From NCBI GenBank assembly GCA_965232485.1, contig OZ246975.1, forward strand, positions 739,196 to 803,195: a stretch of 64,000 nucleotides of DNA, read 5' to 3'. This DNA comes from Rhodothermales bacterium. GTDB lineage: Bacteria > Bacteroidota > Rhodothermia > Rhodothermales > VXPQ01. Positions 1-64,000 of this stretch are shown in pieces. How positions within the stretch are numbered: the first letter of the stretch is position 1; the number at the start of each line of letters is the position of its first letter. The translations under genes were made by a program, and so were the position numbers. The notes below the pieces were generated by a model. That model did not search any database. It was not told the DNA's origin and saw only the letters and a program-made list of their open reading frames with translations.

Positions 1-51
1 CTGCGCGATGGCATGTTCGCGTCCCCCGCTTCCGATAACCAGTATGCGCAT
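1..51 (-). CDS. purD: phosphoribosylamine--glycine ligase PurD, first 17 codons only (gene runs off the left edge)
   Basis: Reverse complement of 1-51 reads ATG CGC ATA CTG GTT ATC GGA AGC GGG GGA CGC GAA CAT GCC ATC GCG CAG = MRILVIGSGGREHAIAQ, the conserved PurD N-terminus (VLVIGxGGREHA). Absent from the ORF track because it is truncated by the window edge. Confidence 0.55.
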   Translation of the reverse strand, partial: MRILVIGSGGREHAIAQ

Positions 52-126
52 GAAAGCGTTCGTTGTGTTGCGAAAAATCTTTGGCGGAAAATGGTTTGCG
101 GTTTGCCCGCATTGTTTGCTTTGCCC

Positions 127-2778
127 TCAATCCAGCAATCGCCGAAGGGCGTGAAGTTGCTGCAAGGCCTCAAGCGGCGTCATCCGATCCGGGTCCAGCG
201 CGCCGAGGCTTTCTTTCAGCGCCTCCCCTGCCGGATCCATTTTGGCGTCGAAAAGAGACATCTGGAATTGCTCGGCGGAAGCCGACGGCATATCCCCGGG
301 AGAAGGTTTGGCGACGCGCACATCGCCCGGCTGGCCCGCATCAACCTCCGTACGCCGACTTTCCAGTTGCTGCAAAATCTGACGCGCGCGGACAATGACC
401 GGCTCGGGAAGCCCCGCCATGCGCGCCACTTCAATCCCGAACGAATGGTCGGCGCCTTCCGGGGCCAGTTTGCGCAAAAAGATCACGCGCCCTTCATGCT
501 CCTCCACCCGTATGCAAGCGGTGCGCACGCGATCGTATCGATTCGCCAGCTCGTTCAACTCGTGATAATGCGTAGCGAACAACGTGCGGGCCGCCACATC
601 CTCGCGCTCATGCAAATACTCCACCAGCGCCCAGGCGATGGATAGTCCGTCGAACGTGCTGGTGCCGCGCCCCACCTCGTCCAGTAAAATGAGGGAACGC
701 GGCGTGGCATTGTTCAAAATGTTGGCCGTCTCGTTCATCTCGACGAGGAACGTGCTTTCGCCTTCGGCCAGGTTGTCGGAAGCTCCGACCCGCGTGAATA
801 TCCGATCCACAATGCCGATGCGGGCGGATTCCGCCGGTACGAACGAACCGGCCTGGGCCAGCAGCACGATCAGGCCTGTTTGCCGCAACACGACGCTTTT
901 TCCGGCCATATTCGGACCCGTAATGATGACGATCTGAGCGTCGTCGGGGTCCAGATAGATGGAGTTCGGGATAAAAGGCTCGCCCGCAGGAAGGGCTTGC
1001 TCCACCACCGGGTGGCGCCCCCCTTCTATTTCGAGCGTTCGCCCGTCGTGCACGGCGGGCCGGACATACCCGAAACGTACTGCGGCGTCGGCCAGCGCCG
1101 CATGACAATCCACCTTGCCCAGCAACAGGGCGTTGCGTTGCAAGGATTCGGTATGCCGAGCAACCATTGCGCGCAATTCGGCGAAAAGATTTGCCTCAAT
1201 GACGTCGATGCGCTCCTCGGCGGTCAGAATTTTTTCCTCGTATTCCTTCAGTTCCGGCACGATGTAGCGCTCCGCATTGACCAGCGTTTGTTTGCGGATA
1301 TAATCATCCGGCACCTTGTCCTTGTGCGTATTGGTCACTTCGAGGTAGTACCCGAAAACCTTGTTGAAACCGATTTTGAGCGAGGAAATGCCCGTACGCT
1401 CGATTTCTTTTGTTTGCAGCCGGGCCAGCCAATCCTTGCCCGAACGGGCAATATCCCGCAAAGCGTCCAGCTCCTCGTTGTAGCCGTCCCGAATCAGCCC
1501 GCCTCCCCCTGTGGCGGCAGGCGGATTATCCACGAGCGCCCGCCCGATCAGATCGACCAGGTCGGCATGTTCGGTAAGTTGCGCGCCGGCTTCCCGCAAT
1601 GCGGCGGAAGCACAGTCTTCCCGGGAGGCGAGCAGCTGTTTGACGGCGGGAATCTGCTGAAGAGCCAGCTTGACGGCCGCCATATCCCGCGGCGTCGCCC
1701 GCCCTGTAGCGATGCGGACGGCAAGGCGCTCCAGATCGCCCATCTGCTCCAGTTCTTCGCCCAGCTGCGCGCGCAGCGTTCGCGACCGGAAAAAATCCTC
1801 AACGGCGTCGAGGCGACGCTCAATGGCTGCCGCCTCGCGCAGGGGACGCACCAGCCGTCGGCGGAGTTGCCGCCCGCCCATAGGCGTTTTCGTACGGTCC
1901 AGAATGCCTATCAGCGTATCCGCCCGATCCTGCCCATGAAGCGGCGCAACCAGTTCCATATTCCGCTTCGTTTGCGGATCCAGCGTCATATGGCTGGCGC
2001 TGTCGTACGGAACAATTTTGCGCACATGAACCAGGCGTCCCTTCTGCGTTTCGGCGAGATAATGCATCGCGACGCCCGCCGCAACCGTGCCGAGCCGCAA
2101 ACCATCGACCCCGAATCCCTTCAGCGAATGCGTACCGAAATGGTTCAACAGAGTTTTCCGGGCGAAATCATATCCGAATATCCAATCCTCGACCGGGGTC
2201 ACCACGAACGATCCGCGAGGCACATCGTCCCGACGACTCCGGGCTACCAGCATCTCGACCGGCTGAATGGACTGCACGAGATCGAACAATTCTTCCCGTT
2301 TGCCCTCGCTCACATAAAATTCGCCCGTGGACGCATCCAGAAACGCCATGCCGCCGCGCCCGCCGTCCAACCACACGGCTGTCAGGTAATTGGATTGCTT
2401 CGGGTCCAGCAGATTCACATCAAAATAGACGCCCGGCGTAACCACCTCCACCACATCGCGTTTCACCAGCGTTTTGGCCTGGCTCGGGTCTTCCGTCTGC
2501 TCGCACACGGCCACCCGAAAACCGGCCTCGACCAGTTTCGGCAAGTACGTATCCAGCGCATGGTGCGGGAAACCGGCAAGCGGAACGTCGTACGCCTTGC
2601 CGTTGGAACGCTTGGTCAAGGCAATCCCGAGCGCTTCGCTGAGTTGCTTTGCATCCTCGTCGAACGTCTCGAAAAAATCCCCCATCCTGAAGAGAAGCAG
2701 CGCGTGCGGGTGCTGCGCCTTGATGGCGTAATACTGCCGCATGAGCGGCGTTCGCCCTTTTTTCTCCGCGCTGGGCAT
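127..2778 (-). CDS. mutS: DNA mismatch repair protein MutS
   Basis: 883-aa ORF. N-terminal TPLMRQYYAIKAQHPHALLLFRMGDFFETF mismatch-binding motif, Walker A GPNMAGKS, STFLVEM motif, typical length. Confidence 0.97.
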   Translation of the reverse strand: MPSAEKKGRTPLMRQYYAIKAQHPHALLLFRMGDFFETFDEDAKQLSEALGIALTKRSNGKAYDVPLAGFPHHALDTYLPKLVEAGFRVAVCEQTEDPSQAKTLVKRDVVEVVTPGVYFDVNLLDPKQSNYLTAVWLDGGRGGMAFLDASTGEFYVSEGKREELFDLVQSIQPVEMLVARSRRDDVPRGSFVVTPVEDWIFGYDFARKTLLNHFGTHSLKGFGVDGLRLGTVAAGVAMHYLAETQKGRLVHVRKIVPYDSASHMTLDPQTKRNMELVAPLHGQDRADTLIGILDRTKTPMGGRQLRRRLVRPLREAAAIERRLDAVEDFFRSRTLRAQLGEELEQMGDLERLAVRIATGRATPRDMAAVKLALQQIPAVKQLLASREDCASAALREAGAQLTEHADLVDLIGRALVDNPPAATGGGGLIRDGYNEELDALRDIARSGKDWLARLQTKEIERTGISSLKIGFNKVFGYYLEVTNTHKDKVPDDYIRKQTLVNAERYIVPELKEYEEKILTAEERIDVIEANLFAELRAMVARHTESLQRNALLLGKVDCHAALADAAVRFGYVRPAVHDGRTLEIEGGRHPVVEQALPAGEPFIPNSIYLDPDDAQIVIITGPNMAGKSVVLRQTGLIVLLAQAGSFVPAESARIGIVDRIFTRVGASDNLAEGESTFLVEMNETANILNNATPRSLILLDEVGRGTSTFDGLSIAWALVEYLHEREDVAARTLFATHYHELNELANRYDRVRTACIRVEEHEGRVIFLRKLAPEGADHSFGIEVARMAGLPEPVIVRARQILQQLESRRTEVDAGQPGDVRVAKPSPGDMPSASAEQFQMSLFDAKMDPAGEALKESLGALDPDRMTPLEALQQLHALRRLLD

Positions 2779-2789
2779 CTCGTTGCGAA

Positions 2790-5129
2790 TTATTCGACCC
2801 CGTTTGTACGCTCGTCCGCCGGCATAACCTGTCCCGAACTTCCGCCCCCTTCCTGCGAATCGCCGCCCTGCAACAATTCCTCGACAATGCGATCCGCCCC
2901 GTACATATGCTCCAGCGCCTCCAGAATGCCCCGGGCGTCAACCGACACGGCGCGGCCCCGTTCGTCCAGGTATACATACGTGTTTTGCAATGCATCGATA
3001 TTGCTGTCGAACGCCACGCCCACGACCCGCAGGTTCTTGTCGAGCAGCGGCGATCCGGAATTGCCGCCGGTAATATCGTTTGTGGTAACCAGATTCACGG
3101 GCGTGGATCGATCCAGCGAATCAGGCGGAGCGAGCCACCGGTCCGGCAAATCCCAATCGGTGTCTTTGCCGCCGTACGAATAATAATGATCGTACATCCC
3201 GAACAAGGTGGTGTGGGACGGCGCCATCGTACCATTATAAGGATAGTCCGCCACAACGCCATCTGCAATGCGAAGCGAAAACGTCGCATCCGGGGGAATC
3301 TCCGCGCCGTATAATGCGAACCGGGCCAGCGACAACAAGGCGCCCAGTTCCTCCTCCCTGCTTTCCAGACCGGATATCTGCTGCTGTATGGACAAAAACA
3401 GGGGCGTCACGACCCGCGCCAGCGCTTCCGCCGGATCTCCGCTGCCCAGAAAACCCTCTTCCAGCAACACCGCATACCGGGCGGAATCCCCCAACGCGGT
3501 GTCGGACACGATCCGATCGGCGGCCTTTTCAGGCGTTTGTCCCTGCAACAAACGATTCACCGTCGGATCATTTTCGCCGAGATACCGCAAAAATTCGCGC
3601 AGACGCACGGCAAGCATGCGCTTCTCCAGCTCCGGGGGCCAATTTTCTATGCCCAGCGCATCCTCCAGCACCTCTTCGATTTCGTCTGGCGGCATGCCCC
3701 GTTGCCGCATCAGGCTGATCACATACCCATACGCGGCCCGCACCAACACATGCGAATCGAACGCCGGCGAACCAAAAAACAGAAAGGCCCGGTTCTGATC
3801 CGCCATGGCTTCCCTGGAACGCTGCAAACGGGCAATCTCGCTGATCGCATGGCCATATTTTTCCTCAAGGGAATCCACGGCGGCAATGGCGGAGACCAAG
3901 TCTCTTTCCGCCGTCATTCGCCGCGCAATCAGCAGCGAATCACGCAATCCGGCCAGTTCTCCTTCATGCTTTTTGAACTGATTCGAAATCTGGAGCCAGT
4001 CGTTGCGCAGGTCGTATTCCCGGGCCGACCCCTCTGCCTCGGCGATATATTCTTCCAGAATCCGCATCCGGTCCCGTAGCGCGTCAAGCGTGGCGGGCAA
4101 CATATAATCCCGCTCGAATTCCAGTTGCCCAACCGTCGCCAAACGGCTCGTGGAGCCCGGATTGCCCACCACGAAAACGGCCTCGCCTTCCTGCGCTCCG
4201 TCCTTGTCCCATGCAAAATAATTCGGCGTACGCAGCGGCTCGCCCTCCGCATCCCAGGCCCGAAAAAAACTGAAATCGAAACTGTAGCGGGGATACGTGA
4301 AATTATCCGGATCGCCGCCGAAGGCGCCAATCAGCAACTCCGGCGCAAACACCAGCCGAATATCGTCGTAGCGCCGGAACGTATAGGCCGAATACCGCCC
4401 GCCGTAGTACAGTTCGACCACCTGCACGGTCAACAGCGAATCCCGGGCTTTCGCCTCGGCGTCCATGCGTTCCTCCATGCGCTCCATCCTTCTATTTCGC
4501 CCCGCCGCCGAAAGGTCCCGCCGCTCCATATCCCGGCTTGCGCGGCCCGGTCGCCTGCGGGATTCGGGCAAGGCGGCGTCCACAAACGGAACTCGCCCGT
4601 AGACCTCATCCGTAATATCCCGGATTTCCACCAGTTGCTCCGCATAGAGTCCTTCCACCTTGCGCTCCGCCCCAAGCGAATCGGCGTAAAATCCCTCATC
4701 CAGCAAGGCCTCGCCCTCTCGGGTCACCTCCGTAACGCTTTCCCGCGCGCAATGGTGGTTCGTAAGAATAAGTCCGTTCGGCGACACGAACGAGGCCGAA
4801 CAATTCGGAAGCCGCAACGCGCCCAAACGCGCCTGCGCGAACCAGGCGGAATCCGGCCTGAATCCATAGGCCTCCTCGAAATAGTCCACCGGCGGGTCCT
4901 CGAACGTCCACATTTTTCCCGTATCGAATCGCCCCACCTCGACCCGGGACGGCGCGGCGAGCGAACGAGCGGCGGGCGACTCCACCGAAAAAACGTCCGT
5001 TACGGGCGCCTGCTCGGTCGGACCGGGACGCTCCACAACGGATACGACCTGGCTGCTGCCGCTGCATCCCGCCCAGGCCAGCAAGAGCAGCAGAACGGCG
5101 GCGCGCTTTCGGGGAGATTTCATGCGCAT
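2790..5129 (-). CDS. S46 family peptidase (DPP7/DPP11-like dipeptidyl-peptidase), lipoprotein
   Basis: Catalytic motifs TNHHCA (His) and GGNSGSP (Ser) and overall S46 architecture. Start moved to the ATG at 5129 (MRMKSPRKRAAVLLLLLAWAGC lipobox) within ORF 2790..5189. Confidence 0.9.
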   Translation of the reverse strand: MRMKSPRKRAAVLLLLLAWAGCSGSSQVVSVVERPGPTEQAPVTDVFSVESPAARSLAAPSRVEVGRFDTGKMWTFEDPPVDYFEEAYGFRPDSAWFAQARLGALRLPNCSASFVSPNGLILTNHHCARESVTEVTREGEALLDEGFYADSLGAERKVEGLYAEQLVEIRDITDEVYGRVPFVDAALPESRRRPGRASRDMERRDLSAAGRNRRMERMEERMDAEAKARDSLLTVQVVELYYGGRYSAYTFRRYDDIRLVFAPELLIGAFGGDPDNFTYPRYSFDFSFFRAWDAEGEPLRTPNYFAWDKDGAQEGEAVFVVGNPGSTSRLATVGQLEFERDYMLPATLDALRDRMRILEEYIAEAEGSAREYDLRNDWLQISNQFKKHEGELAGLRDSLLIARRMTAERDLVSAIAAVDSLEEKYGHAISEIARLQRSREAMADQNRAFLFFGSPAFDSHVLVRAAYGYVISLMRQRGMPPDEIEEVLEDALGIENWPPELEKRMLAVRLREFLRYLGENDPTVNRLLQGQTPEKAADRIVSDTALGDSARYAVLLEEGFLGSGDPAEALARVVTPLFLSIQQQISGLESREEELGALLSLARFALYGAEIPPDATFSLRIADGVVADYPYNGTMAPSHTTLFGMYDHYYSYGGKDTDWDLPDRWLAPPDSLDRSTPVNLVTTNDITGGNSGSPLLDKNLRVVGVAFDSNIDALQNTYVYLDERGRAVSVDARGILEALEHMYGADRIVEELLQGGDSQEGGGSSGQVMPADERTNGVE

Positions 5130-5145
5130 GGCGAATAAAAAAGAA

Positions 5146-7395
5146 CTATTCGGACAAGATGGCGTCGGCTGCTTCCTCTGTCTCGGCAAAACGTCCCTCG
5201 GTCGTTTCCAGCGTTAGGCGATCCGCATCGTACATATCGTCGAGCGCCTCAAGGATGCCGCGCACATCGACCGAAATACTGCGCGACCGGTCCGTCATGT
5301 AAATAAAATCCCCGGACAAACTCTCGATATTGCCGTCGAACAAAAGCCCTGTCAGGCGCAAGTCCTGATCGATAACCGGAGACCCCGAATTGCCGCCAAT
5401 GGCGTCGTTGGTGGAAACGAAATTCAGCGGCGTATTCAGGGCAAAATCCTCCGGCGGCGTCCGCCAGCGCAGCGGCACGTCCCATGGCGTATCGGGACCG
5501 TACGAATAATAATGATCGTACAATCCGTAATACGTCGTCCAGGGCGGCGCCACCGTGCCATTGTACGGATAGCCTTGCACCACGCCGTCGGCGATGCGCA
5601 AGGAAAATGTCGCGTCGGGAGGCGTCTCCACGCCGTACGCGGCATAGCGGGCTCGCCCGATCTGCTGCGAAAGCGCCTGTTCCTCGGCGGCAAGCGCCGC
5701 CATGTCCTGACGGTAGGCCGCCAACGATTCGGCGATGGCCTGCGCAAGCCGCAGAGCCGGGTCGTCTTCCGGCGCGACGCCGGATTGCAGCGCTTCCATG
5801 GCGGAAATTCCTTCCGTAAGCACCGAATGCGCCACCACGAACTGCGCCGCCTCCTCCGGGGAATCTGCAACGGACATATCCACGCCCGGAATACGCTCCA
5901 GACCCAAACGCTCCGCCAGCGTCTTCAGCCGCGCCGCGAGAAACGCAGCCTGCATCGACGCGGGCTGATCCTCAATGCCGGACAGTTCCTCGCGCAGGGC
6001 GGCAGGAACCTCCCGCAGCGTATCCGGCGACCCGACGTAATCATGCACAATCAGGGCGCGTCGAAGCGCCGCAGCGCCCAGCGAAGAAGCCGGATCCAGC
6101 GCAAGAAACGCCCGGTAGGCATCCTTGAGAACACGCTTTTTTTTCTGTACTTCGCGCATCTGCCCGATGAGACCGCCGTACTGTTCGCTGAGCGCAGGCG
6201 TCCCCTCGATCGCTTCCAGAAACTGCGCCTCGGCGTCCATCCGGCGGGCAAGCACGACGGGATCGTTCAGCGCTTTCACGCGGCCCACGTACAATTTGCG
6301 GGCATTCTGTAACGAAAAAATCTGGTTGACAAGCGCCTCCTGTCCTTCTGAATCCCCTTCAGAACGCAACGTCTCCAGAGCGGCGAGGCGGGTTTCGATC
6401 AGGTCGAGCACGGCAGGTTCCTGCACGTCGCGGCGAAACAGCAACTCCGCCACGGTAGACAACCGGAACGTAGCGCCGGGATTCCCGACCACGAACACCG
6501 CATCCCCTTCCTGCACCCCTTCGGTATTCATAGGAAAATAATAACGGACATTCAGCGGCTCGCCGTCTTCGTATACCCGAAAAAAGGCCATGTCAAGCGT
6601 GTACCGGGGATACGTAAAATTGTCTGGATCGCCGCCGAAAAACCCGATATTCAGTTCGGGAATAAACACCAGCCGGAGATCGGTATAGCGCCGAAAAACA
6701 TAGGCAGACCATAGCGCCCCGTCGTAGAGGGGAACCATTTCGACATGACGCCCCGATCCCGCCTCCGCCTCGATTCGCTCTTGCGCCTGCCGGATGGCCT
6801 CTTCCCGCGCTTGCTTGCGCTCGGCCTCGTCCGCAAGCCCGGCGACGGCAGCCTCCACTTCGGGCGTTACGTCCCGAATATCGACCAGTCGGTCGGCCCA
6901 CATGCCCTGCGCCGGGCGTTCCTCTTCCAGCGACCGGGCGTAAAACCCGTCATCCAGAATCCGCTCGCCCTCAAGGGCAACGCCTGCGGCGTGACTGCGG
7001 GCGCAATGATGATTGGTCAACACGAGGCCCTTGGGCGACACGAACGAGGCCGTGCACCCCGGAATCCGCAACGTACCGAGCCGGGCATGCCGAAACCATT
7101 CGGCGCCTGGAGAAAAACCGTACGTTTCGGAGAAATATTCAACCGGAGGATGATCGAACGTCCACATTTTTCCCTGGTCGAAACGTCCGGCGCGAACCAT
7201 CGTGGAATCAACGCGTTGCGCCGGCGCAGGCCGAAGCGGCTCATGGACCAGCACGGTTTCCGGAACCTCCGTGGGCGTTACGGGCCCCATCGCGACTGCC
7301 GAACCATCGGAAGACGCCGTCTCCTTGCTGCCCGAGCAGGCGGCAAGCAACGATAGCGCTGAAAAAACCAGAATGAACCGGATGCGTTTGTACAT
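5146..7395 (-). CDS. S46 family peptidase (DPP7/DPP11-like), lipoprotein, tandem paralog
   Basis: 749-aa ORF. MYKRIRFILVFSALSLLAAC lipobox, TNHHCA and GGNSGSP motifs. Colinear with the neighbouring S46 gene. Confidence 0.9.
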   Translation of the reverse strand: MYKRIRFILVFSALSLLAACSGSKETASSDGSAVAMGPVTPTEVPETVLVHEPLRPAPAQRVDSTMVRAGRFDQGKMWTFDHPPVEYFSETYGFSPGAEWFRHARLGTLRIPGCTASFVSPKGLVLTNHHCARSHAAGVALEGERILDDGFYARSLEEERPAQGMWADRLVDIRDVTPEVEAAVAGLADEAERKQAREEAIRQAQERIEAEAGSGRHVEMVPLYDGALWSAYVFRRYTDLRLVFIPELNIGFFGGDPDNFTYPRYTLDMAFFRVYEDGEPLNVRYYFPMNTEGVQEGDAVFVVGNPGATFRLSTVAELLFRRDVQEPAVLDLIETRLAALETLRSEGDSEGQEALVNQIFSLQNARKLYVGRVKALNDPVVLARRMDAEAQFLEAIEGTPALSEQYGGLIGQMREVQKKKRVLKDAYRAFLALDPASSLGAAALRRALIVHDYVGSPDTLREVPAALREELSGIEDQPASMQAAFLAARLKTLAERLGLERIPGVDMSVADSPEEAAQFVVAHSVLTEGISAMEALQSGVAPEDDPALRLAQAIAESLAAYRQDMAALAAEEQALSQQIGRARYAAYGVETPPDATFSLRIADGVVQGYPYNGTVAPPWTTYYGLYDHYYSYGPDTPWDVPLRWRTPPEDFALNTPLNFVSTNDAIGGNSGSPVIDQDLRLTGLLFDGNIESLSGDFIYMTDRSRSISVDVRGILEALDDMYDADRLTLETTEGRFAETEEAADAILSE

Positions 7396-7641
7396 GGTTC
7401 AAAAGTAATGATCGCCGCCGTGCGGGCGAGCCGCACGGCAGGGTAATGCGCAATAAGCTTTTTGATACAAAGAAAGCCGCAGCAAAGATTCCTTCCCATG
7501 CAGGACCGTACCTCAAAACGACGCGGACCCTGCTTTATTGCGCGTAAACAACCCGCAGGCGGTTGATCGCTTATGCAAAAGAGGGCGAAAAACGATGCGG
7601 AATACTTCGCGCCGGACAACATGACAGCGTGCGCAACCCAT

Positions 7642-7725
7642 GCGAAAGTGGCGGAACTGGCAGACGCGCCAGATTTAGGATCTGGTGGGGTAACACCCTT
7701 GGGGGTTCGAGTCCCCCCTTTCGCA
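7642..7725 (+). tRNA. tRNA-Leu (anticodon TAG)
   Basis: Cloverleaf read by eye: acceptor GCGAAAG/CTTTCGC plus discriminator A, D arm GCGGAACTGGCAGACGC, anticodon stem CCAGA/TCTGG with loop TTTAGGA, long variable arm TGGGGTAACACCCTT, T arm GGGGG-TTCGAGT-CCCCC. CCA is not encoded. Confidence 0.9.
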
Positions 7726-7763
7726 CGCAACAAGTTTCCAATGCGCCCGCCAGCGCGCCGGGG

Positions 7764-8714
7764 TTACTCAAGGAGCGATTCATATACCGACGTGTGCGAC
7801 GGATCGAGCGCCGTAAGGTAATCGTACGCCCGGTTGCTTTCCTGCCAGCCCTCGAACACGGCGGCCAGTTCGGTGTATTTCGCCAAAAAGAACAAATCGA
7901 GGACATGCTGCCGGGATATGTCCTCGTATAATGCATCAAGGTCGGCCAGCACCTGAAGCATGGCGTTCCGCGCCGCATCGGGATTCACAAGAAAGCGGTC
8001 GAGTCCGCCAAAGTGGTAGTCGAAATACGCCTTCCGCAAGGGACGCATGCGCGGATCCAGCGCCTGGCCTATCAGGTCGGTGCGCCCGGGGTCCAGGGCG
8101 CTGCCGCTTGGGGTCCAGCCCGGATGCGACGAGGACTGCGCCCGTTCCGCAATCCGCCGCGCTGTTTCGAAATGCGGCGATCCCCCGAACTCGCTGAACG
8201 TATCGTAGTCGTAGCCCAGCATCATATACGCATAAAAATCGACCACCGAGGTGAGCGGATTGTATTGCTCAAGGTTGAATACGAGAGGCTGGCCCTGCGC
8301 ATACTGGAATTGCCAGGAATCGTCGCTGAACTGCACGACCGTGCTGTGCTGCATGGTATTGTAAATCGGGCGGCGGATCGCCACCACCAGCCGCACGTCA
8401 AACGTGGTCAATGTAACCGCCTCCAGCACAGTCAACTCCATCGTGCAGTCGATCCGTTCGTCTTCCCGGAACGTATCCTCCGTCCAGGAACGATCATTCA
8501 GATATTCTTCCATGCGCAACTCCAGGTCGTCAAGAAACCCGAAGTCGGAGCCCGTCAGCGTACTGTAATCGACAGAAATCGCGCAATTGAATTCCTGTGC
8601 GGCGCTCGGCGCCGGGACGCAAAAGAGCGCGACAAGAAGCAGTCCGGCTATCGGCGAGCGAAGCCGGGCGACGAACCGCCTCGCGGCGCAAGGTATGTCC
8701 TGAACGCGCAGCAT
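7764..8714 (-). CDS. DUF4835-like secreted protein (conserved Bacteroidota hypothetical)
   Basis: ORF 7764..8777 with start moved to MLRVQD (8714). Signal peptide ...LLLVALFCVPAPSAAQE. The body (FNCAISVDYSTL..., ERIDCTMELTVLE..., VDFYAYMMLGYDYDTFS) resembles the DUF4835 family from memory. Not verified by search. Confidence 0.55.
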   Translation of the reverse strand: MLRVQDIPCAARRFVARLRSPIAGLLLVALFCVPAPSAAQEFNCAISVDYSTLTGSDFGFLDDLELRMEEYLNDRSWTEDTFREDERIDCTMELTVLEAVTLTTFDVRLVVAIRRPIYNTMQHSTVVQFSDDSWQFQYAQGQPLVFNLEQYNPLTSVVDFYAYMMLGYDYDTFSEFGGSPHFETARRIAERAQSSSHPGWTPSGSALDPGRTDLIGQALDPRMRPLRKAYFDYHFGGLDRFLVNPDAARNAMLQVLADLDALYEDISRQHVLDLFFLAKYTELAAVFEGWQESNRAYDYLTALDPSHTSVYESLLE

Positions 8715-8831
8715 GCCTTGGGATACTCTGAACCGGGCGGTCCGGTTTCCGGCAGGCGTATCGCAAACCCGACGCAATTTTTTTCCGGGAACGGGTCATA
8801 TATGCCCTCGCAAGGCGTCTATTGTTGTAAA

Positions 8832-8890
8832 GGACGCTCTGATCAAAACCGCTTCGCTCAGCATGTCACGTTCGCGCGCAAAGGATATCG
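8832..8890. repeat. truncated copy (one end) of the TTAA-MITE family
   Basis: GGACGCTCTGATCAAAACCGCTTCGCTCAGCATGTCACGTTCGC... aligns with the end GGATGCTCTGATCAAGTCCACTTCGCTCAGCGCATCACGTTCGC of the full copy at 32644. A further solo terminus, GGATACTCTGAAC, lies at 8721-8733. Confidence 0.7.
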
Positions 8891-8958
8891 TGCTTGCACA
8901 AGCCGCGCATCCCGCTGCTTCGCCGCGCCGCGCAGGCCCGCACCCGGGTCCGCGCCGC

Positions 8959-9771
8959 ATGATTTCTGTTTTCCTTGTTGTCGTATTCGCAATGCTTGCG
9001 CCGCCCTGCTCGCCGGGGCAACCCGCGCTGTACGGGGCCCGCAGCGCCGCGCTCGGCGGTGCGTCCGCCGCATTGCCGGACGATGCGGCGGGGCAAGGGA
9101 ATCCTGCTGCCTGGGCGCAAGCAAATACGCGCATCGCTTCGTTGCACGGCGCGCAATTGTACGGCTTGCCCGAGCTCCGGCTGGTCGGCGCGCGGCTTGT
9201 CGCGCCCGTCCGCCGAAGCGCCGTCGCCGGAAGCGTCTCGGCTTTCGGATTCGACCTGTATCGGCATATGACGGCGGCGGGCGGGTATGCGCGGCGCATC
9301 GGCTTCGGATCGCACCGAAACGCCTATGCGGGCATACGGGTCGAATGGCGCCAGGCGTACATAGCGCATTACGGGCAACCCGGCGCATTGAGCCTGACCG
9401 GAGGCGTTCTGTTTCCGGTTACGCCGTTCATTTCGCTGGGCGACGTCGCCTACCGTCTGGCCGCTTTCGCCGGCCCCTTGCGCTCCGAATTGTCCCGCCG
9501 CCTTGCCGCAGGCGCCTTGTGGAGTCCTTCTTCAGCCCTGACCATAATTACGGACGTGGCCAAAGAAGTGCGCTCGCCGCTTTCCGCCTCGGCGGGCATT
9601 GAAATCCGAATGGTCGACGCCCTGATCTTGCGGGGAGGATTTGCGTCGGGGCCACGACGAACAAGCGGCGGGATCGGGCTGCGCGTCGCGTCCATTCAAG
9701 CCGATTTCGCCGTACAAAAACACTACGCGCTGGGCTGGACCCCTTCCATGTCCCTGCATTATTCCTGGTAA
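8959..9771 (+). CDS. outer-membrane beta-barrel protein, PorV/PorQ-like superfamily
   Basis: Start at the ATG at 8959 (MISVFLVVVFAMLAPPCSPGQP signal) within ORF 8713..9771. LYGARSAALGGASAALPDDAAGQGNPAAW matches the G-x-R-x-x-ALGGA...DD...NPA motif also seen in the 53948..55045 protein. Alternating beta-strand pattern, C-terminal ...SLHYSW. Confidence 0.55.
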   Translation: MISVFLVVVFAMLAPPCSPGQPALYGARSAALGGASAALPDDAAGQGNPAAWAQANTRIASLHGAQLYGLPELRLVGARLVAPVRRSAVAGSVSAFGFDLYRHMTAAGGYARRIGFGSHRNAYAGIRVEWRQAYIAHYGQPGALSLTGGVLFPVTPFISLGDVAYRLAAFAGPLRSELSRRLAAGALWSPSSALTIITDVAKEVRSPLSASAGIEIRMVDALILRGGFASGPRRTSGGIGLRVASIQADFAVQKHYALGWTPSMSLHYSW

Positions 9772-9790
9772 GGCTGGAAAAGGCGCTCTC

Positions 9791-11746
9791 ATGAAAATAT
9801 CTCTCCTCCTCGCTTTGCTGATACAGACAGCCAGTCCGCCTGCGGATACGACCGAAACCGCTGCGGTCATCGAAACCGCGCTGGACATGCTGGAAAACGA
9901 CCTGGAAGATTCCGCCTCGCTGCAGGAAACGCTCGAACAGGCCGTACGCCAGAAAGTCCGGCTGGAAACCGCCTCCGCGGAAGCGTTGCGATCCATCCCC
10001 GGCATATCGGAAAGGACCGTGCAACGCCTTCTTGCCTGGCGCGACGCCGGAGGCGACCTGAGCGGGCCGGAATCTCTGTTGCGCGCCGGGCTGGACGAAC
10101 GCACCGTCGGCATGTTGCTCCCTTTCGTCGCGTTTGGGCGCCCCGAACCCCGGAGGCGCCCGCGCATCCGCATGAATCTCGTGCAGCGTTGGCAGCGACG
10201 GCTGGACCTTGGGAAAGGATATCGGGAAGATTCTCCATCCGGCTACCTCGGCTCTCCCGACGCTATGCAATGGCGCATCGGAATACGCCTCGGAGAGCAT
10301 ATCGCCGCGGGCGTTACGCTCGACAAGGACGCCGGAGAGCCTGTCCGATGGCGTCCCGACGCACGGCAATTCGGGGCCGATTTCGCCTCTTTTTACCTGA
10401 CCGTGGACCAGCGCGGCCCCTTTGAGCGAATCGCTGCAGGCAAGTACGCCGTGCAGGCGGGCGAAGGCCTTGCGGCGGGACAAGGCTCGGGGGGACTTTC
10501 TTCCTTGCGCGTATCTTCCCCGGATCGCATCCTGCGGCCCCATGCTTCCTCTCGGGAATATTCCTACTTCAGCGGCGTGGCCATCCAGTCGAAACCGCTG
10601 TACGGCGTATCGCTAACCGGTTTTGTCTCGCAACTTTCGCTGGACGCCCGCGTGGATACCTCCCTGAACGCATGGTACCCGATCTACACCGGCTATCACC
10701 GTACGCAAACCGAATACGAACGCCGAAGACAAGCCCGCGAACGCGTGGCGGGCGGGGTCGCCGTTGTCCGGCGAGGTTCCGTATACGGCGGGGTCTTGGC
10801 GCTTCATACGTTGCAGACGCTGAACGTTTCACGGAATACGCATGTCCGGTCGGTATTCGGGGGCTGGGCCCGATCTCGCTGGGAAAGCTCGTTCGAATGG
10901 ATCCCGGAACAAGGACACCGGTCCGTCACCGTCTCGCTGGCCCCGATCGAAAATGCTTCCGTGCATATCCGAACGCGACGCACCCGGGAAACCGGGCCGC
11001 GGGACCTGCGACCGCACACCCGCATCGGCGTGAATTCCCGCGGAGAAAGCTACGACTATGCCGAATGGCTGGCCGAAACCCGCTTCCGACCCTTCCCTTC
11101 CTGGACGGCGACCCTGCAAGTCCGGGACCGAAAGCGCCCGCTGGATCCGCTGCCCCGCGCCCGCAGCCGACTCGTTGCAGGAATCGTCGAATACCGTCGC
11201 TGGCGCTGGCTGACCTTGCATGTGCGGGCCCGGACGCAAACATTCGACGCGGCAAGTCAATGCCGGGACGGGCGCCTGCTGCTCCCCTGTCTTGCCGCCG
11301 AACAGCGGCAATCCCTGCGAATACAGGTCGAATACCGGCACAGCCCCGCGCTCCGCTCCAGAACCCGCCTCGAAATCGTCCGCGCCGAAGCGGAAAAAAA
11401 GGCCGAGGGCATCCTGCTGTACCAGGATTTTCGATGGAAACCCTGGCGGTTCATGCAACTGGATATACGGTACGCCCTGTTCGATGCGACAGACGCTTCG
11501 GCCCGGGTGTACATGTTCGAAAACGATGTGCTGTACGGATTCGGCGTTCCGTCTTTCAACGGACGCGGGCAGCGATGGTACGCGCTGTCGCGGATGCAAA
11601 TCTCGCGTCGCCTCATGCTGCAATGGAAACTGGGCGTCACGCGCTACGAAGACGTACGTTCTACGGGGTCAGGACGCGACGAAACCCCGGGAAACCGCAT
11701 CCGGGAAACGAAAGTCCTCATTCAATGGCGATTCGGACAAGTTTAA
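9791..11746 (+). CDS. helix-hairpin-helix (ComEA-like) domain protein fused to a large predicted beta-barrel
   Basis: Start at the ATG at 9791 (MKISLLLALLIQTA signal) within ORF 9641..11746. HhH segment ...ASAEALRSIPGISERTVQRLLAWRDAGGDLSGPESLLRAGLDERTVGMLLPFV, followed by about 500 aa of alternating-strand sequence ending ...VLIQWRFGQV. Confidence 0.7.
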   Translation: MKISLLLALLIQTASPPADTTETAAVIETALDMLENDLEDSASLQETLEQAVRQKVRLETASAEALRSIPGISERTVQRLLAWRDAGGDLSGPESLLRAGLDERTVGMLLPFVAFGRPEPRRRPRIRMNLVQRWQRRLDLGKGYREDSPSGYLGSPDAMQWRIGIRLGEHIAAGVTLDKDAGEPVRWRPDARQFGADFASFYLTVDQRGPFERIAAGKYAVQAGEGLAAGQGSGGLSSLRVSSPDRILRPHASSREYSYFSGVAIQSKPLYGVSLTGFVSQLSLDARVDTSLNAWYPIYTGYHRTQTEYERRRQARERVAGGVAVVRRGSVYGGVLALHTLQTLNVSRNTHVRSVFGGWARSRWESSFEWIPEQGHRSVTVSLAPIENASVHIRTRRTRETGPRDLRPHTRIGVNSRGESYDYAEWLAETRFRPFPSWTATLQVRDRKRPLDPLPRARSRLVAGIVEYRRWRWLTLHVRARTQTFDAASQCRDGRLLLPCLAAEQRQSLRIQVEYRHSPALRSRTRLEIVRAEAEKKAEGILLYQDFRWKPWRFMQLDIRYALFDATDASARVYMFENDVLYGFGVPSFNGRGQRWYALSRMQISRRLMLQWKLGVTRYEDVRSTGSGRDETPGNRIRETKVLIQWRFGQV

Positions 11747-11768
11747 GGATACTTCAATCAGAGCGTCC
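11747..11768. repeat. 22-bp terminal-repeat-only remnant of the IS/MITE family, flanked by TTAA/TTAA
   Basis: TTAA(11743-46) GGATACTTCAATCAGAGCGTCC TTAA(11769-72). The tips GGATAC... and ...ATCAGAGCGTCC are the family termini. Confidence 0.7.
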
Positions 11769-12164
11769 TTAATTCGAGCAGATCGACTTGAGCACCCGGC
11801 GCCTTGTGACGAGCTGGTCATGCCACGCCTCGGGCGAAATTTCTTCGTCGTCGAGATAATATTCCCAATAATCAATGCTTGCGCCCTGCGACGCCTGCGG
11901 AGGTTCGATATGCGCTATGCGCTTCAACTCGGGCGTCATGCCCATCTGGTGCACGAACGTAACCGTATGATCGCCCATGTAGCTCTCCCTGACCGATAGC
12001 CAGTTGTCCCCGCATACATGGCAGGTATAAAAACGGGTTTCCGAATGGCCTTCCTGCTCCGGCATAGTCGATTCGGTCTCTTCATCGTCTCCGACGACAT
12101 CCATCGGCACCATGCTGATGCTTCCGCAGGCCTTGCATTGCAGTTTCTCCATGGATGGAATCAT
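11769..12164 (-). CDS. small CxxC...CxxC zinc-ribbon protein, function unknown
   Basis: 131-aa ORF with CKACGS ... CHVCGD cysteine pairs, an acidic linker and coding-like composition. No family recognised. Confidence 0.6.
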   Translation of the reverse strand: MIPSMEKLQCKACGSISMVPMDVVGDDEETESTMPEQEGHSETRFYTCHVCGDNWLSVRESYMGDHTVTFVHQMGMTPELKRIAHIEPPQASQGASIDYWEYYLDDEEISPEAWHDQLVTRRRVLKSICSN

Positions 12165-12514
12165 TGGCTGTTTTTAAGGTGCGTCCTGCCTGCGCAAACC
12201 GCTTGGGCCAAGCCCACGGCGCCCCTGCGCAGGACGTACGACAACACAGGCCCTTGAAGTATACGTAAAATTTGCGAATAAAGTTACAAGACAATAACGG
12301 AAATGTATCCACAATCTGTAAACATCTCGCGTTGAGCGCCCGGCGAGCGGCGCGAAGCGAAATGTGCGGAATGTAACGAGGACGTAACAAGAGAGTACGC
12401 CTTGCATCCGGGGACGGCCTCGGCCCGCGGACGCTCGCGCGCCACTGGCAACCAGTCAATAACGGAAATACCCTTTTCACAGCCAGAACGAAAGACCTGC
12501 GCGAAAAACCAAAG

Positions 12515-12587
12515 CCCCCTCGGGAGGATTCGAACCTCCGACCAACGGTTTAGGAAACCGGCGCTCTATCCCCTGAGCTACGAGGGG
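12515..12587 (-). tRNA. tRNA-Arg (anticodon CCT)
   Basis: The reverse complement folds as acceptor CCCCTCG/CGAGGGG plus G, D arm GCTC-AGGGGATA-GAGC, anticodon arm CCGGT-TTCCTAA-ACCGT (one C-T mismatch at the stem base) and T arm GGAGG-TTCGAAT-CCTCC. Confidence 0.85.
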
Positions 12588-12692
12588 CATGCGGCGGACG
12601 ACCGCCTGCGACGCACTGCTTCCGAATCGGCGCAGGGCGCCTGCATGCACCGTATATTGGGCATGCAACGCCGCCGCACAGTTCCCGTTTCC

Positions 12693-13916
12693 ATGACTTG
12701 CACGAACGCATCGCCCGAACAACATATCGAACGCATCGACGTAGCCCGCGTTCGCCGGGACACGCCCGGATGCGAAAAGGTCGTGCATTTCAACAATGCC
12801 GGGGCGTCGCTCATGCCGACGCCGGTGCTTGAGGCCTCCCTGGCGCATTTGCAGCTGGAAGCGCGCATAGGCGGATACGAAGCCGCCGAAGAAGCGCAAG
12901 CCCGACATGCAGCGGTATACCGGAGCATTGCCGCGCTGCTGAATGCTTCCCCGGAAGAAATTGCGCTGTCCGATAGCGCCACGCGCGCATGGCGACTGGC
13001 CTTCGAGAGCCTGCCGATCCCGCGCGGCGGAAAAATTCTTACCACCCGCGCCGCCTACGCCAGCAATTTCATCGCCTTTCTGCACCGCGCCCGCAAAGAC
13101 GGCCTGGAAATAGACGTAGCGCCCTGCAACGAGGCCGGTGATCTCGACCTGGACGCCTTCGAACGCCGCATCGACAAGGGCGCGGCGCTGATCGCCCTGA
13201 CGCACATCCCCACGAACGGCGGCGCCGTCTACCCGGCCGAAGCCGTCGGCCGAATCGCCCGCAAGCATGGCGTACCCTACTTGCTGGACGCTTGCCAATC
13301 CGCCGGGCAATGGCCGCTCGACGTAACGCGAATCGGTTGCGACATGCTCTCCGCCACGGGCCGAAAATTCTTGCGGGCTCCGCGCGGCACGGGATTTCTT
13401 TATGTCCGCCGCGCCTTTCGCGAGCGCCTGGAGCCGCCCATACCGGACCTGCACAGCGCCACATGGACCGCCCCCGACGAGTACCGCCCCTGCAACGACA
13501 TGCGCGCCTTCGAAATGTGGGAGTCCAGCATGGCCATGCAACTGGGGTTGGGCGCCGCCGTCGATTATGCGCTGGACGTTGGGCTGGACGCCATCCGGGA
13601 CCGCATCCAGACCCTTGCCGACCTGCTTCGCAATCGCCTTCGCGCCTTGCCCGGCGTCTGCGTGCGGGATACGGGAACGGACCAATGCGGCGTCGTGACC
13701 TTCGACGTAGCCCGCATCGCAGCGCAGGAGATCAAGGCGCGCCTCCGGGAGCAATCCATGCACGTTACGGCGTCCCTGCCCTCGCATACCCTGCTCGACG
13801 CCATGGAGCGCCATCTTCCCGACATGGTGCGCGCCTCCGTGCATTACTACAACACAGCGTCGGAAATCGACCGGTTCTGCGACGCAATCTCCGACATCTC
13901 ATCGCGCGACGCATGA
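12693..13916 (+). CDS. aminotransferase class V-fold PLP-dependent enzyme (cysteine desulfurase/epimerase-like)
   Basis: The ORF 12402..13916 5' part overlaps tRNA-Arg, so the start was moved to the ATG at 12693 (MTCTNASPE; 12645 or 12663 are also possible). ...HFNNAGASLMP..., ...ALTHIPTNGG..., LLDACQSAGQ..., ATGRKFLRAPRGTGFLYVRR are typical of the class V fold. Confidence 0.85.
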   Translation: MTCTNASPEQHIERIDVARVRRDTPGCEKVVHFNNAGASLMPTPVLEASLAHLQLEARIGGYEAAEEAQARHAAVYRSIAALLNASPEEIALSDSATRAWRLAFESLPIPRGGKILTTRAAYASNFIAFLHRARKDGLEIDVAPCNEAGDLDLDAFERRIDKGAALIALTHIPTNGGAVYPAEAVGRIARKHGVPYLLDACQSAGQWPLDVTRIGCDMLSATGRKFLRAPRGTGFLYVRRAFRERLEPPIPDLHSATWTAPDEYRPCNDMRAFEMWESSMAMQLGLGAAVDYALDVGLDAIRDRIQTLADLLRNRLRALPGVCVRDTGTDQCGVVTFDVARIAAQEIKARLREQSMHVTASLPSHTLLDAMERHLPDMVRASVHYYNTASEIDRFCDAISDISSRDA

Positions 13917-15205
13917 CCCCCGGCGCAAAACATTCCCGAAGCGCAGTCGCCGCATGGGCCACGTACGACTTCGCCAATTCCGCGTTTACGACACTCGTCG
14001 TGACGTTTGTTTTCGCCACGTATTTCACGAACGAAATTGCCGAAAACGCCGTGTCCGGCACGGCGCTCTGGTCGCGCGCCATCGCCTTGTCCCAGGTTGC
14101 CGTGGCGCTGCTTTCGCCCTGGCTGGGGCTTCTTGCAGACCAAAACGGACTGCGCAAGCGATTCCTTCTGTGCTCCACGCTGCTATGCATCGCCGCCTCG
14201 ACGGCGTTGTATTTTGCGGGACCGGGGGACGTGCTGTTCGCCCTCGTCGTATTCGCGGCGGGCAACATCGCGTTCGAACTGGCGAATGTTTTCTACAATG
14301 CGTTCCTGCCCGAACTGGCTCCGTCCCAACGGATCGGGCGCATTTCGGGCTATGGGTGGGCGCTGGGATACGCAGGCGGCTTGTGTTGCCTGCTGATCGG
14401 CTACTTTGTGCTTATCGATCCGGAAACGCCTCCATTCGGACTCCTCCGGGAAACGGGAGCGCACGTGCGGGCCTCCAACCTGCTCGTGGCCGCCTGGTAC
14501 GGCGTCTTTTCACTGCCCCTGTTTCTGGCGCTGAAGGAATCCCGTCCCGCAAACCGGCTGGCCGCCGGAAAGGCCCTGAGCGCTTCCGTACGGGACCTGG
14601 GCCGGGCGTTGCGCGAAGTGCGCCACTCCAAAGACCTGTTCCGGCTCCTCCTTGCCCGGCTGGTTTACAACGACGGCCTCATCACGCTTTTTGCGTTCGG
14701 CGGCGTCTACGCCACGGGCACGCTCGGATTTTCCACGGAAGATATTTTTCTCTTCGGGATCGTGCTGAACGTGGCTGCGGGCGCAGGCGCCTGGGCTTTC
14801 GGTTATCTGGACGATCGCATCGGCGGACGCGCCACCATTCTCGCGAGCCTTGCGGCGCTTACGCTGGGAACCATCGTTGCGGTGCTTGCCGACAGCGCCG
14901 GCCTGTTCTGGGCCGCCGCGATTCTCGGGGGCCTATGCGCCGGCCCCAATCAGTCTGCAAGCCGCTCGCTCATGGGCCGATTCATTCCCGCCGGAAAAGA
15001 AAACGAGTATTACGGCCTGTTCGCCTTCTCGGGAAAAGCCACGGCCTTCCTCGGTCCCCTGCTGCTGGGCGGCGTAACGAGCCTGTTCGATAGCCAGCGA
15101 GCCGGGATGGCTACCGTGGCGGCGTTCTTCATTGTGGGGGCGCTCCTCCTCCTGCGCGTCAACGAAACGCGGGGGATGGCCAGCGCCCAGCCGCAGGAAA
15201 CGTAA
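13913..15205 (+). CDS. MFS transporter, UMF1/Atg22-like family
   Basis: The ATG at 13913 overlaps the upstream TGA (ATGA). WATYDFANSAFTTLVVTFVFATYF, about 12 hydrophobic segments, within ORF 13292..15205. Confidence 0.85.
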   Translation: MTPGAKHSRSAVAAWATYDFANSAFTTLVVTFVFATYFTNEIAENAVSGTALWSRAIALSQVAVALLSPWLGLLADQNGLRKRFLLCSTLLCIAASTALYFAGPGDVLFALVVFAAGNIAFELANVFYNAFLPELAPSQRIGRISGYGWALGYAGGLCCLLIGYFVLIDPETPPFGLLRETGAHVRASNLLVAAWYGVFSLPLFLALKESRPANRLAAGKALSASVRDLGRALREVRHSKDLFRLLLARLVYNDGLITLFAFGGVYATGTLGFSTEDIFLFGIVLNVAAGAGAWAFGYLDDRIGGRATILASLAALTLGTIVAVLADSAGLFWAAAILGGLCAGPNQSASRSLMGRFIPAGKENEYYGLFAFSGKATAFLGPLLLGGVTSLFDSQRAGMATVAAFFIVGALLLLRVNETRGMASAQPQET

Positions 15206-15213
15206 AATCCGGC

Positions 15214-15663
15214 CTACTCCCCCCGTTCCTCCACCTGCCGCACGCGGGCGATCTGCCGCAGATTCCAGTCGTCCTCTCCAAACGACGTATCGAACCAGCG
15301 ATCCAGTATTTCCCGAAGTATGGCGGGCGACGTAGCGCGCAGGCTTAACGCCAGCACATTGGCGTGATTCCAGATGCGGGCTCCCCTCGCCGTCTCGCCG
15401 TCGCCGCACAACGCCGCGCGCACGCCGGGCGCCTTGTTGGCCACGATAGCGCAACCCGTGCCCGTCCAGCACAACACAATGGCCTCGTCCGCCTCGCCCC
15501 GACGCAACGCCCCGATCGCTTGCATCGTGATTTCCGGCCAATCCGCGGCGCCTTCGTTGCTTTCAGGTCCGAAGTACACGGGTTCGTGTCCCCGCCGCTC
15601 AAGTTCCTGGAGCAGGGTTTCGACAAGGGGCAACCTTTCGTCTGTGCTGACTGCAATGCGCAT
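15214..15663 (-). CDS. rpiB: ribose-5-phosphate isomerase B (RpiB/LacA/LacB family)
   Basis: 149 aa. MRIAVSTDE..., CWTGTGCAIVANKAPGVRAALC, ARIWNHANVLALS motifs. Confidence 0.9.
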   Translation of the reverse strand: MRIAVSTDERLPLVETLLQELERRGHEPVYFGPESNEGAADWPEITMQAIGALRRGEADEAIVLCWTGTGCAIVANKAPGVRAALCGDGETARGARIWNHANVLALSLRATSPAILREILDRWFDTSFGEDDWNLRQIARVRQVEERGE

Positions 15664-15850
15664 GGCCCATGCAAAAAATCTGTCCGAATGCCGACATAGA
15701 CCAGCGCGCCCGATCGCTCGCGGCCTCGCGCGATCCGTATTTCCCGAACAACAATAACGGCGCGCGCTCTTGTGAACCAGCGGGGCGGTAATTAGTTTTT
15801 ACAGCCCGCTATTTCGAACGATCGTTTTTTGCATTGTCCGCCTCGCTCCC

Positions 15851-16672
15851 ATGCCCGACATCCCCACAGTCCGACGCATTGCAGAATTTCTCGAAGCCTG
15901 GGCGCCCCTGTCGTCGGCCATGTCGTACGACAATGTCGGATTGCAAGTCGGCAACCCCGACGCAGAGATCCGCACCGCCTTGCTCGGCCTGGATATGACG
16001 CCGGAATTGCTTGCTGAAGCAAAGGAGCTCGAAGCCGCGCTGATCGTGACCCACCACCCGCTCCTGTTTCGTCCCGTGCATGCCGTTACGACGGAAGCCT
16101 ATGTTCCCAACCTGGTCTGGCGGCTCGCGGCGGAAAACATCGCGCTGTACAGCATCCACACGAACCTCGACGCGGCTTCGGGAGGGGTGTCGTTCGCCCT
16201 GGCCCATCAGCTGGGGGTCGAAAACGCCGAATTCCTCCAGCCTTCCGAAAACGGCGACACCGGCTTCGGGGCCATCGGATCGTTGCCGGCGCCCGTTCCC
16301 TTGCAGGCCTTCCTCGGCGTCGTGGCCGACCGACTCGGAACGCCCGCCTTGCGTTATGCAGGCGACCCGGAGGCGCTCGTGCGGCGCATAGCCGTGTGCG
16401 GCGGCTCTGGCGGCAGTCTGATCGACGAAGCAACCGCCCGCGGCGCGGACGCCTTCGTCACAGCGGATATCAAATATCACGATTTCTTCAATACGCTCGA
16501 CGCGCAAGGACGGCCCCGGCTCGCCTTGATCGACGCCGGACACTACGAAACGGAAAAAGGCGCGGAACGCCTGCTGCTCGAAGCGCTGACGAAACAATTC
16601 CCGCAAACCGCATGGAAGCGTACGCGCACAAACACAAGTCCCGCGCGAACTTTTATAGCCTCGGGACGTTAG
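15851..16672 (+). CDS. Nif3-like dinuclear metal centre protein (YbgI/GTP cyclohydrolase 1 type 2 family)
   Basis: 273 aa. ...SYDNVGLQVG..., LIVTHHPLLF, LYSIHTNLD and DAGHYETE motifs typical of NIF3. Confidence 0.9.
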   Translation: MPDIPTVRRIAEFLEAWAPLSSAMSYDNVGLQVGNPDAEIRTALLGLDMTPELLAEAKELEAALIVTHHPLLFRPVHAVTTEAYVPNLVWRLAAENIALYSIHTNLDAASGGVSFALAHQLGVENAEFLQPSENGDTGFGAIGSLPAPVPLQAFLGVVADRLGTPALRYAGDPEALVRRIAVCGGSGGSLIDEATARGADAFVTADIKYHDFFNTLDAQGRPRLALIDAGHYETEKGAERLLLEALTKQFPQTAWKRTRTNTSPARTFIASGR

Positions 16673-16733
16673 CAGATGTCTATATCTGTTCATCCCCAAA
16701 GATTTCTCTTCGAGATACATCCCTGTATACGAC

Positions 16734-17492
16734 ATGCCCACAGCCCAGGAGACGAGCACCGGCGAACAACTGCGATCCCTGATCTGTCTCCAGTACATCG
16801 ACAGCGAAATCGACAAGATCGAAAAACTGCGGGGCGATCTGCCGGAAGAAATTCGAGACCTTCGGGACGAAAAGGCAGGCCTTGCGATACGCATTGAGAA
16901 GTTCAAACAGGAAGAAGCCCAGAACGAAGAGGACAAAGTCTCGTCCGACACCAGCGTCAAGGACGCCGAAATGCTCATTGCGCGGTATGAGGAGCAGCAA
17001 CTCCAGGTGCGAAACAACCGGGAATACGACGCGCTCACCAAGGAAATCGAAGCGCAAAAGCAGCGTATCGAGGATGCGAAGCGGCGCATGGAGGAAATCG
17101 GCCTGAACGAAGACGCGCACCGGGCTGCTATCGAGGAGGCAGAGACCCGCATGAAGGAGCTGGACGAACTACTCGTTACGAAAGAGCGGGATTTGAAGGA
17201 AGTGCTGGACGACACCAAGCAGGAACAGGCGCATCTGGAGAAAAAGCGGGGCGAGGCCGCCAAAAACGTGGCCGCCCGGTATTTGCTGGCCTATGAGCGG
17301 CTGCGGGAACGACTTCCCGACGGGCGGGCCGTAGTGCCGATCGAACGGGGCGCGGCGGGCGGATTCGCCGTGCCGCCGCAACGCCAGGTTGAAATTCGCC
17401 AGGGCAACCGCATCGTGGCCTGCGAACACACGGGACGAATCATCGTGGACGGCGATCTCTTCGCCGAAACCGCCCAGGCAACAAATCTGTAG
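16734..17492 (+). CDS. COG1579/DUF164 coiled-coil protein with C-terminal (degenerate) zinc ribbon
   Basis: 252 aa. LQYIDSEIDKIEKLRGDLPEEI..., long coiled coil, conserved position downstream of nif3. The C-terminal ribbon reads AGGF...CEHTGR instead of CGGC...CxxCGR. Confidence 0.8.
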   Translation: MPTAQETSTGEQLRSLICLQYIDSEIDKIEKLRGDLPEEIRDLRDEKAGLAIRIEKFKQEEAQNEEDKVSSDTSVKDAEMLIARYEEQQLQVRNNREYDALTKEIEAQKQRIEDAKRRMEEIGLNEDAHRAAIEEAETRMKELDELLVTKERDLKEVLDDTKQEQAHLEKKRGEAAKNVAARYLLAYERLRERLPDGRAVVPIERGAAGGFAVPPQRQVEIRQGNRIVACEHTGRIIVDGDLFAETAQATNL

Positions 17493-17521
17493 CCGGGTCG
17501 TAAGAATTTTCAGCGCATTTC

Positions 17522-17938
<417 letters not shown>

Positions 17939-17951
17939 GAAATGCGCTTGA

Positions 17952-17986
17952 GGATACGCTGATTAAGCCCATACAGATCAGCGGCC
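17952..17986. repeat. degenerate terminal-repeat-only remnant of the IS/MITE family
   Basis: GGATACGCTGATTAAGCCC ATAC AGATCAGCGGCC, beginning 14 nt after the rnpB 3' end. The left tip matches the family terminus and the right tip is eroded. Confidence 0.5.
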
Positions 17987-18028
17987 GCGCGGCGCGCGCC
18001 GGCAAGGAATGACGAAGCAGCGTATCCC

Positions 18029-18382
18029 TTATTCGTCGGCGGGAACCGGCTCCGGCATAGCCGGCAATTCCTGCTGCTCCCCGACCGGCGGAGCGATGGG
18101 CCCGGTTTGTTCTTCCTGCGCCCGTTGCTGAATAACGCTTTCCTGCGTCTGGGCCTCTCTGATCGCGAAATTCGACACGACGCAAAGCACGATAAAAAGC
18201 GTAGCCAGTATCCAGGTCGCCTTTTCGAGTACGTCCGGCGCCTGGCGCGTGCCCAGAATCTGTTGCGTGGCGCCGCCTGAGGCGATGCCGGCCAGCCCGC
18301 CGCCCTTGCCGCTCTGCACAAGCACTACCAGCGTAATCAGAATCGCTATCAAAGCGATCAGTGAGATAATGAACGTAAACAT
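18029..18382 (-). CDS. secG: preprotein translocase subunit SecG
   Basis: 117 aa. MFTFIISLIALIAILITLVVLVQSGKGGGLAG... and a second TM segment, with an acidic C-terminal extension. Confidence 0.9.
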   Translation of the reverse strand: MFTFIISLIALIAILITLVVLVQSGKGGGLAGIASGGATQQILGTRQAPDVLEKATWILATLFIVLCVVSNFAIREAQTQESVIQQRAQEEQTGPIAPPVGEQQELPAMPEPVPADE

Positions 18383-18478
18383 GTCGCCGCGTCGTTGACT
18401 GTGGAATCGTAGCCCGTTGCGCCGCGCCCGTTGGATCAGGGCCGCACATCAGGTTAATTCAATACGCCGAACGCTGCC

Positions 18479-19090
18479 TCAGGATCCGGGCGCCGCCGCC
18501 GAAAGCGTTTCTTCTTGTCCCGGCCGTTTGTCCGGGGCCTGTTTCCGCTGCTCCAGATGGCGCTGCGCATAAAGCAAGGTCAACGCAGATTTCATATCGA
18601 CAATGCCGCCTTCGAAGACCTGTTGCAGCGCCTGCTCGAACGGCATGGACACCACGTCCATGAATTCGCCTTGCTCCAGGCGCTGCGCGCCCACCTGCAC
18701 AAGGTCCTCCGCAAGATACAGGTGAATGATCTCGTTGCTGTACCCGAGGCACGGAAAAAGCGCGCCCAACCGGGTAAAGGAGGTCGCGCGCCATCCGGTT
18801 TCTTCCTCCAGTTCGCGGGCCGCCGCCTCGGCCGGATCTTCGCCCGGCTTGTCCAGTTTGCCCGCGGGCACTTCAAGGAACGCGCTTTGGGCCGGATACC
18901 GGAACTGACGCACCAGCAACGTCGAAGCATCCGGAAAGAGCGGCGCCGCGGCGGACGCCCCGGGGTGATCGATCCATTCCCGCGCTCCTTCCTTTCCGTC
19001 CGGAAGGAGCACCCGGTCTCGATACACCTTCAGCAACTTGCCGTCGAATATTTGTTCGGACGAACGTTTTTGTTCAATAAGATGCTGCAT
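18479..19090 (-). CDS. NUDIX hydrolase (ADP-ribose pyrophosphatase-like)
   Basis: Start moved to the ATG at 19090 (MQHLIEQKRSS...). Nudix box ...GKLDKPGEDPAEAAARELEEETG... Confidence 0.85.
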   Translation of the reverse strand: MQHLIEQKRSSEQIFDGKLLKVYRDRVLLPDGKEGAREWIDHPGASAAAPLFPDASTLLVRQFRYPAQSAFLEVPAGKLDKPGEDPAEAAARELEEETGWRATSFTRLGALFPCLGYSNEIIHLYLAEDLVQVGAQRLEQGEFMDVVSMPFEQALQQVFEGGIVDMKSALTLLYAQRHLEQRKQAPDKRPGQEETLSAAAPGS

Positions 19091-19232
19091 AATGAAAAAT
19101 AGATGGACGGGCTGGACGGGCCAAAGCGCCTCTCCGAACGCGCGCGGCGGCATATGGGTCCCTCTTTGCCGGCGCAATGCAATGCGCCGATCCGCTGCAA
19201 AGCAACGCAATAACAGATATTCTGACCGGCCG

Positions 19233-20909
19233 TCACAGTCCGAAGGAAATCCCCGCATGGATGCGGATGTCCCCCGGCCCGCTTTCGGGGTTCAGGGCCG
19301 CGCTCATATTGACGAGCCCCGCCCCGGTCCGGAACCGCACGCCCACGCCATACCCCGGACGAATGCTCGTCATGCCCTGCGCGTCCGGGGTTTTCGGACG
19401 ATCCACATAGCCCGCATCGAAAAAGGCGTAGGCATATGAAACCGCATCAATCAATATCCGGTATTCGGCCAGCGCCCGGCCCACGATGCGCCCCGGAAAT
19501 CGATCCTCGTCGTACCCCCGGAGCGTAGCCGCGCCGCCGAACCGAAACAAATCGCTTCGGTCGTATTCCGGGCTCAACAATACGCGCGCATCCATTCCGA
19601 CCGCCAGCACGGATCGGGAAAATATCGGGATGAACCAGCGACCCGTCGCATGCAATCGCTGTTGCTCAAGAAGCGAGCGGCTACGCAGCGTATCCGCGCC
19701 AACCACCTGCGACTCCGTGCGCTCCTTGCGTCCGCTTTCAAGATTCATCTCCACATAAAACCCCTGCGTGGGGTTCGAAAAATAGTCCAGGTGCGAAAAG
19801 CGTACGCCCAGCCCGAAAAACCGCGCCTGGGCCGTGGGAGCCACCTGTCGCCCCTCCGGACCGATCCGAACGCCCGCCTGCCCCGGCGCCGTACGTTCCC
19901 GGCTGAATCCGGCGAATGCGCTCAGGCCGGGAGCAAGGTCGTAACTCAGTTGGCCGCGCCAGGCTCTTTTTCCATACGTGGAATCTTCTTCGAGGCCGGA
20001 AAAACCGGCCTCCAGCCCCAGCGGAAGCCCAAAAGCAAATGGCCAGGACGCCGATACGTCGAGGCTCGTGACCTGATCCGGAAGCCGATTCAAACGCAAG
20101 GAGGCCGCGAGGCCCCGTCCGAACGGATTGCGAAGCGCAAGGCGCCCACTGCCCGTAATGCTGCCGCGCCGGCCCTCCTCCGAGGGCGGCAAATAGCCCA
20201 GCGCCAGGTCGAAGGCGCCGGGCGGTCCTTCTTCTATGGGGATGCGCACCACGGCGGTCGTATCGGCGGCGATGCGCAACGTCGGGCGGCCTGTGGTTTC
20301 GAAGAGTTCCTTGCCTTCAATGCGGCGGCGAAGGCGCTCCGCATCGAACCGAAGAATTTTTTCGCCCGGCTTCATGCCCGCGAGGCGGGCTGCGAGCTGC
20401 GGTTGCGTGCGGCGAGCGCCCTCCAGTTCGAACCGCCGCAGCGCGACCGCCGGTCCAGGTTCCACGCGCAGCGTAACCGCCAGCCGATCCGCCGCGTCGC
20501 CGGACGGCCCAATCATTTCCACCGAAGCTGTGGCGAGCGGAAGCCCCTCCCGTTCAAGCGTCGACAACACGCGTCCGATATCCGCCTCCAGCCGGCGCGG
20601 ATCGAATGGCGCATCCACGTCGAATGTCACATCCGCCTCCACCATGCGGAGACGCACCGGGTCCAGGCCGACAATGCGCACCTCGTCCAGCACAACCCGC
20701 GCGCTGTCTGGCGGCGAACCGAACGCATCCGCTTCGCCTGCGACGCCTTCCGCCGCTTCTCCGGGTACTTCAACAGGCGTTTTTCCAGGCAAAGCGGCGC
20801 ACATCCTGTTTCCGGATTGCGCAAACGCCCCCGGAAGCAGAACCCCGAACGCCCCGCCGGTCAGAACCGCGCACAGGAGCGCCCGTACAAACCACGTTTC
20901 GATTCGCAT
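19233..20909 (-). CDS. BamA/TamA-family outer membrane protein (POTRA + surface antigen D15 barrel)
   Basis: Start at the ATG at 20909 (MRIETWFVRALLCAVL signal). POTRA-like N-terminus and a C-terminal barrel ending ...IRIHAGISFGL. Confidence 0.8.
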   Translation of the reverse strand: MRIETWFVRALLCAVLTGGAFGVLLPGAFAQSGNRMCAALPGKTPVEVPGEAAEGVAGEADAFGSPPDSARVVLDEVRIVGLDPVRLRMVEADVTFDVDAPFDPRRLEADIGRVLSTLEREGLPLATASVEMIGPSGDAADRLAVTLRVEPGPAVALRRFELEGARRTQPQLAARLAGMKPGEKILRFDAERLRRRIEGKELFETTGRPTLRIAADTTAVVRIPIEEGPPGAFDLALGYLPPSEEGRRGSITGSGRLALRNPFGRGLAASLRLNRLPDQVTSLDVSASWPFAFGLPLGLEAGFSGLEEDSTYGKRAWRGQLSYDLAPGLSAFAGFSRERTAPGQAGVRIGPEGRQVAPTAQARFFGLGVRFSHLDYFSNPTQGFYVEMNLESGRKERTESQVVGADTLRSRSLLEQQRLHATGRWFIPIFSRSVLAVGMDARVLLSPEYDRSDLFRFGGAATLRGYDEDRFPGRIVGRALAEYRILIDAVSYAYAFFDAGYVDRPKTPDAQGMTSIRPGYGVGVRFRTGAGLVNMSAALNPESGPGDIRIHAGISFGL

Positions 20910-20917
20910 GGCCACGC

Positions 20918-22063
20918 ATGACAAAACGAGTCCCTTCGGCACACGTTCCGACAAACGCGGCGCACCGCCGCGCCTTCCGGAAAAATCTGCTTGCCTGGTA
21001 CGACGCCAACCGCCGGGATATGCCGTGGCGGAATAGCTCCGACCCGTACCGCATCTGGTTGTCCGAAGTCATGCTCCAGCAGACCCGCGTGGATCAGGCG
21101 GAGCCGTACTACCGACGATTCACGGAGCGTTTTCCGACCGTCGAGCGGCTGGCCGCCGCGTCCCTCGACGACGTGCTGGCGTGCTGGGAAGGTCTCGGCT
21201 ACTATTCCCGCGCCCGCAATCTGCACAAGGCGGCCCGCCGCATCGTCGAGGCGTTCGGCGGACGCCTTCCCGATGAGGAACAGGCCATCCGTTCCCTTCC
21301 CGGCGTCGGACCGTACACTGCAGCCGCCGTCCTGTCGATCGCCTACGGGCAAGCCCTTCCCGCCCTTGACGGAAACGCCGTCCGGGTGCTGACGCGGGTA
21401 TTCCGAATCGGCGAGGACGCCACGCGCGCGGCGACGCGCAAGCGCTTGCAAACCCTTGCCGCGCAACTCATAGAGCCGACGCGTCCGGGCGCGTTCAATC
21501 AGGCCGTCATGGAACTGGGAGCGAATGTGTGCAAGCCCGCCGCGCCCCAATGCAAAACCTGTCCCCTGCGCTCCGTCTGCGCCGCCGCCGATCAGGGAGA
21601 TCCGGCGGCGTACCCCGTGACGCCGCCTCGCAAAAAGACGCCCCATGTCGATGTAGCGGCGGCCATCGTGTTCGACGAAGCCGGACGCCTGCTGGTATGC
21701 AAACGCCCCGAGGAGGCCATGCTGGGCGGGTTGTGGGAATTTCCCGGCGGCAGGCGAAAACCTGGCGAAATGCTGGAGGCTGCGTGTCGGCGCGCCGTGC
21801 GGGAAAAATGGCGCGTGGACATCGAGACGCACGGCCTGGCGCACCGGATTGCCCATGCGTATACCCATTTCCGCATCACGCTGCACGCTTTTCCGGCAAC
21901 CATTGCGGCGGGCGCCCCCCGGGCGCCCGCGGGTCGGGCCTTCATGTGGGCAGACCGGGCCGAATTGCAAACCTTGGCGTTTTCCAGAACGGGACGCTTG
22001 CTCATCGAGTACGTTTTCAGGGATGCTCCGATCAAAACCACTTCGCTCAGCGCGTCGCGTTAA
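20918..22063 (+). CDS. mutY: A/G-specific adenine glycosylase MutY
   Basis: Start at the ATG at 20918. LLAWYDANRRDMPWR, SEVMLQQTRV, GLGYYSRARNLH, a 4Fe-4S Cys cluster (CKPAAPQCKTCPLRSVC) and a C-terminal NUDIX-like domain. The last 14 codons and the stop lie inside a MITE copy. Confidence 0.92.
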   Translation: MTKRVPSAHVPTNAAHRRAFRKNLLAWYDANRRDMPWRNSSDPYRIWLSEVMLQQTRVDQAEPYYRRFTERFPTVERLAAASLDDVLACWEGLGYYSRARNLHKAARRIVEAFGGRLPDEEQAIRSLPGVGPYTAAAVLSIAYGQALPALDGNAVRVLTRVFRIGEDATRAATRKRLQTLAAQLIEPTRPGAFNQAVMELGANVCKPAAPQCKTCPLRSVCAAADQGDPAAYPVTPPRKKTPHVDVAAAIVFDEAGRLLVCKRPEEAMLGGLWEFPGGRRKPGEMLEAACRRAVREKWRVDIETHGLAHRIAHAYTHFRITLHAFPATIAAGAPRAPAGRAFMWADRAELQTLAFSRTGRLLIEYVFRDAPIKTTSLSASR

Positions 22064-22175
22064 CGGGTGCGAGACATCATCGCTCCATCGTTGAAATCAG
22101 GGAGAAACACGGTGGATTCGCGGCGTTGCAGACGTGACGCGCCCTTCCGAAGGTTGCGAGGGATACGCTGACCAA
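22021..22175. mobile_element. truncated TTAA-MITE copy overlapping the 3' end of mutY
   Basis: GGATGCTCCGATCAAAACCACTTCGCTCAGCGCGTCGCG...CATCGTTGAAATCAGGGAGAAACACGG...GACGTGACGCGCCC... is colinear with 32644-32800 of the full copy. The far end is missing. Confidence 0.8.
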
Positions 22176-22281
22176 AAAAAACCGGCGCGGAAACGACCTG
22201 GGCGGCGGGACGTAGGAAATGTCTACCGCATACCCCTTGCGCTTGCCGCAAGACCGATCCCTTCCCATCGCGCCTGTCATC

Positions 22282-22911
22282 ATGGATTTTGAAAATCTTG
22301 TCTGGATTATTCCGGTCATATATCTCCTGAGGCGACTTCTTTTCGGTTCTCGCAAGCAGAAGCATGCCCGCAAACCCTCCGCGCAGGCGCCCCGCCCCGC
22401 GCTGTCGCAAAAAAATCGGGACGACTTGCAGGAAGGATTGGGCGAAATCGGACGGGCGCTGGGATTGCCCGCAGACCTCTTTCAGGAAAGGGGCGGGAAA
22501 ACCATGGAGCCTCCGGCGCCCTTGCCGGTCCCTTTCGCACAGGCAGAATCCGCCGCCCGGCTTCCCGTCGCGGCGACGGAAGAAACGGTGGCGTACGACG
22601 CCTGGGAGGAACCGGACTACGAAACAGACGCCTGGTTTGCCGACGAGGAAGCGTTCGAAACCGAAGAAAACGCGCCTTTTCGGGACATTCACGCCGAAAA
22701 CCTTAAAAAAGAAGGCGACGATTTCGGCGACTTAAAAAAGAAAGGCGATCCAGTGGAGACACCCGCGCCGCGCGAACATACGCACGCTTCCGGCCATGCG
22801 TTGCGCCGGCTGGCCGCGACCGCTTCGCTACAGGAAGCGGTTCTCCTGAAAGAAGTTCTGGGCCGACCCGTTTCGCTGCGCCGCAGCCCCCGCTTGCCCT
22901 TCAGGAACTAA
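22282..22911 (+). CDS. hypothetical membrane-anchored acidic protein
   Basis: Start at the ATG at 22282 (MDFENLVWIIPVIYLL TM segment) within ORF 22219..22911. Acidic, low-complexity middle. No family recognised. Confidence 0.45.
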   Translation: MDFENLVWIIPVIYLLRRLLFGSRKQKHARKPSAQAPRPALSQKNRDDLQEGLGEIGRALGLPADLFQERGGKTMEPPAPLPVPFAQAESAARLPVAATEETVAYDAWEEPDYETDAWFADEEAFETEENAPFRDIHAENLKKEGDDFGDLKKKGDPVETPAPREHTHASGHALRRLAATASLQEAVLLKEVLGRPVSLRRSPRLPFRN

Positions 22912-22913
22912 GG

Positions 22914-22950
22914 GGATACCCTGACCTTTGCGGACTGCTGCAAAGGATCC
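22914..22950. repeat. degenerate mini copy of the IS/MITE family
   Basis: GGATACCCTGACCTTTGCGGACTGCTGCAAAGGATCC followed by TTAA (22951-54). It contains the family tip GGATAC.CTGA and the sub-terminal TTTGCGGAC block. Confidence 0.5.
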
Positions 22951-22994
22951 TTAAAACCCGTCGGCGACGCCGAGTACGGAAAACACGGACCGAA

Positions 22995-23495
22995 TCAAAT
23001 CAGGTCGGCGGCGCTTTCCTGGTCGGGGCCTCCTTCTTCGCCCTTCTTGAACATCTTGCTGCCGATAAGGCCTCCGACGAGTCCAAGCAGCAAGGAAACC
23101 AGAAGTCCTATCCCGAAGATTACGAAAACATAGGAAGGGGACATTATAAATTCGCCGTACCATCCGAGTTGGGATATATCCGTGCCGCCCTGTTCGACTC
23201 CCTGGAGTATTTCTTCCTGCAAACTCGGCTTGATAGCCGTTGCTCTAAGAAGCATATCCAGAACGAACCCGGTAACGAACGCCGCAAGACACGTAAGGAC
23301 GCCGAGGCCAATGCCTTGCCCGCTCGACAGGGTCAGGCTATGTTTGTCGGTGTAGTGCCAGACGACAAGCAACCCGGCGCCTATGTAGGCAAGGCAACCG
23401 ACGAACTGGCCCGCCATTGGAATAAAACTGGCCAACACCCCAACCAGGCCGGCGATAACGCCCACGAGAAGAATGGATTCTGTTTTGTTCGGCAT
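22995..23495 (-). CDS. small integral membrane protein (DUF4199-like)
   Basis: Start at the ATG at 23495 (MPNKTESILLVGVIAGLVG...). Four hydrophobic segments, 166 aa. Family assignment from memory only. Confidence 0.5.
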   Translation of the reverse strand: MPNKTESILLVGVIAGLVGVLASFIPMAGQFVGCLAYIGAGLLVVWHYTDKHSLTLSSGQGIGLGVLTCLAAFVTGFVLDMLLRATAIKPSLQEEILQGVEQGGTDISQLGWYGEFIMSPSYVFVIFGIGLLVSLLLGLVGGLIGSKMFKKGEEGGPDQESAADLI

Positions 23496-23810
23496 CTGCG
23501 GAAAGGAGATCGGTGAACAGGAACAAACGAACGGCGAAAAAACCGAATGCATCACGGCGGATTGCCCAGGCGAAGCGTACGCAGACGGCGTATTGCCCGC
23601 CGGGTTCTTGCGCGCAGGGCATGCGGAGGCGCACTGGATCATCGTTGAAGGTAGACGCCCGGAAACCGCCTCGCAACGAAACATAGCGTTTTTTTTCGTC
23701 TTTCGCTACAAGCCGGCGCAAGGATGCACGATAATCGAAACGAACCGGGCGGGAATTTTCAGAATGCGGACGGTGCGCCGCGAAGCGCGCCATTGACGAC
23801 CAGACCGCCG

Positions 23811-24338
23811 CTACGGCGCAGGCGAATCCGGGCAAGCGACATCCGGGGCGTCGGGACCAGCGTCCCCGATACCCTCCACAGACCAACGCCCTGCAAGCGA
23901 CATCATCGCGCACACCAGAAAATAACCCGCCACCGCCCCGAACGCGGCCCCCGTAAACACCCTGCTCCATGGCGTATTGACCCACCATCCAAGCACGTCG
24001 CCGCCCCAGTCCACGCCCGGAATGATCAGGCTGGCCAGAATGAGATACTTCGCCTGACGCTGCATCCAGGCGTTCCACGGCCTCGCGCCGAGGGCCAGAA
24101 AAGGCGCGGCGGCCAGCGCCGCATACATGCCGAAGCACCGGTGGCACACCGCAAGCGGCACGCCCTCCAAATGAGGCGAACGGGCCGGAATCTGATGACA
24201 CGCCCCCGAAAAGCCCAGCATAATCGCCTGGCGCAACCCTTCTCCCGCAAACGGCGGCGCCAGCGCCAGGCCAAAAACGGCCCATGCGACGACAACCGTC
24301 AGCAGCCACCCTATCCATTTTCGATGTGTCCGGTTCAT
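23811..24338 (-). CDS. DUF2085-like membrane protein
   Basis: Start moved to MNRTHRKWIGWLL (about 24338) because the ORF track's 5' extension (MIKSAKIQGLKG...) is MITE sequence. GACHQIPARS...AVCHRCFGMY cysteine pairs plus TM segments. Confidence 0.6.
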   Translation of the reverse strand: MNRTHRKWIGWLLTVVVAWAVFGLALAPPFAGEGLRQAIMLGFSGACHQIPARSPHLEGVPLAVCHRCFGMYAALAAAPFLALGARPWNAWMQRQAKYLILASLIIPGVDWGGDVLGWWVNTPWSRVFTGAAFGAVAGYFLVCAMMSLAGRWSVEGIGDAGPDAPDVACPDSPAP

Positions 24339-24384
24339 GCGTTGCAATGCCGGGGCCGCAGGGGCCAGGGCTTGCCGGGCGTCG

Positions 24385-24488
24385 GCTCGGGGTCTGCCGC
24401 ACTGCTTCGCCATTCCTTGCCGGCGCGCCCCTTTCAGTCCCTGAATCTTTGCGGACTTAATCAAAGCATCCTTAATCAGCGTATTCCT
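24385..24488. repeat. TTAA-MITE end fragment plus the tip of a second (outer) copy
   Basis: ...GGGTCTGCCGCACTGCTTCGCCATTCCTTGCC...CTGAATCTTTGCGGACTTAATCAAAGCATCC TTAA TCAGCGTATTCC has the same arrangement as 32821-32913. Coordinates +/-1. Confidence 0.7.
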
Positions 24489-24661
24489 GACGCGCGATCA
24501 ATACGCGCAGCGATGACCAATTGCTTTTCACGTACCTGATTCACATGAGTTTCACTGCCCGGCGCCCTGCAAGGCTTGCTTGCTCTTTGCAATCACCCTA
24601 CTTTGTCCTGCTGTCTACGCTATTACATCCGACGCCATTACATTCCAAACGCAAAATCGTT

Positions 24662-26685
<2,024 letters not shown>

Positions 26686-26744
26686 GCGGCCGCAAGCCCG
26701 GAGGGCTTCTTCGCAAGGCTCCTTGCGGCGCGCGCCGCTCAGCC

Positions 26745-26776
26745 CATGGGCTTTGCGGGCTTGATTCAGCGCATCC
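26745..26776. repeat. TTAA-MITE end fragment abutting the glmM stop codon
   Basis: GGGCTTTGCGGGCTTGATTCAGCGCATCC compared with the canonical GAGCTTTGCGGACTTGATCAGAGCATCC. It is followed by TTCA, whose TCA (26778-80) is the glmM stop. Confidence 0.6.
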
Positions 26777-26777
26777 T

Positions 26778-28169
26778 TCAGGCGGCCGCCATCGCTTCGA
26801 TTTCAGCAAGGAACCGGGCGGCCAGCGCGGCGGCCCGCTCCTTTGAGGGCGCCTCGGCGTACAGCCGGACGATGGGCTCCGTGTTGGATTTGCGCAGGTG
26901 CACCCAGGCGTCGTCGAAGTCGATCTTGAGGCCGTCTTCGGTATTCGCATTGGCCCCTGCGTAGCGCGCGGCCAGCGCGGCCAGGAGCGCGTCGGGGTCG
27001 CGATCGCCGATGGGCGCCTTGTTCTTGCTCAACGCGTACTGCGGAAGGCGGGCCTTCATGGCCGAAAGCGCCTCGCCCCGGTTCGCCATATGTTGCAGCG
27101 CGAGCGCAGCGCCGGCAAGCGCATCTCTCCCGTAATGCAAATCGGGCAAAATAACGCCGCCATTGCCTTCGCCTCCCAGCACCGCGCCCACCTCTTGCAT
27201 TTTCCGGACCACATGAATCTCCCCCACGGGAGAACGAAACACCGGTTGCCCGAAGGAGGCCGCCACATCGTCGATAGCCCGCGAGGAGGAAAGGTTCGTC
27301 GCGAAGGGACCAGGCCGGAATCGCCACAGGAACTCGGCGGCGATCACCTGGGTCAATTCTTCGCCCATGTACGTCCCCCCGTCCGCCACCAGCGCCAAGC
27401 GATCCGCATCGGGGTCTACGGCGAGGCCGACGTCCGCGCCCGTCTCCGCCACGACTTCCGTTAATTCGGCGAGATGCTCCGGGAGGGGTTCGGCGGGATG
27501 CGCAAAAAGACCCGTGGGTTCGCAATGCAGGCAGCGCATGCGTTCCTTGCGCACTCCCAATCGCTCAAGCAGCGCAGGCAGGGCGACGCCGCCCACCGAA
27601 TTGACCCCGTCGATCGCCACGGAAAAGTCCCGGCGGCGAATGACCTCGACGTCAATGTAGTCCAGCGCAAGGAGGCAATCGATATGGTAGTCCAGAAAAT
27701 CTTCCTGCCTGTAGTTTCCCAAGGCGTTCCAGGGCGCGCTGTCCGCTTGCCCGCTTTCGGCGAGACGCAACACTTCCCTGCCCTCTTCCGGGCCGAGAAA
27801 TTCTCCTTTTTCGTCCAGCAGTTTCAGGGCGTTCCATTCGGGGGGATTATGCGAAGCCGAGAGGACGACGCCCCCCGAAGCGCCCAGCGCCGCGACGGCC
27901 ATTTCCACGGTAGGCGTTGCGGCCAGTCCGGCGTCTACCACATCAATGCCCGCGCTGCGCAGCGTGGCGGTCACGATGGATGCGCAGACCTCCCCGGTGA
28001 CGCGGGCGTCGCGGCCCACGACCACCACGGGATCGCGCCCGTCGGCCACCGCGCGGCGACGGGTCCAGGCGGCGTACGCGCCAGCATAGCGGACCAGCGC
28101 TTCGGGATCCAGCCCGTTACCGAAAATGCCGCGAATTCCGGAAACAGAGGCGATAAGTGTTGGCGACAT
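26778..28169 (-). CDS. glmM: phosphoglucosamine mutase (alpha-D-phosphohexomutase family)
   Basis: Start at the ATG at 28169 (MSPTLIASVSGIRG). The ORF track's extra MIRVSLS is encoded by the IS terminal repeat. Active-site SASHNPPEWNALK and metal loop AVDPDADR. Confidence 0.9.
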   Translation of the reverse strand: MSPTLIASVSGIRGIFGNGLDPEALVRYAGAYAAWTRRRAVADGRDPVVVVGRDARVTGEVCASIVTATLRSAGIDVVDAGLAATPTVEMAVAALGASGGVVLSASHNPPEWNALKLLDEKGEFLGPEEGREVLRLAESGQADSAPWNALGNYRQEDFLDYHIDCLLALDYIDVEVIRRRDFSVAIDGVNSVGGVALPALLERLGVRKERMRCLHCEPTGLFAHPAEPLPEHLAELTEVVAETGADVGLAVDPDADRLALVADGGTYMGEELTQVIAAEFLWRFRPGPFATNLSSSRAIDDVAASFGQPVFRSPVGEIHVVRKMQEVGAVLGGEGNGGVILPDLHYGRDALAGAALALQHMANRGEALSAMKARLPQYALSKNKAPIGDRDPDALLAALAARYAGANANTEDGLKIDFDDAWVHLRKSNTEPIVRLYAEAPSKERAAALAARFLAEIEAMAAA

Positions 28170-28175
28170 GCTTAA

Positions 28176-29346
28176 GGATACTCTGATCAATCCGGTGTTT
28201 GGGGGTCAGATTGAAGGCATTGAAGGTTTCGATGCGTACAGGGAGCGATTTTTGGTCGAATCCAACGTTAAATCGTCGATATTGTCGTGTTTTTGCGCCC
28301 CGGGCGCCTCAAAACGGGGCGCTCGGGCATACCTATCGGGCGACAGCTATCAATTTCTTGCGCGCCATGTAGAAATTCGCCAGCGCAAACAGCGTATAGA
28401 CCTGCGCCGCGTTCTTGCGCAACCCCCGGTAGCGCGTCTTGCGGTAACCCCAAAGATGCTTGACCACCCCGAAGGGATGTTCTACGCGCGCGCGAATGCG
28501 GTTGCTCTTGCGATTGAACGAAGCGTCCGCGCAGGTCAGTTTCCTGCCTCTGGCCGCCTTGCGCAACACCCGCCAGGCGACGCCTTGCGACTCGGCCTGC
28601 TCCTTGCGCTTTCGGCACGCGTAGCCCTTGTCGCCGTAAATCTCCTTCTCCTCGCCGTGCAGACACTGCTCCATCATCGTCACGTCGTGCACGTTCGCAG
28701 CCGTCACCTCTACGCTGTGCACATAGCCCTGCGTGTCCGTGCCGATATGCGCTTTCATCCCGAAACGCCACTTGTTCGCCTTGCGAGTGGACTTCATCTC
28801 AGGATCGCGCGCGCCGGTGCGGTTCTTCGTAGACGCAGGAGCAGAAATGATCGTCGCGTCCACTATGCTGCCCTCGCGAACCATGACGCCGTGAGCACGA
28901 AGATGCTTGTTGCTAATCGACAGAAGCCTCTTCGTCAGCCCGCGCTCCTCGAGCCAGTGGCGAAACTTGCATATCGTCGTCTCGTCCGGCGCGTAGCCCG
29001 CGTCAAGACGAGCGAAACGACGCATCGCGATATTGTCGTGAAGAGCGTCTTCCATGCCCGGATCCGAATGACCGAACCACTGCTGCATGAAGTAGATACG
29101 AAGCATCGTTTCAAAACCGACCGGAGGACGACCCCTTGCTCCCTGCGGATAGAAAGGCTCCAACTCCGAAAGAAAAGCCTCCCATGGAAGCACCGAGTCC
29201 ATCTGCTCGAGAAATCGCTGGTTACGCGTCTTTTTCGTGCGGCTTTGGTAGGCTACGTCCTCGAATGAAAACTGGAGCATCGGATTTCCTCGATTGGTAA
29301 TGGGATATACCGTAAAATACAAACGGGGGATTAAATCAGAGTATCC
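28176..29346. mobile_element. IS5-family insertion sequence, intact, 1171 bp, TTAA target duplication
   Basis: Terminal inverted repeats GGATACTCTGATCAATCC (28176-) and GGATTAAATCAGAGTATCC (-29346). TTAA at 28172-75 and 29347-50. A single DDE transposase ORF inside. Confidence 0.9.
28333..29280 (-). CDS. IS5-family DDE transposase
   Basis: MLQFSFEDVAYQSRTKKTRNQRFLEQMD..., DATIISAP..., YGDKGY..., RARVEHPFGVVK (DDE with a conserved E region). Start taken at MLQF (29280); the ORF track extends to 29322. Confidence 0.92.
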   Translation of the reverse strand: MLQFSFEDVAYQSRTKKTRNQRFLEQMDSVLPWEAFLSELEPFYPQGARGRPPVGFETMLRIYFMQQWFGHSDPGMEDALHDNIAMRRFARLDAGYAPDETTICKFRHWLEERGLTKRLLSISNKHLRAHGVMVREGSIVDATIISAPASTKNRTGARDPEMKSTRKANKWRFGMKAHIGTDTQGYVHSVEVTAANVHDVTMMEQCLHGEEKEIYGDKGYACRKRKEQAESQGVAWRVLRKAARGRKLTCADASFNRKSNRIRARVEHPFGVVKHLWGYRKTRYRGLRKNAAQVYTLFALANFYMARKKLIAVAR

Positions 29347-29440
29347 TTAAAATACAGGAGGTACCAGAAACGTTGACAAATAAGGCGACGAGCAACGCAG
29401 AACGCCTGCGCAAGCACTGCTTCTGCGACGACTTTTTGCA

Positions 29441-30415
29441 TTGGCCTGCATGATGAACCTTTCGCACCGGCCTGCGGATCCGCCCCGCCCCGAAATGCGG
29501 TGGCGGCATCGCTTCACCCTCCTGACGGGCGGCGCCACCCTCCTCTTGATGGCCTGGGGCGCCTTCGTCACCAGCATCAATGCGGGTCTGGCCGTACCGG
29601 ACTGGCCCTCGTCGTTCAATTCGTACGACCCCTTCAATCCGTGGCCGGAGTGGTGGAAACTCACGCCGGTGCTGGCGGAGCATGGCCATCGCCTTCTCGG
29701 GATGTTGACGGGCTTGCTGACGCTGATCCTGGCCATATGGACCTGGATTGCCGAGCCGCGCCGATGGCTGAAGGGCCTTGCGGGGGCGGCCCTCGCGCTG
29801 GTTTCCCTGCAAGGCGTACTCGGCGGGCTGCGGGTTGTGTGGCTTTCCCTGGACCTGGCCGTAGTCCATGCCTGCATGGCGCAACTGTTTCTGGGCCTCG
29901 TCGTGGCGATGGCCCTCTTTACCTCGAAGGCCTGGCTGGACGAGCGCGCCCGCGCCGTCGAAGCCAACCCGTCTTTTTTGCGGCGCATGGCCCTCGCGAC
30001 CCTCGGCGTCCTGTATGCGCAAATTATCCTCGGCGCGCTGCTTCGCCATCCGGGCACGGGCATCGACCCAACGATGGCGGGGCTACACATTTTCGGGGCG
30101 GTCCTGACGACCGGAGCGATTGCATATTTGTTCGGATACGCGTTCCGTACGTTTCGGGGCGCCCGCATCGCGTATCCCGCCGCGCGCCTGCTCCTCCTGC
30201 TGGCGGGAGCGCAAGTGTTGCTGGGCGTTACGGCGTATGTGGTTACCCTTGATGACGCGGGCATGCTGGAGCCAAGCAATCTGCAAGTGGCGACGAACAC
30301 CGCGCATACGGTCGTCGGAGCGCTTCTGATGGCCGTCGCCGTGCTCGTCGTTCTGGGCGCATTCCGTTTGAAAAGAATCGGCGAAGCGCGCAACCCGGAG
30401 CGCAAAATACCCTGA
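29441..30415 (+). CDS. ctaA: heme A synthase (COX15/CtaA family)
   Basis: 324 aa, about 8 TM segments, conserved His pairs (AEHGHRLLG, HACMAQLF, GLHIFGAV, NTAHTVVGA). Adjacent to cyoE. Confidence 0.85.
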   Translation: MACMMNLSHRPADPPRPEMRWRHRFTLLTGGATLLLMAWGAFVTSINAGLAVPDWPSSFNSYDPFNPWPEWWKLTPVLAEHGHRLLGMLTGLLTLILAIWTWIAEPRRWLKGLAGAALALVSLQGVLGGLRVVWLSLDLAVVHACMAQLFLGLVVAMALFTSKAWLDERARAVEANPSFLRRMALATLGVLYAQIILGALLRHPGTGIDPTMAGLHIFGAVLTTGAIAYLFGYAFRTFRGARIAYPAARLLLLLAGAQVLLGVTAYVVTLDDAGMLEPSNLQVATNTAHTVVGALLMAVAVLVVLGAFRLKRIGEARNPERKIP

Positions 30416-30430
30416 AATCCGTTATATTAA

Positions 30431-30467
30431 GGATGCTTTGATCAAGTCCGCTTTGATCAGCGCATCC
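30431..30467. repeat. 37-bp mini element made only of the two terminal repeats, TTAA-flanked
   Basis: TTAA(30427-30) GGATGCTTTGATCAAGTCC GC TTTGATCAGCGCATCC TTAA(30468-71). Confidence 0.8.
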
Positions 30468-30505
30468 TTAAGCCTGTCCATTCACCGGCCCGACACGCTA
30501 CGCCC

Positions 30506-31474
30506 GTGCCGCCACGCTCTTCCGAAGACCTCTCTCGCGCTGCGCTTCCGTCCGGCGTAAAAACCCATGCGGGGCGTGCGGCGCAAACAGGCAACGACCG
30601 GACGCAACTTCTCCGTTCGTACCTCGAACTGGCGAAACCGGAAATCACGCTGCTCGTCGCGCTGTCGTCCGCGGGGGGATTTTTTATGGCTCCGACCCCG
30701 GCCATCGACCTTGGACGGCTGCTTTGGCTGCTGATTGGCGTAACGCTGGCGAGCGCGGGCGCAAGCGCCCTGAACCACTGGATCGAGCGGGAGCACGACG
30801 GCGCCATGCGCCGAACCATGCATCGTCCCCTGCCCTCCGGGAAGCTTGCTCCGTCGGCGGCGCTGTACTTCGGGGGCGGGCTGGTTGCGGCGGGCGTCGG
30901 GCTGTTGTGTCCGCTGGCGAATCCGCTGACCGGCGTGCTGGCGATGGCGACCGTATTGCTCTATCTGTTCGCCTACACTCCGCTCAAGCGTCGTTCCCGG
31001 TGGAATACGCTGGTGGGAACGCTGCCAGGGGCGCTGCCTGCGCTAGGCGGATGGACGGCGGCTACCGGATCGATCGGTTGGGGCGGCGTGGCGGCGTTTT
31101 CCATCCTCGCCGCATGGCAAATGCCGCATTTTCTCGCCCTGGCCTGGATGTACCGCAAGGATTACGAGCGAGGCGGATACGCCATGCTGACCGTGACGGA
31201 CCCGACCGGCCGCTCCACTGCGGGACAAATCCTTTTCTTTACCCTCTTGCTCGCGGCCCTGAGCCTCTGGCCCGTGGCCCTGTCGCTGGTTGGGTGGGGC
31301 TATGCTGCGGTCGCGGTCGCACTGAGCGGATGGCTCCTCCATGCGGCGTTCGCTTTCCACCGCAGCCGCGACGTCCGGGACGCCCGACGCGTCCTGCGCG
31401 TATCCATCTGGTACATTCCGGCGCTCGTGCTGGCCCTGCTTATCGACCGCGTGGCGCTGAGCGGCCTTTTTTAG
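30506..31474 (+). CDS. cyoE: protoheme IX farnesyltransferase (heme O synthase)
   Basis: GTG start. UbiA-superfamily motifs ALNHWIEREHDGAMRRTMHRPLPSG and a second D-rich loop (YRKDYERGGYAML). 322 aa. Confidence 0.9.
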   Translation: MPPRSSEDLSRAALPSGVKTHAGRAAQTGNDRTQLLRSYLELAKPEITLLVALSSAGGFFMAPTPAIDLGRLLWLLIGVTLASAGASALNHWIEREHDGAMRRTMHRPLPSGKLAPSAALYFGGGLVAAGVGLLCPLANPLTGVLAMATVLLYLFAYTPLKRRSRWNTLVGTLPGALPALGGWTAATGSIGWGGVAAFSILAAWQMPHFLALAWMYRKDYERGGYAMLTVTDPTGRSTAGQILFFTLLLAALSLWPVALSLVGWGYAAVAVALSGWLLHAAFAFHRSRDVRDARRVLRVSIWYIPALVLALLIDRVALSGLF

Positions 31475-31487
31475 GATACGCTGATCC
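31474..31487. repeat. solo terminal repeat of the IS/MITE family
   Basis: GGATACGCTGATCC begins on the last base of the cyoE stop codon TAG. Confidence 0.5.
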
Positions 31488-31492
31488 CCGGA

Positions 31493-32524
31493 TTGCTGTT
31501 CTTGCCGGCCCTTGCCGTGCGCACCGGTCCGATTTTCTTTTCCGCAAGCCTTTTCGTGTCGGCCCTTCCCGTCCATATTGAGCGTCTCACCCATCGCTAC
31601 GGGTCGCGGCGAGCGCTGGACAATGTCTCCTTGTCCGTGCCGCAGGGCGCGCTCTACGGCCTCCTCGGTCCGAACGGAAGCGGCAAAACCACGCTGTTCC
31701 GGATTCTTGCTACGCTGCTCCAACCGTCGGAAGGCGCAGTCCGCATCTTCGGACACGATCCCCGAACGCACCCCGACCAGGTGCGGCGACGCACCGGCGT
31801 CGTGTTTCAGGATGTGGCGCTGGACGAGGAATTGACCGTGCTGGAGAATCTGCGCACCCATGCCGCCCTGCATGGCCTGCGGCGAAGCGCATTCGAGGCG
31901 CGGCTTGCCCGGTTGCTGCCGCTGTTCGGGCTGGAAGAATCCCTCCGCGAACGCGCGGGACGGCTTTCCGGCGGGCAAAAACGCCGCGTCGATCTGGCGA
32001 GGGGCCTCTTGCATGCGCCGCCGCTCTTGCTGCTGGACGAACCCGCCGTCGGGCTGGACCCGGCGGCCCGACATGCGTTTCGGGAAGCCATCGACTGGTT
32101 GCGGCGCGAGGAAGGCGCCACCGTCGTGCTCGCCACGCACGCCATGGAAGAGGCCGACCGATGCGATCTGTTAACCATTCTGGACCGGGGCCGGATCGTA
32201 GCGCGCGGCGCGCCCGACGCGCTCAAGCAAGCCATCGGAGAGGAAACGCTGTGGATCGAATGCGACCATCCGCAGGACCTCGCCAAGCGCATTGCGAAGC
32301 AACTCGACGTGTCGGCGCAGGTCGTGGGGACGCGGGTGCAGATTGCGGGGCCCCATGCCCACGATTTGCTGGCTCCCGTCTACGAAACTGCCGGGGACGC
32401 CATCCGGTCCGTCACCGTCCGGCGTCCCACGCTGGAGGATGTATTCATGGTGCGCGCCGGACACGGGCTGAATGAAAATGGATTACAGGATAGACGTTCG
32501 AATAAATACCCGGACAAATACTGA
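31493..32524 (+). CDS. ABC transporter ATP-binding protein (ABC-2/DrrA-like)
   Basis: Walker A GPNGSGKTT, signature LSGGQKRR, Walker B LLLLDEP. The start is uncertain (TTG at 31493; the conserved domain begins near VHIERLTHRYG). Confidence 0.85.
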   Translation: MLFLPALAVRTGPIFFSASLFVSALPVHIERLTHRYGSRRALDNVSLSVPQGALYGLLGPNGSGKTTLFRILATLLQPSEGAVRIFGHDPRTHPDQVRRRTGVVFQDVALDEELTVLENLRTHAALHGLRRSAFEARLARLLPLFGLEESLRERAGRLSGGQKRRVDLARGLLHAPPLLLLDEPAVGLDPAARHAFREAIDWLRREEGATVVLATHAMEEADRCDLLTILDRGRIVARGAPDALKQAIGEETLWIECDHPQDLAKRIAKQLDVSAQVVGTRVQIAGPHAHDLLAPVYETAGDAIRSVTVRRPTLEDVFMVRAGHGLNENGLQDRRSNKYPDKY

Positions 32525-32588
32525 AGCCGCGCATTGCGGCGGGTCAGGCGAGGCGGGCGGGCCGCCGCGCGTCATTACGCCCCGGACT

Positions 32589-32913
32589 CGCAGCATGTCG
32601 CGCTTCACGCGTGAAATCGAAGCGCCAATCAAAGTGGACTTAAGGATGCTCTGATCAAGTCCACTTCGCTCAGCGCATCACGTTCGCACGTACGGAACAT
32701 CATGATTGCATCGTTGAAATCAATGGAAAACGCTACGGATTCGGGGCGTTGCGTACGTGACGCGCGCTTCGGGAGGCTGCGAGGCGCACGCTGGCTGTGT
32801 CATTCCTCATTATGTGGGGCCTGCCACATTGCTTCGTCATTCCTTGCCAGCGCACCCCTCGCAAATCTCTGAGCTTTGCGGACTTGATCAGAGCATCCTT
32901 AATCAGCGTATCC
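32589..32913. mobile_element. composite: full-length 255-bp TTAA-MITE (32644-32898) nested in the terminal repeat of an older copy
   Basis: ...ACGCGTGAAATCGAAGCGCCAATCAAAGTGGAC TTAA [GGATGCTCTGATCAAGTCC...GGACTTGATCAGAGCATCC] TTAA TCAGCGTATCC. The outer halves rejoin to a canonical terminus GGAC-TTAA-TCAGCGTATCC. Confidence 0.85.
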
Positions 32914-32921
32914 CATAGAAT

Positions 32922-33713
32922 ATGAATGCAAGTCCCAAACTGCATGCCGTGCCCGCGCTCTGGCGACGGGAACTGGTCAAATTCTTGCGGGACCGGAACC
33001 GGGTAGCCGGGGCCGTACTGCAACCGGTCGCCATCTGGTTGCTGCTGGGATTCGGATTTCGGGATTCCTTCCGTTTGCCGGACGCAACGGGCATGGACTT
33101 GCCCTACCTCGAATTTCTGTTTCCGGGGATGATGGCGATCGTAGCGCTTTTCACGGCCATCTTCTCGACCATTTCTATTGTGGAAGAGCGAGATAGCGGT
33201 TTCCTGCAGGCGGCGCTCGCCACCCCGGCGCGACGATGGTCCCTTGTGCTGGGTCCGGCGCTGGGCAGCGTCACGCTGGCCGTGGGACAAGGCGCCTTGT
33301 TTTTCCTGCTGATTCCCCTGACGGGCCATGCGCCGGGCTGGGTCGGCGTCACACTGATGGCCGGAATTCTGGCGGCGGTGGCCCTCGGATTCACCGGCCT
33401 GGGCGTCGTGATTGCCTGGCGGAGCCGGACTACGCGGGGCTTCCACGCCGTCATGAACCTCTGCCTGATTCCCCTGTGGGTGTTGTCGGGGGCGTTCTTT
33501 CCCGCCGAGGGCGCTCCAGGCGCGCTGCAATGGGCCATCCGGCTGAACCCGGTTTCGTACGGGGTGGATGCGCTGCGAACCGCCATGTACTGGCCGCAGG
33601 AACCGCCCATCGGGGTTTTTCCGTTCGCCCTTTCGCTGGCCGTAACCGGACTGTTCGCGGCGGCCATGTTCTTTTGGGCGGCGCGCTCGGCGGGCAGGCC
33701 TATTCGTCCGTAA
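32922..33713 (+). CDS. ABC-2 type transporter permease
   Basis: 263 aa, six TM segments. The N-terminus ...ALWRRELVKFLRDRNRVAGAVLQP is typical of ABC-2 permeases. Partner of the upstream ATPase. Confidence 0.85.
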   Translation: MNASPKLHAVPALWRRELVKFLRDRNRVAGAVLQPVAIWLLLGFGFRDSFRLPDATGMDLPYLEFLFPGMMAIVALFTAIFSTISIVEERDSGFLQAALATPARRWSLVLGPALGSVTLAVGQGALFFLLIPLTGHAPGWVGVTLMAGILAAVALGFTGLGVVIAWRSRTTRGFHAVMNLCLIPLWVLSGAFFPAEGAPGALQWAIRLNPVSYGVDALRTAMYWPQEPPIGVFPFALSLAVTGLFAAAMFFWAARSAGRPIRP

Positions 33714-34048
33714 AAAGCGGCCCGATCCGTAAGGCCGTGGACGCCGCCGACCTGTTTCTGGATTGCCCGGAGGATATTGCCGACCCGAAACGGAAGCGCA
33801 AGATCATAATTCTGTTGCAAGGACCTGCGGCCCGATAGTCGCTCGCCAACCACAAAATGCAATGCCCGCTTCCGGCGAGGCGCCAACCTATGCGATGCGG
33901 GCCGCGCTGTCCCGGAACCGCCGGCGGCGGAAACGGGCTTCGTCCTTTTCATCTTCGCCAACCCAACGACGATACCATGCGAAAAACCCCAAAACCGCCT
34001 CAAGAAGACATGTACGCATTAGCTCGTAGTAAATGGAAAAACGTCCGC

Positions 34049-34081
34049 CTTAATTTTTTAAGTGAAAATTTTTCGACTTAA
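34049..34081 (+). promoter_or_regulatory. AT-rich motif CTTAATTTTTTAAGT-N12-ACTTAA (copy A)
   Basis: Palindrome TTAAGT(34058-63)-N12-ACTTAA(34076-81) preceded by CTTAA-TTTT-TTAAG. Near-identical to 43521-43554. Unusual AT-rich island in GC-rich DNA. Confidence 0.4.
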
Positions 34082-34327
34082 CTTTTTTAACTTACGGGTG
34101 GTAAAGGGGTTTGACGACGGGGGTGCGGATCTATGTATTGTGCGGAAAAGCCAGGGCATACATGTCTGCCCCACGAATCGGGCGCACCAAGCGGCGATGT
34201 ATGTTGACGGCTCCGGAGCGCAGAGATGCGAGTTCTGCGATCAATGCAAACACGAAACGAAGCTGGCCCGGGCCGTAATCTGCGAGTAAGGCCGCCGCGC
34301 CTGCGCGCTCCCCGAAAACGGTTCCTG

Positions 34328-34354
34328 CTCCGCCCGGGTGCGGAGAAATTTTTT
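34328..34354 (+). terminator. intrinsic terminator-like hairpin
   Basis: CTCCGC-CCGGGT-GCGGAG followed by AAATTTTTT. The T-run follows only on the + strand. Lies between a 30-codon Cys-rich mini-ORF and the 34427 gene. Confidence 0.55.
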
Positions 34355-34426
34355 CGGACGAGAGGAACCCGAAATAAGGGGTCCCGTTGACAAAAAGCAC
34401 CGCGAGACAAAAGCAGTGAGGCGAAA

Positions 34427-34639
34427 ATGATTACCTGGGAAACGATTGTCGGAATCGCAACGTTTGGCGGATTTCTGTTCGGGTTTTACTGGCTCCTTCG
34501 GACGGAAATGCGGGAAATGTCCAGGCGCTTCGATCAAAAGTTCGACGCGGTCAACGTTAAATTCGACGCGGTCAACGCAAAACTGACCGATGTGTCCGAA
34601 CGCCTGGCCGTTGTCGAGGAGCGGACGCGGAACAATTAA
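34427..34639 (+). CDS. small N-terminally anchored coiled-coil protein, function unknown
   Basis: 70 aa. TM segment IVGIATFGGFLFGFYWLL, then a heptad-like region with an internal repeat (KFDAVNVKFDAVNAKL). GAGG 7 nt upstream of the ATG. Confidence 0.45.
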   Translation: MITWETIVGIATFGGFLFGFYWLLRTEMREMSRRFDQKFDAVNVKFDAVNAKLTDVSERLAVVEERTRNN

Positions 34640-34923
34640 TCCCCGCTCGGCAGGCCGCAATTCCCGACAAAACCCCGACCCCTTCTCTACTTCCTCTTGA
34701 GGATGGGCTCTTGCAGGCCGCCCTTTCGGTAATGTTACGAACTTGTAAAAAATTGTGACCCTTTGTGACGCAATTCTCCGCGAGCGGGCCTTGTGGCGCG
34801 GTAACGAAGCGACGGGAAAAGGGTGACGGGTAAACGCCGGGTTCAGCGCCGGAACACCGAAACCACCCCTGCTTGCCCACCAGATACGCCTGCACCCCCC
34901 GGAAACGGCGTCCCGCAACCGAC

Positions 34924-35280
34924 TCACTCCCTCGACTTCGCCGCAGAATTTCCCGCAGCGCCCTTCGTCCCCTCGCTGCTTGCAGCGGCTTTTTCCCCGG
35001 ACGAAGAAGATTCCCCGGCGGCGGCCTTGTCCCCATCCTTCGCGGCCCCCTCCTTGCTTTCGCCTTTTTCGTTGGCGTCCCGCTTCGCGCCGTCTCCATT
35101 GTTCCGCGCGTAGTCGGTCAGGTAAAAACCGCTTCCCTTGAAGATAAGTCCGGCGCTGCCGGTAATGATGCGTTCCACCTTCTGCCCGGTTTCAGGGCAT
35201 GCAGTCAGCGCGTCCGCAGTAATGCGCTGATCGATTTCGAAGGTCGAACCGTCTTCGCGCCGGTATACGTAGGTGGGCAT
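34924..35280 (-). CDS. FmdB-family (CxxC_CxxC_SSSS) regulatory-type protein with degenerate zinc ribbon and low-complexity tail
   Basis: MPTYVYRREDGSTFEIDQ...CPETGQKVERIITGSAGLIFKGSGFYLTDY matches the FmdB pattern MPxYEYxCxxCGxxFE...CPxCG...GSGFY, but only 1 of the 4 Cys is retained. K/E/G/A/S-rich C-terminus. Confidence 0.75.
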   Translation of the reverse strand: MPTYVYRREDGSTFEIDQRITADALTACPETGQKVERIITGSAGLIFKGSGFYLTDYARNNGDGAKRDANEKGESKEGAAKDGDKAAAGESSSSGEKAAASSEGTKGAAGNSAAKSRE

Positions 35281-35381
35281 GATTTGTCAGCGATCAGTCT
35301 GCCGGAAAAATGGTGTCGCCGCCGCGCGGCGCCCGAACAGACAGCCGCCGCCCCCGGAATGTTCCGAATCCGTCCGCCTCG

Positions 35382-38330
35382 CTACAGCGATCCGAACAAA
35401 CTGTCCGGGAGCGTAAACACGGGCGGCCCAAGGACGGAGCCGGACGCCTGATCGGCTACGCGCGGGCGAATTTCCCGAATCAGCCCGTTGTTGCGCGAAG
35501 GATAGACCCGGTTCGTGAGAAGAATGACGAACAGGTCCGTATCCGGATCGACCCAGAACGAGGTCCCGGTAAACCCGGTATGCCCGAAACTGGCGGGACC
35601 GAACTTGGCCCCGGCGGAAGAATAGCCCTCTGGACTCTTCGTATCCCATCCAAGCGCCCGCGTACTGATCTGCGGCTCCTGCACGGTCGTGAAGAGGCGA
35701 AGCGTTTCCGGGGAAATGAACGGCTCCCCGTTCGCGCGCCCGTCGTCCACAAGCATATGGGCGAATCGGGCCAGGTCCTCCACCGTGGAAAACAATCCGG
35801 CGTGACCGGATACGCCCCCGAGTATCCAGGCGTTTTCGTCATGCACTTCGCCCTGCACGAGACGCCGCCGGAAAATGCGGTCCCGTTCGGTAGGAACCGC
35901 ATCCCGATTCGGCGTGCCGGAAGGCATGAAGCCGGTATCGCGCATGCCCAGCGGCTCGAAAATATGCTCTTCGGCGTATTCGTCGAAGGGCTGCCCGGTA
36001 ATCCGCTCGATCACGAGCATGAGCGCAATCATGCTGAAATCGCTGTAGCGCATTGCCGTGCCCGGTTCGTACGCCAGCGATTCCGCCAGCACGGAGTCGA
36101 TGAGCGCTTCCCGCGCGATCGTGCCCGTGGCGTAAAACCGCCGAAACGGAATGAGTCCGGCCGTGTGGGTGAGCAGGTGCCGAACGGTTACGTTTTCCTT
36201 GCCGGATTGCCGGAACCGGGGAAGATAATCTGCAACCGGCGCATCGAGTTGCAATTTGCCCGCGTCGAAGAGCTGCATGGCGGCGGTGGCGGTGGCGATC
36301 ACCTTGGTGAGCGAGGCCAGATCGAACAGAGACGTCGTGGAGACGGGCCGCTCTTCGTTATAGGTAAAGTGGCCGTACGCTTCCATCTTGGCGATCACGC
36401 CGCCGCGCCCTACCGCAAGCGCCGCCCCCGGAAAAGCCGTGCTGTCGATGGCGTTCCGAATGAGTGTGTCCAGCCGGGCGATTACCGCCCCGTTCAGCCC
36501 CGCTTCGGCGGGATAACCGGTCCGAACGCCCTGCTGCGCCAGGTCCATCCCGTCGCCCAAAGCATACAAGCCCGGTATGCCGACGGGCAAGCGCCCGCCT
36601 ACGTCCGCATGGCCCGCCGCGGCGTCTGCGGCGGCAGTCTGGGACGCCTCCGACGCGCTGTACGCAACCAGATACGCGGCGGGCTGCGCCATATCCCGCG
36701 CGATATACGGATCGCCGAACGAAACGAGCGCTACCGGCGGACCGTACTCCACGAGGCGAGCGAGAAAAGCCTTCTGCATATCTTCCGGGACATTTTCCTG
36801 CCCCTCTTCCCCCGCGGCCGCTTCCCTGCGCGTACGGACGCGCAAAAACGCAGACGCGACGACAAACGGATAATCGGCGGCGGCCTCCTGCGCGGCCTCG
36901 TAGTCCTCCGGAGCAGACTGATCGTTCAGGCGCAGCGTATCCACCTCGGCGGCGGGCAGGTTCCGGAGCAAATCGGCGATAAAACGGCTGCCCGCAGCGG
37001 GACTGGTCCCGTCTGCAAGCGTAATGCACAGCAGGCGGGCGTTACGGGCAAGCGGAAGCATCTTCCCCGCGTTTCTGAGCAGCGTAAGCGACTCCCGGGC
37101 CATGCCAAGGCTGAGCGCCCTGTGTTCCGGCGTATCTAAATACAGACTGTCCGCCTCGTCCGCGACGTACCGGTTCGCGTGCAATCCGACCCAGGCTTTG
37201 GCCCGCAAAATACGCAGGACCGCCGCGTCTATGCGCTCTGCGGGAAGTTCGCCCGCCGCGATCGCCTGCAATACGGCTTCCCTCGCCGCCCAGGGATCTT
37301 CGGAAAGCAGCAGCATGTCCGCGCCCGCTTGCAGGGCGCGCACGGCAATCTCTTCCGTCGAAAAATGCTCCGTGACGCCCGCCATGTCCAGGGCGTCCGT
37401 CACGACCAGTCCATCGAAACCCAGTTCGCCGCGAAGCAGGCCCGTGGTGACCTGCGGCGAAAGACTGGCGGGAAGCGTGGAATCCGGTTCGATCAGGGGC
37501 AGGGCAAGGTGCGCGACCATGACGCTCATCACCCCCTCCTCCACCAGTTTCCGGAACGGAACCAGTTCCAGCGCGCGCAGCCGTTCGATCCCGAAAAGCA
37601 ACACGGGCAGCGCCGTATGCGAATCGACGGACGTATCCCCGTGTCCGGGAAAATGCTTGGCCGTAGCCAGCACGCCCGCCTCCTGCAATCCCGCCGCAAA
37701 CGCCGCCGCCATTTCGGCAACCCGTTCGGGCCGCTCGCCGAACGAACGGGTGTTGATGACCGGATTGTCGGGATTGTTGTTCACGTCGGCGACGGGCGCA
37801 AAGACATGCCGCGCGCCGAGCGCCCGCGCCTCCCGGCCGGTAACGTATCCGGCCATGCGCGCCCATTCGACGTCCCCGGCGGCGGCCATCGCCATGGCTC
37901 GCGGAAAGATCGTGCCCCCGTCCACGCGCATGCCCGCGCCCCATTCCATATCCTGGGCGATCAGCAGCGGCCATTTCGCCCGCCCTTGCAGATCGTTTAC
38001 GAGCGCGATCTGATCCGCCGGATTCCCCTGAAAAAAGGCGACGCCGCCCAACCCGAACTCCTCGACCAGCGCCGCGAGCGCCTGGTATGCGGGGCCGTCC
38101 GGATCGGTAGCCCGGCCATACGTCCGCACGGAAAAAAGCTGGGAGACCTTCTCTTCCAGCGTCATGACCTGGAGCTGCTCTTCGGCCCAGGCGGTCGTGC
38201 CGGGCCAGAGATCGTCCGCATCCGGAGGGCCGGGCGCAACGTCCGTCCGCGTCAGGATATACGCAATGATCGCCGCGACGAACACAAGCGCGGCGACAAG
38301 CAAAAAACGGGGATAGCGAAAGCGAGACAT
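35382..38330 (-). CDS. fusion protein: glycoside hydrolase family 3 (NagZ-like beta-N-acetylhexosaminidase) + class C beta-lactamase/PBP-like serine hydrolase
   Basis: 982 aa. N-terminal anchor, GH3 motif KHFPGHGDTSVDSH and two GH3 domains. C-terminal ...FDLASLTKVIATA (SxxK) and ...GHTGFTGTS. Confidence 0.9.
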   Translation of the reverse strand: MSRFRYPRFLLVAALVFVAAIIAYILTRTDVAPGPPDADDLWPGTTAWAEEQLQVMTLEEKVSQLFSVRTYGRATDPDGPAYQALAALVEEFGLGGVAFFQGNPADQIALVNDLQGRAKWPLLIAQDMEWGAGMRVDGGTIFPRAMAMAAAGDVEWARMAGYVTGREARALGARHVFAPVADVNNNPDNPVINTRSFGERPERVAEMAAAFAAGLQEAGVLATAKHFPGHGDTSVDSHTALPVLLFGIERLRALELVPFRKLVEEGVMSVMVAHLALPLIEPDSTLPASLSPQVTTGLLRGELGFDGLVVTDALDMAGVTEHFSTEEIAVRALQAGADMLLLSEDPWAAREAVLQAIAAGELPAERIDAAVLRILRAKAWVGLHANRYVADEADSLYLDTPEHRALSLGMARESLTLLRNAGKMLPLARNARLLCITLADGTSPAAGSRFIADLLRNLPAAEVDTLRLNDQSAPEDYEAAQEAAADYPFVVASAFLRVRTRREAAAGEEGQENVPEDMQKAFLARLVEYGPPVALVSFGDPYIARDMAQPAAYLVAYSASEASQTAAADAAAGHADVGGRLPVGIPGLYALGDGMDLAQQGVRTGYPAEAGLNGAVIARLDTLIRNAIDSTAFPGAALAVGRGGVIAKMEAYGHFTYNEERPVSTTSLFDLASLTKVIATATAAMQLFDAGKLQLDAPVADYLPRFRQSGKENVTVRHLLTHTAGLIPFRRFYATGTIAREALIDSVLAESLAYEPGTAMRYSDFSMIALMLVIERITGQPFDEYAEEHIFEPLGMRDTGFMPSGTPNRDAVPTERDRIFRRRLVQGEVHDENAWILGGVSGHAGLFSTVEDLARFAHMLVDDGRANGEPFISPETLRLFTTVQEPQISTRALGWDTKSPEGYSSAGAKFGPASFGHTGFTGTSFWVDPDTDLFVILLTNRVYPSRNNGLIREIRPRVADQASGSVLGPPVFTLPDSLFGSL

Positions 38331-38376
38331 GGCGAAACTCTCCTGCGGTTGGGGTGCGTATATCGCGCCCGCCCCG

Positions 38377-38631
38377 CTACCGACTCCGGGGCGGCTCGGG
38401 CAGATAATCCTCTTCGTTTTCCCAGACGATATGGCGCGCCATCCTTTCGGCGAGCAACCCGGCCAGCGTCACCGCGGCGATTTCGAAAAAGACGCCGAAG
38501 ACGAGGCGGCGCAATCCGCGGCGGGCGGCTTTCGGAAGCAACGAGAATGCGCCCGCCACGCCCAGAAAACCCAACAGGAAGGGCCACGGGCTATGTCCGG
38601 ATTGCGGAGCTTCTTCGGAGGGAACGGGCAT
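38377..38631 (-). CDS. small two-TM membrane protein, hypothetical
   Basis: Start at the ATG at 38631 (MPVPSEEAPQSGHSPWPFLLGFLGVAGAF...). Sits between the DUF4249 and GH3 genes on the same strand. Weak support. Confidence 0.35.
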   Translation of the reverse strand: MPVPSEEAPQSGHSPWPFLLGFLGVAGAFSLLPKAARRGLRRLVFGVFFEIAAVTLAGLLAERMARHIVWENEEDYLPEPPRSR

Positions 38632-38768
38632 GGAATCAAGGTTAAGGAATACAGGAAAACGCCTTGCCGACAAGGGTTGCTCTCGCCGGCGCGTTACGGC
38701 GTCTTTCAAGGGCGCATGAGCAAACTAACGCGCCGGCGCCGATTTCGCAACAAGCCGCGGCTGATCGC

Positions 38769-39833
38769 CTATTCCGGTTTGTCCTCTCCGACCCACACAT
38801 TCCCCTCCTCATCGAAACCGAACGCATGGACCGCGTACCCGGCGATAACGCCCAGCCCTCCGTCCACGTTCGAATGCAAATGCACCGGCGGGGTCTGCAA
38901 CAAGGCCGCCTCGATAGGCAGTGCGTCCAGCGCATCGACTTGCAAGAAAGCCGTATGGTGGTACAAAAAATAGTCCTCGCTCATCGCCGTAAGCACCAGT
39001 TTATAGCGAGATTTCACCACGTCCTGAAGGGAAAATGAAGTGAACGTGATTTCGAACGATTGCGTTTCGCCGTCGAACAACTCGTCTGAAAAAAGCGCCG
39101 CGGAATACACGGCGTCGCCTCCCTCCACATCCGGCGAATCGAAAAAATAAGCGTAATCGTAGGGACGAAACGAGGCTTCGTTGCTTTCAAAAAATATCCG
39201 GTTAAACGCCAGGGACGAGACAGGAATAAACGTCCCGTCCTCCGTTTCTCCAATGGGATACGAACCAAACAGTTCGAGCTTGTAATAATTCGTTGCCGGA
39301 GGATCCTCAATCCGTATGCGGATCCGGTAGACTTCGATGGGGTTGACGCGCCCGTCGTCCGGATCGTCGAGACGTTCCAGTTCCTCGATGCTTGCCTTTG
39401 CTTCCGGAATGGAAGAAACGGCGCGGATCGCAGGCAATCCGGGCGCCTCGGCCTCAAGCGCATACGCGACCCCGGGAATCGGATGCGCGCCGGCAGGCGC
39501 CGCATACGCGCCCTCCCCGATATGCGTAAGCGTCGTCGAAAAATTTCCCGTCTCGTCCGCAATGCGGACCGTAGCGTCGGCGACCGCCGACTTTTTGATG
39601 TCTTCGCGCCCCGCAATGTCCGCGTTGCGGCGGAGACGGACCGCCCAGACGCTGTCCGGCGCAAAAAAGCTGTGGGCGACCAGTTGCGGATCGTGTTCGG
39701 GAATGTCCACCTCCACCGCCAACTCGCAGCCGCCCAAAACGCCCAGCATGCCCGCCGCAAGAAGCGCGGCGCGCCATGGTCTGCACAATGATTTATGCAA
39801 TGATCCGTGCAGCGATCTCGCCGGGACGAACAT
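38769..39833 (-). CDS. DUF4249-like lipoprotein (typical partner of CarboxypepD_reg-type TonB-dependent receptors)
   Basis: 354 aa. Lipobox LGVLGGC and beta-rich body. Starts 2 nt after the upstream receptor stop. Family assignment from memory and context. Confidence 0.65.
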   Translation of the reverse strand: MFVPARSLHGSLHKSLCRPWRAALLAAGMLGVLGGCELAVEVDIPEHDPQLVAHSFFAPDSVWAVRLRRNADIAGREDIKKSAVADATVRIADETGNFSTTLTHIGEGAYAAPAGAHPIPGVAYALEAEAPGLPAIRAVSSIPEAKASIEELERLDDPDDGRVNPIEVYRIRIRIEDPPATNYYKLELFGSYPIGETEDGTFIPVSSLAFNRIFFESNEASFRPYDYAYFFDSPDVEGGDAVYSAALFSDELFDGETQSFEITFTSFSLQDVVKSRYKLVLTAMSEDYFLYHHTAFLQVDALDALPIEAALLQTPPVHLHSNVDGGLGVIAGYAVHAFGFDEEGNVWVGEDKPE

Positions 39834-39835
39834 GG

Positions 39836-42304
39836 TCAGAAAGAGATACGGTATGCGAACGAGGGAAGCGTCGGAAAGAGGCTCAACTGGCGAAAACGGA
39901 ACGTGGAGTCGTCGCCTGGGCGTTGCACAGGGTACACTACGAATGGATTTTTTCGGTTATACGCATTGTACGCGCCGAACGTAAGCGTACGCGTGCCCCA
40001 GGAGCGTTCCTTGCGAAAATGCACGGCAATGTCCAGGCGATGGTACGCCCGAAGGCGGGAGGCGTTGCGCGGGCCGTAATCCACCGCGATGCGCTCTTCC
40101 CCCTGGTAATAATCGTAGTCGTCGTGCAGCAACGTCGCATGACGCCCCACCGGCAGCCAGGCGGGATATCCGCTGCCGAATACCCAGGCCGCCGATATTT
40201 CCTTGTTGGGCGTGAGGCGGCGCTGCGCTACGATCGACATGTCATGCCGACGGTCGTAGCGGTACGGAAAGATTTCTCCGTTATTCAGGTTCTTGAAATC
40301 CCGGCTGGCCTTCGCCCACGAATACCCGATCCACCCGCTCGTGCGGCCTGTTTTCTTTTGCAGGAACAACTCGACGCCGTACGCCGCGCCCCGGCCCGTC
40401 TCGATCAGTTCGGGCCAGTCCCTGAACACCGAATCGAAGGTCTGCGTGCCCGCCTTGTATTCGATGAGTCCGCTCATCCATTTGTAGTAGCTTTCAAGCG
40501 ACGCCTCGTAGCGGCCCCCCCGGATATTTCGCACCAGGCCGGCGGCCGCCTGATGGCTCTTCTGGGGCGGCATCCTGTCCATGGCCGAAACCCAGAAATC
40601 CGTAAAGGGATTGCCCGTGCTGGCGGTCAGGAAATGCACCGGCTGCTGCATCCGCACGTACGACGCCTTGACCGACGTCTGCCGCGCCACGCGCAGGCTC
40701 ATGCTCAGGCGCGGCTCGATCGAAGGATATCGTTCGCTATCCACGAAATACCAGGCCATGCGCAGGCCCGCATTCACCCTCAGTCCGGAAAACAACGTCA
40801 TGTCGTCCTCGGCGTAGAGGGAGGCCTCGCCGGAGCGAATCACGCCGACCGGCGAAACCAGCGAGGTGTCTTCTACCGTTTCCGCGCCCTCCCTTTCCCA
40901 AAACCAGAGCCTGCCGGGGCTGAAGCGATGGCGAATCCCTTCCGCGCCGAAACGCAAATAATGATTGGGCGAGGGCCTGTGCTCCAGATCCAGTTTCGCC
41001 GTGTAGTCCAGAATGTCGGATACGTACGCCACGCTCGATTCATAGTCTATGCCCGCGCCGCCAATGGATTTTTCCCGTTCGTCGACCCCGATGGCGAAAC
41101 TGTAATTCGTTACGCCCACGAGCACATTGGAGAACGTGCGATTGCCGAACAGCCGGTTCCACCGGAGTGCGGCCAAGCGATTGCGCCAGCCGATATCGCC
41201 GTCGGATTCGCCATTGTCCCATTCGTCCGAACCGTAAAACAAATCGCGCCCCGAATACCCGCTCAAATAAATGCGATCCTTCCGCGACACGATGTAGTTC
41301 GCCTTGAAATTCAGGTCGTAGAAAAAGTAGCCCGCTCGCGTATCGTCCGGCAAAAAGGGCCTCGCCAAAAGGTCGGCCAGCGTACGGCGGGCGGTAAAAA
41401 GAAACGAGGCCTTGTCCCGTACGATGGGCCCTTCCAGCGTCACGCGCGACGCAATGATCCCGGTCCCCACCTCGCCGCCGTATTTTTTCAGGTTGCCTTC
41501 CTTCATAGTCAGGTTCACCACGGACGACAAGCGACCTCCGTATCGCGCCGGAAAGCCCCCCTTGATCAGTTCGACGTGCTTCATCGCGTCCGCATTAAAC
41601 ACGCTCAGAAAACCGAACAGGTGCGAGGGATTGTACAGCGGAAGCCCGTCCAGCAGGATGAGATTCTGGTCGGGTCCCCCGCCCCGCACGTAGAATCCGC
41701 TGCGCCCTTCCGACCCCGACTGCACGCCGGGCAACAGTTGCAGCGTCTTCTGGATATCCACTTCGCCGAGCAGGGCCGGAAGCGACTGTATCTGATCCAC
41801 CGCCACCTCGTGGCGCCCCATCTGCGGCTGGTCTATGAGGGAATCCGCCCGCGCCACCACCTCGATGCCTTCGAGGCCTATGGCGGAGGGCGCAAGGGCC
41901 GCGTCGAGCGTCGTATCCGCCGAAAGCGTCAGGGTATGCGTAATGGTTTCGTACCCGATATAGGCGAACGCAAGCGTAAGCGAATCGAGCCGGACCGTCA
42001 GGCTGTAAAAACCATACTGGTTCGTGACCGATCCGATGCTCAGGGAAGGAACGCTCACCGTAGCGCCCGGAAGCCGCTCCCCGCTTTCCGCGTCCTCCAC
42101 ATATCCATTGATGGTGCGGGCCTGCGCGGCGTCCTGGGCCGCTGCCGACCCGGCGACGAAACTCCCCGCGCAGAGACACATCGCCAACAGAACAAGCGAA
42201 AAGCCTGCGCCGGACCGCCGACGGGTATCTGGATAATCCACTGGATAATTCACCGAATAGCCCGGACGCGTATTTCTCCTGATCCACGAAAACATGGGCG
42301 ACAA
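39836..42304 (-). CDS. TonB-dependent receptor with N-terminal carboxypeptidase-regulatory-like domain
   Basis: 822 aa. TINGYVEDAESGERLPGATVSV (CarbopepD_reg), plug region ...VDIQKTLQLLPGVQSGSEGRSGFYVRGGGPDQNLILLDGLPLYN, C-terminal barrel ending ...SFAYRISF. Confidence 0.9.
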   Translation of the reverse strand: MSPMFSWIRRNTRPGYSVNYPVDYPDTRRRSGAGFSLVLLAMCLCAGSFVAGSAAAQDAAQARTINGYVEDAESGERLPGATVSVPSLSIGSVTNQYGFYSLTVRLDSLTLAFAYIGYETITHTLTLSADTTLDAALAPSAIGLEGIEVVARADSLIDQPQMGRHEVAVDQIQSLPALLGEVDIQKTLQLLPGVQSGSEGRSGFYVRGGGPDQNLILLDGLPLYNPSHLFGFLSVFNADAMKHVELIKGGFPARYGGRLSSVVNLTMKEGNLKKYGGEVGTGIIASRVTLEGPIVRDKASFLFTARRTLADLLARPFLPDDTRAGYFFYDLNFKANYIVSRKDRIYLSGYSGRDLFYGSDEWDNGESDGDIGWRNRLAALRWNRLFGNRTFSNVLVGVTNYSFAIGVDEREKSIGGAGIDYESSVAYVSDILDYTAKLDLEHRPSPNHYLRFGAEGIRHRFSPGRLWFWEREGAETVEDTSLVSPVGVIRSGEASLYAEDDMTLFSGLRVNAGLRMAWYFVDSERYPSIEPRLSMSLRVARQTSVKASYVRMQQPVHFLTASTGNPFTDFWVSAMDRMPPQKSHQAAAGLVRNIRGGRYEASLESYYKWMSGLIEYKAGTQTFDSVFRDWPELIETGRGAAYGVELFLQKKTGRTSGWIGYSWAKASRDFKNLNNGEIFPYRYDRRHDMSIVAQRRLTPNKEISAAWVFGSGYPAWLPVGRHATLLHDDYDYYQGEERIAVDYGPRNASRLRAYHRLDIAVHFRKERSWGTRTLTFGAYNAYNRKNPFVVYPVQRPGDDSTFRFRQLSLFPTLPSFAYRISF

Positions 42305-42489
42305 TATCCTTATTCCCTACTATGAAACTACGGCGAAGCGGAGATGCGTCCGAATCAGCGGCAATGCCTACGCGAGGCGTACAGAACTATGCAAGCTACT
42401 GACAGCGCGTGCAAGGCAAACTCTTTCTATACAGCGAACGACGTGCCGGGTTCCAGCGCTTTGCTTGTCGCCGAGGCGTGCACGGCCTG

Positions 42490-43215
42490 CTATTCCAGGC
42501 GGAAACGGAAGGTGACGATCCCTGTCTGCGGCTCCTGCGGCGCATTGGGCGGCAAGGGATTGAAACGCCATTGCTGCAAGGCGTCCATGGCGGCTTTATC
42601 GAGGGCGGCGTCGCCCTTCAGAATCAGAAAGCGCTGCGCGACGCGGCCTCGCGGATCGACGGTAATGCGCACCCGGATCGTCGCATTCACCTGGGCCCGG
42701 TACTCGGGAACCGGAGCATACAGGGGATCGCGATTCAATCCTTCTATTTCAAAGGGGGCCGTCGTCAGGTCGTCCAGGCCTTCTCCCGTTTCGGCGGGGC
42801 GCGTTTCGTCTGCTTCGCTGGGCGCGGCGGCGCCGAGCGGGCGAATGGGAGCGGCTTCATCCTCCGGTTCGGGCCGTTCCGCCGCTTCCTCGCTGTCCTG
42901 TCGTTCGGGAGATACTTCTTCGATCTCCGGCGTCGCCACCCGATCCTCCTCGGCGACGGGCTGCGGCTGATCCGGCAGGTCCACCTGCCTGGCGTCTTCC
43001 GGCGCGGGCGGCGGTTCCTCCGGGACGTCCTCCGGCTCTTCGGGGGCTTCGACCTCTTCCGAGGCGCGGCTCTCCGCATACGGGCCGAATTCTACTTCCA
43101 CAAAGCCCATTTGCCGGGAATCCGCTTGCGCCACCGTAAGAAAGGCGAAGGCGAAAAACACCCCGGCGTGCAACGCCACGCTGGCCGCCAGTCCAATCCA
43201 GTCGTTCTTTTTCAT
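42490..43215 (-). CDS. tonB: energy transducer TonB
   Basis: Start at the ATG at 43215 (MKKNDWIGLAASVALHAGVFFAF). Pro/Glu-rich spacer and a C-terminal TonB domain ...RITVDPRGRVAQRFLILKGDAALDKAAMDALQQWRFNP. Confidence 0.8.
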   Translation of the reverse strand: MKKNDWIGLAASVALHAGVFFAFAFLTVAQADSRQMGFVEVEFGPYAESRASEEVEAPEEPEDVPEEPPPAPEDARQVDLPDQPQPVAEEDRVATPEIEEVSPERQDSEEAAERPEPEDEAAPIRPLGAAAPSEADETRPAETGEGLDDLTTAPFEIEGLNRDPLYAPVPEYRAQVNATIRVRITVDPRGRVAQRFLILKGDAALDKAAMDALQQWRFNPLPPNAPQEPQTGIVTFRFRLE

Positions 43216-43520
43216 GACGTTCCAAATGTTCCGGTTAGCCATGCTGCGATTCCGGGGCATGGTCGCGCAGGGCAAGCCGCGTCTTATCGACGCATTTTCC
43301 TCCGCCCGACCCACCGGGACCAGGCCCGCCTGATGAAAAAGAAAAGCGCCGCATTATAGCGAAAAAAGCGACTTCTTGTGAAACGCGGCAGAGGCTTCCG
43401 GGATCCCCTGTGGCGGGGCGGCCCTGCTGATGGCGACAAGGGACGGGCGCGACGGCGGGCCCGGCAGTGCGGCAAGGAACCGCATGAGGAACGCTCCGCG
43501 TTTCCCGTTAAAACAGGTCG

Positions 43521-43554
43521 CTTAAATTTTTTAAGTGGGATTTTTTTGACTTAA
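43521..43554 (+). promoter_or_regulatory. AT-rich motif CTTAAATTTTTTAAGT-N12-ACTTAA (copy B)
   Basis: TTAAGT(43531-36)-N12-ACTTAA(43549-54). Same orientation as copy A, with weaker homology continuing about 40 nt downstream. Lies about 300 bp upstream of tonB and 47 bp past the stop of the 43601 gene. Confidence 0.4.
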
Positions 43555-43600
43555 AAAAATAAGGTTGCGAAGGGCAAGGCGACGGAGAAGGGCTGTTATT

Positions 43601-45376
43601 TTACTTACTGAGCGTCATCAGTCCCGTGTGCGCCTGTCCGGCTGTCTCCAATCGATACAGATAGACCCCGCTCGGCAAGAACGTTCCGTCGAAGACCACG
43701 GTATGCCTGCCTGCATGTTGCGCCCCGTCCGCCAGTGTGGCTACCTCCCGCCCCAGCGCATCGTAGACGACGAGGCGCACCGGACCAGAGGCGGGCAGCG
43801 CATACTCAATGGTCGTGGCGCGCGCGAACGGGTTGGGGTAGTTCGACGTCAGCGTGGCGGAGACGGGAATTTCAGGAGCGGGTTCGCTTGACGTAATGGT
43901 CGCGGCGGCGTATCTGGCAAGGAAACGGCCCCCGGCTAGCACTGTGCACTCTTGGTCGTAGGGCAAGGACCGACCTATAGCATACAGGTCGCCGGCAGGA
44001 CTGACCGTCAGAGCAATATATGCCTCGTAAGAATCATTTTCATATGCGCCGGTAACGGTCCAGCGCAGATCGCCCTTCTCATCGTAGCGCGCTATAAAAC
44101 CATTTGGATCGTGGCCAACCCTGACCAACTGAGTTTTTCCTATGCTAACAACCGGACTGGTAAAATAGCCGCCCACATATACATGGCCCTCGGAATCTGT
44201 CGCCAGTGCGCATATATTGTCGTTGGCGCTACCCGCAATTTGCCGAACCCAGAGAATATCGCCGTCCGTATTGTGCTTGGTCAAAAAGGCGCCACTGCCT
44301 CCAGGGTCCACAAGAGCCGTGTCGGCGGTGGTCACAACGGGTTTGAGTGAATCGCCGTTACGCCAGGGACGCGTGCGCCAACCGACGAAAAAATTTCCTT
44401 CAGGGCCAACATCCATATCCCAAATGTATGGGGACTGATCAAGGTATCCATGCCTGTTTTGATACGATTCTTCCTGTATGCCAAGATCGGTAAGGGTGCG
44501 AACCCAGCGCAGATTGCCTTCGGCGTCGTAACTCGCCAAAACGCGCGTATCCTCAGTCAACGTTGCCTCATTGGGTTGCCCCTCGCCAAATACGGTTTCC
44601 TTGCCGAAGCAACCACCAAAATATGTGTTTCCATGACGATCCACGGTGAAAAATTCTGGTTTCCTGTTATCAAGGCCACAATAGGTAATCAGGGAGTCTA
44701 AATTATTTCCCTTGATTCGTCGCCCCCAGCGGGGAGCCCCGTTGGAAGTATAACTCGCCAGAAAAACATCGTAAGCATTCGGGCCAGACAAGAAAGCAAG
44801 CGTATCTGAATCAAAAAGAAGCCTCTTGTTATAAATGCCGACGGCGTAGATATTGTCCGCCTCGTCCAGGTCCAGACCCAAAATCCAACCCGCTTCCGGA
44901 AAAGCAAAGCGGGTATCCGAATAGTAATCGTTATATCCGACAGGAATGACTCGCAAGGATTCGCCGCCCTGGCTATAAATACCAATCGCTGTACCACCAA
45001 CAGTCAGCTGTAGAGAATTCCACACACGAGGGCGCCCCTCGCTGGTATAGATATGATCGTCTCCGACAGCTATGAGATAGGTCTTCATGTAATTGATTCT
45101 TTGCCATGCGTTCAAGGCCGCCTGACGAGTCCATATTTGTTCGCCATCCTGATTATACCGAGCAAATATGTCCGCACCCGGTATATATGCTTCCCCGTTT
45201 TTTCCTGTGTCAATATCCTTTATCCAGCCCATATTCCCTACCCACCGGACCCATGTTGGAGACGTGGAGAATTGATTTGAATTGGAAGCGTCAAAAGCCT
45301 GTGCCCGTACGCCTGCGGGAATAAGCGTAAACAGACCAAATAACAGCGCCGCCGCGTAATGTGCAGTATGCCTCAT
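43601..45376 (-). CDS. T9SS cargo protein: beta-propeller (SBBP-like) repeats + Por-secretion C-terminal sorting domain
   Basis: Start at MRHTAHY (45376). Signal peptide, repeated ...Y.GG.F... blades, CTD ...NYPNPFARATTIEYALPASGPVRLVVYDALGREVATL...SGVYLYRLETAGQAHTGLMTLSK. Confidence 0.85.
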   Translation of the reverse strand: MRHTAHYAAALLFGLFTLIPAGVRAQAFDASNSNQFSTSPTWVRWVGNMGWIKDIDTGKNGEAYIPGADIFARYNQDGEQIWTRQAALNAWQRINYMKTYLIAVGDDHIYTSEGRPRVWNSLQLTVGGTAIGIYSQGGESLRVIPVGYNDYYSDTRFAFPEAGWILGLDLDEADNIYAVGIYNKRLLFDSDTLAFLSGPNAYDVFLASYTSNGAPRWGRRIKGNNLDSLITYCGLDNRKPEFFTVDRHGNTYFGGCFGKETVFGEGQPNEATLTEDTRVLASYDAEGNLRWVRTLTDLGIQEESYQNRHGYLDQSPYIWDMDVGPEGNFFVGWRTRPWRNGDSLKPVVTTADTALVDPGGSGAFLTKHNTDGDILWVRQIAGSANDNICALATDSEGHVYVGGYFTSPVVSIGKTQLVRVGHDPNGFIARYDEKGDLRWTVTGAYENDSYEAYIALTVSPAGDLYAIGRSLPYDQECTVLAGGRFLARYAAATITSSEPAPEIPVSATLTSNYPNPFARATTIEYALPASGPVRLVVYDALGREVATLADGAQHAGRHTVVFDGTFLPSGVYLYRLETAGQAHTGLMTLSK

Positions 45377-45420
45377 ATCGTCCTCCATGATTCAGGTCAG
45401 CTGGCTTTGTGGGCGCCGTC

Positions 45421-47199
45421 TCATTTCCTGAGCGTCATCAACCCCGTGGTTGCCTGGCCGCCCGTTTCCAGGCGATACAGGTAAACCCCGCTGGGCAAAG
45501 GCATTCCGTCGAAGACGACGGTATGCCGGCCCGCATGTTGCGCCCCATCCGCCAGCGTGGCTACCTCCCGCCCCAGCGCATCGTAGACGACGAGGCGCAC
45601 CGGACCAGAGGCGAGCAGCGCATACTCAATGGTCGTGGCGCGCGCGAACGGGTTGGGGTAGTTCGACGTCAGCGTGGCGGCGACGGGAATCTCAGGAGCG
45701 GGTTCGCTGGACGTAATGGTCGAGGCGGCGTATTTGGCGAGGAAAGCGGTCGCCTCCGGTTCATACGGCCACACATATCTTCCCGGCAGGCATCCAAAAA
45801 GAATACTACGGCTTAAACCATAGAGGTCCCCGGAGAAACTGACGGCGACGAGATAAACGATGTTGACGCCCTCCCCGGCGACATGGCCAACCCAGCGCAC
45901 ATTACCCTCTCCATCGTAGCGCACTATGAAACCGTTTGTACTACCGCCAGACTTAATCAGCTGCGTCTCTTCGATTTGAAGAACGGAACTATCGAAAAAG
46001 CCTCCGATATATACGTCCCCTTGGGAGTCTGTCGCCAGAGTGCATATGGACTCGCCGCCCTTGCCTGCAATTTGCCGAACCCAAAGAATATCGCCCTCCG
46101 GGTTGTGCTTGACAAGAAACGCACCGCTGCCTCCAGGGTCCGCAAGAGCGACGCCGCCAACCACAACCGGCTTGTTTTGCCAAGCCTCAGCGCCCCAAAT
46201 GGTAAACAGATTTCGTTCAGCGTCTGTCGCCATATCCCAAATGTATGGGGTATATAGGTATTCGATATCACCATGATGGTCTTTGACACGAAATTCTTCC
46301 CGTACGCCGAGATCGGCAAGAGTGCGAAGCCAGCGCAGATTGCCGTCGGCGTCGAAACTCGCCAGAGCGCGAGCGTCCTCGGTAAAGGTTATTTCCCCGG
46401 GTTGATCAAAAGGCAACACAGGGCTTGCGCCGAAACAACCACCGAGATATGTGTTCCCCTCGGAATCCACAGTAAAAACGCCACGTCCTTCATTATACAA
46501 ATATGCATCAGAAGCTCTGCAACTTCGATTAATAGTGTCGAAGCCATATCCTGCGATACGACGCACCCAACGAGGCGCACCTTCTGGCGTATAACTGGCC
46601 ACAAAAACATCGTGGCCTATGAAATGACCGTCCTGGAAAGACGTGGGCAGGACAAAAAGCGTATCGGCCCCAAAAACATTCAGGTTTCTATAGACGCCAG
46701 CGATGTAGATATTGCCGGTCTCATCCAGGTCCAGACCCAGAATAGAGCTCACTTCAGGAAGTTCGCCTGACGATTCCCCGTCGAGGTTACGAATTCCTAT
46801 CTCGACCCCAAAACCAGAGAATCTCTCAGAGCCGTCCAGAACATCCGCCCACTCGGGCGCAATATCCCAAATCTCTGCCTCGCTTGTATAAATGTAATCT
46901 TCTCCAGCGGCAACGAGATATATATAACTACTATGTTTCGAAACTGCTTTTCGCACCCATTTTCGCGTACCATCGGGGTTATATTTGGCCAACATATCTA
47001 TGCCGGCTATATACACTTCTCCATCCTTTCCCGTAGCTATATCCTTGATCACGCCCAAGTCGCTCACTTCCTGAATCCAGACTGGAGTTGTGGAGAACTT
47101 CTGCGAATCATTAGCATTGAAACTTTGCCCCTGCGTACCTGCAGGAATAAGCAAAAGACCAAACCACGCCACCACCGAAAGATGTATCGTATGTCTCAT
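45421..47199 (-). CDS. T9SS cargo protein, paralog of 43601..45376
   Basis: 592 aa with the same architecture. The body is by eye roughly half identical to the neighbour, and the C-terminal sorting domain is nearly identical. Confidence 0.85.
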   Translation of the reverse strand: MRHTIHLSVVAWFGLLLIPAGTQGQSFNANDSQKFSTTPVWIQEVSDLGVIKDIATGKDGEVYIAGIDMLAKYNPDGTRKWVRKAVSKHSSYIYLVAAGEDYIYTSEAEIWDIAPEWADVLDGSERFSGFGVEIGIRNLDGESSGELPEVSSILGLDLDETGNIYIAGVYRNLNVFGADTLFVLPTSFQDGHFIGHDVFVASYTPEGAPRWVRRIAGYGFDTINRSCRASDAYLYNEGRGVFTVDSEGNTYLGGCFGASPVLPFDQPGEITFTEDARALASFDADGNLRWLRTLADLGVREEFRVKDHHGDIEYLYTPYIWDMATDAERNLFTIWGAEAWQNKPVVVGGVALADPGGSGAFLVKHNPEGDILWVRQIAGKGGESICTLATDSQGDVYIGGFFDSSVLQIEETQLIKSGGSTNGFIVRYDGEGNVRWVGHVAGEGVNIVYLVAVSFSGDLYGLSRSILFGCLPGRYVWPYEPEATAFLAKYAASTITSSEPAPEIPVAATLTSNYPNPFARATTIEYALLASGPVRLVVYDALGREVATLADGAQHAGRHTVVFDGMPLPSGVYLYRLETGGQATTGLMTLRK

Positions 47200-47236
47200 A
47201 ACGCTTCCCTGGTTCAGAGTTTTAGGTGATGCATCC

Positions 47237-47661
47237 TTATTTCATAAGAAGCACGGACTTCGTAAACGTTCGTTCCGCTGCATCCAACACGATAAAGTAC
47301 AATCCGGTCGACAAGTGAGGGGCTTCGAATCGAACGGTATGCTCCCACATATTTCCGCGGTCGCCACGCTCGGATCCCTCGATTCAGCCGTATAAGTCAG
47401 CGCATCTTCGTTGGGAGCCGTGAAATAACGCGCTACGCCGAACCGGACAACAGGCATTTCGTCCGTCGCTAACGCCCTGTCCCGTATCGTCCCGACCGCC
47501 ACCGGAGAGCCAAAGGCATGAGACGATAGCGATTCGGCGGTACGCCGGGAAGCCGCTTCGCCGCACGTTTCCGCGCGAACCGGAACAACCGAGATATGCC
47601 ACGCGCCCAGCGCAAGCGCCCGTATCCACGCGTGTCGCACCGACGAAGCCAACCGATTCAT
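47237..47661 (-). pseudogene. decayed T9SS cargo gene (signal peptide + one Ig/cadherin-like repeat + frameshifted, truncated CTD)
   Basis: ORF 47242..47661 reads ...YFTAPNEDALTYTAESRDPSVATAEI, then nonsense. The adjacent frame (47240-47347) reads WEHTVRFEAPHLSTGLYFIVLDAAERTFTKSVLLMK*, a classic T9SS CTD tail. Confidence 0.5.
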
Positions 47662-47756
47662 GCTAACCTCGAAAATTTTCAGTTAACGCGCCATGCGAAT
47701 ACAGCGCGAACGCCGGCCCTGCGCCAACAAGCGCTGCCGCAACAAAGGGCAGCGCA

Positions 47757-47771
47757 TTAATAATTTATTAA
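47757..47771. promoter_or_regulatory. perfect 7-1-7 palindrome TTAATAA-T-TTATTAA in the AT-rich island upstream of eboA
   Basis: Seen directly, about 100 nt upstream of the eboA ATG. Preceded by the hairpin GCGCTGCC-N8-GGCAGCGC. Confidence 0.3.
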
Positions 47772-47873
47772 CATATTAAAAAATATTCCCCCGAACCAAG
47801 AAACGAACCCGACGGTACAACAAGCCGCAATGACGCGCCTTATCTCGCCATCGCTTTCCAGCCCCTGAAGCCC

Positions 47874-48782
47874 ATGCCGCCTCCCCGACGTCCAGCCGAC
47901 TTGCCCCGCATCCGCGAGCAGCTCATGACCTGGATCGCCCGGCAAACCCGCGAAGAAGCCCTGCGCTGGCTGCGCGACCGCTGCGAGGCCATCGCAGGCG
48001 GCGCGCCGGACTCCAAATGTTTTCTGGCGTTCAGCGGCGCTCCCCGGCGGATTTCCAAAGACGCCCTTGCGCTCGACAAGGCGGACCTGGCGCAAGCCGA
48101 CGCCCTGCGTCCGGGATGGAACCCCGCAGGCTGGAGCGCGGACGAAGCGGCCCGCGCCCTCCTGATCCTGTCCCGCCCCGCGGACGACGAAAACGCGTAC
48201 GTCGGCATGGTCGAGCAACTGTTCTCGACCGCCGACGTCCGCGAATCGGCGGCGCTGTACCGCATGCTGCCGCTCTACCCCTTTCCCGAACGTTTCCGGG
48301 CCCGCGCCGCCGAAGGCGTCCGGAGCAACATGACCTCCGTATTCCAGGCCGTCGCACACCGCAACCCCTACCCCTCGGAATATTTCGACGAGGGCGCCTG
48401 GAACCAGATGATCCTCAAAGCCCTCTTTACCGATAGCGTCCTGTGCGAGGTGGTCGGACTGGATTCGCGCAGCAACCCGTCCCTGGCCCGCATGCTCGCG
48501 GACTACGCGCGCGAGCGCTGGGCCGCCGGACGCGTCGTTTCCCCCGAACTCTGGCGTCCCGTGGGACCATTCGCGACGCAAGGCTATCTGCCCGACCTGC
48601 AACGCGTCCTGCACAGCGACGACGAAGCGGAGCAAGAAGCCGCCGCCCTGACGCTGGCCCAGGCGAACGCGCCCGCCGCCAACGAACTGCTGGACGCATT
48701 CCCCCGCCTGAAACAACGCATCGGAACCGGCGAACTGACCTGGGAATCGTTTGCCCGGAACCGGATCGCGGGCGCGGCATAG
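47874..48782 (+). CDS. eboA: EboA-like protein (first gene of the ebo cluster)
   Basis: 302 aa with no enzymatic motif recognised. The call rests mainly on its position ahead of the TatD / DHQS-like / TIM-barrel / phosphodiesterase genes. Confidence 0.6.
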   Translation: MPPPRRPADLPRIREQLMTWIARQTREEALRWLRDRCEAIAGGAPDSKCFLAFSGAPRRISKDALALDKADLAQADALRPGWNPAGWSADEAARALLILSRPADDENAYVGMVEQLFSTADVRESAALYRMLPLYPFPERFRARAAEGVRSNMTSVFQAVAHRNPYPSEYFDEGAWNQMILKALFTDSVLCEVVGLDSRSNPSLARMLADYARERWAAGRVVSPELWRPVGPFATQGYLPDLQRVLHSDDEAEQEAAALTLAQANAPAANELLDAFPRLKQRIGTGELTWESFARNRIAGAA

Positions 48783-48882
48783 GCTTTCGCATCCACGCCG
48801 GACAACCCCGACGCCATATCATCTTTCGATACTTCTTTCCCGACTTTGCGGCGCAAGCGCCGCCTTCGCCCTCCTTGCCGTT

Positions 48883-49803
48883 ATGCCGACGCGACCTCCC
48901 CTGTACATTGATCCGCATGTCCACATGATCTCCCGGACCACGGACGACTACGAAGCCATGCGCGCCGGCGGCGTCGCAGCCGTCATAGAACCCGCCTTCT
49001 GGCTGGGCCAGCCGCGCACTACGGTGGGAGCCTTCAAGGATTATTTCTCCATGATCGTGGGCTGGGAACGCTTCCGGGCAGGCCAGTTCGGCGTTCGGCA
49101 TTACTGCGCCATCGGACTCAACGCCAAGGAAGCGAACAACGAACCGCTTGCAGACGAAGTGATGGAGCTCCTGCCGCTCTACGCCGCCAAGGAGGGCGTC
49201 GTGGCGATCGGAGAAATCGGATACGACGACATGACGCCCGCCGAGGACAAATATTTCCGGCTGCAACTTGAACTGGCGCAAGAACTCGACATGCTCGTGC
49301 TCATTCATACCCCCCATCGCAACAAAAAAGAAGGAACGAGCCGCAGCATGGATACCTGCGACGACATGGGACTGGCCCCGGATCGGGTTATCGTGGACCA
49401 CAACAACGAAGAAACGGTCCGGGAAGTCCTCGACCGCGGCTACTGGGCCGCCTTCACCATCTATCCGTTCACGAAAATGGGCAACGAACGGATGGTCGAG
49501 ATTGTGCGGGAATACGGCGCAGAGCGAATTTTCATAGACAGCGCGGCGGACTGGGGCGTCAGCGATCCGCTGGCCGTGCCCAAAACGGCCCGCCTCATGG
49601 CCGAGCGAGGCGTTCCGGAAGACGCGATCCGCGCCGTGACGTACGACAACGCCCTTGCGGCGTACGGGCAAAGCGGGCAGTTTTCGGAAAAGGACTGGCT
49701 GGAGCCGGAGCCCATCGACCAGCGCGACCTGTACGGCGGAAATTCGGTGCTGCGCGGCGGACAAACCCCCGTAGTCCAGGACAAAGGATTGATTATCGAG
49801 TAA
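48883..49803 (+). CDS. eboB: TatD-family metal-dependent hydrolase (EboB)
   Basis: Start at the ATG at 48883. YIDPHVHM, ...AIGEIGYD..., LVLIHTPH, ...FIDSAADWG amidohydrolase-fold motifs. Confidence 0.8.
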   Translation: MPTRPPLYIDPHVHMISRTTDDYEAMRAGGVAAVIEPAFWLGQPRTTVGAFKDYFSMIVGWERFRAGQFGVRHYCAIGLNAKEANNEPLADEVMELLPLYAAKEGVVAIGEIGYDDMTPAEDKYFRLQLELAQELDMLVLIHTPHRNKKEGTSRSMDTCDDMGLAPDRVIVDHNNEETVREVLDRGYWAAFTIYPFTKMGNERMVEIVREYGAERIFIDSAADWGVSDPLAVPKTARLMAERGVPEDAIRAVTYDNALAAYGQSGQFSEKDWLEPEPIDQRDLYGGNSVLRGGQTPVVQDKGLIIE

Positions 49804-50009
49804 CGTCCGTCAATCCCGGACCGCATCGCCGGACGTCCCGACGTCGACGAGGCTGGACCTGGCGCTTCGCCCCGCGCCCGGCGAAATTGCGGAAACCTGC
49901 GGCGCCGACCTGATCTTTTCTGCGACGAACGGGTATTATGCCCCGGCGCCGGACGAAAGCAATCCGGCGCGCCGCCCGCAAGCCATTCGCCGCAGGAAAA
50001 CCCGTACCG

Positions 50010-51209
50010 ATGCAAACGATCCGGCAGGATATTCAGGTTGCCTTCCGGTACGACGTACATTTCGTCGCGGACGCCTTCGATCCGGGAAACGACCTGCTCG
50101 GCCGCATCGTCGGGGCAGAGGAAGGCGTCGCCTGGCGGAAGATACTGCCGGTGATCGACGAGGGATTGCTGCCCCATTACCCGGACCTGCGCGAGCGCAT
50201 GGAGGCGTATTTCGCGCAATGGGCCGATGCGCTGACCCTGCATCCCCCCGTGACGGCGCCGGCGGGCGAAGCCGCCAAAAACGATCCTGCGCTGGTCAGC
50301 AAACTGCACGCCGCCATCCGACGCGGCGGACTGTGCCGCCATTCGTTCGTCCTGGCGATCGGAGGCGGCTCCGTTCTGGACCTTGCCGGATACGCCGCAG
50401 CCACCGCGCACCGGGGCGTCCGCCTCGTTCGCATGCCGACCACGGTGCTGGCCCAGAACGATTCGGGCGTGGGGGTCAAAAACAGCGTCAACGCACTGAA
50501 CGCCAAGAATTTTCTGGGCGCGTTCGCGCCGCCGTACGCGGTGGTGAATGATTTTTCCTTCCTGCCCTCGCTATCCGACCGCGACTGGCGAAGCGGGATC
50601 GCCGAAGCCGTCAAGGTAGCGCTCGTCAAGGACGGCGCGTTCTTCGACGAACTTGAAGCGGATGCGGAACGCCTTGCGCCGCCCCGGCGGGACGCAGACG
50701 CCATGGAACGGCTTATCTACCAGTGCGCCGCCCTGCATCTGGACCATATCGCCACCTCGGGGGACCCTTTCGAGATGGGAACCTCTCGCCCTCTTGATTT
50801 CGGCCACTGGGCCGCGCATCAGCTGGAGCAGCTCACGAATTATGCGCTGCGGCACGGGGAAGCGGTGGCCATAGGCGTCGCCCTTGACGCCGCCTATTCG
50901 CATCTGTGCGGCCTCCTCTCCGAACGCGACCGGAACCGGGTGTTCGGCCTGCTCGAAACCATGGGCTTCCGTCTGTACGCGCCTGAAATCGGGGCGCACA
51001 TGGACGAGCCTGATCATCCGCGATCCATTTTCCGGGGCCTCGAGGCTTTTCGGGAGCACCTCGGCGGCGCGTTGACCGTCATGCTGCTGGCGGGCGTCGG
51101 CCAGGGCGTGGAAGTGCACGAGGTCGATCCGGCCCTGTATCGGCAGGCCATCGCCCTGTTGCGCGAGCGGGCAAGCCGCGCCGAACCCGTCGCCGCACAC
51201 ATTCCCTGA
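50010..51209 (+). CDS. eboD: 3-dehydroquinate synthase-like sugar phosphate cyclase (EboD)
   Basis: Start at the ATG at 50010. ...VLAIGGGSVLDLAGYAA..., RMPTTVLAQNDSGVGVKN, ...HWAAHQLE... DHQS-fold metal and NAD motifs. Confidence 0.8.
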   Translation: MQTIRQDIQVAFRYDVHFVADAFDPGNDLLGRIVGAEEGVAWRKILPVIDEGLLPHYPDLRERMEAYFAQWADALTLHPPVTAPAGEAAKNDPALVSKLHAAIRRGGLCRHSFVLAIGGGSVLDLAGYAAATAHRGVRLVRMPTTVLAQNDSGVGVKNSVNALNAKNFLGAFAPPYAVVNDFSFLPSLSDRDWRSGIAEAVKVALVKDGAFFDELEADAERLAPPRRDADAMERLIYQCAALHLDHIATSGDPFEMGTSRPLDFGHWAAHQLEQLTNYALRHGEAVAIGVALDAAYSHLCGLLSERDRNRVFGLLETMGFRLYAPEIGAHMDEPDHPRSIFRGLEAFREHLGGALTVMLLAGVGQGVEVHEVDPALYRQAIALLRERASRAEPVAAHIP

Positions 51210-51214
51210 CGACC

Positions 51215-52447
51215 ATGCGCATTCGGCACGGAGAAGGCCTGGAACTGACCTACTGCGCCAACATCCACCCGGGCGAAACGCTCGACGAGGCGGAAGAAAA
51301 CCTGCGGACGCATGCGGTCGCCGTCAAGAAAAAGGTGTCTCCCGACGCGCCCATGGGCGTGGGGCTGCGCCTGTCCAGCCGCGCCGCGGACGCATTGACC
51401 GAAGACGCCGCCCGCCTCGACCGTTTTCGCAGCCTGCTGGACGAACGCGGGCTGTACGCCTTCACGATCAACGGTTTCCCGTACGGCCATTTTCACCGGA
51501 AGCGCGTCAAGGACGAGGTCTATAAGCCGGACTGGCGCACCGCCGAGCGGCGCATCTACACGGAACGGCTCGCAAATATTCTCGCGCGGCTGCTGCCGGA
51601 CGGCGTCGAGGGCAGCATTTCCACCTCTCCCCTTTCCTACAAACCCTGGCTACGGGAGCAGTATATCTGGAACGATGCGCTGCGCATGGGCGCGGAGCAG
51701 CTTGCCGACGTCGCCTTCCGGCTTTTCGCGCGGCGCGAACGCACCGGACAGCTCATCCATGTCGGGATTGAGCCGGAACCGGATTGCCTGATCGAAAACA
51801 CCGCTGAAACCGTGTCCTTCTTCAAGGAATGGCTCTGGCGACGCGGAACGAGCCGCCTGAGGCAGCGGCGCGGCCTCAACAGGACGCAGGCGGAAGATAT
51901 TTTGCGAGAACATATTCGCCTGTGCTACGACACATGCCACTTTGCGGTGGAATTCGAATCTCCCCGAGAAGCGCTGGCGACGTTCGAAACGGCCGGGATC
52001 CGGCTCGGTAAAATCCAGATCAGCGCGGCGTTGCGCGTTCCGCTGGACGAGCCTGGCGCGGCGACCCGGCGGACGCTGCGCGACGCGCTGGAGCCCTTCG
52101 CGGAATCCACCTACCTGCATCAAGTGGCGGCTCGGTCGGCGAACGGGGCGCTGCACCGCTACCGGGACCTGCCCGACGCCCTCCCCTGCCTGCCGACCGA
52201 CGAGGCGGAAGAATGGCGGATTCATTACCATGTGCCCGTGTTCATCGACCGGTTTCCGCATTTCCGCTCGACGCAGGAAGACATTACGGCCACGCTTGCA
52301 CAGGCGCTGCGGGGCGGCTTGTGTCCCCACCTTGAGATCGAAACCTACACTTGGGAGGTGCTTCCGGAGCCGCTCAAAACGGATGTCGTATCCTCCATCG
52401 CCCGCGAATATGCATGGGTGATGGCCTGCCTTGATCGCATCGCCTGA
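51215..52447 (+). CDS. eboE: xylose isomerase-like TIM-barrel protein (EboE)
   Basis: 410 aa. LTYCANIHPGETL..., INGFPYGHF..., HVGIEPEPDC..., CYDTCHFAVEF... matches the EboE-type TIM barrel as I recall it. Confidence 0.8.
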   Translation: MRIRHGEGLELTYCANIHPGETLDEAEENLRTHAVAVKKKVSPDAPMGVGLRLSSRAADALTEDAARLDRFRSLLDERGLYAFTINGFPYGHFHRKRVKDEVYKPDWRTAERRIYTERLANILARLLPDGVEGSISTSPLSYKPWLREQYIWNDALRMGAEQLADVAFRLFARRERTGQLIHVGIEPEPDCLIENTAETVSFFKEWLWRRGTSRLRQRRGLNRTQAEDILREHIRLCYDTCHFAVEFESPREALATFETAGIRLGKIQISAALRVPLDEPGAATRRTLRDALEPFAESTYLHQVAARSANGALHRYRDLPDALPCLPTDEAEEWRIHYHVPVFIDRFPHFRSTQEDITATLAQALRGGLCPHLEIETYTWEVLPEPLKTDVVSSIAREYAWVMACLDRIA

Positions 52448-52465
52448 AGCGCCGCCTCGCTCGCC

Positions 52466-53857
52466 ATGCCGAAACTCGCCGTTCTGAATGTCGTCGGGCT
52501 GACGCCCCGCCTCTTGCCGCATGCGCCTTTCCTGTCGGCGTGGGCCGAGCGCGGCAAGTCCGCATCCATGACGCCCGTCCTGCCCGCGGTCACGTGTTCC
52601 ATGCAAGCCACCCTGCTGACCGGGACCATGCCCTCGAAACATGGAATCGTCGGCAACGGCTGGTATGTCCGGGACGAGGGAGAAATCCGGTTCTGGCGGC
52701 AGTCGAACCGGCTCGTGCAGGGCGAAAAGATATGGGAAAAGGCGCGGCGCCTCGGCGCGGACAGAACCGGGCCGGGCATGATCTCGGCCAACCTGTTCTG
52801 GTGGTACAATATGTACTCGTCGGTGGAATATGCGGTGACGCCCCGTCCCATGTACCCCGCCGACGGGCGGAAAATTCCAGACGTCTGGGTCGAGCCGGAA
52901 GCGTTGCGGGCGGAGTTGCAGCGCAAACTGGGCAGGTTCCCGCTGTTCGAATTCTGGGGACCCGGAACGAGCATACGTTCGAGCGAATGGATCGCCCGAG
53001 CCGCGTTGCATGTGGACGCGGCGTGCGATCCGGGCATGACGTTCGTCTATCTGCCCCATCTGGACTACGTATTGCAACGCGAAGGGCCGGACGGGCCCGG
53101 CGTGGCGGCGGAGGCGGCGCAAATCGACGCGGTCTGCGAGGAACTCGTGGCGCACTACGAAGCGCAGGGCGCGGCCGTCCTTGTGCTTTCGGAATACGGC
53201 GTCACGCCCGCGCGGCGGGCCGTGTCGCTCAATCGCGCGCTGCGGCGGGAAGGCTTTCTGCGCATACGGGAAGAACTGGGGCGCGAACTTCTTGATGCGG
53301 GAGCGAGCCGGGCCTTTGCGGTAGCGGACCATCAAGTGGCGCATGTGTACGCGAACGACCCGGAGGCGCTGGAGGATGTGCGCGCGCTCGTCGAAGAGAC
53401 CGACGGCGTCGCCCAGGTCCTGCAGGGCGAGGAACGCGCCGCCTATGGCCTGGATCATCCCCGGGCGGGGGATCTCGTCGCCGTGGCCGAGCCGGACGCC
53501 TGGTTCGCGTATTACTACTGGCTGGACGACGACCGGGCGCCCGATTTCGCCCGCACCGTGGATATTCATCGCAAGCCGGGCTACGATCCGTGCGAACTCT
53601 TTCTGGACCCGGCCCTGCCCTCGGCCCGGCTCAAGGCAGCGTGGCGGCTATTGCAAAAGAAACTGGGGTTTCGCTACCTGCTGGACGTCATCCCCCTGGA
53701 CCCGTCGCTGGTCCGGGGATCGCACGGACGGCTGCCGGACGATCCGCTGGATGGGCCGCTGGTCCTCTCCAACCGCGCCGACCTGCTCCCGGACGGCCCG
53801 TTGCACGCCACCGAAATGCAGGACGCAATGCTGGCGCACCTCGGGGCGGGACAGTAG
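52466..53857 (+). CDS. eboF: alkaline phosphatase / nucleotide pyrophosphatase-phosphodiesterase family protein (EboF)
   Basis: 463 aa. ...VLPAVTCSMQATLLTGTMPSKHGIVGNGWY (nucleophile Thr region), ...YLPHLDY..., ...GSHG... Confidence 0.8.
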   Translation: MPKLAVLNVVGLTPRLLPHAPFLSAWAERGKSASMTPVLPAVTCSMQATLLTGTMPSKHGIVGNGWYVRDEGEIRFWRQSNRLVQGEKIWEKARRLGADRTGPGMISANLFWWYNMYSSVEYAVTPRPMYPADGRKIPDVWVEPEALRAELQRKLGRFPLFEFWGPGTSIRSSEWIARAALHVDAACDPGMTFVYLPHLDYVLQREGPDGPGVAAEAAQIDAVCEELVAHYEAQGAAVLVLSEYGVTPARRAVSLNRALRREGFLRIREELGRELLDAGASRAFAVADHQVAHVYANDPEALEDVRALVEETDGVAQVLQGEERAAYGLDHPRAGDLVAVAEPDAWFAYYYWLDDDRAPDFARTVDIHRKPGYDPCELFLDPALPSARLKAAWRLLQKKLGFRYLLDVIPLDPSLVRGSHGRLPDDPLDGPLVLSNRADLLPDGPLHATEMQDAMLAHLGAGQ

Positions 53858-53947
53858 CGTTTGCGCTGGCGCGCGCCCTTGACATTGCGGACGCGCCGGC
53901 GTCCGTCCTCGTTTGGGACGGACTGTCAAGTACTATAACGCCCCGTG

Positions 53948-55045
53948 CTACATTTCGACGATGCGCCGCCAGGCGGCGCGGGCCAGCACGAGGCGAGCCG
54001 AGATACGATGGGTATATCCCAGATCGGAAGCCAGGCCCGCAAAATTCCCGAATCCGTAATTGAAGGTCAGGCGACCCAGGTGCAAACCGGCCCCCACTGT
54101 CGGCGCCGCATCCCATCCGTCGTCTCCCGACCTTAGAACATCGGTACAGCCCGCGCGCAAGGCCACGACGTCCCGAAAACCGTATTCCACGCCCAGCCGG
54201 GGGTGGTACGATACGCCGCCCGTGTGCAGCGCCCAGGCTTGCCGCCCCTCGAAAGCCATATCCACATCAAGGGCCAGCGCGATGCGGTGCGCGCCCGCGT
54301 TCAGAATATATCCCGATCCGAGCCGCAGCACAGGCAGAACCGTCTCCACGCCGCCCTTCGGAATCGTTTGCCCGAAAACATCTTCGATATTCGAAAGCAA
54401 ATCCCGGTTGACGGTCCAGGATTGCCGCATGCCGGCGGCGTCCTGCAGGTTGGCGCCCGCCCTGAAGGAACCGCGACGGTACAACGCCCCGACGTCGAAA
54501 CTATACCCCCAGGCGTCCGCAAAATCTCCAATGCTGCGGCGAACGATCTTTGCGGTCGCGCCCGCGGCGAAGCTCGTCCGCACCTGACGCGCATAGCTTA
54601 TGAAGAACGCTGCATCCGCCGCGGAAAAACTGGAAATATGCTCTTCCGGGTTCGGTCGAGGCTGATCGCGCTCGGGGTCCCAGGCGTCCAGCGTGTTTTT
54701 TATGTCGTTCACGCCGCTCCGGAAAAACGAAGCTCCCAGTGTCGAGCGGGCGTTGACCGGCCATGAAACCGCCCCGTAATCGAACGAAACGATCCCGGCG
54801 AAGCGCTCCGCGTGCATGTATTCGACTTCGGGGAAGAGGGTCTGGCTGAGGCCGGCGGGATTCCAGTACCCTGCGCTGACGTCGTCCGCGAGCGCAATAT
54901 GGGCGCCGCCCATGCCCAGCGCCCGTCCGCCCGCGCCGGCGGCCAGAAAATCCGCCCCGTAGCTTACCACCTGCCCAGCGACAGGCGCCGCCGCAAACAA
55001 GGCCGCCAAAAGACCTGCGCAAAAAGACGATCGGACTGCGGTCAT
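53948..55045 (-). CDS. PorV/PorQ-family outer-membrane beta-barrel protein
   Basis: Start at MTAVRSS (55045). Signal peptide, GGRALGMGGAHIALADDVSAGYWNPAGL motif, alternating strands to the C-terminus. Confidence 0.65.
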   Translation of the reverse strand: MTAVRSSFCAGLLAALFAAAPVAGQVVSYGADFLAAGAGGRALGMGGAHIALADDVSAGYWNPAGLSQTLFPEVEYMHAERFAGIVSFDYGAVSWPVNARSTLGASFFRSGVNDIKNTLDAWDPERDQPRPNPEEHISSFSAADAAFFISYARQVRTSFAAGATAKIVRRSIGDFADAWGYSFDVGALYRRGSFRAGANLQDAAGMRQSWTVNRDLLSNIEDVFGQTIPKGGVETVLPVLRLGSGYILNAGAHRIALALDVDMAFEGRQAWALHTGGVSYHPRLGVEYGFRDVVALRAGCTDVLRSGDDGWDAAPTVGAGLHLGRLTFNYGFGNFAGLASDLGYTHRISARLVLARAAWRRIVEM

Positions 55046-55142
55046 AAAATTTTGCGGTTGCACGGGTTCTGTCCGGATTCGTCCCGGCCCGCCGCAGCGA
55101 AACGAACGGCGCGGCGGCGTCGACGTCGAATCAGCGCACCCC

Positions 55143-55841
55143 TCAGGTCGTTTGCGATACGTTCCGGGTTGCGCTCCGGTGCCGGATATCTACGCCTTCC
55201 ACCAGAAAAACAACGATCTTGCCGATGTTTTTCGCATGATCGGCGATACGCTCGATCGACTTGCCCATATGCGCGAGGTGGACAATTTTGTCGGCCTGAT
55301 CCGGCCAGGTATGAAAAAGCGGGCCGATCATGGTCAACATTTCCTCGTACATCCGGTCCACGCGCCGGTCGTGCGCGACGATTTGTCGGGCCAGCACATG
55401 ATCTTTCCGGAAAAAAGCCTCGTGGGCGCTCCGCAACATCCAGCGCGCCTCGTCCGCAATGGCCTGAAGATTCGACACGGGCGGCATCTTGGCGGGAAAA
55501 TCGGCCAGACACACATGCTTGGCGATGTTTTTGGCGTGATCGCCTATCCGTTCCAGGTCCGTATTAACCTTCACCGCCGCGATAATGAGCCGAAGATCGA
55601 CCGCCACGGGCGTAAACAGGGCCAGAATGCGCTCGCATTGCTCGTCCACCTCCAGTTCCAATCGATCCACTTCGTCGTCGCGCTTCCACACCTCCCGGGC
55701 CAGTTCCAGGTCGTTGCCGGATACGGCGTTCATGGCGTTGGCCACCTGCGCCTCGGCCAGTTCCGACATATTGGAAAGCAATTGACGGAGCTCGGCCAAT
55801 TCGTCGTCGAGGTGTCGATTTGATTGGGTGCGTACCGTCAT
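55143..55841 (-). CDS. phoU: phosphate signalling complex protein PhoU
   Basis: Start at the ATG at 55841. Two PhoU repeats (...DLERIGDHAKNIAK..., ...SIERIADHAKNIGK...). Confidence 0.92.
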   Translation of the reverse strand: MTVRTQSNRHLDDELAELRQLLSNMSELAEAQVANAMNAVSGNDLELAREVWKRDDEVDRLELEVDEQCERILALFTPVAVDLRLIIAAVKVNTDLERIGDHAKNIAKHVCLADFPAKMPPVSNLQAIADEARWMLRSAHEAFFRKDHVLARQIVAHDRRVDRMYEEMLTMIGPLFHTWPDQADKIVHLAHMGKSIERIADHAKNIGKIVVFLVEGVDIRHRSATRNVSQTT

Positions 55842-55896
55842 GAATCCATTATCCCTGTTTGCCCTGACCGGAGCAGGCGAACCGCCGAGCCCCGAC

Positions 55897-56694
55897 CTAC
55901 CCGAATCTGCCTGTGATGTAATCTTCCGTACGCTTTCGGGCGGGACGGGTAAAAAGTTGTTCAGTGGCGTCGGCCTCAATCAACTCGCCCATGTAAAAAA
56001 ATGCGGTGCGGTCGCTGATTCTGCCTGCCTGCTGCATGTTATGGGTAACGATAATAATCGTATAGCGTTCCTTGAGTTGCAGAATCGTTTCTTCCAGCTT
56101 GGCCGTGGCGATCGGGTCCAGCGCGCTGGCCGGCTCGTCCATCAGCACGACGTCCGGGGCCACGGCCAGCGTACGGGCAATGCACAAACGCTGCTGCTGC
56201 CCCCCGCTGAGTCCGTAGGCCTGCGCATGCAGCCGGTCCTTGACCTCCTCCCAAAGCGCAGCCTTGCGCAAACATTCTTCCGCCAGCGCCGCTTCGCTGC
56301 CCTTGAAGCCATTGACGCGCGCGCCCCAGATCACGTTTTCGAAAATGGTCTTGGGAAACGGATTGGGTTTCTGGAACACCATCCCGACGCGGCGACGCAC
56401 CATGACGGGATCTGCATTGCGGTAAATGTCCCGCCCGTCAATGAGCACTCGGCCCTGGAAGCGGGCGTCCGGGATTAGCTCGTTCATCCGGTTCAGGCAA
56501 CGCAGCAACGTACTCTTGCCGCAGCCGGACGGCCCGATGAAGGCGGTCACTTCGTTGGCCTGGATGTCCAGCGAAACATCCTTGAGGACATGGTTCGCGC
56601 CGTACCAGAAGTCCAGATTTTCCACGCGGACCTTGGCCTCCTCCGACGCGCCTTGCCCGTCAACCAGCAATCCGTTTCGTTCGTTCGTTCCCAT
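55897..56694 (-). CDS. pstB: phosphate ABC transporter ATP-binding protein PstB
   Basis: 265 aa. [28 protein letters not shown] and a PstB-specific N-terminus. Confidence 0.97.
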
Positions 56695-56712
56695 GAAATG
56701 CCTTGCCTTTGG

Positions 56713-57591
56713 TTATCTCCCCCGGTACTTCTCGAAGTAATTCCGCAACAGAATCGCGCTCAGATTCATCAGGAAGAGCACGATCATCAATATAATAATG
56801 CCTGCGGCGGCCAACGCCTGGAAATCCGCTTGCGGACGCGCCGTCCAGTTGAATATCTGAATGGGCAACACCGTGAACGGGTCCAGTACGCTCGCGGGCA
56901 GGAATGCGATGAACGTCAGGGCGCCGATCATGATAAGGGGCGCCGTTTCTCCAATGGCCCGGCTCAACGCCAGAATCACGCCCGTGAGGATGCTTGGAGC
57001 CGACATGGGCAGCAAATGACTCCAGACCACCTGCCGCCGCGTAGCGCCGAGCGCAAAGGCGCTTTCCCGAATCCCCGCAGGAATGGCCCGCAACGCCTCC
57101 TGGGAGCTAATGACGATGATGGGCAAAATCAGCAGGGCCATGGTCAAGGCCCCCGCCAGCAGGCTGCGTCCAAGGGCAAAGAAGCGCACGAAAAGCGTCA
57201 GGCCCAGGATGCCGTAGACCACCGAAGGAATGCCTGCAAGATTGTTTATGTTGATCTGGACGATCTTCAGGAACCAGCTCCGCGGCGCATATTCTTCAAG
57301 GTACAGGGCCGACGCCACCCCGATGGGAACGGATATGCCCGCGGTGAGCAGAATCATCCAGAGCGAACCGACGATGGCGGACTTGATTCCGGCGCGCGCC
57401 GGAATGCGCGAAGGAAAATGGGTGAAAAACTCCCAATCGAGCCATTGCCCGCCTTGCACGATCACGTCCACGATCAGCGTGACAAGCACGACCAGGCCGG
57501 ATGACGTGGCCAGAAACAGCAACACGCTGAACATCAGCCCCCTGCGGCGACGGCGCTCAAGGCGCTCGTTGTATTGTTGCGAGGAGGTCAC
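56713..57591 (-). CDS. pstA: phosphate ABC transporter permease PstA
   Basis: 292 aa. EAA loop ...ESAFALGATRRQVVW... and six TM segments. Confidence 0.95.
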   Translation of the reverse strand: MTSSQQYNERLERRRRRGLMFSVLLFLATSSGLVVLVTLIVDVIVQGGQWLDWEFFTHFPSRIPARAGIKSAIVGSLWMILLTAGISVPIGVASALYLEEYAPRSWFLKIVQININNLAGIPSVVYGILGLTLFVRFFALGRSLLAGALTMALLILPIIVISSQEALRAIPAGIRESAFALGATRRQVVWSHLLPMSAPSILTGVILALSRAIGETAPLIMIGALTFIAFLPASVLDPFTVLPIQIFNWTARPQADFQALAAAGIIILMIVLFLMNLSAILLRNYFEKYRGR

Positions 57592-57594
57592 AAA

Positions 57595-58545
57595 TCAGTA
57601 CCGTTCGCGGTATTTGCGAATGATGAGGTTCGCCATAAAATTCATGCCCAGGGTCATCAGAAACAGCACCAGGCCGACGGCGAAGAGGCTGTAGAATTCG
57701 ACCGTCCCCTGCGGCGTATCCCCCAGACTCACATTCACGATGAAAGCCGTCATGGTCTGTACCGATTCCGTGGGATTCGCCGTGAGATTAGGCATGGCCC
57801 CGGCGGCCAGCGTTACGATCATCGTCTCGCCGACAGCACGGCTGAGCGCCAGAATAAAACTCGCCACGATGCCACTGATCGCGCCAGGAACCATGACCCG
57901 CAACACCACCTCGATCCGGGTGGCGCCAAGTGCATAGGCCCCCTCGGCAAGCGAGCGGGGCACCGCGCGAATCGCATCTTCGCTCAATGAAGACACCATG
58001 GGAATGATCATGACGCCTACCACAATGCCCGCGCTGAGCGCATTGTAGATATTGAGGCCCGGGATAAACGTCTGCAACAAGGGCGTCACGAAGGTCAGCG
58101 CGAAATAACCGTAGACGACGGTCGGTATGCCTGCAAGCAGTTCAAGACCCGGCTTCAGCGCCTTGCGTATACGCGAGGGGGCGTATTCGGCGATGAAAAT
58201 CGCGCTCATGAGCCCGATCGGAAGCGCCACAATGGCTGCAATGACGGTAACGAGAAGGGTGCCCGACAACAGAGGCCATATCCCGAAATGCTTCTCTGTG
58301 AACTGCGGAGTCCATCGTGTTTCGGTCAGAAAATCGACAATGGAAACCTCTGCAAAAAAATTCAGCGATTCAAAAACGAGGACGGCGGCAATTCCCAGTG
58401 TCGTCAGAACACTGATCAGCGCGCAAAAGCCCAATGCATACTCGACTGCACGTTCTTTCGGGCTACGAAACACGTTGACGGACAGGTCCGCACCACCGGG
58501 CGACCCCGCGAGCGATCTTTTCGACACATGCTGTGAGACGGCCAT
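57595..58545 (-). CDS. pstC: phosphate ABC transporter permease PstC
   Basis: Start at the ATG at 58545 (MAVSQHVSKR...), because the ORF track's 5' extension is MITE sequence. ...EGAYALGATRIEVV... EAA loop. Confidence 0.95.
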   Translation of the reverse strand: MAVSQHVSKRSLAGSPGGADLSVNVFRSPKERAVEYALGFCALISVLTTLGIAAVLVFESLNFFAEVSIVDFLTETRWTPQFTEKHFGIWPLLSGTLLVTVIAAIVALPIGLMSAIFIAEYAPSRIRKALKPGLELLAGIPTVVYGYFALTFVTPLLQTFIPGLNIYNALSAGIVVGVMIIPMVSSLSEDAIRAVPRSLAEGAYALGATRIEVVLRVMVPGAISGIVASFILALSRAVGETMIVTLAAGAMPNLTANPTESVQTMTAFIVNVSLGDTPQGTVEFYSLFAVGLVLFLMTLGMNFMANLIIRKYRERY

Positions 58546-58556
58546 ACGTCTGTGAA

Positions 58557-58978
58557 GGATGCTCTGATTAAGGAAGCTCTGATTAAGTCCGCAAAGATTC
58601 AGAGGCTGACAGGCGTGCGCTGGCAAGGAATGACGAAGAAGCGTGGCAGGCCCCACGTAATGAGGAATGACACAGCCAGCGTGCGCCTGTCAGCCTCCCG
58701 AAGGGCGCTTCACGACCGCGACAACCCGAATCCGCCGTGTTTTTCGCTGATTTCAACGATGCAAGCATGTCCTTTTGTACGCGTGAAAGTGAAGCGCTGA
58801 TCAAAGTGGAGTTAATCAGAGCTTCCTTAAGTCCGCAAAGATTCAGAGGCCGAAGAGCGCTTCACGACCGCGACGACCCGAAGCCGCCGTGTTTTTCGCT
58901 GATTTCGACGACGCCATCATATCGTTCTGTACGCGTGAACGTGAAGCGCTGATCGAAGTGGACTTGATCAGAGCATCC
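58557..58978. mobile_element. composite: full-length 255-bp TTAA-MITE (58572-58826) nested in the terminal repeat of an internally deleted older copy
   Basis: TGAA GGATGCTCTGA TTAA [GGAAGCTCTGATTAAGTCC...GGAGTTAATCAGAGCTTCC] TTAA GTCCGCAAAGATTCAGAGG...GGACTTGATCAGAGCATCC TGAA. Confidence 0.88.
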
Positions 58979-58987
58979 TGAAATACC

Positions 58988-60091
58988 CTATTCGCTTACA
59001 GGTTGAGAGAGAAGCGAATCGGGCGCCTCGGAGTCAAGTCCCCCGGATGATAATTCCGCAGACATATACCGCGTCAACAGTTCATGCATAGTCACGCCCA
59101 CATGCGCTTCTTCGCCGAACATAGTACCTGTGACACGGCGCTCGAAACGCTCCAGCGCGAGATCGTATTCCTCATCGGTGAGCGGAACATAACCCACTTC
59201 CCCGGCCAACTCTCCGGCGCGGGTAAGGTAAAAATGGACAAACTCCCGGACAATCTCTTCTTCGGCGGCAACGGGACGCACATATATGAACAGCGCGCGG
59301 GAAAGCGGCGCATACGTACCGTTTTCGACTGTCGCGGGCGTAGGCAACACACACCCCTCCCCATTCTCCGGATCGCCGTCATCGATGGCGAGCAATTTGA
59401 GCCGCTCCGCGTTTTCCTCGTAATAAGCGATACCGAAAAATCCAAGGGCATGGGGATCGCCGGAAACACCCTGCACAAGCACGTTATCATCCTCGCTTGC
59501 CGTAAAATCGGATCGGCTGGCGCCCGACTCGCCCCCTACGGCTTCGGTAAAATAATCATACGTACCGCTGTCCGTGCCAGGACCATACAAGGCAAGCTCG
59601 CGATCGGGAAAACCGGGACGCACCTCGTTCCAGTTGTCGATACTGCTGCCGGGCTCCCAGATCGCCCGCAGTTCGTCCACCGTCAGGCAATCGGCCCAAT
59701 CGTTGTCAGGATGCACAACCACCACCAAACCGTCGTACGCCACCGGCAGTTCGACAAAATCGATCCCATCGCGCGAAGCCAGTTCCAGCTCGCTGGATTT
59801 GATGACCCGGGAGGCATCGTTTATATCGGTCTCGCCCCGGAGGAATTTGCTGAATCCGCCGCCCGTGCCGCTAACGCCCACTGTGACCCGGGCTTGCCCA
59901 TGGGCGATCATGAATTCTTCGGCGACGGCTTCCGTAATCGGATACACCGTACTGGAGCCGTCGATCCGAACCGCGCCGGAGAGTTCGCCCTCGACGGGTT
60001 TGTCGCCGCAGCCGCTCGCTACCGCCACAAGAGCGAACAGCAATGCGGACAGCGCGGCGCGGGGCAAGAAACGTAGTGTGGGTGCGATCAA
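58988..60091 (-). CDS. pstS: phosphate ABC transporter substrate-binding lipoprotein PstS
   Basis: ...[15 protein letters not shown] lipobox, [30 protein letters not shown]. Start placed at the TTG at 60091, because the ATG at 60178 lies inside the Pho-box-like repeats. The start is uncertain. Confidence 0.88.
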
Positions 60092-60165
60092 AACAGTGGC
60101 GAAGGAAAGCGATGAATGCAGAAAGTCCCCGGAGTAATAATGTACGATAGGAAGTAATCTATCAG

Positions 60166-60186
60166 AAAATGTTACCAAAATGTTAA
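60166..60186 (-). promoter_or_regulatory. Pho-box-like pair of 11-bp-phased direct repeats upstream of pstS
   Basis: Minus strand reads TTAACATTTTG GTAACATTTTC (plus strand AAAATGTTAC 60166-75, AAAATGTTAA 60177-86). The 7+4 layout at 11-bp phasing is that of PhoB-type boxes. Confidence 0.4.
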
Positions 60187-60385
60187 TTTACCTGATTTTG
60201 ACAAAAAGCGCATAAATACGCTGGAGCGCGGCAGTGCGCTCGCTGGCCCACCCAAAGCATCCCGTCTCCCGTAACGCCTGCTGCGCGGCAGGCCGGCAGG
60301 CAACGGAACGAGACCCGCTGCCTCTCGTTCCATGCGCACGCGTCCAATATAACGACCCGCCGCCCTGCGAACCGCCGCGTTCATC

Positions 60386-61330
60386 ATGCTCCGCCTCGAA
60401 CATGTCGGTATAGCGACAGCAGATATCGATCGCCTGCTGGATGTGCTCCGCGATCTGTTGGGCGAGACGGACTACGCATCTGAAACACTCGAAAAGGACG
60501 GAGTGCGGGTCGCGTTCGCGGCGAGCGGCGGCGCGCAACTGGAACTGCTGGAAGCCCTTGACGAAACCTCGCCCGTGGCGCGTTTCTTGCGGGAGCGGCA
60601 AGGCGGGCTGCACCACCTTGCTTTCGAGGTCGAGGATATTCACGCCATGCACCGGCGGGTCAGCGAGGCGGGCTATGCGCCCATCGACCCGACGCCGCGC
60701 CCCGGAGCCGGGGGCAAAATCATTTTCTTCGTGCATCCCCGGCAAACCGGAAATATCCTGATTGAGTTTTGCGCCCGCGCAGAGCCTTGCCTTCAGCCCG
60801 TGGCGGGCGCACTCCCGGAAGGCGTCCGGCGCGTTGTTCGCGCGCGCGGCGCTGCGGCGCAAACGCCGCTCCTGCATATCGCGGCGGATTCCTCCCCTTC
60901 CCCGGCCCCGCATGCCCTTGCGCAGCGTCTGGCGCCAGGCAGAATATACATTGCAGCACAGGCGGAAGCGGATGGCGCTCTGGACATTCCAGCGGTTATC
61001 GACGGGCTCGGCCTCCAGGCAGCGCACCTGCTCGCGCAAGGTCTGTCCGCGAAACCGGCTTTGGACGCGGCCCGCGCCGATTCGCGCATACAGAAGATCG
61101 TGTGGGCGGATCCGGACCCGGACGAATTCGAGGCGCTGCGACATATTCCTGCGAAGATGTTATTGTTGACCGAAGACAGCGCGACGGGGCTTCGCGTAGC
61201 CCAGGTCCTGCGCCGACGGTTCGCCGCCGTCCCCATCGCCGCGGCGTCCGACCCGTCGCTGCGCATAGCGCTTATCGAACGGCATATCGAACAGCCTCTG
61301 GCCGCGCAAGCGGCGCCGGCGCACCCATGA
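60386..61330 (+). CDS. mce: methylmalonyl-CoA epimerase (VOC/glyoxalase fold) with about 175-aa C-terminal extension
   Basis: MLRLEHVGIAT..., GGLHHLAFEVEDI..., IIFFVHPRQTGNILIEFC cover about 135 aa. The remainder (…LLHIAADSS…, …KIVWADPDPDEF…) looks like a truncated alpha/beta-hydrolase-like domain. Confidence 0.8.
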   Translation: MLRLEHVGIATADIDRLLDVLRDLLGETDYASETLEKDGVRVAFAASGGAQLELLEALDETSPVARFLRERQGGLHHLAFEVEDIHAMHRRVSEAGYAPIDPTPRPGAGGKIIFFVHPRQTGNILIEFCARAEPCLQPVAGALPEGVRRVVRARGAAAQTPLLHIAADSSPSPAPHALAQRLAPGRIYIAAQAEADGALDIPAVIDGLGLQAAHLLAQGLSAKPALDAARADSRIQKIVWADPDPDEFEALRHIPAKMLLLTEDSATGLRVAQVLRRRFAAVPIAAASDPSLRIALIERHIEQPLAAQAAPAHP

Positions 61331-63189
61331 ACCCGGAGCTGAAACAAAAAATCGACCGACTGCCCCGGCTCCCAGGCGTTTACCAGTACAAGGACGCCGA
61401 CGAAAACGTGCTCTACGTAGGCAAGGCCAAAGACCTGCGCAGCCGCGTTCGATCCTGGTTTCGGGAAAATCAGATGCACGACGGACGGTTGCGCATCATG
61501 ATCCGAAAAACAACGCATGTGGAAGCTATCGTGACGGACACGGAAGCCGAAGCGCTCATTCTCGAAAACAACCTGATCAAACATCTCAAGCCGCGCTACA
61601 ATGTTCTTTTGCGCGACGACAAAACCTTTCCCTTCATTTGCATTCGAAAAGAACCCTTCCCGCGCGTTTTTCCTACGCGACGGATCGTACGCGACGGATC
61701 GAAATATTTCGGGCCGTACGCCGACGTGAAAAATATGCACCTGATGTTGCGCACTATCCGATCTGTTTTTCAATTGCGCACATGCAGCCTGAACCTTGCG
61801 CCGGAACCCATCGCCGCCGGCAAATACGATCCATGCCTTGAATATCATATTAAAAAATGCGCCGCGCCCTGCATTGGGAGACAATCCGAAGCCGATTACG
61901 ACCAAACCATCGAACAAGTCGAAAAACTGCTGAACGGACACACGAAAGCATTGATTTCCCTGCTCCGCGACGAAATGGCCCGCCTTTCCGAAAACATGCG
62001 GTTCGAGGAAGCGGCCGGGCTGCGGGACCGCATCCTTGCCCTCGAAAAATACGCCCGAAAACAAAAAGTGGTAAGCGAGGACGACGCCGACCGGGATCTC
62101 TTTGCGCTGGCGCTGGACGAGCAGGAAAATGTGGCGTGCGGCGTGGTGTTTCAAGTGCGCGAAGGCAAAGTGATCGGGCGGCGACACACCTATATCCATC
62201 CGATAGAAGAATTGTCGGATACTGTGTTGATGCAGCGACTCGTCGAAGATTATTACGCGGACGCTGCGTTCTTTCCCGGGGAAGCGCTATTGAGCCACGA
62301 CATCGCCGAACCGGAACCGATCAAGGAATTGCTGCGGCGACAGCGCGGCAAGAAGGTCCCGCTCGCCATACCCCGCAGGGGCCCCAAGGCCAAACTGATG
62401 CGCATGGTCCATGCGAATGCGACCATACTCCTTGAAGAATGGAAAATGCGCAAGATGAAACGCGGCGAGGATCGCATTCCCCATGCCGTACGGTCCCTTG
62501 AAAAAGATTTGCGCCTGCAAACTTTGCCGCGACGCATCGAATGCTTCGACATTTCCCATCTTGCGGGCACGGGCACAGTGGCGTCCTGCGTGGCGTTTAT
62601 AGACGGACGGCCCCGCAAAAGCGAATACCGCCATTACAAGATCCGCTCCGCCGTTCCCGGAAAACCCGACGACTATCAGAGCATGCGCGAGGTGATCGCG
62701 CGGCGGTACGCAAACCGGGAAAATATCAAATGGCCGGACCTGGTCGTAATCGATGGGGGCAAGGGGCAACTTTCGGCCGCCGCCGAAGCGTTGCGGACCG
62801 CAGGCGCATACGGCGAATTTCCGCTCATCGGCCTGGCGAAACGGCTCGAAGAGGTGTTTTTTCCGGGCGACTCCGAACCGCTGCTCATCCCCAAAGCCAG
62901 CGCGTCGCTCCAGCTCTTGCAACGCATCCGGAACGAGGCGCATCGCTTTGCCGTCGCCTTCCAGCGCACGCAACGGAAAAAACGCATCCTGCATTCTTCG
63001 CTGCGCGAAATAGACGGCGTCGGCGAAAAAACCGCGCAGAAACTGATTCGGCGCTTCGGGTCCGTCAAGCGCGTCGAGGCCGCCGGAGAAGAGGCCCTTC
63101 GCGACGCCGTCGGCGACGCCGCCGCGCGAAAGATTGCTGCTTTCTTCGAAGCCAAAAGAAGGGGTGCAACTTCGCAACGCTCTGCGTAA
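61327..63189 (+). CDS. uvrC: excinuclease ABC subunit C
   Basis: The ATG at 61327 overlaps the mce stop (ATGA). GIY-YIG GVYQYKDADENVLYVGKAKDLRSRV, UvrBC domain, C-terminal HhH. The ORF track's 5' extension from 60769 is spurious. Confidence 0.97.
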   Translation: MNPELKQKIDRLPRLPGVYQYKDADENVLYVGKAKDLRSRVRSWFRENQMHDGRLRIMIRKTTHVEAIVTDTEAEALILENNLIKHLKPRYNVLLRDDKTFPFICIRKEPFPRVFPTRRIVRDGSKYFGPYADVKNMHLMLRTIRSVFQLRTCSLNLAPEPIAAGKYDPCLEYHIKKCAAPCIGRQSEADYDQTIEQVEKLLNGHTKALISLLRDEMARLSENMRFEEAAGLRDRILALEKYARKQKVVSEDDADRDLFALALDEQENVACGVVFQVREGKVIGRRHTYIHPIEELSDTVLMQRLVEDYYADAAFFPGEALLSHDIAEPEPIKELLRRQRGKKVPLAIPRRGPKAKLMRMVHANATILLEEWKMRKMKRGEDRIPHAVRSLEKDLRLQTLPRRIECFDISHLAGTGTVASCVAFIDGRPRKSEYRHYKIRSAVPGKPDDYQSMREVIARRYANRENIKWPDLVVIDGGKGQLSAAAEALRTAGAYGEFPLIGLAKRLEEVFFPGDSEPLLIPKASASLQLLQRIRNEAHRFAVAFQRTQRKKRILHSSLREIDGVGEKTAQKLIRRFGSVKRVEAAGEEALRDAVGDAAARKIAAFFEAKRRGATSQRSA

Positions 63190-63247
63190 GTTGTGGACTC
63201 ATTCCCGGCGCACCGCCGACCGAACGCTCACCGCTGCTCGCTGCGAC

Positions 63248-64000
63248 ATGCTTAATTACATATGGGCCGGCCTGATTGTCGCCGCCCTTGCATTCGCCAT
63301 CGTTTCCGACCTGCGAGACGCCGCCAGCGATCGGTTTCGGAATCACGCCTCGTTGCCAATCGTCCTGGAATACCCGGAGAACTACCGGGAGGAGGCGCGG
63401 CGCATTCCGGTGCATATCCGGATCGATGCGGAAACGTACCGCTCATTTTACGGCGTAGCGGCCGCCCCTGATTCCGTCTACGAGGGCCATGTCGCGCGCA
63501 CACAAGCCGGCGTCCGCCTTTTTTTCGCCGGCGACGCCTCGTTACCGGAACCGCTTCTCCGCATCCGGAAATTTTCCGGCGGAGACGCCCTGCAAGGGAC
63601 ACTGGACCAGGAAAACGTATCGGACACACCCGCGGGATCGCCCGTCACCGCTACTGCGGTCCGGTTCGAGCCCGTGCGCTTTCCACATCTGCAGGACGTT
63701 GCCGAAGCCGCTTTCGATTTTGCGAACACCGCCGTGCAGATCGCGATCGGCCTCATTGGAGTGCTTGCGCTTTTCCTCGGATTGCTCAAAATCGCTGAGG
63801 CAGGGGGACTTATTCGTCAGATGTCCCGCCTCGTCGAACCGCTCCTGCGCCCGCTCTTTCCTGGTATTCCGGAAGGGCATCCGGCCTTTGCGATGATCGT
63901 ACTGAATCTTTCCGCCAACGTACTGGGCCTCGGCAACGCCGCCACGCCGCTCGGCATCAAGGCCATGGAAGAACTGCAAACGCTGAATCCCGTCAAGGAT
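63248..64000 (+). CDS. nucleoside-recognition-domain membrane protein (SpmA/SpmB-like), 3'-truncated by the window edge
   Basis: Open frame from the ATG at 63248 to the window end (251 codons, no stop, so not in the ORF track). MLNYIWAGLIVAALAFAIV..., ...NTAVQIAIGLIGVLALFLGLLKIAE..., ...NLSANVLGLGNAATPLGIKAMEEL. Confidence 0.75.
   Translation, partial: MLNYIWAGLIVAALAFAIVSDLRDAASDRFRNHASLPIVLEYPENYREEARRIPVHIRIDAETYRSFYGVAAAPDSVYEGHVARTQAGVRLFFAGDASLPEPLLRIRKFSGGDALQGTLDQENVSDTPAGSPVTATAVRFEPVRFPHLQDVAEAAFDFANTAVQIAIGLIGVLALFLGLLKIAEAGGLIRQMSRLVEPLLRPLFPGIPEGHPAFAMIVLNLSANVLGLGNAATPLGIKAMEELQTLNPVKD

Follow-up and report, generated by a model that had tools for sequence, protein, structure and literature searches.

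A miniature transposon family with IS5-group termini and a folded core in sponge-associated Rhodothermales

Introduction

The Correia elements (CREE/NEMIS) of Neisseria have 26-nt repeats and a TA duplication, and their RNase III processing and promoters have been shown experimentally. The family described here is like them in consisting of miniature elements (MITEs) that are abundant and extragenic, measure about 100-150 to 250 bp and have internal-deletion size variants, long terminal repeats and hairpins if transcribed, and differs from them in its 4-bp duplication and IS5-group termini and in being known from DNA sequence alone. Escherichia coli IS5 follows the target rule YTAR. The insertion sequence (IS) that accompanies the present family resembles IS5 in size class (1171 bp vs about 1.2 kb), in having a single transposase with DUF772 and DDE_Tnp_1 domains and in its 4-bp duplication, whereas its terminal repeat sequence is different. 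The TTAA target fits YTAR, but the TGTA, TAAA, TATA and CATG targets reported below fall outside it.

In Porphyromonas gingivalis, the MITEs BrickBuilt, MITE293, MITE700 and 464/PgRS have terminal repeats in common with IS5-family ISPg elements (PMC4596501). Like the present family they are small and non-coding, with termini identical or nearly identical to those of a resident IS5-family IS and otherwise unlike the IS, they nest in other mobile elements, and their hosts belong to the FCB group (PMC4596501). The sequences are unrelated, however, and BrickBuilt has internal tandem repeats and irregular duplications (PMC4596501), unlike the regular 4-bp T-W-A-A duplication, the two hairpin-closed modules and the covarying, strand-asymmetric core found here. 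REP, BIME and REPIN sequences are likewise extragenic, highly structured and abundant, but REPs have neither IS-type terminal repeats nor target duplications and are linked to RAYT tyrosine transposases (PMC2817692), which sets them apart from a family with IS-type termini and regular 4-bp duplications.

Results

Two full-length copies of a 255-bp repeat are present in the window, i.e. the whole 64,000-nucleotide stretch of Rhodothermales DNA analysed (Table 1). The copy at 32644-32898 begins with GGATGCTCTGATCAAGTCC (32644-32662), the exact reverse complement of which forms 32880-32898, and it spans positions 1-254 of the family profile (nhmmer E=1e-79). It is inserted in the terminal TTAA of an older truncated MITE end (32591-32643), and the flanks without the 255-bp insert (GTGGACTTAA ... 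TTAATCAGCGTATCC) give a MITE terminus. For an empty site of this copy, an exact-protein look-up of the flanking gene 32922-33713 returned no record. The copy at 58572-58826 is 83% identical to the first and inverted relative to it. It sits within the terminus of another MITE copy, a 163-bp hairpin-less variant that by alignment is orthologous in L019. The related genome OX638293.1 has an exact empty site for the inner copy (L019, 1853-1870) with a single TTAA, the stretch that consists of TTAA, 255 bp and TTAA in the window being GGATGCTCTGATTAAGTCCGC in L019. The mobility of the MITE family is directly shown by this exact empty site, and reciprocal as well as further lineage-specific presence/absence differences separate the relatives at other sites. 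The sequence-only reading had described two TTAA-flanked 255-bp copies in opposite orientations, the first with 19-nt inverted termini, and had proposed a search for empty sites in relatives; sequence reading and alignment bear out the two copies, and the search gave the intact L019 site along with the other differences.

The truncated copies and terminus remnants that had also been listed were recovered, as about ten fragments, by the family profile (nhmmer) or by direct reading, the latter confirming the small remnants at 11747-68, 22914-50, 31474-87 and 8721-33. Allowing up to three mismatches, the terminus pattern matches 12 times in the window against 0.05 expected. Minis of the 37-bp type occur at ten more sites elsewhere. 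The right-end fragment at 17952-18023 lies 14 nt downstream of the RNase P RNA gene and is missing from the orthologous site in L185. A split MITE or composite made of 22021-22172 and 24389-24471 was also considered and rejected, the intervening genes being syntenic in L098, which is without the left fragment.

Table 1. Positions of MITE copies, MITE fragments and the resident IS in the window.
Positions	Strand	Feature	Basis or remarks
8832..8898	+	Left-end fragment, profile positions 1-67	nhmmer E=1.4e-11
11747..11768	.	Terminus-to-terminus mini remnant, 22 bp, TTAA-flanked	Direct reading
17952..18023	-	Right-end fragment, profile positions 183-254	nhmmer
22021..22172	+	Left half, profile positions 1-152	nhmmer; orthologous site without copy in L098 and L185
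24389..24487	+	Right-end fragment 24389-24471 inserted at TTAA of terminus remnant 24472-24487	nhmmer and direct reading
26719..26776	+	Degenerate right-end fragment	nhmmer E=0.003; L098 without fragment
28176..29346	-	IS5-group insertion sequence, 1171 bp, candidate autonomous partner	TTAA at 28172-75 and 29347-50
28333..29280	-	Transposase gene, 315 aa from ATG	Pfam DUF772 and DDE_Tnp_1
30431..30467	.	37-bp mini-element (left end nt 1-33 and ATCC), TTAA-flanked	Direct reading; nhmmer match 30431-30466
32591..32643, last 11 nt at 32903..32913	-	Older truncated MITE end, split by copy 32644-32898	nhmmer, profile positions 12-64
32640..32643	.	Left TTAA target-site duplication of copy 32644-32898	Sequence reading
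32644..32898	+ (family-profile orientation)	Full-length MITE copy, 255 bp	Perfect 19-nt inverted termini
32772..32867	-	Hairpin module (H) of copy 32644-32898	Covarying basal stem, GCTGGC/GCCAGC stem, two invariant GGAAUGAC purine loops, apical stem-loop
32899..32902	.	Right TTAA target-site duplication of copy 32644-32898	Sequence reading
58557..58571	-	Outer 163-bp hairpin-less variant, first 15 nt (terminus including its TTAA)	Interrupted by copy 58572-58826
58572..58826	-	Second full-length copy	nhmmer E=2.5e-81; TTAA at 58568-71 and 58827-30
58602..58698	+ (its H strand)	Hairpin module (H) of copy 58572-58826	Base pairing and family covariation
58827..58978	-	Outer 163-bp hairpin-less variant, remainder (first 4 nt are the duplicated TTAA)	nhmmer match 58850-58978, profile positions 1-129, E=8e-36

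The family profile gave more than 300 matches, exclusively in Rhodothermales metagenome-assembled genomes (MAGs) and two Mediterranean sponge metagenomes, and in one metagenome scan the exact matches to a 21-nt hairpin sequence were confined to two sponge metagenomes from the Mediterranean; in viral contigs and plasmids no copy was found. Full-length copies number 104 at 89 sites. Perfect 4-bp flanking repeats are present at 28 of 84 independent sites (6.1 expected with partners shuffled) and agreement at three of the four positions at 29 of the 84, while the next-outward 4 bp, used as control, are perfect at one site of 84. The target is T-W-A-A. TTAA, which the sequence-only reading gave as the flank, is preferred without being the sole target, and TAAA, TATA, TGTA and CATG duplications occur family-wide; further copies with target duplications, which had been suggested as a check, thus exist. 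The main size class is 243-268 bp, in which subfamilies differ by 1-2 nt in length and in their stems by compensatory change, and derivative classes of 187, about 163, 57 and 37 bp are found repeatedly, at separate sites and with common junctions. In the terminal helix, 98.6% of cells are paired across the family. The copies lie between genes or at gene ends. Relative to neighbouring genes their favoured (H) strand is antisense more often than sense (32 vs 16, p=0.03), a weak bias, and orientation showed no significant bias relative to local GC skew or majority gene strand.

Small size, absence of a transposase gene, terminal inverted repeats, a fixed-length duplication, dispersed copies and IS-type termini were all found. 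The 255-bp repeat is thus a genuine miniature transposon, ordinary in kind but belonging to an undescribed family from sponge-associated Rhodothermales; no literature on this MITE family was found. In 77 of 89 copies the strand opposite H has one or two frames free of stops. A long spanning ORF encloses a single copy and resembles a shadow frame, and an in-frame 'RPE-like' insertion was rejected. No similarity to the transposase was found within the MITE, in agreement with the initial statement that the element has no credible coding capacity. Rfam searches gave no element match over the whole window at gathering thresholds and noise only for the element at E up to 10, and in the surroundings of the two full copies, scans for promoter and terminator consensus sequences did not exceed shuffles.

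The resident IS at 28176-29346 ends in GGATACTCTGATCAATCC and GGATACTCTGATTTAATCC. Its transposase scores 332 bits with NCBIfam NF033581 (IS5 family; cut-off 140), 106 bits with PF01609 and 74 bits with PF05598, and against an InsH-type protein its score is about 458 bits; IS5 InsH-type proteins are typically some 60% identical to it. An identical protein is encoded on a second contig. Four further IS copies in unrelated contexts share these termini at 90-99.8% identity, and the duplications among them are TGTA, which is also a MITE duplication, TTAA and TTAA; with the resident IS counted in, TTAA flanks three copies and TGTA one. The IS is intact and was recently active, and a 99.8% identical copy lies elsewhere. 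Its ends match those of the MITE at 16-17 of 19 positions and differ at 2-3 of 19 from the commonest MITE termini. In both, the ends are asymmetric in the same way: in the IS, GATT marks the end nearer the transposase 5′ end and GATC the other. Beyond the termini, local alignment scores of IS and MITE equal those of shuffles, and the MITE is therefore not a simple deletion derivative of this IS. The earlier description of an IS5-family IS with a TTAA duplication and MITE-like ends was accurate, and the comparison with other IS copies that it called for turned out as given above. Its suggestion that this transposase mobilises the MITE in trans is well supported, since the other IS copies keep the termini, the TTAA or TGTA duplications and the GATT/GATC asymmetry; the agreement in termini, duplication length, targets and end asymmetry counts in its favour and the match at only 16-17 of 19 positions against it, and the relationship is one we infer.

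The element is modular: one module is variable and has a 9-10-bp closing stem, while the other, of about 95 nt, is conserved and forms a long hairpin. Pairing of 58602-58624 with 58675-58697 involves 21 Watson-Crick and 2 G-T pairs, exactly as had been claimed. Fold z-scores of the copy at 32644-32898 are -7.0 for the plus and -9.4 for the minus strand. The better-folding 'H' strand of this copy is the minus strand. The two strands have consensus fold energies of -76.5 and -40.2 kcal/mol. Paired cells amount to 95.6%, a count that overstates independent events because the copies are related, and two-sided changes affect 16 pairs compared with 8.4±1.6 in shuffles, the observed value being reached in 0 of 500. 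In an alignment of 31 H strands from all subfamilies, diversity is 0.03-0.07 in the loops and 0.19-0.25 in the stems, where changes are compensated, whereas copies of the diverse OX/window group diverge by about 25% in the variable module; the folded core is unusually well conserved. Three possible tandem G·A motifs of the invariant GGAAUGAC loops can be formed on one strand only. Among shared pair-states 23 are G·U and 6 A·C (p=0.002), a count biased by the derivation of the helices on the favoured strand first, which was reduced by adding skipped and extended positions. Among singleton pair-states the numbers are 24 and 17, which is not significant.

Discussion

The repeats are, with a probability that we put at about 0.85, non-coding passengers with IS5-group terminal inverted repeats that are moved in trans by a DDE transposase of that kind. 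This transposase would recognise termini of roughly 19 bp, cut T-W-A-A targets, preferably TTAA, with a 4-bp stagger and join the element there, which would result in the 4-bp duplication. As one terminus variant contains TTAA, elements would often land in each other's ends, leading to the nested copies at 32.6 kb and 58.6 kb. The resident IS or a close relative probably supplies the transposase, presumably by the usual DDE cut- or copy-and-paste mechanism. It is somewhat unlikely that the MITE is moved instead by another IS5-group element, located elsewhere in the genome or lost, with termini that are exactly GGATGCTCTGATYAAGTCC. The 19-nt MITE terminus does occur exactly in IS5-group copies of Gammaproteobacteria, Calditrichaceae and Bdellovibrionota MAGs, beside transposases 42-62% identical to that of the window, and the resident IS differs at position 5 and has one base fewer near positions 16-17. 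The very homogeneous 253-bp subfamily of OZ220686.1 (internal diversity 0.01-0.10) points to a recent burst in a genome whose sampled blocks are without the IS, and beyond the window no transposase homologue was found in the MITE-bearing Rhodothermales sequence sampled, approximately 1.5 Mb in 8-kb pieces around MITEs, or in the sponge-metagenome loci. These are small samples of other genomes, however, and some MITE subfamilies begin with GGATACTCTGAT... just as the resident IS does, an IS that is intact, recently active and in agreement with the MITE in duplication length, TTAA/TGTA targets and end asymmetry. Spread of REP/REPIN-type palindromes by a tyrosine (RAYT/HUH) transposase via single-stranded DNA would account for a strand-specific single-strand structure and an extragenic location, but it is effectively refuted by 19-nt terminal inverted repeats identical to IS5-group ends, by the 4-bp target duplications and by the exact empty site with its single TTAA.

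The internal hairpin is the sole feature of possible broader importance, as its conservation suggests selection for a one-strand structure in propagating lineages, whereas no such selection would be expected if a DDE transposase moves the element as double-stranded DNA. Both hairpin-less and hairpin-only derivatives have spread, so neither module is essential for movement. The strand asymmetry of shared variants is absent from private mutations, and the strand-specific structural constraint therefore appears to act on propagating lineages and not on resting copies. This does not favour the idea that every copy serves the host, as in the REP/ERIC-like RNA role suggested by the sequence-only reading. 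It is quite conceivable, though short of probable, that the internal conservation is functionless and reflects recent ancestry from a few master elements together with palindrome-driven correction and strand-biased mutation in the masters. Copies do fall into a few very homogeneous subfamilies, such as that of OZ220686.1, and singletons are strand-symmetric. Apparent compensatory change is known to arise from template switching in quasi-palindromes, and such correction, combined with a strand bias of mutation in a master copy of long standing, could imitate part of the hairpin signal. Palindrome correction yields Watson-Crick pairs, however, and not an excess of G·U on one strand; the loops, which are not 'correctable', are the most conserved part, and the difference in the variable module contrasts with that in the loops and compensated stems. 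A host-selected functional RNA riding in the MITE and acting in processing, stability or protein binding when co-transcribed, much as has been suggested for Correia, ERIC and REP elements, would agree with the covarying stems and invariant loops, the strand-specific structure with its possible one-strand tandem G·A motifs and the position of copies between genes or at gene ends. This we consider improbable, given that individual copies appear to decay neutrally by the strand symmetry of their private mutations, that the favoured strand is more often antisense to its neighbours, that neither an Rfam match nor a promoter or terminator consensus was found and that hairpin-less and hairpin-only derivatives coexist. 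Our preferred, though tentative, reading of the covarying stems, the invariant purine loops and the one-strand G·U tolerance in variants inherited by many copies is that one strand in single-stranded form, as a transcript or ssDNA, may improve element propagation. The bolder proposal that the hairpin is a strand-specific single-stranded structure (RNA or ssDNA) promoting the propagation of a DDE-type MITE is quite unlikely; an IS5-type non-autonomous element would then have acquired a structured cofactor, acting in cis or in trans and selected at element rather than host level.

In annotating the window, a dozen odd repeats and several spurious ORFs can be put down to this family, which also marks a clade of uncultivated, sponge-associated Rhodothermales. 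With an empty site, nesting in its own TTAA-containing terminus and derivatives from 255 down to 37 bp, it also offers a clean natural data set on MITE diversification.

Copies and termini in the window

The 255-bp copy on the + strand at 32644-32898 opens with GGATGCTCTGATCAAGTCC (32644-32662), closes with its exact reverse complement (32880-32898) and on direct reading has TTAA on both sides (32640-43 and 32899-902), as the sequence-only reading had described. The other 255-bp copy, at 58572-58826, lies in the opposite orientation, is also TTAA-flanked and is 83% identical to the first. The 19-nt terminus occurs 12 times in the window with three mismatches or fewer, against 0.05 expected from shuffles. 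All the larger fragments proposed earlier were recovered with a family profile built from full-length copies (see the table), and the short terminus remnants are visible by eye in the window sequence. The family collection amounts to 307 profile matches, of which 104 are full-length copies, spread over 89 distinct sites. One 72-bp MITE fragment in the window lies 14 nt downstream of an RNase P RNA gene.

Coordinates of MITE fragments, small elements, RNA genes and hairpin pairing (L-numbers are loci collected from other genomes or metagenomes)
Feature	Locus	Position	Strand	Remark
MITE fragment	window	8832-8898		profile search
MITE fragment	window	17952-18023		profile search
MITE fragment	window	22021-22172		profile search
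MITE fragment	window	24389-24471		profile search
MITE fragment	window	26719-26776		profile search
MITE fragment	window	30431-30466		profile search
MITE fragment	window	32591-32643		profile search
MITE fragment	window	58850-58978		profile search
37-bp mini	window	30431-30467
22-bp form	window	11747-11768
37-bp mini	L059	1310-1346
37-bp mini	L061	4976-5012
37-bp mini	L071	3205-3241
37-bp mini	L075	6912-6948
37-bp mini	L192	3347-3383
Small element, same terminus	L007	1937-2243		307 bp; Gammaproteobacteria MAG
Small element, same terminus	L056	3213-3333		121 bp; Granulicella MAG
Bacterial class A RNase P RNA gene	window	17527-17937	+	248 bits
tRNA gene	window	7642-7725	+
tRNA gene	window	12515-12587	-
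Loop-loop pairing	window	~58627-58637 with 58661-58671		alignment A2 columns 56-66 with 97-107

Target sites and mobility

Additional copies with target duplications, as expected of a mobile element, were found: identical 4-bp sequences flank 28 of the 84 independent full-length insertions, and the 4-bp flanks differ by one mismatch in 29 of the 84, while the adjoining outer 4 bases agree at 1 site of 84 and 6.1 identical pairs are expected from shuffled partners. The perfect duplications are TTAA (n = 7), TAAA (n = 6), TATA (n = 3), TGTA and CATG (n = 2 each) and others occurring singly. Position-specific composition gives the target consensus T-W-A-A, and TTAA, which had been taken as the target, is thus preferred but not obligatory. 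Copies are repeatedly nested in each other's ends (window 32640, 58568 and 24472, and also locus L005) because TTAA occurs within one variant of the terminus, GATTAAG.

In L019 (OX638293.1) ...GTGAA GGATGCTCTGATTAAGTCCGCAAAG... runs uninterrupted and forms an exact empty site with one target; the orthologous window sequence is broken after TTAA by the 255-bp copy at 58572-58826 and then continues with a second TTAA. This position falls inside one terminus of a 163-bp copy that is older and common to the window and L019, and that older copy carries a 187-bp insertion in L019 that is absent from the window. The L019 copies at 3535-3788 and 6718-6789 are missing from the window, and the window fragments 22021-22172 and 26719-26776 are missing from L098. 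The former is missing also from L185, a sponge-metagenome contig, which at its orthologous site lacks the fragment beside the RNase P RNA gene too. The MITE interpretation is accordingly supported by the 4-bp duplications, the empty site in L019 and the IS-type termini.

The full-length copy at L019 3527-3796 has inverted, not direct, flanking repeats, GCACTACA[MITE]TGTAGTGC; since it is absent from the orthologous site of the window, the inserted segment may include additional palindromic flanks. Where L019 has a 72-bp MITE fragment, the window reads GTGGACTCATT (63192-63204), which resembles the subterminal GTGGACTT of the MITE and may represent either a degenerate remnant or the footprint of an excision.

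The probable partner insertion sequence

The resident IS on the - strand (28176-29346, 1171 bp) has the ends GGATACTCTGATCAATCC and GGATACTCTGATTTAATCC with TTAA outside each, in agreement with the first description. Its ORF 28333-29280 encodes a 315-aa DUF772+DDE_Tnp_1 protein scoring 332 bits against NCBIfam NF033581 'IS5 family transposase' (cut-off 140) and about 458 bits against an IS5 InsH-type protein, typical relatives being about 60% identical. A second contig carries, in a different context, an identical transposase in an IS that is 99.8% identical over 1171 bp, with the same termini and TGTA on both flanks. Relatives on three other contigs are 90-94% identical in nucleotides and again have the same termini, and the two complete ones among them are TTAA-flanked. 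Had other IS copies carried unrelated termini, the match to the MITE could have been coincidental; the same termini on all of them favour the interpretation. At the loci L101, L208, L209 and L210 this IS (90-99.8% nucleotide identity) stands amid unrelated genes with flanks of 51% to 64% GC, which suggests that it recently spread horizontally between different organisms of one habitat.

The IS duplications are 4 bp long and of the same spectrum as those of the MITE. The ends of the IS are asymmetric: the one nearer the 5′ end of the transposase reads GATTTAA and the opposite one GATCAA, and the MITE mirrors this with GATTAAG and GATCAAG. Several points stand against a simple account. The most frequent MITE terminus departs from that of the IS in 2-3 of 19 positions, sequence comparison found no similarity between IS and MITE beyond the termini, and no transposase gene was found in sampled blocks of other Rhodothermales genomes. 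The exact MITE terminus occurs on IS5-group elements of Gammaproteobacteria, Calditrichaceae and Bdellovibrionota MAGs. We conclude that the family is moved by an IS5-group transposase of this clade. The resident IS is by inference the likeliest source of that transposase in the window's genome; the trans-mobilisation proposed from sequence alone is supported by the shared end asymmetry and duplication spectrum, but the identity of the mobilising IS is probable, not proven. Unrelated small elements of other phyla (L007, L056) are bounded by the exact 19-nt MITE terminus, suggesting that this IS5-group clade spawned MITEs repeatedly.

Modules and size classes

Alignment of full-length copies resolves two modules: a variable one, about 90 nt long, which a conserved stem of 9-10 bp (GCGCTTCAC / GTGAAGCGC) closes, and a long hairpin that extends over about 95 nt. 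Among elements delimited by two termini, those of about 255 bp have both modules (n = 84), those of 187 bp are without the variable module (6 or more sites, their junctions similar) and those of about 163 bp are without the hairpin (several junctions, one common to two sites). Both kinds of derivative recur at different sites, and therefore neither module is indispensable for movement. Several 57-bp elements have lost both modules, and a 22-bp form running from terminus to terminus is rare. The minimal 37-bp form, consisting of nt 1-33 of the left end plus ATCC, has 4-bp flanking repeats at each of at least 11 sites; these minis may either be mobile in that form, as units of exceptionally small size, or be produced in situ by deletion at microhomologies.

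Distribution and related elements

Scanning for the exact terminus in one genome per species gave at least 100 loci, and the majority of those listed are from Rhodothermales MAGs. Among the matches listed, similarity beyond the terminus is restricted to these Rhodothermales loci (OZ220686.1, OX638293.1, OX638295.1 and contigs of JAJECT01, JANQSQ01 and CAZSNF01). No copy was found in the viral contigs and plasmids scanned. In metagenomes, an invariant 21-mer of the internal hairpin matched 106 loci, all in the LXNI and LXNJ assemblies, which are metagenomes of the sponges Sarcotragus foetidus and Petrosia ficiformis (PMC5099237). The window is syntenic with OX638293.1, OX638295.1 and one sponge-metagenome contig at 77-93% identity, so its genome comes from a related, probably sponge-associated member of the Rhodothermales.

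All defining features of a bacterial MITE that are testable in silico are present in the family. The nearest analogy in abundance, size variants and RNA hairpins is with the Correia elements of Neisseria, the defining features of which, like those of REP/REPIN elements, are lacking here. The closest described cases are the MITEs of Porphyromonas gingivalis, which have terminal repeats matching those of IS5-family ISPg elements (PMC4596501). No description of this family or of any Rhodothermales MITE was found in the literature, and the main text of a large prokaryotic MITE survey mentions neither IS5 nor Rhodothermales nor sponges. This is a new family within a well-known kind of element.

A conserved and strand-asymmetric hairpin

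The one feature beyond an ordinary MITE is the hairpin, which is conserved, covarying and strand-asymmetric, and merits experiment. The pairing read in the window between 58602-58624 and 58675-58697 has exactly the 21 Watson-Crick and 2 G-T pairs first counted. In copies found through their termini, the hairpin being no selection criterion, diversity in the plus-orientation alignment is 0.25 for the variable module and 0.12 for the hairpin. In a 31-copy alignment of the H strand, the better-folding one, the two internal loops have diversities of 0.03 and 0.07, and the stems beside them 0.19-0.25. The stems vary by compensation: 95.6% of cells pair on the named structure, two-sided changes affect 16 pairs against 8.4±1.6 in shuffles (0 of 500 reaching the observed value), and pairing falls to 33-42% when partners are slid out of register. 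Each of the two loops contains GGAAUGAC, and antiparallel they could pair over 11 bp, giving three tandem sheared G·A/A·G motifs that are invariant in 29-31 of the 31 copies; such a helix can form on one strand only.

In 77 of 89 copies the non-H strand (e.g. the + strand of 32644-32898) has one or two frames without stop codons, probably owing to its pyrimidine-rich composition. A coding MITE is argued against by subfamily lengths 1 or 2 bases apart, by two frames simultaneously open in the largest subfamily, by the compensatory evolution of the stems and by the resemblance of the sole long copy-spanning ORF (in locus L015) to a shadow frame; on these grounds the ORFs across the element are repeat-derived, as originally supposed.

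The consensus folds at -76.5 kcal/mol on the H strand, which reads from the GATT end with the polarity that the sense strand of the transposase has in the IS, and at -40.2 kcal/mol on the other. Transition mismatches in helices on the H strand are far more often G·U than A·C. Because the initial helix definition came from the H strand, skipped and extended positions were added for a strand-neutral definition, under which the 89 independent copies gave 23 G·U and 6 A·C pair-states present in three or more copies (p = 0.002), and 24 and 17 in single copies (not significant). The private changes are mostly post-insertion decay and are symmetric, as double-stranded DNA predicts. With inherited changes asymmetric and private changes symmetric, the pattern is most simply read as constraint on a one-strand structure in the lineages making new copies rather than in resting ones. 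It speaks against a host function of every single copy and is compatible with a role in propagation, via a transcript or single-stranded DNA. The copies counted are related and the independent events modest in number, and strand-biased mutation in a long-lived master copy could contribute to the asymmetry.

The Rfam search gave no family for the MITE, no promoter or terminator consensus was found, and its orientation bore no relation to local GC skew. Relative to neighbouring genes in tandem contexts the orientation is weakly biased, with the H strand antisense in 32 cases and sense in 16 (p = 0.03).

Follow-up and report, generated by a model that had tools for sequence, protein, structure and literature searches.

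A split ebo gene set with a distant eboC in an uncultured genus of Rhodothermales

The five-gene cluster and the spacer between eboB and eboD

The window, the whole stretch of 64,000 nucleotides analysed here, belongs to an uncultured MAG of 3.16 Mb in one contig (G000), and carries at positions 47874-53857 five co-directional open reading frames that were identified by profile searches as eboA, eboB, eboD, eboE and eboF. The eboA gene (47874..48782, plus strand) encodes a 302-aa protein that matches the NCBIfam EboA_domain model NF035938 with 175 bits (cut-off 50) and falls narrowly below the cut-off of the narrower EboA_family model (301 bits against 320). This protein is 78-88% identical to EboA of congeners and 48-60% identical to EboA from the canonical clusters of sister genera. 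The eboB gene (48883..49803, plus strand) encodes a TatD-family hydrolase (Pfam TatD_DNase PF01026, 64 bits, cut-off 27); its frame is open from 48751, with the ATG at 48883 as the likely start, and its TAA stop ends at 49803. EboB is the most conserved Ebo protein, with 83-96% identity within the genus and 74-84% across the family and order, and is orthologous to EboB of the canonical clusters (74-84% identity).

Downstream, eboD (50010..51209, plus strand) encodes a DHQS-like sugar phosphate cyclase with Pfam DHQ_synthase and DHQS_C domains, which scores 552 bits on NF004852/PRK06203 (cut-off 333) and only 203 bits on the aroB model, under the cut-off of 305. A canonical aroB is present at a separate site of the genome (311603-312556, 344 bits). 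The eboD start at ATG 50010 is conserved with G007, the nearest relative of G000, while the frame of an upstream ATG at 49938 is not conserved. The single-copy eboE (51215..52447, plus strand) encodes a TIM-barrel protein matching the equivalog NF035939 TIM_EboE with 487 bits (cut-off 250), and eboF (52466..53857, plus strand) encodes a member of the NPP/alkaline-phosphatase superfamily (Pfam Phosphodiest PF01663, 217 bits, cut-off 23) that is 80-89% identical inside the genus. The earlier note on this DNA had read the five genes as an ebo cluster, and every one of its gene assignments is backed by these searches, including those of 47874..48782 and 51215..52447, which belong to EboA and EboE and not to unrelated families. 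Beyond eboF, a convergent gene for a 371-aa protein (53948..55063, minus strand), whose sole Pfam match is a weak one to UPF0164, adjoins eboF in all members of the genus and in the family-level relatives G012-G018. It is a conserved neighbour of eboF, which does not imply membership of the pathway.

A spacer of 206 bp (49804..50009) separates eboB from eboD at the vacated slot of eboC. This gap had rightly been described as non-coding and free of eboC, and no UbiA-like coding remnant is left in it: a translated search for leftover eboC codons, as the earlier note had proposed, gave only noise in the spacer and in the gaps of 1.3-3.0 kb in 10 congeners (all E > 0.07). What the spacer does contain, as revealed by tblastn and alignment, is the remnant of a DUF4172-Fic-HTH gene on the minus strand, reduced to its final ~24 codons (49808..49884). 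Residues 358-381 of the G007 Fic protein match there with 71% identity (E = 5e-6), and 49808-49881 aligns with the 3' end of the G007 Fic gene at 82% nucleotide identity over 74 bases. The following segment, 49893-49948, aligns with the intergenic region between Fic and eboD of G007, and ~1160 bp (about 1.16 kb) is missing between the two aligned segments. An intact, single-copy antisense Fic gene occupies the eboB-eboD slot in all 11 other genomes of the genus (71-77% identical), including that of the sister G007; in the remaining genera of the family, no Fic gene was found. The spacer is therefore the scar of a deletion of Fic, not of eboC; this deletion is specific to G000, which keeps only the 3' remnant of Fic, and left the 206-bp spacer.

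The distal eboC gene, its distribution and descent

One match to the EboC equivalog NF035940 was found in G000, with 358 bits against a cut-off of 250 (G000:C1:420922-421803, minus strand). The corresponding gene, eboC (G000:C1:420,919-421,836, minus strand), encodes a UbiA-type prenyltransferase, is full length without stops, and lies ~365 kb from the cluster. An alignment of eight EboC sequences has 100 invariant columns, and the product of this gene keeps every one of them, the N-D-x2-D-x3-D motif included.

Both eboC and eboE are present in 12 out of 12 genomes of the genus and are always split, with a distance of 347-525 kb in the seven closed genomes and a location on separate contigs in the drafts. 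Outside the genus, the canonical eboABCDEF persists both in sister genera and in other families of Rhodothermales; in G013-G019, G031 and G034, eboC lies ~2.4 kb from eboE in the order ABCDEF. The comparison with related ebo loci that had been suggested earlier thus has two sides: eboC is missing from the slot in all 12 genomes of the genus, that of the window included, yet it is still present in every genome. Among 151 genomes sampled at the level of the class, each EboE-bearing genome has a UbiA-type partner, which in three of them is divergent and adjacent to eboE. Three Rhodothermales genomes that had seemed to lack eboC (EboE present, no EboC at E <= 1e-40) were dismissed as such cases, a divergent UbiA gene adjoining eboE in each. 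Within the class Rhodothermia, the order of the ebo genes is flexible. Balneolaceae have divergent eboABC and eboDEF, located on different contigs in G153, and some Rhodothermales families have the order (D)-B-E-C*-F. In these lineages, however, eboC stays beside eboB or eboE, and only the genus of the window detaches eboC alone.

The EboC proteins of the genus form a monophyletic group (100/100) that falls within its own family, with G014+G018 as the sister group. A tree of the concatenated EboA+B+D+E+F sequences agrees with the EboC tree in topology, indicating that eboC was vertically inherited. The position of eboC outside the cluster and the variable genes downstream of it could suggest a foreign copy that replaced a lost native gene through horizontal transfer. 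Such a replacement is extremely improbable, since the EboC and cluster trees agree in placing the genus next to G014+G018 within its own family (support 95-100), and since the closest EboC proteins outside the genus are from Rhodothermales (59-61% identity), those of Bacteroidota and cyanobacteria reaching 46-56%.

The eboC gene is under purifying selection, as are the other ebo genes: its dN/dS is 0.11-0.23 in five within-genus pairs, and that of the others is 0.02-0.32. Between G000 and G007, dS is 0.85 for eboC and 0.30-0.41 for the cluster genes, which hints at a somewhat different history of the distal locus. The selection values also bear on a possible decay of the pathway in this lineage, in which the departure of eboC from the operon and the insertion of Fic would have broken it and the other genes would be turning into pseudogenes. 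Although an antisense gene interrupts the operon in 11 congeners, the genomes of the genus are small (2.7-3.2 Mb versus 3.8-5.7 Mb in sister genera), and homologs of MtnA and RsmF, cluster neighbours in sister genera, were not found in G000, all six ebo genes are intact in every examinable genome of the genus despite 11-25% interspecies protein divergence. With this range of dN/dS and no internal stops, decay is highly improbable.

Of the three alternatives offered in the earlier note, that eboC is encoded elsewhere proved to be right. An inactive or non-prenylated variant pathway lacking eboC is refuted, because an EboC equivalog is present elsewhere in the genome with a conserved partnership (12/12), co-divergence with the cluster and purifying selection. 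The window holds part of an ordinary ebo pathway that is unusually rearranged in one genus, and no new prenyl-free variant.

The neighbourhood of the relocated eboC

In G000, eboC lies 73 bp downstream of unk721, a gene for a 721-aa protein with no match in Pfam, NCBIfam or PDB sequences. In most congeners the two genes are on the same strand, with eboC 20-130 bp downstream; in G007 a 3.1-kb insert separates them, indicating that co-transcription of eboC and unk721 is not universal. The eboC gene ends a chromosomal block of ~13 kb containing unk721, a Wzi-like gene, a polyprenyl-phosphate sugar transferase gene, ahpC, gatB and tpiA. The sugar transferase gene, the Wzi-like gene, unk721 and eboC occur together in 11 out of 11 congeners, and the genes downstream of eboC vary, encoding a 2174-aa PKD/Ig-repeat protein in G000 and secretion-tail-domain fragments in other species.

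In sister genera, the ~13-kb block is found directly upstream of eboA, and homologs of unk721 and the Wzi-like gene lie 2-3.5 kb upstream of eboA in G016, G017 and G018. A 184-kb contig from G018 and the G000 region at 753-846 kb are collinear, except for one block of 11.5 kb of the contig, which maps to 421.9-433.8 kb of G000 and abuts eboC there. A single large inversion with breakpoints beside eboC and eboA was rejected because the collinearity of G000 753-846 kb with the contig from the sister genus extends to either side of the cluster, and only the 11.5-kb block and eboC moved. A search around the relocated eboC for leftovers of eboA, eboB or eboD, which would favour a duplicative translocation, gave no match (E > 0.02).

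Scans of both loci for sigma-70-type promoters and terminators gave no more than chance, with consensus patterns that may not fit this phylum. An AT-rich palindrome upstream of eboA, considered as an operator shared with the eboC locus, was discarded, as it occurs only once in the genome.

The setting of eboC can be read as a change of function, with the five clustered genes making a non-prenylated product (a cyclitol or quinoline) and the distal EboC-like gene recruited to another job, for example one linked to the envelope or polysaccharide genes nearby. The short same-strand distance to unk721 in most congeners, the Wzi-like and sugar transferase genes nearby, and the fairly long stem on which the genus sits in the EboC tree (0.51) would fit such a recruitment. 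However, EboC scores 108 bits over the equivalog cut-off and keeps every invariant residue, its tree mirrors the cluster tree, its dN/dS equals that of the other ebo genes, and it co-occurs with EboE throughout the genus. The genus stem is long in the cluster tree too (0.24, on a shorter overall scale), and the unk721/Wzi context represents inherited synteny and no novel functional association, since in G016-G018 these genes already flank a canonical cluster. Given also that the block carries the housekeeping genes gatB and tpiA, we consider recruitment distinctly unlikely.

It may also be proposed that the relocation was not neutral, and that regulation was rewired when eboC came to lie 3' of the envelope locus with the Wzi-like gene and unk721 and a conserved antisense Fic-HTH gene entered the operon. 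Such rewiring seems unlikely to us. If it had occurred, prenylation, the committed membrane step, would be controlled apart from the synthesis of the soluble precursor, product release would perhaps be coupled to the state of the envelope or exopolysaccharide, and the loss of Fic in G000 would amount to a natural 'regulator knockout'.

Proposed pathway and comparison with known ebo arrangements

Very probably, a complete and functional six-gene ebo pathway is present, with five genes in the window and eboC relocated in the ancestor of the genus, its former slot later becoming the scar of Fic. We propose that eboC left its place between eboB and eboD in the lineage ancestral to all members of this uncultured genus, that an antisense Fic gene took the vacated slot on the same ancestral branch, and that G000 alone would subsequently have deleted ~1.16 kb of Fic, reducing the slot to its present spacer.

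The product of the ebo genes had been called chemically undefined, a statement that is now dated, as a preprint of May 2026 tied these genes to the synthesis of thallusin and saccharoquinoline, reported that EboC farnesylates hydroxylated quinaldic acids, using a membrane-fraction assay with farnesyl diphosphate and 6,7,8-trihydroxyquinaldic acid ethyl ester, and defined eboB, C, E and F as the core set (bioRxiv 10.64898/2026.05.21.724671). Rhodothermales are not mentioned in that preprint; Ebo biochemistry was also drawn from PMC12904256. Judged by homology with characterised Ebo proteins, EboB, EboE and EboF may, together with L-aspartate, form a hydroxylated quinaldic-acid core, which the distal membrane enzyme EboC would farnesylate and possibly cyclise to a meroterpenoid of the saccharoquinoline/thallusin type. 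The link to thallusin here comes from similarity to the enzymes characterised in the preprint, and the two loci are presumably co-expressed.

The canonical eboABCDEF operon is known from Bacteroidota, cyanobacteria and eustigmatophyte plastids (Yurchenko et al. 2016, PMC5133447; Klicki et al. 2018, PMC6282210), and is itself present in sister genera of the same Rhodothermales family. The genus of the window shares with it the six protein families and the co-directional order A-B-[C]-D-E-F, but differs in that eboC lies far from the cluster and the slot is filled by antisense Fic in the congeners or by the scar in G000. Scattered ebo genes have been reported from other phyla, among them Planctomycetota such as Stieleria maiorica Mal15 (Kallscheuer et al. 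2026, bioRxiv 10.64898/2026.05.21.724671), where the single deletion of unlinked eboB, eboC, eboE or eboF abolishes thallusin, indicating that clustering is not needed for ebo function. Separate loci are common to both groups. In Planctomycetota, however, all genes are dispersed and eboA is absent, whereas the genus of the window retains eboA and has only eboC displaced, through a recent genus-level event within a lineage in which the operon is otherwise maintained. Nostoc punctiforme also has one ebo gene apart from the other five in a functional pathway (Yurchenko et al. 2016, PMC5133447, section 3.6; Klicki et al. 2018). There, the displaced gene is eboD, which lies beside the scytonemin genes and has a second paralogue with the other ebo genes, whereas here the displaced gene is the single-copy eboC.

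An apparently eboC-less cluster would be a lead to a prenyl-free product, and this lead is closed by the complete six-gene set found genome-wide. The genus provides a clean natural case of a prenyltransferase gene that moved from the ebo operon to a distant locus with selection retained, supporting the view of the 2026 preprint that ebo genes function as a unit irrespective of linkage (bioRxiv 10.64898/2026.05.21.724671). Surveys based on clusters ('at least 4 genes within 6 ORFs') would score such genomes as being without eboC. In addition, the antisense Fic gene is present in the operon genus-wide and was removed cleanly in G000 alone, a natural contrast with the Fic-bearing congeners that is useful for studies of ebo regulation.

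Five ebo genes in the window and a distal eboC

An earlier note proposed a five-gene ebo cluster lacking the prenyltransferase gene eboC. The five genes, all in the same direction, were confirmed by an ORF listing and profile searches of the window, namely eboA (47874-48782, +; EboA_domain, 175 bits, cut-off 50), eboB (ORF 48751-49803, +, likely start ATG 48883; TatD_DNase, 64 bits), eboD (50010-51209, +; NF004852, 552 bits), eboE (51215-52447, +; equivalog, 487 bits, cut-off 250) and eboF (52466-53857, +; Phosphodiest, 217 bits). EboD scores just 203 bits on the aroB model, against 344 bits for a separate housekeeping aroB elsewhere in the genome. EboA and EboE each have one copy in the source genome, G000, within the window only.

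The absence of eboC was borne out between eboB and eboD but not at the genome level. Searched against the whole G000 genome, a closed chromosome of 3.16 Mb (98.6% complete) on which the window spans 739,196-803,195, the EboC equivalog model gave a single match over its cut-off (358 versus 250 bits) at 420,922-421,803 (-), full length and without stops; the only other match was cyoE, with 25 bits. The corresponding 305-aa ORF (L005:9920-10837, where L005 is the locus of the relocated gene) matches NCBIfam EboC and Pfam UbiA. In an alignment with congeners, sister genera, Pontibacter, Nostoc and Fodinibius, it keeps all 100 invariant columns, including the Asp-rich N72-D73-x2-D76-x3-D80 motif. 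Every defining ebo component is present in the G000 genome, the sole departure being that eboC is not placed inside the cluster.

Upstream of eboA by ~100 nt, an AT-rich stretch contains a perfect palindrome, TTAATAA-T-TTATTAA (47757-47771), which occurs once in the entire G000 genome and was not detected around eboC. At the equivalent position, congeners from G000's subclade have similar AT-rich motifs (TATTACCAAAATATTAA type), with a conserved CCCCGAACC...GGTACAACAA stretch after them. The palindromic stretch is probably the eboA promoter or operator. In addition, a pair of paralogs (595 and 592 aa) lies at 43601-47199 (-) in a stretch of low GC content, 0.49-0.55 versus a genome average of 0.60 and ~0.65 for the ebo cluster. 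Their products have a type-IX-secretion C-terminal sorting domain and weak beta-propeller repeats; the Pfam matches fall slightly under the cut-offs. The stretch is probably a variable island, since no counterpart was found at the corresponding position of a sister-genus contig.

Conservation and descent of the distal eboC

Each of the genus's 12 species-level genomes encodes both EboC and EboE, with 347-525 kb between the two genes in the seven closed assemblies and separate contigs for them in the drafts. In the family's other genera (G013-G018), as well as in three further Rhodothermales families (G019, G031 and G034), the order is A-B-C-D-E-F, with ~2.4 kb between eboC and eboE. All of the named relatives are uncultured MAGs labelled 'Rhodothermales bacterium'. 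The EboC tree recovers the genus as a clade (100/100) inside its own family, with G014+G018 as its sister, and a tree of concatenated EboA+B+D+E+F has an identical topology, which makes the distal eboC a vertical descendant of the in-operon gene rather than a foreign replacement. Across five within-genus pairs, dN/dS is 0.11-0.23 for eboC, compared with 0.02-0.32 for the remaining five ebo genes.

The 721-aa gene upstream of eboC in G000 (unk721; L005:10911-13076, -) is 77-79% identical to copies from the other subclade (G002, G004, G005 and G008-G010), but its identity to the copies within its own subclade (G001, G003, G006 and G007) is just 58-62%. Moreover, dS between G000 and its nearest relative, G007, is 0.85 for eboC versus 0.30-0.41 for the cluster genes. 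Together, these values suggest that the distal eboC/unk721 locus has undergone allelic exchange or recombination.

The former eboC slot and the relocated block

The 206-bp spacer described in the note is real, because the last base of the eboB stop codon is 49803 and eboD begins at a conserved ATG at 50010. In 10 congeners the gap is 1.3-3.0 kb and holds an antisense gene of ~380 aa with DUF4172-Fic-HTH architecture. Genome searches found this Fic gene as a single copy in 11/11 other genomes of the genus (71-77% identity), but neither in other genera of the family nor intact in G000. Aligned to G007, the G000 spacer falls into three pieces, namely the eboB end, the last ~24 Fic codons (49808-49884; 82% nucleotide and 71% amino acid identity, E = 5e-6) and the Fic-eboD intergenic region (49893-49948), with ~1,160 bp absent between the latter two. 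As G000 groups with G007 as its sister, within a set of Fic-bearing species, the Fic loss is a G000-specific deletion. Remnant eboC codons, which the note proposed looking for in the spacer, were not found: no eboC remnant survives in the eboB-eboD gap of any genome searched, and the piece found is the Fic 3' end.

In all congeners eboC lies shortly downstream of unk721 on the same strand, usually with a gap of 20-130 bp (3.1 kb in G007). Upstream of unk721 are a Wzi-like gene and then an oppositely oriented gene for a polyprenyl-phosphate sugar transferase. In the sister-genus genomes G016, G017 and G018, unk721 and Wzi homologs are found 2-3.5 kb upstream of eboA, with RsmF-like and MtnA-like (IF-2B family) genes intervening; no homologs of the latter two were found in G000 at E <= 1e-5. 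Positions 3-80.5 and 95-125 kb of the 184-kb G018 contig are collinear with G000 from 846 to 753 kb, and the stretch between those two segments (RsmF, unk721, Wzi-like, sugar transferase, ahpC, gatB and tpiA) maps to G000 421.9-433.8 kb, where it abuts eboC. This mapping indicates that an ordinary chromosomal piece once flanking the operon moved, with eboC going along or joining it. The collinearity excludes a single large inversion. Either eboC may first have hopped ~5 kb past eboA-eboB before the block translocated, or a duplicative translocation of [block...eboA-eboB-eboC] may have come first, with reciprocal losses afterwards; the sequence flanking the relocated eboC yielded no remnants able to separate these routes. 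Genomes of the genus are 2.7-3.2 Mb versus 3.8-5.7 Mb in sister genera, which would fit a reduction in genome size alongside the rearrangement.

The next gene downstream of the relocated eboC encodes a 2174-aa protein with eight or more PKD-like/Ig repeats (L005:3214-9738, -; G000:C1:414,213-420,737). G002 also has this gene, oriented oppositely to eboC, and none was detected adjoining eboC in the remaining congeners; the downstream side of the locus is variable.

Likely pathway and ebo arrangements across the class

In four phyla, according to a May 2026 preprint, ebo genes govern the production of thallusin and saccharoquinoline; the same study reported that the quinoline core takes in L-aspartate, EboC from three phyla farnesylated hydroxylated quinaldic acids in assays, and single deletion of the unlinked eboB, eboC, eboE or eboF of Stieleria maiorica abolished the product (bioRxiv 10.64898/2026.05.21.724671). 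By analogy with these results, G000 most likely runs an ordinary thallusin-type ebo pathway from two loci, the thallusin link being that of the preprint. The preprint also describes 'clustered versus isolated' ebo arrangements, without mentioning Rhodothermales. Earlier examples of split or scattered ebo genes come from Planctomycetota and Nostoc punctiforme (PMC5133447). Specific to the genus of G000 are the genus-wide detachment of eboC alone and the Fic gene in its slot; specific to G000 itself is the secondary Fic deletion.

Among 151 genomes sampled across the class (each >=90% complete), 27 encode EboE, and none of these is without a UbiA partner. EboC lies within 14 kb of EboE in 15 of the 27, and eboC is detached alone in the genus of G000 only. 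In three Rhodothermales genomes of other families, G132 (L129), G134 (L130) and G126 (L131), a divergent UbiA gene (86-97 bits on the EboC model versus a cut-off of 250) directly adjoins eboE in the order (D)-B-E-C*-F, without eboA; G132 also has an extra, partial eboF copy. In G153 (Balneolaceae; L132/L133), eboD-E-F and eboA-B-C lie on separate contigs, each mid-contig, so that the divergently arranged cluster of Balneolaceae has split independently here; in its congener G166, eboC and eboE are 14 kb apart. In the closed genome G031, eboE occupies two overlapping frames (L114; G031:C1:3,566,071-3,567,236) covering model positions 1-123 and 120-378, the result of a frameshift or else of an error in the assembly.

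Follow-up and report, generated by a model that had tools for sequence, protein, structure and literature searches.

A nested MITE insertion between pstS and pstC in a Rhodothermales bacterium

The pstSCAB-phoU operon studied here has 442 nt between the pstS stop codon and the pstC start codon; what fills this gap, in what order did it arrive, and does it matter to the genes on either side? We analyzed the surrounding 64,000-nucleotide stretch of DNA (the window, G000:C1:739196-803195) from a single-contig genome of 3.16 Mb (G000). The five genes of the operon lie on the minus strand. pstS, encoding the phosphate-binding protein (58988..60178; TIGR02136, 275 bits), is the genome's only copy; its stop codon occupies 58988-58990, and translation probably starts downstream of the listed TTG. 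pstC (57595..58545; TIGR02138, 289 bits) begins at a conserved ATG at 58545, since the alignment starts at residue 1 for every one of the four relatives compared. A GTG at 58656 had been listed as the start, but it falls inside a MITE, 37 codons into the repeat, and was rejected as an artifact. The downstream genes pstA, pstB, and phoU (55143..57591) match TIGR00974, TIGR00972, and TIGR02135, all above the cut-offs. A genome-wide search recovered one PstC and one PstS above cut-off, and the operon is thus single-copy in G000.

A preliminary description of this DNA had proposed that the gap holds a full-length MITE inserted into the terminal repeat of an older copy, and that the composite takes up nearly the whole spacer. 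We read positions 58400-59100 directly, and each coordinate proposed for the composite proved right to the base. The order is TGAA, an 11-bp tip, TTAA, a 255-bp copy, TTAA, a 148-bp remainder, and TGAA. The left TGAA duplication of the outer element (58553..58556) is followed on the plus strand by the 11-bp tip of its left terminal inverted repeat, GGATGCTCTGA (58557..58567), severed by the inner insertion. The TTAA at 58568..58571 represents positions 12-15 of the outer terminal repeat and serves as both the target and the left duplication of the inner copy. The inner full-length MITE (58572..58826, plus strand) is 255 bp long and 97% identical to its best paralog; its terminal repeats, GGAAGCTCTGATTAAGTCC and GGAGTTAATCAGAGCTTCC, agree at 18 of 19 positions, and an inverted-repeat search and folding located a central palindrome with 23-nt arms and a 50-nt loop at 58602..58697. 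Beyond the right TTAA duplication of the inner copy (58827..58830, read directly) come the remaining 148 bp of a short, 163-bp outer MITE (58831..58978, plus strand), ending in the right terminal repeat GGACTTGATCAGAGCATCC, and then the right TGAA duplication (58979..58982). A repeat search of the locus returned a direct repeat of 133 nt with 88% identity between the inner and outer bodies, as well as terminal inverted repeats of 23 nt. The composite measures 422 bp and, with its duplications, fills 430 of the 442 nt.

To place the insertions in order, we compared the locus with that of relatives, using a locus-query search of 30 followed by direct reading of the spacers. Seven congeners (G002, G003, G004, G005, G009, G010, and G011), out of nine with a readable spacer, have an empty site. 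On the window plus strand, this site reads ACGTCTG-TGAA-ATACC after the pstC ATG and then the pstS stop, with a single TGAA. It equals the G000 sequence minus 426 bp with one TGAA kept, giving a native spacer of 16 nt, and thereby fixes both the outer boundaries and the TGAA duplication, which the preliminary description had assigned to the older copy. An eighth congener, G008, has an orthologous 163-bp outer copy at the same TGAA. In G008, the left end of this copy is intact: the tip runs unbroken into TTAAGTCCGCAAAG, GGATGCTCTGATTAAGTCCGCAAAGATTCAGAGGCCGA is uninterrupted, and the TTAA is single. Deleting the inner copy and one TTAA from G000 had been predicted to restore a canonical terminus, GGATGCTCTGATTAAGTCCGCAAAGATTCAGAGG, and the G008 terminus is exactly that. 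The sequence GGATGCTCTGATTAAGTCCGCAAAG is also unbroken at the pst locus in both G008 and LXNJ01000120.1, an independently assembled Illumina contig with the G008-type arrangement that comes from a Petrosia ficiformis sponge metagenome (Horn et al., 2016; PMC5099237), and the inner copy is missing from the pstS-pstC position in both. G008 carries a secondary insertion of its own: midway along the outer copy, at G008:C1:2233940-2234126, lies a 187-bp element of the GGATACTC subtype of the family, bordered by CTAA on one side and TTAA on the other.

With both secondary insertions removed by script, 157 of 164 positions are the same in the outer copies of G000 and G008. Each is the nearest relative of the other (96-97% identity), the best paralog of the outer copy reaching 90% in G008, 89% in G010, and 88% in G000; both thus stem from one insertion. 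The inner TTAA duplication is single in the un-nested ortholog and the outer TGAA is single in the empty sites, as a nested insertion entails. Judged from these alleles, which include both the empty site and the outer-only intermediate, the locus shows that the outer element was inserted first and the inner copy later, in the G000 lineage only. The inner insertion itself is known from one assembly, and an exact-protein query with PstB found no further assembly of the strain. The older copy had also been described as internally deleted. Its ortholog in G008 is equally short, and the outer copy was thus probably already ∼163 bp long on arrival. It belongs to a short subfamily of 17 copies that lack the central palindrome with its 23-nt arms and lie at separate loci with their own duplications. 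These copies have several different deletion junctions, and the junction of the outer copy, GAGGCCGAAGrG, is found with small variants in four others. Long perfect palindromes are prone to deletion.

Two other histories were weighed against this one. The tandem tip, in which tip and TTAA are followed by a new terminus, might be a normal family end, or might have arisen by recombination among copies or by misassembly of repeat-rich DNA, given that the genome, judged from its relatives, comes from a metagenome-assembled lineage. We regard this as extremely improbable: only ∼12 of the 309 recognizable family termini have a tandem tip and none of the 45 other near-full-length copies in G000 does, the perfect TTAA duplications of the inner copy sit exactly at the terminal-repeat TTAA, G000 has three other clean insertions of the same kind, and, in the G008 lineage, two independent assemblies recovered a nested architecture at the pst locus. 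Alternatively, the outer copies of G000 and G008 could be two independent insertions into one TGAA hot spot, a site directly after a conserved hairpin that could attract insertions. The pstA, pstB, and phoU genes of G008 are much nearer to those of the empty-site genomes G010, G002, and G005 than to those of G000, so that a single gain requires later losses or allele exchange. The two copies, on the other hand, are alike in position, orientation, short form, and duplication, they are 96-97% identical when no paralog exceeds 90% in G000, G008, or G010, and a mosaic locus permits alleles to be shared; we therefore hold independent insertion to be very improbable, and a single outer insertion followed by a nested one remains our reading.

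We then asked what kind of element had inserted. The 255-bp unit gave ∼200 BLAST HSPs in the 3.16-Mb genome. Among them, 46 near-full-length copies of the 255-bp type all start with GGAWGCTCTGATTAAGTCC and finish with its complement (...CC). Identical 4-bp sequences flank 28 of the 46, and eight more differ by one mismatch, against a chance expectation of 0.5%; the target-site duplication is thus of fixed 4-bp length at many independent loci. TTAA accounts for 15 of the 28 identical pairs, and the others are TATA, ATAA, TTTA, GTAA, TAAA, CTAA, and TTAT; TGAA/TTCA adjoins 10 of the 309 family termini. Family members are short (255 bp or 163 bp) and non-coding, with terminal inverted repeats and only spurious open reading frames, and an Rfam search returned no match beyond a chance miRNA (E = 0.93). 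Filled and empty orthologous sites attest to their mobility, as most copies in the window are absent from the syntenic positions of G008, and vice versa. The family was found in all 11 of the other genomes of the genus that were searched, and an exact-match scan for the terminus gave matches only in the Rhodothermales MAG chromosomes OX638293 and OX638295. As far as searched, the family is confined to one genus of sponge-associated Rhodothermales.

A candidate source of transposase resides in the same genome. A 1171-bp insertion sequence is present in 12 copies that are at least 98% identical, one of them in the window with TTAA duplications (28176..29346, minus strand). Its ends, GGATACTCTGATTTAATCC and GGATTGATCAGAGTATCC, are those of the MITE terminal repeats, and its 4-bp duplications (TTAA, TTGA, TAAA, TGTA, CTTA, and similar) show the same mostly TTAA spectrum. 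The single open reading frame of 329 aa matches the IS5-family model NF033581 with 332 bits (cut-off 140) and PF01609 with 108.7 bits. A length of ∼1.2 kb, one open reading frame, and 4-bp flanks in the 12 copies conform to the IS5 group, as do a transposase of the DDE type, ends that begin with GGA, A/T-rich palindrome-like targets, and short non-coding derivatives that share the ends. The IS5 target consensus is YTAR/CTAG; the target of the resident element centers on TTAA, a difference from that general consensus. The transposase is less than 60% identical to any plasmid-borne IS5 relative, and the best eight listed are 48-50% identical. Because the ends and the 4-bp duplications are the same, the pst-locus repeat is, on the strength of its sequence, a MITE family derived from this resident IS5-family element, which probably supplies the transposase for its movement. 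An insertion into a MITE is already on record for BrickBuilt in Porphyromonas gingivalis (PMC5771137).

Does the family target itself? The preliminary description had stated that the family carries its preferred target in its own terminus. Literally, this is so, as TTAA occupies positions 12-15 in 179 of the 309 family termini, and 93 termini are flanked by TTAA. The genome contains 2289 TTAA sites, ∼1149 of them outside approximate gene calls; 200 fall within copies of the family and 75 directly adjoin one. Insertions that cleanly hit the TTAA of a terminal repeat were found at the pst locus, at genome positions 118226 and 772108 (window 32644-32898), and, for a full IS, at 464376, with up to five more degenerate cases. 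Per site, the terminal-repeat TTAA is used at 2.2-4.8% and other non-coding TTAA at 4.2-4.6% (Fisher p = 0.16-0.69). We consequently rejected any additional attraction of the transposase to its own terminal repeats, the per-site rate being equal to that of other non-coding TTAA, and the stronger sense of the claim was not upheld. An excess appeared only when coding TTAA sites, from which insertions are purged, were included (p = 0.014, in the loosest count). Statistically, nesting is the outcome of simple TTAA availability, with the elements acting as safe landing pads that carry the target.

We next considered what the insert does to the operon. pstS, pstC, pstA, pstB, and phoU are intact in G000 and G008, and the downstream genes are intact in the five genomes compared. 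Between G000 and G008, dN/dS is 0.066 for pstC, 0.072 for pstA, and 0.079 for pstB; pstC is under purifying selection. Upstream of pstS, we found two TAACATTTT repeats 11 bp apart, and besides these no promoter was evident there. A native hairpin spans the pstS stop codon (58986..59023, minus strand), where an inverted-repeat search found a stem with 11 of 12 pairs formed and UAUUUCA after it. It folds with -21.4 kcal/mol (z = -2.6), its stems are kept in 8/8 genomes, and the UUCA of its tail is the insertion point of the outer MITE. The mRNA strand of the composite is predicted to fold with -217 kcal/mol (z = -7.7) into a structure whose closing helices are the terminal-repeat stems, outer and inner, of 13 and 18 bp. 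A consensus scan of this strand found no convincing intrinsic terminator; the one weak terminator-like site (58657-58642; 5-bp stem, tail CUUCUUCGUC) compares with 1.3 ± 1.2 in shuffled sequences. Read-through of the composite is likely, given an intact operon without a second copy, purifying selection on pstC, and the lack of a convincing terminator, and pstCAB-phoU would still be expressed. Any translational coupling across the 16-nt spacer is lost with the insert, and some effect on pstC output is therefore plausible.

The orientation of the family adds to this picture. Between co-directional genes, copies lie 40:19 toward the orientation seen at the pst locus (binomial p = 0.009; the count uses an approximate home-made gene caller), and both pst-locus copies are in this favored orientation. 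Replication strand was rejected as the cause, as the bias persists on both strands (31:13 leading, 9:6 lagging). A terminator in the disfavored orientation was rejected as well, since the weak module B hairpin, CACG...CGUG plus U5, folds no better than shuffles.

Together, these observations support a joint account that we consider probable: a two-step nested insertion by an IS transposase acting in trans, guided by TTAA availability and tolerated through transcriptional read-through. A short 163-bp MITE entered the TGAA of the native 16-nt spacer, duplicating it, in an event shared by the G000 and G008 alleles. Later, and in the G000 lineage only, a 255-bp member entered the outer element's left terminal repeat at its TTAA (positions 12-15), duplicating the TTAA and leaving the 11-bp tip orphaned. 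Both MITEs, judging from their shared ends and duplications, would owe their movement to the IS transposase, supplied in trans by the resident 1171-bp element. The nesting itself follows from a preference for TTAA, of which family terminal repeats provide about one-sixth of the non-coding sites. Transcription from a promoter upstream of pstS presumably crosses the 426 extra nt, which are predicted to fold on the mRNA into one large closed structure. The insert would then most likely be a tolerated passenger that at most shifts the pstS:pstCAB ratio.

Whether the insert matters to expression is where other readings depart from this account. The composite might be polar, ending most transcription from the pstS promoter and leaving pstCAB-phoU to a promoter inside the element, uncoupled from pstS. 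A sigma-70-like match on the mRNA strand, TTCACG-18-TATGAT (58945-58916, inside the outer copy), and the weak terminator-like hairpin at 58657-58642 on the same strand speak for it. Both are weak consensus matches, however; the terminator count is below the shuffle mean, and the promoter-like site is missing from the equivalent stretch of the inner copy. The host phylum may not use sigma-70-type consensus hexamers. Both copies, moreover, lie in the orientation best tolerated between co-directional genes, and, in the papers that cite the original work, the Chunjie MITE of Geobacter is described as leaving the structure of a phosphate-uptake operon undisturbed (PMC10969869, PMC3184786). We judge a polar composite to be improbable. 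More credible, if still doubtful, is a post-transcriptional role, in line with the differential stabilization that the preliminary description had raised as a possibility. The co-transcribed composite would be cut by RNase III or RNase E at or close to the long stems of the terminal repeats while 3' stem-loops shield the upstream pstS fragment, raising the pstS:pstCAB-phoU ratio relative to strains with the 16-nt spacer. The nesting history is unaffected by this reading, which differs from the tolerated passenger only on whether the insert matters. The predicted fold of the mRNA strand (-217 kcal/mol, z = -7.7) with its closing terminal-repeat stems would suit such a role, and so would the 40:19 orientation bias, the ∼5-fold better conservation of the outer copy compared with adjacent 4-fold sites, and the independent gain, in two lineages, of a second insertion into the same spacer element. 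Precedents exist in the Correia elements of Neisseria, whose terminal repeats are cut by RNase III, and in ERIC, which changes transcript levels in Yersinia (PMC10969869). Against it, the native pstS 3' hairpin, present in all congeners, may already set the ratio without a MITE; two substitutions in the right terminal repeat of G008 break pairing and are uncompensated; seven of the nine readable congeners do with an empty spacer; and recombination with empty-site alleles in a mosaic locus can explain the low divergence.

That low divergence deserves a closer look. Between G000 and G008, 7 of 164 positions are changed in the outer MITE but 22 of 107 in the adjacent 4-fold sites (p = 3e-5), a ∼5-fold lower divergence for the MITE, and each adjacent 100-bp coding window has 6-14 differences. 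Identity between the two genomes is ∼74-81% across the syntenic 64 kb and 90-98% across pstC-pstS, and dS is 0.24 for pstC versus 0.80 for pstA. Over most of pstC, G008 does not differ from G010, though G010 has the empty site. Because identity and dS shift along the locus and G008 and G010 share pstC despite different sites, the pst locus is, by its alignments, a recombination mosaic. The low divergence of the outer copy could reflect either constraint on the element or flank divergence imported from empty-site alleles by recombination unable to cross the insertion. A purely neutral passenger does not predict it unless recombination imported the flank divergence. In the syntenic 64-kb stretch of G008, we found no other full orthologous MITE pair, so the observation rests on a single locus. 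A stronger version, which we consider unlikely, would have the host co-opt the structured MITE RNA between pstS and pstC as an operon spacer under selection, adjusting how much binding protein is made per permease in these sponge symbionts. The ∼5-fold lower divergence, the 2:1 family orientation, and the independent spacer enlargement in two lineages would fit it.

How does this locus compare with known systems? REP/BIME stabilizers lie after binding-protein genes in ABC-transporter operons of E. coli, in malE-malF and, reportedly, in pstS-pstC (Aguena et al., 2009, as cited in PMC3333891). At this position, differential mRNA stability sets subunit ratios. Like those repeats, the pst composite is a structured repeat directly after a binding-protein gene and ahead of permease genes. 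In contrast, REP sequences are 35-40-nt hairpins tied to a Y1 (HUH) transposase, whereas the pst MITEs are DDE-type elements with terminal repeats, and at the pst locus the native hairpin already occupies the role of a REP. The literature consulted on hairpins between pstS and pstC contained nothing relevant. The Correia and ERIC (Enterobacteriaceae) elements are MITEs that are co-transcribed with their neighbors and whose stems are RNase targets, and by analogy they may serve as a model for any effect of the pst composite; they differ in transposase family and duplication length, and the pst composite is known from its predicted fold.

A published precedent is Chunjie, a MITE of ∼235 bp in Geobacter uraniireducens Rf4 (Chen et al., 2008, Genetics 179:2291), of which one copy lies within a phosphate-uptake operon whose structure is reportedly undisturbed (PMC10969869, PMC3184786). 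As described in those citing papers, Chunjie resembles the family reported here in having terminal inverted repeats, direct repeats, and tens of copies with shorter variants, in its insertion into a phosphate-uptake operon, and in a very stable predicted RNA fold. By the same description, it differs in its 9-bp duplications, 21-bp terminal repeats, and A+T-rich composition, the duplications in G000 being of 4 bp and mostly TTAA. Its deltaproteobacterial host has two phosphate-uptake operons, whereas the G000 operon is single-copy, and the G000 insert is a nest of two elements with an identified IS5-family parent. A MITE inside a phosphate-uptake operon is therefore already published, and the pst nest is a well-documented but ordinary history of transposition.

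Within these bounds, the sponge-symbiont genomes provide an unusually complete natural series, from the empty site through one insertion to two unlike secondary insertions that both hit the first element. The series fixes the ends, duplication length, and target of a previously undescribed IS5-derived MITE family without experiment. For annotation, it carries a warning, as the MITE extends the apparent pstC open reading frame by 37 codons. It also documents that a 16-nt spacer within an operon has absorbed 426 nt of strongly folding DNA while the cell's only phosphate ABC transporter stayed intact. If the regulatory reading were true, this would be another MITE that tunes subunit ratios in an ABC-transporter operon.

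We identified an intact 1171-bp insertion sequence of the IS5 family on the minus strand of the window (28176-29346), flanked by TTAA at 28172-28175 and 29347-29350. This element, which has 12 near-identical copies in the source genome, G000 (the window copy included), has ends and 4-bp duplications in common with the MITEs; it was not present at the syntenic position in the congener G008. We also observed a second MITE-in-MITE nest of the same kind as that at the pst locus (32607-32913). Here a 255-bp copy (32644-32898) occupies the TTAA within another copy's right terminal repeat, leaving an orphan tip of 11 bp, TCAGCGTATCC, at 32903-32913, and the entire cluster was missing from the syntenic G008 position. 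G008 carries an additional 254-bp family copy immediately upstream of pstS (G008:C1:2235535-2235788), as well as a 188-bp copy in a syntenic intergenic gap (G008:C1:2183826-2184013), whose counterpart in G000 is reduced to a 22-bp remnant with TTAA on either side (window 11743-11772).

TTAA is scarce in G000 as a whole (2289 sites in 3.16 Mb, 60% G+C), and ∼12% of these sites lie within or directly adjoin members of this single MITE family. Genome-wide, with approximate gene calls, family copies between co-directional genes showed a 40:19 orientation relative to transcription (p = 0.009), a bias present for genes of either replication strand; a terminator accounting for it was looked for in the family copies and not found.

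At the pst locus, the outer MITE (window 58557-58978) differed from its G008 ortholog (G008:C1:2233853-2234207) at 7 of 164 positions, compared with 22 of the 107 adjoining 4-fold degenerate sites (p = 3e-5). This low divergence could be caused by constraint or by recombination shielding. When compared with four congeners, pstC-pstS (window ∼57560-60020) showed 90-98% identity, whereas the rest of the pst operon and of the 64-kb window showed 74-86%; furthermore, G008 and another congener, G010, were 100% identical over window 57758-58350. Together, the raised identity and the identical stretch indicate that species have recently exchanged the pstS-pstC segment by homologous recombination.

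The MITE insertion point is the tail of a hairpin (window 58986-59023, minus strand) that overlaps the stop codon of pstS; UAUUUCA follows the hairpin. This hairpin is conserved, with invariant stems and a variable loop across eight congeners, and may be a native device that sets pstS versus pstCAB levels. Upstream of pstS, two TAACATTTT repeats 11 bp apart (window 60160-60200, minus strand) are consistent with a Pho-box promoter and with translation of pstS beginning downstream of the listed TTG. At the other side of the spacer, the ORF finder called pstC (window 57595-58656, minus strand) from a GTG within the MITE, adding 37 codons derived from the repeat; the conserved initiation codon is an ATG at position 58545. 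The MITE-internal GTG start of pstC is an annotation pitfall.
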